Source: an uncultured archaeon (GTDB lineage Archaea > Thermoplasmatota > Penumbrarchaeia > CAZUZU01). Taken from it: a DNA stretch of 20,000 bases. A program made the position numbers and the translations under genes. The DNA is taken from the NCBI GenBank assembly GCA_964624865.1, contig CAZUZU010000002.1, forward strand, positions 18,347 to 38,346, given 5' to 3'. Below the pieces are notes generated by a model. That model was given only the letters and a program-made list of their open reading frames with translations, searched no databases and had not been told where the DNA came from. This document shows, piece after piece, positions 1-20,000 of this stretch. Every line of letters begins with the position of its first letter. Positions within the stretch are counted from its first letter, which is position 1.

Positions 1-3000
1 AAACCGATGCCGGCAACCTGTCCAACGGGTCCGGCTCTGGAGCCTTGCTTCAAGCATCCCCCCAGGCCGATGAAGGGCTGTATGTCAGGGCCACAAGCGG
101 AGGAATATCCGTCCAGGTAGTATTCGATATTGTACCGGACGAACTGCATCATATAGAGATCGATCCTCCGTCAGCAAACGTGGAGGCGGGCAAATCACTG
201 CCCTTCAACGCCACTGGTTACGATCAATTTGATAATCCCGTTGCAGCATCTTACGTATGGGATACCAACATCGGGGACATGGTCGGTAATGTACTCTACG
301 CCCGGACGGAGGCGGGGGATGGTTGGGTAAGCGTATCATCGGGCCAGATATCCGCCCAGGCCGCCGTGACCATCTTACCCGGTCCGCTGGCCAGCATGGC
401 CATCGATCCGGTTTACGTAGAGGTGGATGCGGGGGGGACCCAGGCCTTTTCAGCCCGTGGTTACGATCAGTACGGTAATGAAGTGGAGATAGGCCCGGAC
501 TGGAAGACCACCGTGGGAGAAATGGAGGGCAGCGTTCTACAAGCCGTGACATATATCACCACCGGCCGCGTGATCGCCTACGTGGGCGAGACCAATGCCA
601 CCGCTGTGGTGAAGATAGTACCCGGCCCCTTGGCTTCCATCTTGGTAGAGCCGAATGAGATCACCCTTGAAGTTGGGGACAGCATGCCCTTCGAGGCCAC
701 CGGTGAGGACAGCTACGGCAACGACGTGTCCATCGACCCGGTGTGGAGCAGCAACCTGGGTTCCATGGACGGTAATGTTCTGACCGTGGAGGATTACTTG
801 GAGGAGGGCTATGTAAGCGCCGCGGCGGGCAATGTCACAGGTTCGGCAACGGTCTACGTGGTGTCACCGTCAACCGGGCTGAGGTTCACCGGTGCCGTGT
901 CCGATGTTACCTTGGAGGAGGACGCGCCACCTTATACCTGGGACCTGACCCTCATGGCCGAGGACGATCTGGATCCCCAGAGCAAGCTGAAGTGGTACCT
1001 TTCGGAGGCCGATTCCTCCTTATATGCAGTGAGCGGTGAAGGGACCACGGTACTGATAATCACGCCCGAGCCAAATATGTTCGGCAACAGCATGGTCTCC
1101 TTGTGGGTGAGCAATTCCAGGGGTAACACCCGGTCCGCCCAGGTATGGATAAACGTTACCTCGGTGAACGACAGGCCTTACTTCTTCCCCAAACCACCGG
1201 ACCTTACGGTTACCATGGATAAATCCTACACCTTCGATTACAGCCCCTATCTACAGGATATCGACCATGACCTATCCCAGCTTTCCCTGTCCGTGGACGA
1301 CACCCATGCTTCCGTGGACGGACACAAGGTCACTTACCTGTATCCCGCTTCGATGGTCGGGAAAAGGGTGTACGTGGAATTGAACCTGAGTGACGGCATC
1401 GGCAGCACCGGATGGGTCCTGGGGATAAATGTGTCGGAGGACAATGTTCCAGTCTTAAGGAGGGAGCTTCCCGACGTTACCATGCGCGAGGGGAGCAGCA
1501 AGTACGGCGTGTTCGACCTTGACGATTACTTCTTCGACCCGGACGGGGATTCCATCTACTTCTCCTACGGTTATACCCATATCACCATCGACATACATGA
1601 GAACAACAGCGTAGACCTCCATGCGGAGAGCAGCTGGAACGGCGTGGAAAGGGTGACCTTCAGGGCCACCGACCCCAGCGAAGCTCTGATAGAGGACATC
1701 ATAACAGTAACCGTTCTGGCGGTCAACGACCCGCCCGACATCTCGGGGGTGCCCGATCTGGTGGTTCATTACGGTGCGGACTATTATTTCGACCTCTCCC
1801 CATATATATTCGACGAGGACAATGATACAGCCGAGCTGAGGCTTCTCTTCGAGGATATGGGTATGGGTAATAGGGCCTTGTCCCAGTATGTACAGGCCTC
1901 TTCCGCCAATAATCTGGTGATGATGATCAACTATCCCCAGGAATTCCTTGACGAGACATTCACCTTGAGGATAACGGTCACCGACGGTGTTGACACGGCT
2001 TATCAGGATATAGATATAACCGTGTCCGAGGATTGGCCTCCCGAATTAATAACGGAGTTCCCCGACGTTACCTTCTACGAGGACGAATACCTTGCCAATC
2101 ATTTCAACGTGAATGATTATTTCACGGACAGGGACAACGACACTTTGTTCTACACCTACGGCAACGAACACGTAAAGGTCATCATTTACGATAACGGAAG
2201 CGTGGATTTCTTTGCGGACGAGAACTGGTTCGGCGTTGAGATAATAACGGTGAGGGCAACCGACAATTCCAGCGCCTTGGTGGAGGACGTGATAAAGGTC
2301 ACCGTTCTTCCCGTCAACGATCCCCCGGTCATATCCGCGGTTCCCGATCAGGAAGGGGTGATGGATGAGAGCTGGATGTTGGACCTTGCCCCCTATCTCC
2401 ACGACGTGGACAACAATGTGTCCGAGCTGGAGATCTCTAGCAGTTCCGATTACGTTACCGTTTCGGGCACCGTTCTGATGTTTCGGTATCCATCCGGCAT
2501 GAGGAACGACGTGGTCTACGTTTCGGTAAGGGACCCTAAGAACGCCAACGCCACGACTTCCTTCAACGTTACCTTGGCCAAGAAGGGGGTGGCCCAAGGA
2601 TCGAAGCCCGAGTCGTCCCAGTATCTTTGGTATATGGCACTGTTGATCCTGCTCATCCTGCTGGCCATACTCGGATACGCTTATGCCAAAGGGAGGTACG
2701 AGGTGAGCGAGGCGTTCCTGATATACAGCAACAACGGGCTCCTGATAGCTCACAAGTACAAAGGGGAAAAGGAAGACACGGAGATGGATATAAAGAGCAG
2801 CATGCTCACCGCTGTCCAGGACTTCGTCAGCGACGCTTTCGAAGAGGAGGGTGACGATGAGGGCGGGTTGAAGGTGCTGGAGTTCGGTGCCAAGAAGATA
2901 ATGATAGAGCATGGCAAGTCCGTTTACATAGCTGCCGTGTTCAAGGGAGGGACCTGGAGGTTGGGCCCGAGATTGAAGGCTTTAGTGAGGGAGCTGGAGG

Positions 3001-3104
3001 AGGAATACGGTGAGAAATTGGAGAAATGGGGCGGGGACGAAAGTGACCTCAAGGGTGCGGACAGGTACCTGGCCCGCTTGTTGATGATGAAGTCGGAGAA
3101 ATAA
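1..3104 (+). CDS. Large surface protein, 5'-truncated by the window: Ig-like repeats, cadherin-like repeats, one TM helix, C-terminal cytosolic roadblock/longin-like domain
   Basis: Frame stays open to the left window edge (upstream codons read TDAGNLSNGSGSGAL before the TTG at 45). Three 81-aa repeats of the type GPLAS.xx.P....V.aG....F.A.GyDqyGN. Later repeats with NDPP, DLSPYxxDxDxD, ENWxGVExxTxRATD. TM segment YLWYMALLILLILLAILGYAY, then YEVSEAFLIYSNNGLLIAHKY...SSMLTAVQDFVSDAF. Confidence 0.85.
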   Translation, partial: TDAGNLSNGSGSGALLQASPQADEGLYVRATSGGISVQVVFDIVPDELHHIEIDPPSANVEAGKSLPFNATGYDQFDNPVAASYVWDTNIGDMVGNVLYARTEAGDGWVSVSSGQISAQAAVTILPGPLASMAIDPVYVEVDAGGTQAFSARGYDQYGNEVEIGPDWKTTVGEMEGSVLQAVTYITTGRVIAYVGETNATAVVKIVPGPLASILVEPNEITLEVGDSMPFEATGEDSYGNDVSIDPVWSSNLGSMDGNVLTVEDYLEEGYVSAAAGNVTGSATVYVVSPSTGLRFTGAVSDVTLEEDAPPYTWDLTLMAEDDLDPQSKLKWYLSEADSSLYAVSGEGTTVLIITPEPNMFGNSMVSLWVSNSRGNTRSAQVWINVTSVNDRPYFFPKPPDLTVTMDKSYTFDYSPYLQDIDHDLSQLSLSVDDTHASVDGHKVTYLYPASMVGKRVYVELNLSDGIGSTGWVLGINVSEDNVPVLRRELPDVTMREGSSKYGVFDLDDYFFDPDGDSIYFSYGYTHITIDIHENNSVDLHAESSWNGVERVTFRATDPSEALIEDIITVTVLAVNDPPDISGVPDLVVHYGADYYFDLSPYIFDEDNDTAELRLLFEDMGMGNRALSQYVQASSANNLVMMINYPQEFLDETFTLRITVTDGVDTAYQDIDITVSEDWPPELITEFPDVTFYEDEYLANHFNVNDYFTDRDNDTLFYTYGNEHVKVIIYDNGSVDFFADENWFGVEIITVRATDNSSALVEDVIKVTVLPVNDPPVISAVPDQEGVMDESWMLDLAPYLHDVDNNVSELEISSSSDYVTVSGTVLMFRYPSGMRNDVVYVSVRDPKNANATTSFNVTLAKKGVAQGSKPESSQYLWYMALLILLILLAILGYAYAKGRYEVSEAFLIYSNNGLLIAHKYKGEKEDTEMDIKSSMLTAVQDFVSDAFEEEGDDEGGLKVLEFGAKKIMIEHGKSVYIAAVFKGGTWRLGPRLKALVRELEEEYGEKLEKWGGDESDLKGADRYLARLLMMKSEK
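135..863 (+). repeat. Three tandem 81-aa (243-bp) Ig-like repeats within the surface protein
   Basis: Repeat starts at ORF residues 31 (PDELHHIEIDP), 112 (PGPLASMAIDP) and 193 (PGPLASILVEP), exactly 81 aa apart; a preceding partial copy ends at residue 30. Confidence 0.8.
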
Positions 3105-3159
3105 TTCTTTGAACTCTGGCTTTAACGCCCCATAGTGATAATTTTTGGGCGCCCCAATG

Positions 3160-3170
3160 TTTATATATAT
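3160..3170 (+). promoter_or_regulatory. Putative archaeal TATA box for the GTPase gene
   Basis: TTTATATATAT about 21-31 nt upstream of the ATG at 3191, a spacing compatible with a leaderless or near-leaderless transcript. Confidence 0.55.
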
Positions 3171-3190
3171 ATTTCTTATTTATTCCCTTG

Positions 3191-4069
3191 ATGGAAGAGG
3201 CATTGAAGTTCAAGATAGTGCTCCTGGGCGACCCGAGCGTGGGTAAGACATCGTTGGTCAGCCGTTTCGTTCTGAACAATTTCGACGAGAAGTACATTAC
3301 CACTCTAGGCACGAGGGTCTACAAGAAGGAGGTCCCTTTAGAGCTGGACGGGGAGAAGAGGAAGGTCATTCTCATGGTCTGGGACACCCTTGGCCAAAAG
3401 GGCTTCGAGCGGATACTTCAAAATGCTTTACGGGGGTCGAAAGGCGCGATCATGGTGAGCGATATAACCCGCAGGGAGACCTTTGACAACCTGGAGAAAT
3501 GGGTGTTCAGGACATTGTTATATTCGGGTGCAATGCCCATGGTGTTCGTTGCCAATAAATCCGATCTAAAGGACAAATACGATTTCTCCGCCCAGGATAT
3601 GAGGGACCTTGGTGATAAATACGACTTTCCCGCCTATCTAACCTCCGCAAAGACCGGGAACCATGTGGAGGAGGCTTTCAAGCATCTTGCCAGGGAGATC
3701 ACCCACGTGCTGAAGGGAAAGAAGGAGCTTCCGCCGATATCAAACCTATTCTGCGCTAAACTGGAACAGGAAAAGGGTAAAGAGATTGACATAGACTCCC
3801 TGTTCCATCTGGAGGACTACGTGATATCCACTTTCTGCGAGCGTTTTGGCAATCAGCAGGACGCCATGCCCATTATAAGACAGCAGTTCAAGACACTTCA
3901 CATAGATTTTACATCCCCCTCACTTAACGACATGATGAAGGTGAGCCAAAGGCTCATTGATATAATGGGGGAGATGAAGGGGGACGGGGAGGCGAAGGGG
4001 TTCAAACGTGAAATCCAGCGGGCCATTACAAGATATAACAAATCCAAGTCCGGAACGGAAAAGCCATAG
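3191..4069 (+). CDS. Rab/Ras-like small GTPase with C-terminal extension
   Basis: P-loop GDPSVGKTS, switch-II-like WDTLGQKG, NKSD (G4) and TSAKTG (G5); about 120 aa follow the G domain. ORF track starts one Met earlier (3188). Confidence 0.9.
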   Translation: MEEALKFKIVLLGDPSVGKTSLVSRFVLNNFDEKYITTLGTRVYKKEVPLELDGEKRKVILMVWDTLGQKGFERILQNALRGSKGAIMVSDITRRETFDNLEKWVFRTLLYSGAMPMVFVANKSDLKDKYDFSAQDMRDLGDKYDFPAYLTSAKTGNHVEEAFKHLAREITHVLKGKKELPPISNLFCAKLEQEKGKEIDIDSLFHLEDYVISTFCERFGNQQDAMPIIRQQFKTLHIDFTSPSLNDMMKVSQRLIDIMGEMKGDGEAKGFKREIQRAITRYNKSKSGTEKP

Positions 4070-4083
4070 TACAAATCCTTTGT

Positions 4084-5364
4084 CTATTTCTTTGTCTTGT
4101 CTATCATCTCGTTCCTGTTAATGTACAATATGTATTCTAGTATCTTCTTGCAGTTGGGGCATATATGTATCTGGTCGTCGATCTTCATGCCCTCGTCGTC
4201 TTCCCCCGTTTCAGTAACTGTAAGAAAGTCCTTTTTCACCTGATCGGGGAAGTTCTTCAGGATCTCACTGCCCGTGGAGATGCTTTCCAATCTTTCTTCT
4301 TCCTTCTCTTCAAGAGATAACTCTCCCTTTTTCACAAACTTGTCCAGGGAGACGGCGAACAGATGCGATTCCTGGTCACCGATGTAAACACTGTTGTTCT
4401 TCTGCGAGTACTCGAGTGAGAACACGTCGCTTTTAGTGGGTATCTTTCCAAGCAGGTCTCCGTTCCGGTCGAAAACGTATACCGCCCCGTCCTTGGAACT
4501 GCCTATTACCAGGCGGGAATCGTTGGACACCCTGATCTTGTTTATGTAGTCCCCGGCAGTGAAACGCCACCGAATGTTGCCCCTTGAATCAAAGACGTAA
4601 AGGGACCTGTCGAAGGAGCCGCAGGCGAATATCCTGGCATTGTCGTCACAGTCACATGTGAGCACGCTCTCCCTTGTGGGATACTTCCATTTGACGTTGC
4701 CATTTATGTCTATGCAGTAAAGGTTCCAGTCCTTGGACCCCACTTCGACGTATTCGTTGTCTTCCTCCCTGGTCATCTTAACGTCGAAGACACGCCCGCC
4801 GGTCTTGAACTGCCACAGCATCTCCCCGTTCCAGGTCATCATGTAGACCATGTTGTCGTAGGAACCCATTGCCACCCAACCCCTGACCCCCTTTTCCGGG
4901 TCCAGGTTGGTCAGTGTGCCTATACTGCTAACTACGCCACCTGTCGTATGCTCCCACTTCTGATTGCCGCTCGCATCGAAACAGACCATCTTGCCACCGT
5001 AGGTCCCGGCAAAGATGTACAGCTCCTTTTCCCCCCTGGGATTGATATACTGTCCTATTGAAAGGGCATTGATGTAGGTGTCCGTCTTGTACTTCCACAA
5101 AAGATCCCCCTCGTTGGAGAACACGTAGAGGTTGTGATCGTAAGAACCGGCGCAAATGAATGAGCAGTCGGGGCTCAGCGCTATGGTGTTCACTATCCCC
5201 TCCGTCTTGTAGCGCCACAGTAGTCTTCCCCCCTCCTCGAAGAAATATATGTTGGTGTCAAAGGAACCCACGGCCAAATACTTCCCATCCTCGTCCGGAG
5301 ATATGGAGGTGACGATGCCGGCTGCCCTGAATTCCCAATCTTCCTTTACCATAGTGACCAACAT
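4084..5364 (-). CDS. PQQ/WD40-like beta-propeller repeat protein with C-terminal CxxC motif
   Basis: Repeated units of about 40 aa such as GSFDRSLYVFDSRGNIRWRFTAGDYIN and GSSKDGAVYVFDRNGDLLGKIPT; C-terminal ICPNCKK. Start could be the internal Met (MVKEDWEF). Confidence 0.8.
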   Translation of the reverse strand: MLVTMVKEDWEFRAAGIVTSISPDEDGKYLAVGSFDTNIYFFEEGGRLLWRYKTEGIVNTIALSPDCSFICAGSYDHNLYVFSNEGDLLWKYKTDTYINALSIGQYINPRGEKELYIFAGTYGGKMVCFDASGNQKWEHTTGGVVSSIGTLTNLDPEKGVRGWVAMGSYDNMVYMMTWNGEMLWQFKTGGRVFDVKMTREEDNEYVEVGSKDWNLYCIDINGNVKWKYPTRESVLTCDCDDNARIFACGSFDRSLYVFDSRGNIRWRFTAGDYINKIRVSNDSRLVIGSSKDGAVYVFDRNGDLLGKIPTKSDVFSLEYSQKNNSVYIGDQESHLFAVSLDKFVKKGELSLEEKEEERLESISTGSEILKNFPDQVKKDFLTVTETGEDDEGMKIDDQIHICPNCKKILEYILYINRNEMIDKTKK

Positions 5365-5442
5365 AACATTTTTTAATAATGAATATACGTAAGCAATATA
5401 AATATTGTCCTAACGGCATGAATTGGATGACAGTTTTTTCTG

Positions 5443-6735
5443 TTATTTCCCATTGGCCTTCTTTCCCAATCTGATCTCGATGCTCCTTGCATGGGCCTCC
5501 AAACCCTCCGCCCGGGCCAGTTCCACAGCCGCTTCTCCTATTCGATCCAGCCCCTTATGATTGACCTCCAAGGTGGTGACCAGCTTGACGAAATCCTTGA
5601 TTCCCAGGCCTCCGGTGTATCTTGCTGCGGTGTTCGTGGGGAGGGTGTGATTAATACCGGAGCTGTAATCGCCCAGCGCCTCTCCGGCCCCAATCCCTAT
5701 GAAAAGAGAACCGTAGTTCTTCAGGTCCCGGATATATTTCTTAGGATTCTTCACGCATAGTTCCAGATGCTCCGGTCCCCTCTTGTTGGCAATGTCTATC
5801 CCCTGCCTAAGGTCCTTGACAAGGATTATCAATCCGTTGTTCTCCAGGGCGTCGGACGCGGTGTCCGCGGTCTCCAGGCCCTTTAGCTGTTGCCTCACCT
5901 CTTTTTCCACCTTGCCCGCCAGTTCCTTGGTATCGGTTATCAGAACGGCGGCTGCATCGGGATCGTGCTCGGACTGGGCCAGCATATCGGCGGCAATGAT
6001 GTCTGGCCCTGCGTTTTCGTCCGCCAGTATCAGCAATTCCGTTGGCCCGGCAATGAGATCTATCCCCACCCTGCCGAAGACCTCCCTCTTTGCCCCTGCC
6101 ACGTATTTGTTCCCGGGTCCAACGATCTTGTCAACCGCCCGGACCGTTTCTGTGCCGTAGGCCATGGCCGCCACCGCCTGGGCGCCTCCCACCCTGTACA
6201 TCTCGTCCACCCGGGCTATGTCCGCCGCTACGAGAATGGCGGGATGTATCCCCCCCTTGTGGCTTGGTGGGGAACATACGGCGATCTCTCTAACCCCGGC
6301 GGTCCTGGCTGGCCCGGCCCCCATCAGCAGGCTGGAGACCAGTGGATAGCGGCCCCCGGGCACGTATATGCCCACCCGATCCAGGGGTATGACCCGCTGC
6401 CCTGTCTTCACCCCGCCCTCCGTCTCGTACTGGAAGTCCTGGAACTGAGCAAGCTGCCTCCTGGCAAAGCTCACGATGTTCCGGTGGCACTTTTTCATTG
6501 CCTTGACAAGCCCCTCGTTCACTGAGTCATAGGCCTTTTTGATCTCCTTTTTTTCAACCCTGAAATTCTCTACATCGGCCCTGTCGAACCTTTTGGTGTA
6601 ATCCCTGAGGGCCTTGTCCCCCTCCTTCCTTACCCTCCCGATGATGTCTTTAACCGCTTCCAGGTCCTCCGTCTCCCTGTATCGAAAGAAGGCTTCGTCG
6701 AGTTTTTCCGCTTTAATCATCCTCAATCGTCCCAC
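5443..6735 (-). CDS. hisD: Histidinol dehydrogenase
   Basis: GVYVPGG, AQAVAAMAYGT, VDKIVGPGNKYVAGAKR, IAGPTELLILAD, AQSEHDPDAAAVLIT, GPEHLELC and GINHTLPTNTAARYTGGL motifs; position in the his operon. Confidence 0.97.
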   Translation of the reverse strand: MGRLRMIKAEKLDEAFFRYRETEDLEAVKDIIGRVRKEGDKALRDYTKRFDRADVENFRVEKKEIKKAYDSVNEGLVKAMKKCHRNIVSFARRQLAQFQDFQYETEGGVKTGQRVIPLDRVGIYVPGGRYPLVSSLLMGAGPARTAGVREIAVCSPPSHKGGIHPAILVAADIARVDEMYRVGGAQAVAAMAYGTETVRAVDKIVGPGNKYVAGAKREVFGRVGIDLIAGPTELLILADENAGPDIIAADMLAQSEHDPDAAAVLITDTKELAGKVEKEVRQQLKGLETADTASDALENNGLIILVKDLRQGIDIANKRGPEHLELCVKNPKKYIRDLKNYGSLFIGIGAGEALGDYSSGINHTLPTNTAARYTGGLGIKDFVKLVTTLEVNHKGLDRIGEAAVELARAEGLEAHARSIEIRLGKKANGK

Positions 6736-7730
6736 CTCCTGTCCCCGAAGCAGGTGTAGGTGCCCAGGTGGCAGGCCGGCCCCCTAGGCCTGACAGTGGC
6801 CAGCAGGGCGTCCTGGTCGCAATCCGCCCTTATGCGTATGAAATCCTGTATGTTGCCCGAGGTGAGTCCCTTGGTCCAGAGCTCCTCCCTCGATCTGGAA
6901 TAGTAGGTCATCTTGTTGGTCCCGAATGTCTTTCTAAGGGATTCCCTGCTGCTGTAGGCGAGCATCAGCACGTTCCCCTTGTGGTCCTGGGCAATGGTGG
7001 GAATGAGCCCCATCTTGTCCCAGGCCAGAGAATGGATGAACCCCTCGCCGAGGTCTATCCTGCCCGTGTACAATGCCATGCCCAGCTGGACGTGGACCCC
7101 CATGGCCCCGAGTTCTTTTATCTCGTCCGTGGTGGTGACCCCTCCGGCAGCTGTGAGCCGGTTCTTGGTGGTTTTTCTGAGCTTCCTTATTGTGTCCATG
7201 TCGGTGCCTTTCATACATCCCTCCCTTTCCACACAGGTAAAAAGAAACTCGCCGGCGTAATCCTCAAGCTCCTCTACCGCGGTAAAAAGGTCAAGGCCGG
7301 TGTCGTGCTTCCACGCCTTGGTAACGACCTTACCACCCCTGGAATCGATGGCAATGATCATCTTCCTCCGGCCTATTTTTTTTGCGAGGGCGGATAGGAA
7401 GTCGCGGTTCACCTCGTCGTTCTGGAAGGCCTTTGAGCCTATGATGACCTTCGTTGCGCCCTCGTAAATCCACCCTGCCGCCTTTTCAACCGTATTTACG
7501 CCGCCTCCCACCCGACATTCGGTAATCTTCAACAGCTCCTTTATGGTCTCCGCGTTGTGGCCCTTGCCCATTGCAGCGTCCAGGTCTATGACCGCTGTCT
7601 CCCCGAATCGTTCGAATTCCCTGGCCAAGGCCTTCGGGTCTTCCTTCTCCAGCATCTTTTCCCTGCCCTGCCTCAGCTGTACCGCCTTACCCTCGCTAAG
7701 GTCTATGGATGAGATTATCATCTTACGCAC
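6723..7730 (-). CDS. hisA-hisI: Fusion protein: ProFAR isomerase (HisA) plus phosphoribosyl-AMP cyclohydrolase (HisI)
   Basis: Residues 1 to about 235 are HisA-like ([55 protein letters not shown]). Residues about 236-335 are HisI-like ([55 protein letters not shown]). No stop between them. Confidence 0.92.
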
Positions 7731-8470
7731 ACTCCCTTATCCTTCATGTATTCCTTTATCTCGTTGATGGTGAACCGCCCGTAATGTAGCAAAGAGGCCA
7801 GCAGAACGGCGTCGGCCCTTCCCCTTTTCACGGCGTCGACCATCTGTTGAAGGTTGCCGGCGCCGCCCGAGGCTATCACAGGCACGTTCACCGCCTCCAC
7901 CACCGTCCGGGTCAGATCGAGGTCGTAACCCTCGCCGGTGCCGTCCTTGTCCATGGAGTTCAGCAGTATCTCCCCCGCGCCCAGCTCTTCGCCCTGCTTC
8001 GCCCACCCCACGGCGTCTTTGCCCGCGTCCTTTCTGCCGCCGTGTGTGAAGGCGTTCCAGCTCCCGCCCCTTTTCTTGGCGTCGATGCTCAGCACGATGC
8101 ACTGGGAGCCGAAAGCCTCGGCCCCCTTGGATATAAGCTCTGGCTCCTTTAGGGCGGAGGTGCACAACGCCACCTTGTCGGCTCCGGCGGAAAGCACCAT
8201 CCTCATGTCCTCCACTGTGCGCAGGCCTCCGCCAACGCTCAGGGGTATGAACACCTGCTTTGACACCGCTTTGACCACCTCCACCAGTATCTGCCTTGAC
8301 TTGTAGGAGGCGCCTATGTCCAGGAACACAAGCTCGTCCGCGCCCTGGCTGTTGTACTCCCCGGCCAGCTCCACCGGGTCACCCGCGTCCCTGATGTTCT
8401 TGAACTTGACACCCTTGACCACCCTGCCGTTGTCAACGTCCAGGCAGGGGATTATCCTGGCGGCTAGCAT
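7718..8470 (-). CDS. hisF: Imidazole glycerol phosphate synthase cyclase subunit
   Basis: [63 protein letters not shown] and [10 protein letters not shown]. Confidence 0.97.
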
Positions 8471-9060
8471 TCTATCACCCAGTTCTTCAGCAATTTTAAA
8501 CCGACTTCGCCGCTCTTCTCTGGGTGGAACTGGACCCCGTAAACGCTTCCTCTTTCCACCGCGGAGGTGTATTCCACCACGTAGTCAGTGACGGCGGTGG
8601 TCACGCCGGTTCGATCCCTGACGTAGTAACTGTGCAGGAAGTAAAAGAACGAGCCGTTGTCTATGCCCTTGAACAATTTAGACCCTTTGTTATATCGGAC
8701 CTGGTTCCACCCGATCTGTGGCACCCTGCCCTGATGGAATCTCGGAACGTCGCCCTTGAATACGCCCAGGCCCTTGCCCCGGGGTGATTCCTCGCTCTGC
8801 TCGAACAGCACCTGCATGCCCAGGCATATACCTAAAAATGGTTTATCCTCTTCTATCCACTGCAACAGGGCGGGTACCCATTCCTTTTCCCGCAGCATGC
8901 GCATGGCGGCACCGAAGGCGCCCACGCCCGGGAGGATCAGTTTTTCCACTTTTCCCAGGTCTCCAGGCCCCCTGACCACCACGGATTCCCGGCCAAGGTA
9001 GTCCAGCGCATTGCCAACGGACAGCAGGTTCCCTGCCCCGTAATCCACTATACCTATCAT
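8464..9060 (-). CDS. hisH: Imidazole glycerol phosphate synthase glutamine amidotransferase subunit
   Basis: [30 protein letters not shown] (nucleophile Cys), [10 protein letters not shown]. Confidence 0.97.
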
Positions 9061-9644
9061 AATTTACCCTTCGTGCTAGGTATTTTTCCCTCTATCCTCG
9101 GCTCTATTTCGCAGGCCTGCTTGAGGGCCTTGCCGAATGCCTTGAACAAAGCCTCTATCTTGTGATGGTCGCTTCTCCCGTACTCCACCTTGAGGTGGAG
9201 GGTGGTGTTTGACGCGGCTACGAAGCCTTGGAAGAAATCGTGGACCAGGGCCGTTTCCATATCCCCCACCTTCTTGTCCTTGAACTCGGCCTCCATGACA
9301 AGGAACGGCCGGCCGGACACGTCCAGGGCGGCGGATGCCAGGGCCTCGTCCATAGGATAGGAGAAATGGCCCGACCGTTTAATCCCCTCTTTGAGCCCCA
9401 GGGCCTTAGCGAATGCCTGGCCGAGAACGATGCCGCTGTCCTCCACCGTATGGTGCTGGTCCACCTCCAGGTCCCCCTTGATATTCATGTCCAGGTCGAA
9501 CAGTCCGTGCTTGGCAAAGGATTCCAGCATGTGGTTCAGGAACCCGATCTCGGACCGGACCTCAGCCGTGCCGGTGCCGTCGATGTTCAATTTAATCTTT
9601 ATCTCCGTTTCATTCGTCTTTCTCTCCACTTCCGCTGTTCTCAT
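9057..9644 (-). CDS. hisB: Imidazoleglycerol-phosphate dehydratase
   Basis: GFLNHMLESFAKHGLFDL, DQHHTVEDSGIVLGQAF, DHHKIEALFKAFGKAL motifs. Confidence 0.96.
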   Translation of the reverse strand: MRTAEVERKTNETEIKIKLNIDGTGTAEVRSEIGFLNHMLESFAKHGLFDLDMNIKGDLEVDQHHTVEDSGIVLGQAFAKALGLKEGIKRSGHFSYPMDEALASAALDVSGRPFLVMEAEFKDKKVGDMETALVHDFFQGFVAASNTTLHLKVEYGRSDHHKIEALFKAFGKALKQACEIEPRIEGKIPSTKGKL

Positions 9645-10324
9645 TCCATCACTTCCAGGATATCGTTCACGCTTTCCAGGACATATATTGCCCCTTCTTT
9701 TCTTAAGGTGATCCTCATTTTATCACTGCCGTTCGTTATACCTATGGGCATTACTTTCGCGGCGGCCGCAGCCCGCACGTCGTCCACGTTGTCCCCCAGA
9801 TAGATCGCATCTCCCGGCTCGACCCCCAGCGTGCCAAGGGCCAGTTGTATGCCCAAGGGGTCGGGCTTCTTTCTATCGCCCTGTTCCTCCATTGCAATCA
9901 ATACCTTGAACTTTTCCCTGGCCCCGAACTTGTCCAAGGTGTACTCGGCCTCCTCCCTCGGCCTACCCGTGACGATGCCGAGTAGATAGCGGGCGGCAAG
10001 CGTGTTCAGGACCTTGTCCTTTAGGAGCCATTTCTCCCGGTTTATCAGGCCGCTGAAGTCCGGGCCCCGGTAAATATCCTGAAATTTTTGGACCATGTCG
10101 GATCGGGGGACATTAAGGCCCGTGTCCCTTACTATGGCCTCGGTGAGGTCCCAGTCGTCGTTGTAGCCTCCCTCCATCTTGTAACGCTCCACCTCCTCCT
10201 GCGTGACTTTACGGCCAAGGAAATGCTCTGCGCTCTTTCTGATGGTTACCATGTAGGACCTCGAAACGTCCACCAGCACGTCGTCCATGTCAAAGAGAAC
10301 GGCCTCCATCTCCGTCAATACCAT
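9641..10324 (-). CDS. HAD-superfamily phosphatase, candidate histidinol-phosphatase
   Basis: HAD motifs AVLFDMDDVLVD, LGIVTGRP, KPDPLGI, AIYLGDNVDD; lies between hisB and hisG with a 4-nt overlap with hisB. Confidence 0.88.
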   Translation of the reverse strand: MVLTEMEAVLFDMDDVLVDVSRSYMVTIRKSAEHFLGRKVTQEEVERYKMEGGYNDDWDLTEAIVRDTGLNVPRSDMVQKFQDIYRGPDFSGLINREKWLLKDKVLNTLAARYLLGIVTGRPREEAEYTLDKFGAREKFKVLIAMEEQGDRKKPDPLGIQLALGTLGVEPGDAIYLGDNVDDVRAAAAAKVMPIGITNGSDKMRITLRKEGAIYVLESVNDILEVME

Positions 10325-10338
10325 GCACCCTCCCTCTT

Positions 10339-11205
10339 TCAGGCTATGACCTTCCGGATATCGTATTCCAGGATGTCGGTGGCCCCCATCTCCCTGAGCT
10401 TGGGTATGAGCTTGGGCACTTCGTGCTTCATCACTGCGATCTTAACGGCGTAACCCTCCTCCGCGTACAGGGGTGCGACAGTGGGGGAGCGCATGCAGGG
10501 CAGGAATTCCACTACGGCCTCGAAATTGTCCTTGGGCACGTTCATCTCCAGCATTACTCTTCCCCTGGCGTCCAATACCGCCCGGAAGATGGTGGCCAGC
10601 TGTTCGATCTTTTCCCTCTTCCATTGGTCTTCCATCGCCTCCTTGTTGGCTACGAGCATGGTCGAGCTTTCCATCACAGTGTCCGTGATGCGCAGGTCGT
10701 GCTCCTTGATGGTCCGGCCCGTGGCGGTGTTGTCTATTATCATGTCGGCGTCGTCCGGGGGAAAGGCCTCCGTCGCCCCGTAGGTGCGGAGCAGCATGAA
10801 GTCGTAGCCCCTTTCCTCCAGGTAGCGGCCGGATATGTTGTCGTACTCGGTGGCCACCACGATCCTTTTCCCTTTTAGCTCCCCCACGTCGGTATTATTG
10901 GGGACGGCGGCAACTATCCGCACCGGGTCCAGGCCCAGGTCCATGACCTCCTTCACGTCAACGCCGCTCTCAACCACCCAGTCGTGCCCGGTGAACCCGA
11001 GGTCGTGTGACCCCATCTCTATGAGCTTGGGAATGTTCTGGGGCCTCATCATCTTGACCTCTATGTCCTCGTCGTTGATGTCCGGCCTGTAGTCCCTGCT
11101 CCGTATCCGGAGACTCATACCTGCGTCGTTTATCAGCGTCTCGATACTACCCTGGATGCTGCCCTTGGGTATCACCAGCCTCAGCTTCGTCATGGTTTCA
11201 ACCAC
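10339..11205 (-). CDS. hisG: ATP phosphoribosyltransferase, long form
   Basis: LRLVIPKGSIQ, DLGFTGHDWV, IVVATEYDNISGRYLEERG, LLRTYGATEAFPPDDADMIIDNTATGRT; 288 aa with a C-terminal regulatory-like region (PTVAPLY...). Start is GTG at 11205 or the ATG at 11193. Confidence 0.95.
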   Translation of the reverse strand: MVETMTKLRLVIPKGSIQGSIETLINDAGMSLRIRSRDYRPDINDEDIEVKMMRPQNIPKLIEMGSHDLGFTGHDWVVESGVDVKEVMDLGLDPVRIVAAVPNNTDVGELKGKRIVVATEYDNISGRYLEERGYDFMLLRTYGATEAFPPDDADMIIDNTATGRTIKEHDLRITDTVMESSTMLVANKEAMEDQWKREKIEQLATIFRAVLDARGRVMLEMNVPKDNFEAVVEFLPCMRSPTVAPLYAEEGYAVKIAVMKHEVPKLIPKLREMGATDILEYDIRKVIA

Positions 11206-11254
11206 CTTTGATCGACTTTACAGTAACCTTACCACATGAAGAAAAAACAACAAG

Positions 11255-11264
11255 CATATAAAAG
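11255..11264 (-). promoter_or_regulatory. Putative TATA box for the his operon
   Basis: CTTTTATATG on the minus strand, about 50 nt upstream of the hisG start region. Confidence 0.45.
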
Positions 11265-11719
11265 AACTGCGTTAGCGTCCGGGGGGCTGTAGAAATTTTT
11301 CTGCTTTCTTTACAAGGTCGGGGATTATATCCAAGATAACTATAATGGCACATATCAAAAGAAAGCGGTCACCGTGATGAAACTCCAAGAGGGCCAACAG
11401 TAAATTACGCTCGAAGATAATTATCATCTAAACAGCTCGTCGATCTCGTCGTCCACCGACTTCGGCCCGGCCCTCCGTGATACCGCCGCACGCCATGGGT
11501 ATCGAGGTGGAGATGAACTCTTCCCGACCAAGGTCGGAGATCACGCTCTCATGCCAGTAAAATACCTGCGTACTCGCTCGCTTCCACGCATCCGCCCATA
11601 TAGGCTTCGCCTCCATGCCTAGCTAATACGCACAACGCTATATAGTGTTTTGCTGCGGGTTTTGATCATCAAGTTCTCGTTGCTTGCGGTGTTGTCCCAG
11701 AGGGGGTAGTCACCGAATA

Positions 11720-11731
11720 ATATAAATATCA
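11720..11731 (+). promoter_or_regulatory. Putative TATA box for 5S rRNA
   Basis: AT-rich AATATAAATATC about 25-30 nt upstream of the deduced 5S 5' end. Confidence 0.5.
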
Positions 11732-11752
11732 AATTATGTATTAACCTCAGAT

Positions 11753-11978
11753 AGTAGACGGCCATAGCAGTGGGGAAACACCCGGTCTCATACCGAACCC
11801 GGCAGTTAAGCCTGCTGCGTAATATCTGGTACTATGATGCGAGAGCTCATGGGAAGGATACCCTGAAAGGGGCTTGGTCCTTTGGCCTAGGTAAGGAGTC
11901 CAAGTTGACACCTTCGGGTGACTTCTTGGGTAAACCTTACTGCCTGAAAGCCAAAGGTTCCTTGGTATGCTGTCTACT
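11753..11978 (+). rRNA. rrf: 5S ribosomal RNA, apparently with an internal expansion segment; total about 226 nt
   Basis: Core GCCATAGCAGTGGGGAAACACCCGGTCTCATACCGAACCCGGCAGTTAAGCCTGCTGCG is typical archaeal 5S. Helix II AGCAG 11766-11770 / CTGCT 11812-11816. Hairpin CTATGA 11832-11837 / TCATGG 11847-11852. Helix I AGTAGACGG 11753-11761 / CTGTCTACT 11970-11978 (9 bp). Exact ends uncertain by a few nt. Confidence 0.88.
11861..11967 (+). other. Expansion segment of about 107 nt inside 5S rRNA
   Basis: Nested helices: CCTTTGGC 11879-11886 / GCCAAAGG 11950-11957 (8 bp), GTAAGG 11891-11896 / CCTTAC 11935-11940 (6 bp), CCAAG 11900-11904 / CTTGG 11925-11929, CACC 11909-11912 UUCG GGTG 11917-11920; also CCC-TGAAA-GGG at 11861-11871. 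Confidence 0.8.
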
Positions 11979-12014
11979 CTTTATCCTAATCCAAAACAAA
12001 TAAGAGGCGATACC

Positions 12015-12311
12015 ATGATAACCACTGGACTTGACCGGGAGATAGAGCTCTTTTGCAGGCATCTGAACGTGCTGACCAATCTCAAGGAAAACCAACCCCT
12101 GGGCATCATCAAGCTGTCCCAGCAACTGGGCCTGCCCCAGCACAAGGTCAGGTACTCCCTCCGTCTTCTGGAAAGGGAGGGGCTGGTGGTGCCTACCCCG
12201 GGAGGGGCCACCCTCGGTCCCAAGGCGGACGAGTTCTACAACGAGATTCCTGTGGTCCTAAGGGACTACTACGAAACCTTTAAGGACTTCGAGGACTTAA
12301 TCGCCGAATGA
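12015..12311 (+). CDS. Small winged-helix/HTH DNA-binding protein
   Basis: 98-aa product; GIIKLSQQLGLPQHKVRYSLRLLEREGLVVPTPGGATLG fits a winged helix. ATG at 12015 preferred over the track start at 11967, which lies inside the 5S gene. Confidence 0.7.
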   Translation: MITTGLDREIELFCRHLNVLTNLKENQPLGIIKLSQQLGLPQHKVRYSLRLLEREGLVVPTPGGATLGPKADEFYNEIPVVLRDYYETFKDFEDLIAE

Positions 12312-13375
12312 CCATGCCGAAAAATCGTTTGAGACTGCAATTGACCTCCTATATGCCGGTATTTCTCACCATCCTTGTTTCCCTTCCCCTTGTCTACATG
12401 GTATACGCATCGGAGTTCTTCATCCAGGCCACAGTATTTGCTGAAAGGGGGACGGGAGGAGAGGCCGCCGGGGCCGGCATCCTCAACGCGGTCATCCTTG
12501 TGGTTGCGGCTCTCATCGGGGGACTGTTCATCTTCCTGCTGGTCAAGATGAAGAGGGAGGGCGTCCTCCAGGTCATGTTCATGGGCGCCTTTTTATTCGT
12601 TCTCACCGTTATCTCCTTTTACTTCATCACCAGCTCCCTCCGTATCCTGTACCGGCCTTGGACCACCTATCTCTACCATACCTCGATACTGCCTCTTGGC
12701 CTAACGGCGATGTACTCGGTGGTCCTGGCATTACCCGGCTTCGACCTGATCATGCTGTTCTTTTCATTTTTATTCGCCGTCTACATAACCGCCCAGATTT
12801 TCAGGAACCGTAGGATAATGGAGTGCAACACCGCCCTAATAGTTCTGGCCAGCATGACCGGCGCCTTTCTTGCAGTGCTACTACCCATATACACCGCCGT
12901 TTTTCTTTTGATCCTTCTATCCATCTACGATATCTATGCCGTTTTCAAGGGTCCCATAAAGAGAATAGCCGAGATGACCCACGGCTCAGACGCCACTCCC
13001 TCTCCCCGCCCCAAGGAATCGTCACATGAGCCTGTGCAGCCGGCTCCAAGCATGGACGAGTACATAGAGGAGGACGATTTCATGTCCCGGCTCACCTATA
13101 AAACGCCTTTCTGGGACCTGGGCCTGGGTGACCTGGTGTTCTACTCCATGCTGGGAGCCACCGCCTTCATGCATGGCGCGCGGCACTTTCCCGCCCTTGG
13201 TCTTCTTGCTCCCTGGATCCCCTTTGTCGCCGTGTCCCTGGGGGTAATGGCCGGCCTGGTCCTGACCATCAAGCTCCTGGAGCGCAATTACATGATGCCC
13301 GGCCTGCCCATATCAACCTTCCTGGGGCTGGGTATACTCGCCGCAGTCCATCTTGCCTACCTTTGGTTTAGGTAA
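12308..13375 (+). CDS. Polytopic membrane protein, unknown function
   Basis: Multiple hydrophobic segments (VFLTILVSLPLVYMVY, AVILVVAALIGGLFIFLLV, VMFMGAFLFVLTVISFYFI, TALIVLASMTGAFLAVLLPIYTAVFLLILL and others); starts overlapping the preceding stop. Confidence 0.75.
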   Translation: MTMPKNRLRLQLTSYMPVFLTILVSLPLVYMVYASEFFIQATVFAERGTGGEAAGAGILNAVILVVAALIGGLFIFLLVKMKREGVLQVMFMGAFLFVLTVISFYFITSSLRILYRPWTTYLYHTSILPLGLTAMYSVVLALPGFDLIMLFFSFLFAVYITAQIFRNRRIMECNTALIVLASMTGAFLAVLLPIYTAVFLLILLSIYDIYAVFKGPIKRIAEMTHGSDATPSPRPKESSHEPVQPAPSMDEYIEEDDFMSRLTYKTPFWDLGLGDLVFYSMLGATAFMHGARHFPALGLLAPWIPFVAVSLGVMAGLVLTIKLLERNYMMPGLPISTFLGLGILAAVHLAYLWFR

Positions 13376-13400
13376 CCTTATTATAAGACGAAGTATTACT

Positions 13401-13895
13401 ATGGTCGGTGATGACATGGTAGATAAGAATTACCTCGGTCTGGCAGTTAAGGACAGCGAGGGGGTGGAAGTAGGGTTCGTTGACGATACCACGGACGATT
13501 ACTTTATAATAGGGGAGGGCCCCGGGGATGTTTTTCGCTTGAACAAGACCTTGGTGGGAAAGGAGAAGGAAGGCTCCCTTCATCTAAAGAATACAGTCTA
13601 CAATATCCTCATGGAATCCACGGTATACGATTCCCAAGGTGAGAAGATCGGCACGGTGGCGGAGGTCATAGAGACCGGGGACGTTGTCGATACAATGATA
13701 ATCGACACCAGCGAGGGGGAGGAGACAAGCAGGGACAAGGAGGCCTTCGTTTATGCCGTTCTGGAGGAGGTGGAGACCATAGACATCGACACCCTCGTTC
13801 TCAACATTCCCTATGAAGAGCTAAAGTTCCACAATCAACCCCACACCATCAGGGAAACGGTCTGGGATCGGGTCAAGCACCTTTTCGGCGGCTGA
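13401..13895 (+). CDS. PRC-barrel-like protein
   Basis: YLGLAVKDSEGVEVGFVDDTTDDYFII and STVYDSQGEKIGTVAEVIETGDVVDTMII resemble two PRC-barrel-type beta units. ATG at 13401 preferred over the track start at 13353. Confidence 0.5.
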   Translation: MVGDDMVDKNYLGLAVKDSEGVEVGFVDDTTDDYFIIGEGPGDVFRLNKTLVGKEKEGSLHLKNTVYNILMESTVYDSQGEKIGTVAEVIETGDVVDTMIIDTSEGEETSRDKEAFVYAVLEEVETIDIDTLVLNIPYEELKFHNQPHTIRETVWDRVKHLFGG

Positions 13896-13898
13896 CCC

Positions 13899-14066
13899 AT
13901 GGGTAAAAAGAGGATCACCACCCTTGTTTGCCCCCACTGCGGATCGAGCGACCTGTATTACGAGAGCGGTATGATAGGGGGATACGTCTATCACTGTAAG
14001 AAATGCGATTACGTCGGCCCCTTCGTCATCGAAAAGGAGATGGAGATAGACAAGGATGAATTATGA
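13899..14066 (+). CDS. 55-aa zinc-ribbon protein, absent from the ORF track
   Basis: MGKKRITTLVCPHCGSSDLYYESGMIGGYVYHCKKCDYVGPFVIEKEMEIDKDEL; CPHC...CKKC ligands; ATG 3 nt after the preceding stop codon. Confidence 0.8.
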   Translation: MGKKRITTLVCPHCGSSDLYYESGMIGGYVYHCKKCDYVGPFVIEKEMEIDKDEL

Positions 14067-14558
14067 CTAGGTCGGCATGCCTATGGCCTTGGCCGAAAAG
14101 TATTTGGTAGTTCGGTCCAGGATCACCTCTCCCTGATCCGTTCTCACTTCCAGATAGGTTTCCAGGACCAGGGTTTCCGGGGTCTCCAGCCAGGTGTCGT
14201 GCGGCACCCGCCCCGTGATATTTGCGATGCCCTTTTCCACCGGGTCCAGGAAGATCTGTCTTCCCGAACCGATGCATATGGAGCCCGTCAGGTTGGCATA
14301 GGACAGATTGAAATATACGGCCAGGGAGGACTCCGGGATTTGCTTGCCTGCGTACACCAGGCATGTGATCAGGAATTCGGCTTCTCCGAGCCGTGGGTCC
14401 CTGTAGCTGAGGTTAATATCCCGAAAATAGGTGTCCGTTTCCCTGATGAAAAGGTCCTCCGCCTCCGGTAGTTCCAATCCCCCTCCGAACGTGGCGTGAA
14501 AAGAGACCGAGGCCATGACCAGGACAACGATCACGTGTAGTACCGGGTGTCTCTGCAT
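14067..14558 (-). CDS. Putative secreted protein
   Basis: N-terminal hydrophobic segment MQRHPVLHVIVVLVMASVSFHATFG, then a soluble region; 163 aa. Confidence 0.6.
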   Translation of the reverse strand: MQRHPVLHVIVVLVMASVSFHATFGGGLELPEAEDLFIRETDTYFRDINLSYRDPRLGEAEFLITCLVYAGKQIPESSLAVYFNLSYANLTGSICIGSGRQIFLDPVEKGIANITGRVPHDTWLETPETLVLETYLEVRTDQGEVILDRTTKYFSAKAIGMPT

Positions 14559-15142
14559 CTCAGAGCGGCCCTCCTTTCCCTGTACAAGAACCTCCTAAGG
14601 TGGTATATCGCTCCCTTCTTCCCCTTTTCCAAGGGAAGGACGGAGGCGTGGCATATTCCCGCGAACTCTATCAGGTGTGGCATCCGTATGACCTGGTACA
14701 GGATGTAGAACATTATCGGAGCGTTGAACGGGATGAACGAGGCCAGGATAATATTAGCACCGCCCAGCTTGGGCCTCACCGGTACCAGGACGAAGCCGTT
14801 CACCGCCAATATTACGGATATGTAGACCGCCAGGAACAGGAGCATGAATGGCGGCACGTAGAGGTCGTAGATTATTGGCGGCACGGTGATCACCGCCAGG
14901 AATGCCACCGACAGCTTGAGGTACCACATCGAGGTCCTTTCCCTGTTGATTATCACTGCATCCGCGGCCGTGAGCACGGCTGCGAGCAGTAAAAGCCCGA
15001 TGACCACCGCCTTCAGGCCGAAGGCGGTAAATGAATAGCCTGTGGAGAAGAGATGTATTATCGAGTAGGCGGAGGCAAGCGAGATCACTATGGAAACGAT
15101 AAGAAATAGAATATAGATCCGGTCCGAATTTTTTTCTTCCAT
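14531..15142 (-). CDS. Polytopic membrane protein, unknown function
   Basis: About five to six hydrophobic helices from IYILFLIVSIVISLASAY onward. Likely start MEEKNSDR (15142) rather than the track start at 15241; overlaps the downstream gene by 28 nt. Confidence 0.6.
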   Translation of the reverse strand: MEEKNSDRIYILFLIVSIVISLASAYSIIHLFSTGYSFTAFGLKAVVIGLLLLAAVLTAADAVIINRERTSMWYLKLSVAFLAVITVPPIIYDLYVPPFMLLFLAVYISVILAVNGFVLVPVRPKLGGANIILASFIPFNAPIMFYILYQVIRMPHLIEFAGICHASVLPLEKGKKGAIYHLRRFLYRERRAALRCRDTRYYT

Positions 15143-15205
15143 GGCGTAATGCACATTACCGAGGTATATAACATTTTCTTTATATCCCATATAAAAATGA
15201 GTGAA

Positions 15206-15216
15206 TTTATATATAA
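15206..15216 (+). promoter_or_regulatory. Putative TATA box driving the dnaG leader
   Basis: TTTATATATAA; predicted TSS near 15240 would give a leader of about 190 nt. Confidence 0.45.
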
Positions 15217-15320
15217 TGAACGCAATATCCTTTTCGCTCAAGGTAAAATGCCCGTGGCAGTGAGGCAGAAACTGTCAATGTCATGATATCACACTCAATA
15301 TCTAGTACAACGCGCATCAA

Positions 15321-15356
15321 CGGATGTATGCGAGAGTTGCAATTTAACTCCATCCG
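15321..15356 (+). other. Potential RNA hairpin in the dnaG upstream region
   Basis: CGGATG 15321-15326 / CATCCG 15351-15356, directly stacked on GAGTT 15334-15338 / AACTC 15346-15350, with a 7-nt 5' bulge and 7-nt loop. Confidence 0.4.
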
Positions 15357-15428
15357 GATGTACGTAAGTGGTATGTCGTACCATTGATAATTTTGCTTCA
15401 GCCCGGGAACAAAAAAGAGGTGAACAAT

Positions 15429-16670
15429 ATGGTAATAGACCCAAGTACAACGAAATATATGATAAAGGCAAAGATAAAGACCGAAGGTATTGTTGAGAAA
15501 CCCGATGTTGTAGGTGCTATATTCGGTCAGACCGAAGGGCTCATAGGCGACGAGCTTGACCTGAGGGACCTACAGAAGAGCGGCAGGATCGGCAGAATAG
15601 AGGTGACCGTATCCACCAAGAAGGGCAAGAGCGAGGGGACCATAACCATTCCCTCCTGCCTGGACCAGGTGGAGACCGCCATACTCGGCTCCGCCCTGGA
15701 GACCATTGACCGGGTGGGCCCGTGCAAGGCCACCATCGACATCGACGCGATAGAGGACGTCAGGGCCTCCAAGAGGAGGAAGATCATAGACCGTGCGAGA
15801 CAACTGCTCGGTGACATGATAGAGGCCTCCAAGCACGTGGGCATAGACCTCACTGACACGGTAAGGGAAGCGGTCCAGGTAGAGGTTATAACCTCCTACG
15901 GCCCGGAAAAGCTCCCCGCAGGGCCCAATGTGGAGCCCTCGGACAATATAATCGTGGTTGAGGGAAGGAGCGACGTGCTCAACCTGCTGAAGTACGGAAT
16001 CAAGAATGCAATAGCCGTGGAAGGTACAAGCGTTCCCAAGACAATAGAGGAGCTCACCAAGGAGAAGAACGCGATAGCGTTCGTGGACGGTGACAGGGGC
16101 GGTCAGCTTATATTACGGGAGCTGCTGGAGATTACCGAGATCGATTTCGTTGCCCGCGCGCCCAAGGGCAGGGAGGTGGAGGAGCTGAGCCAGAAACAGA
16201 TAATGAAGTCTCTCCGCAACAAGATACCCTCCGAGCAGTACATCGAGATGTACAACATAACCCTTAGCCGCTCCGAAGAGGAATCAAAGGATGAGAAGGG
16301 GGACAAGGGTAAGAAGGGAGGCAAGGGAAAGAAGGACACGCCCAAGGATACCGGGGACAAACTGGAGCTCACCCCACAGTTGAAGGGCTATAAGAAGGTG
16401 CTCAAAGACCTGGAGGGAAAGACCAAGGCCACCCTGCTGGACGCCAAGGATAAGACCCTGAAGGAGATCCCCATCAGGGAATTAAGAGACCAGATAGGCA
16501 ACAAGAGCCTGAACATCCAGACCATAGTCTTTGACGGTATCATCACCCAGCAGTTGGTGGATCTGGCCGCGTCCTCAGGGGTAAAGACCATCGTCGGACT
16601 CAAGAAGAGCAACGTGTCAAAACAGCCAAGTGGGATATCCTTATATACCAAGAACGAGCTTGATTTATAG
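15429..16670 (+). CDS. dnaG: Archaeal DnaG-type primase (exosome-associated DnaG)
   Basis: YMIKAKIKTEGIVEKPDVVGAIFGQTEGLIGDELDLR, toprim IIVVEGRSDVLNLLKYGIKNAIAVEGT, AFVDGDRGG, SKNLNIQTIVFDGIITQQLVDLAASSGVKTIVG. ATG at 15429 preferred over the track start. Confidence 0.95.
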   Translation: MVIDPSTTKYMIKAKIKTEGIVEKPDVVGAIFGQTEGLIGDELDLRDLQKSGRIGRIEVTVSTKKGKSEGTITIPSCLDQVETAILGSALETIDRVGPCKATIDIDAIEDVRASKRRKIIDRARQLLGDMIEASKHVGIDLTDTVREAVQVEVITSYGPEKLPAGPNVEPSDNIIVVEGRSDVLNLLKYGIKNAIAVEGTSVPKTIEELTKEKNAIAFVDGDRGGQLILRELLEITEIDFVARAPKGREVEELSQKQIMKSLRNKIPSEQYIEMYNITLSRSEEESKDEKGDKGKKGGKGKKDTPKDTGDKLELTPQLKGYKKVLKDLEGKTKATLLDAKDKTLKEIPIRELRDQIGNKSLNIQTIVFDGIITQQLVDLAASSGVKTIVGLKKSNVSKQPSGISLYTKNELDL

Positions 16671-16672
16671 AC

Positions 16673-17302
16673 ATGGTCAGAATGGACAAAGAGGGCAATG
16701 TGCCCAAGGCAATATATCATGCATGCCCAAACTGCGACGACCCCGAGCTGAAGGACGTTCTCAAGGGGAAGCTGGTGATCACCAAGGACTCCACCCTGTT
16801 CAGGGCCAGGCTGAAATGCCGCTCGTGCTCCAACGTGTATGACGTGGAACTGGAGCAGCCCGCTGACGTTGAGGTGCCCCTGATAGTGTCCGAGGGTGCG
16901 GAATCGTACAAGACAAAGACCTATCTGCAACCGGAGGCCAAGGTAAGGGTGGGAGAGGTGATATACGACGACGATGTGCCCTTCAAGATCACCTCCATAG
17001 AAAGGGAGGATAAGAGATTGGGGGAGGCCTTTCCCAAGGATATAACTACCATCTGGGCGGTGAAGTTCGACAAGGTGAAGGTCCCGGTTTCCATCAACAG
17101 GGGCAGGAAGAGCATATCCAAGACCATCGAAGTTCCCCCGGACGAGATATTCATCGTCGGGGACAGGATAGAGCTTGACAGGAGCTGGTTGGCCATCCAC
17201 AAGATAAAGACAAGGGATAGGGTCCTTCATGTGGATCAAGAGGCCGAGGCAAAGGACATCGTCCGGATATACGCCAAAAAGATAAAGGAGAAGTGGGCAT
17301 AG
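16673..17302 (+). CDS. HVO_0476-like archaeal zinc finger protein
   Basis: CPNCDDPELKDVLKG and KCRSCSNVYDVELEQP zinc motifs plus conserved-looking C-terminal RGRKSISKTIEVPPDEIFIVGDRIELDRSWLAIHKI. Confidence 0.7.
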   Translation: MVRMDKEGNVPKAIYHACPNCDDPELKDVLKGKLVITKDSTLFRARLKCRSCSNVYDVELEQPADVEVPLIVSEGAESYKTKTYLQPEAKVRVGEVIYDDDVPFKITSIEREDKRLGEAFPKDITTIWAVKFDKVKVPVSINRGRKSISKTIEVPPDEIFIVGDRIELDRSWLAIHKIKTRDRVLHVDQEAEAKDIVRIYAKKIKEKWA

Positions 17303-17971
17303 ATGTCGAGAGAGAGGGAAAGGAAAAGACTGGTTAAAAAATTGAAGGCAGGTGGATATGTAGAAAGCGAGGAGGTGGAAAAGGCGTTTCTTTCCGTGCC
17401 CAGGGAGGAATTCCTACCTTCCGGAATGGGAAACGAGGCCTACGTGGACCATCCCCTGCCCATAGGCAACGGCCAGACCATTTCAGCGCCTTCCATGATC
17501 GCCATCATGATGGAGGCCCTTGAGCTCAAGCAGGATATGAAGGTCCTGGAGATCGGGGCGGGAAGTGGCTACCACGCCGCCCTGGCCGGAGCGATCGTGG
17601 GCCCAAAGGGAAAGGTTATTTCCATAGAGAGGGTTGAGAAATTGGCGGAAAACGCCCGGAATAACATCCGAAAGGCGGGTCTCGACCGGATAATAACGGT
17701 GGTGCACGGCGACGGCAGCAAGGGATATCCCGAGGCGGGGCCGTATCACAGGATATATCTCACCTGCGCGGCGCCTAACGTCCCCACCCATCTCAAGCTC
17801 CAGATTGAAGAAGGCGGGATGATACTTGCCCCTGTGGGCAAGAGCAGGTGGTGGCAGGACCTTATCAGGCTTAAAAAGCGGGAAGGTGAGCTGAGGAAGG
17901 AGTCGCTGGGGGGATGCGTTTTCGTGCCGTTGATCGGAAAGTACGGATTCAGAGGAAAGGAGGAGACTTAA
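17303..17971 (+). CDS. pcm: Protein-L-isoaspartate O-methyltransferase
   Basis: VPREEFLP, AYVDHPLPIGNGQTISAPSMIAIMMEAL, VLEIGAGSGYHAALAG, GDGSKGYPEAGPYHRIYLTCAA and LVPVG-like LAPVG. Confidence 0.96.
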   Translation: MSRERERKRLVKKLKAGGYVESEEVEKAFLSVPREEFLPSGMGNEAYVDHPLPIGNGQTISAPSMIAIMMEALELKQDMKVLEIGAGSGYHAALAGAIVGPKGKVISIERVEKLAENARNNIRKAGLDRIITVVHGDGSKGYPEAGPYHRIYLTCAAPNVPTHLKLQIEEGGMILAPVGKSRWWQDLIRLKKREGELRKESLGGCVFVPLIGKYGFRGKEET

Positions 17972-17972
17972 A

Positions 17973-19193
17973 ATGACTGAAATCGTGGATATGAAGATAA
18001 GGAAGGTATTGGACAGCAGAGGGAACATCACCGCCGAGGCGGAGGTGATCACCAAGAGCGGGTTTGGGGTGGCCCCCGGACACGCCGCCGCCCCTGCCGG
18101 GGCGTCAACGGGTGAGCACGAGGTCGTGTCCTATCCGGACAATGACATAGACAAGGCCATAGAGGTGTTCCACAAGGAGGTCAAGCCGGAGCTCATAGGA
18201 GAGGACGCCATGAACCAGGTGGAGATCGATATGAAGCTGCACTCAATAGACGGCACGGACAACTTCTCCCATATCGGGGGCAACGTGGCCACCGCGATAT
18301 CTTTAAGCGTGGCCTGGGCGGCGGCGGATTCACTGGGCGTTCCCTTGTACCTCTATCTGGGCGGTAATCTCCACAGGGACATGCCCAGGCCATTTGGCAA
18401 CGTAATAGGAGGCGGCGCGCATGCCATAGGGGGAACGGATATACAGGAATTCCTGTCCGTTCCCAAGGATGGGACCATGGCACAGCGGGTGTTTGCCAAC
18501 GCGGCGGTTCACAAGAGGATCAAGGGGCTGTTGAGAGATACACTGCCCGATACACCGATAGGTAAGGGCGACGAGGGGGCCTGGGTCGCTCCCCTGTCCA
18601 ACACCAAGGCTATGGAAATACTGGTGGACGCCACTTCCTCTATTGGTGAGGAGATGGGCCTGGATATAAAGCCCGCTTTGGACGTGGCAGCCTCGGAATT
18701 CTATGACAAGGAGAAAGGGAAGTATGTTTATGCGGACAGGGAGTTGGGGCCGGGAGAGCAGATAGACTTTATTGCCGAGCTTGTGGATACTTACGACGTA
18801 TTCTCGGTGGAAGATCCCCTGGAGGAGAACGATTTCAAGGGTTTTAAGGAGCTAACCGACAAGGTGGGCGACAGATGCCTGATAGTGGGCGACGATCTGT
18901 TCGTTACCAACCTGAGCAGGATCATCAAGGGGGTGAGGATGGGGTCCGCCAATGCGGTTTTGATCAAGGTGAACCAGATAGGGACCCTGAGCGATACATA
19001 CGATGCGGTGAGTTTTGCCCACAAGAACGGGTATAAGACCATAATATCCCATCGTAGCGGGGAGACAGTGGACAACACCATCGCACACATAGCGGTGGCC
19101 TTCGGCGGCTTTGGAATAAAGACTGGCACGGTGGGAGGGGAGAGGACTGCCAAGTTGAACGAGCTCATTCGAATAGAAGAAAACCTTATTTAA
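17973..19193 (+). CDS. eno: Enolase (phosphopyruvate hydratase)
   Basis: VLDSRGNITAEAEV, GASTGEHE, VEDPLEENDF, VGDDLFVTN, LIKVNQIGTLSDT, ISHRSGETVDNTIAHIAVA, KTGTVGGERTAKLNELIRIEE. Confidence 0.98.
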   Translation: MTEIVDMKIRKVLDSRGNITAEAEVITKSGFGVAPGHAAAPAGASTGEHEVVSYPDNDIDKAIEVFHKEVKPELIGEDAMNQVEIDMKLHSIDGTDNFSHIGGNVATAISLSVAWAAADSLGVPLYLYLGGNLHRDMPRPFGNVIGGGAHAIGGTDIQEFLSVPKDGTMAQRVFANAAVHKRIKGLLRDTLPDTPIGKGDEGAWVAPLSNTKAMEILVDATSSIGEEMGLDIKPALDVAASEFYDKEKGKYVYADRELGPGEQIDFIAELVDTYDVFSVEDPLEENDFKGFKELTDKVGDRCLIVGDDLFVTNLSRIIKGVRMGSANAVLIKVNQIGTLSDTYDAVSFAHKNGYKTIISHRSGETVDNTIAHIAVAFGGFGIKTGTVGGERTAKLNELIRIEENLI

Positions 19194-19242
19194 ATGATGT
19201 ATGCATTATGTAAAAACCTTCAAGTGTCGATACGGTGATATA

Positions 19243-19923
19243 ATGGCAGACGACGTGGAAGTCAAGGAAGCTGAATCAACAGAGGCCCCAAGTGAGGACT
19301 CTGAGGATGAGAGCAAGAGCGAAAAGAAGTTTCAACGGACGAAGGAGGAGGAATTATTCCTGTCCTCCGGAGTGCATATCGGAACCCAGCAGAAGAGCCA
19401 GGACATGATGCCCTTTATCTTCAGGGTAAGGAACGACGGCCTCTACGTACTGGATATCAAGATGAGCGTGGACCGCATCCGGAAGGCGGCCAGGCTTTTG
19501 GCCCAGTACGAACCCGAGAACATACTTGCGGTGTCGGCGAGGCAGTACGGCCAGCAGCCGGTTGAGAGCTTTGCCCAGATCATCGGAACCAAGTACTTTG
19601 CCGGCAGGTTCATACCGGGAACTTTGACCAATCACAATCTCCGGTCCTACATAGAGCCCGAGATAATCGTGGTCACCGATCCCTTTGCGGATGTCCAGGC
19701 TTTGAGGGAGAGCATCGTGAGCGGTATCCCGGTGATAGCGTTCTGCGACGCGAACAACGAGACCAAGTACGTGGACCTTGTCATACCCGCAAACAACAAG
19801 GGTAGAAAGGCCCTGGCAACTCTATACTGGCAGCTGACCAAGAACCTGTTGCTGGAATCCGAAAGGATAAAGGACGAGGGCGAGTTCGACTTTGAGATAG
19901 AGGACTTCGAGGCGACCATATAG
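19243..19923 (+). CDS. rpsB: Small ribosomal subunit protein uS2
   Basis: LFLSSGVHIGTQQKSQDMMPFIFRVRNDGLYVLDIKM, FAQIIGTKYFAGRFIPGTLTN, EPEIIVVTDPFADVQAL, IPVIAFCDANNETKYVDLVIPANNKGRKAL. ATG at 19243 preferred. Confidence 0.97.
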   Translation: MADDVEVKEAESTEAPSEDSEDESKSEKKFQRTKEEELFLSSGVHIGTQQKSQDMMPFIFRVRNDGLYVLDIKMSVDRIRKAARLLAQYEPENILAVSARQYGQQPVESFAQIIGTKYFAGRFIPGTLTNHNLRSYIEPEIIVVTDPFADVQALRESIVSGIPVIAFCDANNETKYVDLVIPANNKGRKALATLYWQLTKNLLLESERIKDEGEFDFEIEDFEATI

Positions 19924-19936
19924 GAGAGATACAGGT

Positions 19937-20000
19937 ATGCCGTGGTTTTCCAAGAAGGGAGGCGAGAGGGAGCCCGCAGCGGCAGGAGGATTCTACCCCG
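19937..20000 (+). CDS. Start of a MEMO-family protein, cut by the window end
   Basis: MPWFSKKGGEREPAAAGGFYP resembles the N-terminal R.PAVAG.FYP signature; position after eno-rpsB matches a conserved archaeal gene order. Confidence 0.65.
   Translation, partial: MPWFSKKGGEREPAAAGGFYP

Follow-up and report, generated by a model that had tools for sequence, protein, structure and literature searches.

The window, that is, the whole 20,000-nucleotide stretch of DNA that was analyzed, carries a stand-alone 5S rRNA gene, with no tRNA and no other rRNA found within the 20 kb when the window was scanned with Rfam and for tRNAs. The gene is flanked on one side by a minus-strand his operon and on the other by a small HTH gene followed by a gene for a presenilin-type protease. 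A putative archaeal TATA-like box (ATATAAAT), read from the sequence, is located 26 to 33 nt upstream of the 5′ end of the 5S gene, and this spacing, as expected of an archaeal promoter, implies that the gene is probably transcribed as a unit of its own. The cytoplasmic proteins encoded in the window have isoelectric points of 4.85 to 9.2 and a balanced charge, so the organism is not a salt-in halophile. The Thermoplasmatota metagenome-assembled genome (MAG) to which the window belongs thus lacks a halophile-type acidic proteome, as an earlier note on this DNA, made from the sequence alone, had supposed in calling the genomic context unlike that of a halophile.

The 5S rRNA gene spans positions 11753 to 11978 of the plus strand and, insertion included, is 226 nt long, the length given in the earlier note. 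The identity of its core, also proposed there, is supported by a match to Rfam family RF00001 at 11754 to 11871 (64.1 bits, E = 1.1e-11, threshold of 38). If the gene is ended where this match ends, the last ten positions (11862 to 11871) close helix I with mostly noncanonical pairs. Helix I forms from both ends of the molecule only with a 3′ end at 11969 to 11978, where GCTGTCTACT pairs with the 5′ end AGUAGACGGC (11753 to 11762) over 10 bp, one G-U pair included. The prediction that the helix I partner lies far downstream therefore stands, at about 105 nt further on, but the helix is 10 bp long and begins at 11969, in place of the 9 bp at 11970 to 11978 originally proposed. Similarly, the structured internal expansion is real, with its size revised from about 107 nt to 105 nt (11861 to 11965). 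It lies within the 3′ strand of helix V, 4 nt past the loop-E GGGAAG, and the junction reads GGGAAG-GAUA, 105 nt, UAUG-CUGUCUACU. The 226-nt fold has a predicted free energy of −91.9 kcal/mol (z = −3.8), a stability reached by 0 of 200 dinucleotide shuffles. The features of the locus, with column numbers that refer to an alignment of 36 full-length sequences (A1), are as follows.

11720 to 11727, plus strand: putative archaeal TATA-like box, read from the sequence
11753 to 11860, plus strand: 5′ part of the 5S core (Rfam RF00001, 64.1 bits; alignment A1; pair counts)
11753 to 11762, plus strand: 5′ strand of helix I, within the 5′ part of the core and followed by helices II and III and loop C
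11819 to 11827, plus strand: 5′ strand of helix V, followed by loop E; then helix IV at 11832 to 11852 and the distal 3′ strand of helix V at 11856 to 11860
11861 to 11965, plus strand: expansion segment of 105 nt (A1 columns 111 to 221), absent from the canonical 5S gene of the syntenic contig L001
11861 to 11872, plus strand: hairpin a (CCC-UGAAA-GGG plus G), with pairs 111-125, 112-124, and 113-123 conserved
11862 to 11871, plus strand: false 3′ end inside hairpin a, aligned by Rfam as the 3′ strand of helix I (cmscan alignment)
11873 to 11878 and 11879 to 11886, plus strand: 5′ strands of the basal helices b0 and b1 (helices 8 and 9), with partners at 11950 to 11965
11887 to 11889, plus strand: 5′ side of the asymmetric internal loop, CUA; CTAG is invariant in the 36 sequences
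11890 to 11896 with 11935 to 11941, plus strand: helix b2, with a bulged A at 11897 and an AAA bulge at 11932 to 11934
11898 to 11904 with 11925 to 11931, plus strand: helix b3, followed by tandem U-U mismatches
11907 to 11912 with 11917 to 11922, plus strand: helix b4, capped by a UUCG tetraloop at 11913 to 11916
11942 to 11949, plus strand: 3′ side of the internal loop, GCCUGAAA (alignments A1 and A2; CM alignments)
11950 to 11957 and 11958 to 11965, plus strand: 3′ strands of b1 and b0, respectively
11966 to 11968, plus strand: proximal 3′ strand of helix V (UAU), partner of 11819 to 11821; pair 71-222 covaries and the helix is 100% paired
11969 to 11978, plus strand: true 3′ strand of helix I, GCUGUCUACU, which ends the gene and is followed by a short T-rich stretch

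Standard annotation ends such genes early, as had been anticipated: Rfam calls a 5S rRNA of approximately 118 to 120 nt both in the window and in each of the 11 related loci tested. The same truncation affects the annotation of haloarchaeal genomes (Stepanov and Fox, PMC7812874).

The syntenic relative that lacks the insertion was reached through the downstream presenilin-like protein, whose closest homologue (54% identity) is encoded on a short Logan contig, L001. In both the window and L001, the 5S gene is followed by the HTH gene and then by the presenilin gene; the other contigs retrieved for homologues of the presenilin or HTH gene carry no 5S gene. The L001 5S gene is of canonical length and ends in ...GGGAAGCACGGUUCGCUGUCUAC, and its helix I 3′ strand, GCTGTCTAC, is the same as in the window. 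The extra 105 nt of the window (11861 to 11965) are therefore an interruption of the 3′ strand of helix V. As the insertion is missing from this closest syntenic relative, the arm can be dispensed with over evolutionary time. The presence of the arm in some lineages and its absence from close relatives suggest gain or loss by recombination between 5S genes, a process that has been proposed within Halobacteria (Stepanov and Fox, PMC7812874). The window gene may itself be a recombinant, with a helix I like that of the insert-less syntenic relative and a gamma domain and arm like those of an operon-linked family of expanded genes.

In total, at least 40 homologous expanded 5S genes were identified, 1 in a GTDB genome (L007) and 39 on metagenome contigs, which together with the window make 41 contigs. 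GTDB was scanned, at one genome per species, with a pattern for the 5S core. Among the matches listed, many were canonical Thermoplasmata 5S genes and one was expanded, that of L007, in a genome labeled uncultured Thermoplasmatales archaeon. (Clade names are used here as given in the sequence records.) Metagenomes were scanned with a pattern that combined the 5S core, a gap of 135 to 165 nt, and AYGCTGTC. All 39 contigs returned have the homologous insertion, at 99 to 107 nt; the pattern demanded an insert of such length, and the frequency of canonical 5S genes in the clade cannot be read from it. A stricter pattern built from insert motifs common to the window and L007 gave no matches in the metagenomes because the motifs were too specific, with most members having GGACTAGG or GACCTAGG where GGCCTAGG was required.

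Most of the expanded genes belong to one main family, with helix I GGUUUGACGG, and the divergent subtypes are L135 and the pair L129/L139. The 5S core of the latter pair is nearest to a 5S gene from Methanomethylophilaceae (83% identity). Wherever a long locus reaches upstream sequence, the expanded gene lies immediately after the 23S rRNA gene and is, by this position, the 5S gene of the operon. Two contigs (L157 and L148) contain complete 16S-tRNA-23S-5S operons by Rfam in which the expanded gene is the 5S, and on five others (L161, L132, L007, L163, and L167), the 23S has its 3′ end immediately upstream of it. The PurB protein encoded on L161 has homologues with 80 to 85% identity in many MAGs labeled Thermoplasmatales archaeon, among them contigs of 1.9 and 2.3 Mb, indicating that the main family comes from a well-sampled uncultured clade. 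We suspect that this clade is Marine Benthic Group D (Thermoprofundales).

The earlier note had made its reading depend on conservation and covariation of the inserted helices in relatives, and the reading survives this comparison, with strong covariation across 36 sequences. A hand-built structure was scored on alignment A1. Standard pairs occupy 90.5% of the cells, versus 33 to 47% when the 3′ partners are slid by 1 to 3 columns, and 40 pairs are altered on both sides (n = 36). On four of five measures, the observed values were matched by 0 of 500 shuffles; the fifth, the occurrence of further standard pair types, was unexceptional (matched by 85 of 500). Covariation supports all of the inserted helices. 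In hairpin a, pair 114-122 covaries (UA 16, CG 6, AU 1), as does pair 139-203 in the basal helices (CG 18, AU 13, GC 3, UG 2). Farther out, helices 10 and 11 (the region from 11890 to 11941) are 99.2% and 89.6% paired, with 13 pairs altered on both sides. The internal loop formed by CUA and GCCUGAAA is strictly conserved in the family.

The structure supported by these data consists of hairpin a (CCC/GGG) and an arm of approximately 5 + 8 + 7 + 7 + 6 bp with a UUCG cap. The helices of 8, 6, 5, and 4 bp in the earlier note follow the minimum free energy fold of the single sequence, which pairs the middle of the arm partly differently from the covariation structure. The core of the molecule is unaffected, with helices II to IV 93 to 99.7% paired across the family. 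On either side of the insert, the adjoining nucleotides are base-paired to the 5′ strand of helix V. Covariation is seen at both of the distal pairs 73-110 and 76-107; proximal pairs 69-224, 70-223, and 71-222 form without exception, and 71-222 covaries (AU 31, UA 3, GC 2). As modeled, the distal and proximal parts of helix V, hairpin a, and the arm would meet in a four-way junction, with column 72 of the opposite strand unpaired. The covariation of both halves of helix V, of hairpin a, and of the arm shows a self-contained fold that leaves the core pairing intact. The insert is an RNA module under selection that folds independently and keeps to one site in helix V.

Searched alone against Rfam, the insert matched no family (best E-value, 3.2). 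Three candidate elements were considered and rejected. A K-turn, the binding site of L7Ae, was looked for in the conserved loops, where tandem G-A/A-G pairs are neither present nor conserved (A1 and A2). A C/D-box sRNA within the insert is not indicated since CUGA occurs in few members only and there is no C box. Finally, a stem that would close the insert (AUACC/GGUAU in the window) is unconserved, and L132 breaks it yet keeps pair 71-222 as G-C.

An expansion of similar size in the 5S rRNA of Halococcus morrhuae was reportedly described by Luehrsen in 1981. According to later work, the haloarchaeal insertion comprises 108 nt between positions 104.1 and 105, is kept in the mature RNA, and appears by cryo-EM as a flexible four-way junction (PMC7812874; Tirumalai 2020, PMC7530397). 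It has been found only in Halococcus, Halalkalicoccus, Halomarina, as well as Halodesulfurarchaeum; the large archaeal 5S expansions catalogued so far come from 15 genomes, all of Halobacteria (Stepanov and Fox 2021, PMC7812874). That survey covered RefSeq genomes and databases rather than metagenomes, and poorly annotated genomes could conceal more (PMC7812874). Full-text searches of the literature yielded no report of an archaeal expanded 5S rRNA outside Halobacteria.

The site of the window insertion coincides with the Halococcus site of Stepanov and Fox (PMC7812874), and the resemblance in size and site that the earlier note had pointed out is borne out. We compared the inserts using published haloarchaeal sequences taken from the preprint supplement. 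In both groups, the insertion falls between positions 104.1 and 105, 4 nt past the loop-E GGGAAR, and the flanks read GGGAAG-GAUA and UAUG-CUGUC in the window versus GGGAAA-ACUG and (G)UUCG-CCGCC in H. morrhuae. The insert is 105 nt long in the window and 99 to 107 nt in its family; haloarchaeal inserts are 106 to 110 nt long by the boundaries used here. A short first hairpin of 4 to 5 bp (CCUC-GCAA-GAGG in Halococcus, hairpin a in Thermoplasmata) is followed in both by a long arm that is interrupted by an asymmetric internal loop of 2 to 3 nt opposite 6 to 8 nt. The 5′ side of this loop is CA in Halococcus, CGA in the other haloarchaeal genera, and CUA in Thermoplasmata. Its 3′ side starts with G and ends with AA(C/A) in both groups, with GUUACAAC in Halococcus, GUCGAC in the other haloarchaeal genera, GCUUGAAA in the main family, and GCUUUAAC in L129 and L135 as the counterparts of the window sequence. 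The helix past the loop starts with GG and is 6 bp long and covarying in Halococcus, where Thermoplasmata have the 7-bp helix b2. A four-way junction with an undisturbed core is implied in both cases, both genes are wrongly annotated as approximately 120 nt since the insert opens with a mimic of the 3′ end, and both insertions are patchy among relatives (the window versus L001; Halococcus versus Halobacterium).

The two types also differ. The Halococcus-type hosts are Halobacteria, whereas the host here is a member of Thermoplasmatota whose proteome is not halophilic. Apically, the Thermoplasmata insert has a regular helix, interrupted by tandem U-U mismatches and capped by UUCG, where haloarchaea have an invariant irregular domain, and helix V of the window has a 3′ strand that is shorter by one nt. 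Of the two types, retention in the mature RNA has been shown for H. morrhuae only. In short, the phylum, the apical half, the nonsaline context, and the breadth of distribution are new, and the site, the size, and the basal architecture are already known from the Halococcus type.

Covariance models (CMs) were used to compare the inserts beyond primary sequence; an nhmmer search of haloarchaeal inserts with a profile of Thermoplasmata inserts gave no match. Model R1 was built only from 10 haloarchaeal inserts and searched against 82 kb with filters off. It matched L139 (29.0 bits, E = 6.6e-5) and L129 (27.9 bits, E = 1.2e-4), these E-values and those of the second model being rough since they come from a shortened calibration. 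L135 scored 15.1 bits (E = 0.22), and all three matches are full length and lie exactly on the insert. The best unrelated match in the 82 kb scored 13.8 bits. On 679 kb of other loci, R1 with default filters gave nothing above 14.9 bits; those filters miss the true matches to L129 and L139, so only the filters-off run is informative. With filters off, R1 gave approximately 9 bits at most, or no match, for the main family and the window. The reciprocal model, R2, was built from the window and the main family with the three divergent sequences left out. It matched L135 (42 bits, E = 1.9e-9), L139 (25.5 bits, E = 1e-4), and L129 (20.2 bits, E = 3.5e-3) over a background of at most 11.7 bits. Both models thus match L129 and L139, at the same coordinates, which gives a transitive chain from the window and main family through L135 and the L129/L139 pair to the haloarchaeal type. 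Since R1 does not match the window insert and nhmmer found nothing, the link between the window and the haloarchaea is a transitive one. In global pairwise alignment against dinucleotide shuffles, L129 and H. morrhuae score z = 3.1 (1 of 500 shuffles as good), and the window and H. morrhuae score weakly, z = 2.1 (14 of 500 as good). The 5S cores of the expanded genes are 72 to 84% identical to canonical Thermoplasmata 5S and 66 to 72% identical to the Halococcus core. The cores are therefore of Thermoplasmata type, and it is the module, not the whole gene, that the two groups have in common.

Whether the arms of Thermoplasmata and Halococcus arose once or independently, converging at a permissive site in helix V, turns on how these observations are weighed. 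Convergence would account for the lack of primary-sequence similarity by nhmmer, the different apical halves (a UUCG-capped regular hairpin versus an irregular invariant domain in Halococcus), the failure of R1 to reach either the window or the main family, and 5S cores that are just 66 to 72% identical. It would not by itself explain why the insertion point is the same to the nucleotide on the 5′ side, why the lengths are similar, why the elements come in the same order (short hairpin, long arm, asymmetric loop, GG helix of 6 to 7 bp), or why L129 and L139 are matched significantly by both models and L129 aligns with H. morrhuae at z = 3.1. Independent origin is therefore a possible but less favored account, and these sequence comparisons make a shared origin of the Thermoplasmata and haloarchaeal inserts fairly probable.

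The explanation that best fits the observations, and one that we hold with considerable though not full confidence, is that the window encodes a 226-nt 5S rRNA of a nonhalophilic member of Thermoplasmatota, with a retained expansion segment of 105 nt at the Halococcus-type site and of the same evolutionary family. The segment leaves the 3′ strand of helix V 4 nt past loop E and folds by itself into a short hairpin and a long irregular arm, so that hairpin, arm, and the two halves of helix V would form a four-way junction on an intact canonical core. By analogy with H. morrhuae, the arm would stay in the mature 5S rRNA and would project from the central protuberance of the 50S subunit on the solvent side, leaving the binding surfaces of the core undisturbed. 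The conserved loops (CUA/GCUUGAAA and the A and AAA bulges) may contact some protein or RNA partner.

Another account of the same gene is that the insertion is an intron or intervening sequence, spliced at a bulge-helix-bulge motif or cut out without religation, so that the mature 5S rRNA would be approximately 120 nt long or in two fragments. Introns exist in archaeal rRNA genes, and if exactly 11861 to 11965 were removed, helix V would be near-canonical, with one bulged A (A1). Stepanov and Fox (PMC7812874) caution that, for cases other than Halococcus and Thermoanaerobacterium, sequence alone leaves excision a possibility. Among the 36 sequences, however, no conserved bulge-helix-bulge motif was found within 12 nt of both junctions; low-stringency matches, at chance level, occur in 9 of 36 only, at inconsistent positions, and do not restore the 5S. 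Covariation ties the nucleotides at the junctions to the 5′ strand of helix V and not to each other, and the whole 105 nt is constrained, including the apical helices and loop nucleotides, which is unexpected for a small intron that lacks an open reading frame. The probable haloarchaeal homologue, moreover, is kept in the mature RNA. The constraint on the whole insert and the covariation of its junctions with helix V favor a retained expansion segment, as judged from the alignment, and make removal as an intron unlikely.

Less likely again is that the window copy is a silent or secondary, displaced 5S gene and that a canonical 5S elsewhere in the genome serves the ribosome. The gene does stand alone, with no 23S adjoining and no other rRNA in the 20 kb, and bacteria often have expanded and normal 5S genes side by side, with one stand-alone expanded copy that looked displaced. 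Yet all of the positions that are invariant in the family are intact in the window copy, and the putative TATA-like box lies upstream at the expected distance. The canonical 5S of L001 occupies the same stand-alone locus, which is thus where the 5S gene normally resides in this lineage, and in Thermoplasmata it is usual for rRNA genes to be unlinked. The operons of related lineages have the expanded gene as their only 5S. As for an assembly or chimera artifact, the window does come from a metagenome-assembled contig, and two related contigs of one sample (L163 and L144) have odd or truncated 5′ ends, but 41 independent contigs, drawn from many samples and assemblers, have the same architecture together with compensatory substitutions, which leaves this explanation with practically no weight.

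As a retained expansion segment, the arm can be set beside other additions to rRNA. Like the archaeal rRNA introns with bulge-helix-bulge motifs, it is an extra segment in an archaeal rRNA gene that is missing from relatives; unlike them, it has no conserved motif of this kind in the family of the window, is constrained throughout, and has a junction that pairs with helix V. We know of no intron described in a 5S rRNA. Expansion segments of bacterial 5S rRNAs (Thermoanaerobacterium and relatives, the Desulfotomaculum group, Halanaerobiales, and Pseudoalteromonas) are likewise helical insertions that fold independently within a 5S that is normal in other respects, and they are frequently missed by annotation, but they occupy other sites (e.g., the helix III bulge at 52/53), measure 13 to 109 nt, are unrelated in sequence, and often coexist with normal copies (PMC7812874). 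The expansion segments of eukaryotic and Asgard large rRNAs resemble the arm in being peripheral helical outgrowths that leave the core intact, following a pattern of accretion (Penev 2020, PMC7594248). Those segments lie in the 23S/28S rRNA, whereas the arm in the window nearly doubles an RNA of 120 nt and is conserved in sequence within its clade.

These results show the expanded arm to be much more widespread than has been reported, since it occurs at the same nucleotide in nonhalophilic Thermoplasmatota on at least 41 independent contigs, and they remove any tie between the arm and adaptation to high salt. Throughout the clade, standard 5S annotation truncates the expanded genes. A diverse alignment with real covariation is now at hand to define the structure of the arm, and it becomes possible to test directly whether the Halococcus insertion arose by shared ancestry or by transfer. 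A broader proposal, for and against which we see the balance as roughly even, is that the Halococcus insertion would be one branch of a single RNA module common to two archaeal phyla and either ancient or horizontally mobile through 5S recombination. The module would be the sole form of 5S rRNA in an abundant uncultured sediment clade labeled Thermoplasmatales, and its invariant loops would mark a partner at the central protuberance.

Most expanded 5S rRNA genes from metagenomes form a main family in the Thermoplasmata, often operon-linked and located directly after the 23S rRNA gene. Complete operons of this family were found on two contigs:

L157, 8393-13395: complete 16S-tRNA-23S-5S operon
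L148, 3360-8362: complete 16S-tRNA-23S-5S operon

The 23S rRNA genes of both operons are of normal length (~2925 nt), and the expansion is thus restricted to the 5S rRNA. A separate, borderline Rfam match on L157 (2434-2510, minus strand) to the C/D-box family SNORD36 may represent an archaeal C/D sRNA; its score of 31.5 bits lies just above the threshold of 30, and its E-value is 0.96. Abnormal 5′ ends were observed on two contigs from the same sample, WOR8:

L163, 13335-13716: 5S with abnormal 5′ end
L144, 10174-10358: 5S with abnormal 5′ end

CCGAACCCGG directly follows the 23S rRNA 3′ end on L163, so that ~40 nt of the 5S are absent, and the L144 contig terminates at this very point. These ends probably reflect assembly collapse; truncation of the gene itself is a possible alternative.

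In the main family, the final 8 to 9 nt preceding helix I (CYCGGUAC) duplicate the helix V/loop E 5′ strand, CUCGGUAC, as located in the window and in A1, our alignment of 36 full-length expanded 5S sequences:

A1 columns 75-82 (window 11825-11832) and columns 217-224 (window 11961-11968): repeated stretch

Judged from sequence, the repeat could be a trace of the insert's origin, or it could have arisen by chance. A divergent form of the expanded gene, which does not adjoin a 23S rRNA gene, was present on two further contigs:

L129, 1131-1353: divergent expanded 5S
L139, 8874-9096: divergent expanded 5S

Their 5S core most resembles that of Methanomethylophilaceae (83% identity), and their arm, which is without the UUCG hairpin, is the form nearest to the Halococcus insert.

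Within the window, no convincing ORF was found in the ~550 bp that separate the 5S gene from hisG (11206-11752), and an Rfam search of this interval returned zero matches at E ≤ 1. The repeat-rich 1,019-aa protein encoded at the start of the window (45-3104) is probably surface anchored. Directly downstream of the 5S-HTH pair lies a homologue of presenilin-family (PF01080) intramembrane proteases (12308-13375). Its nearest homologue (54% identity) is encoded on contig L001, which shares the gene order 5S, HTH gene, presenilin gene:

L001, 1-95: 5S of canonical length, with 3′ end GCTGTCTAC

This 3′ end, the helix I 3′ strand, is identical in the window. The helix IV/V region of the window 5S (11819-11860; A1 columns 67-110), like the arm, is much nearer to the operon-linked main family than to L001; across the overlapping core, the window 5S is 84% identical to the main-family consensus versus 74% to L001. 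The window 5S gene therefore looks mosaic at the sequence level. Recombination could have supplied the gamma domain and arm; fast compensatory change could also by itself produce such a pattern. Because the L001 5S is canonical and the window 5S is expanded, the presence or absence of the arm varies between fairly close lineages.
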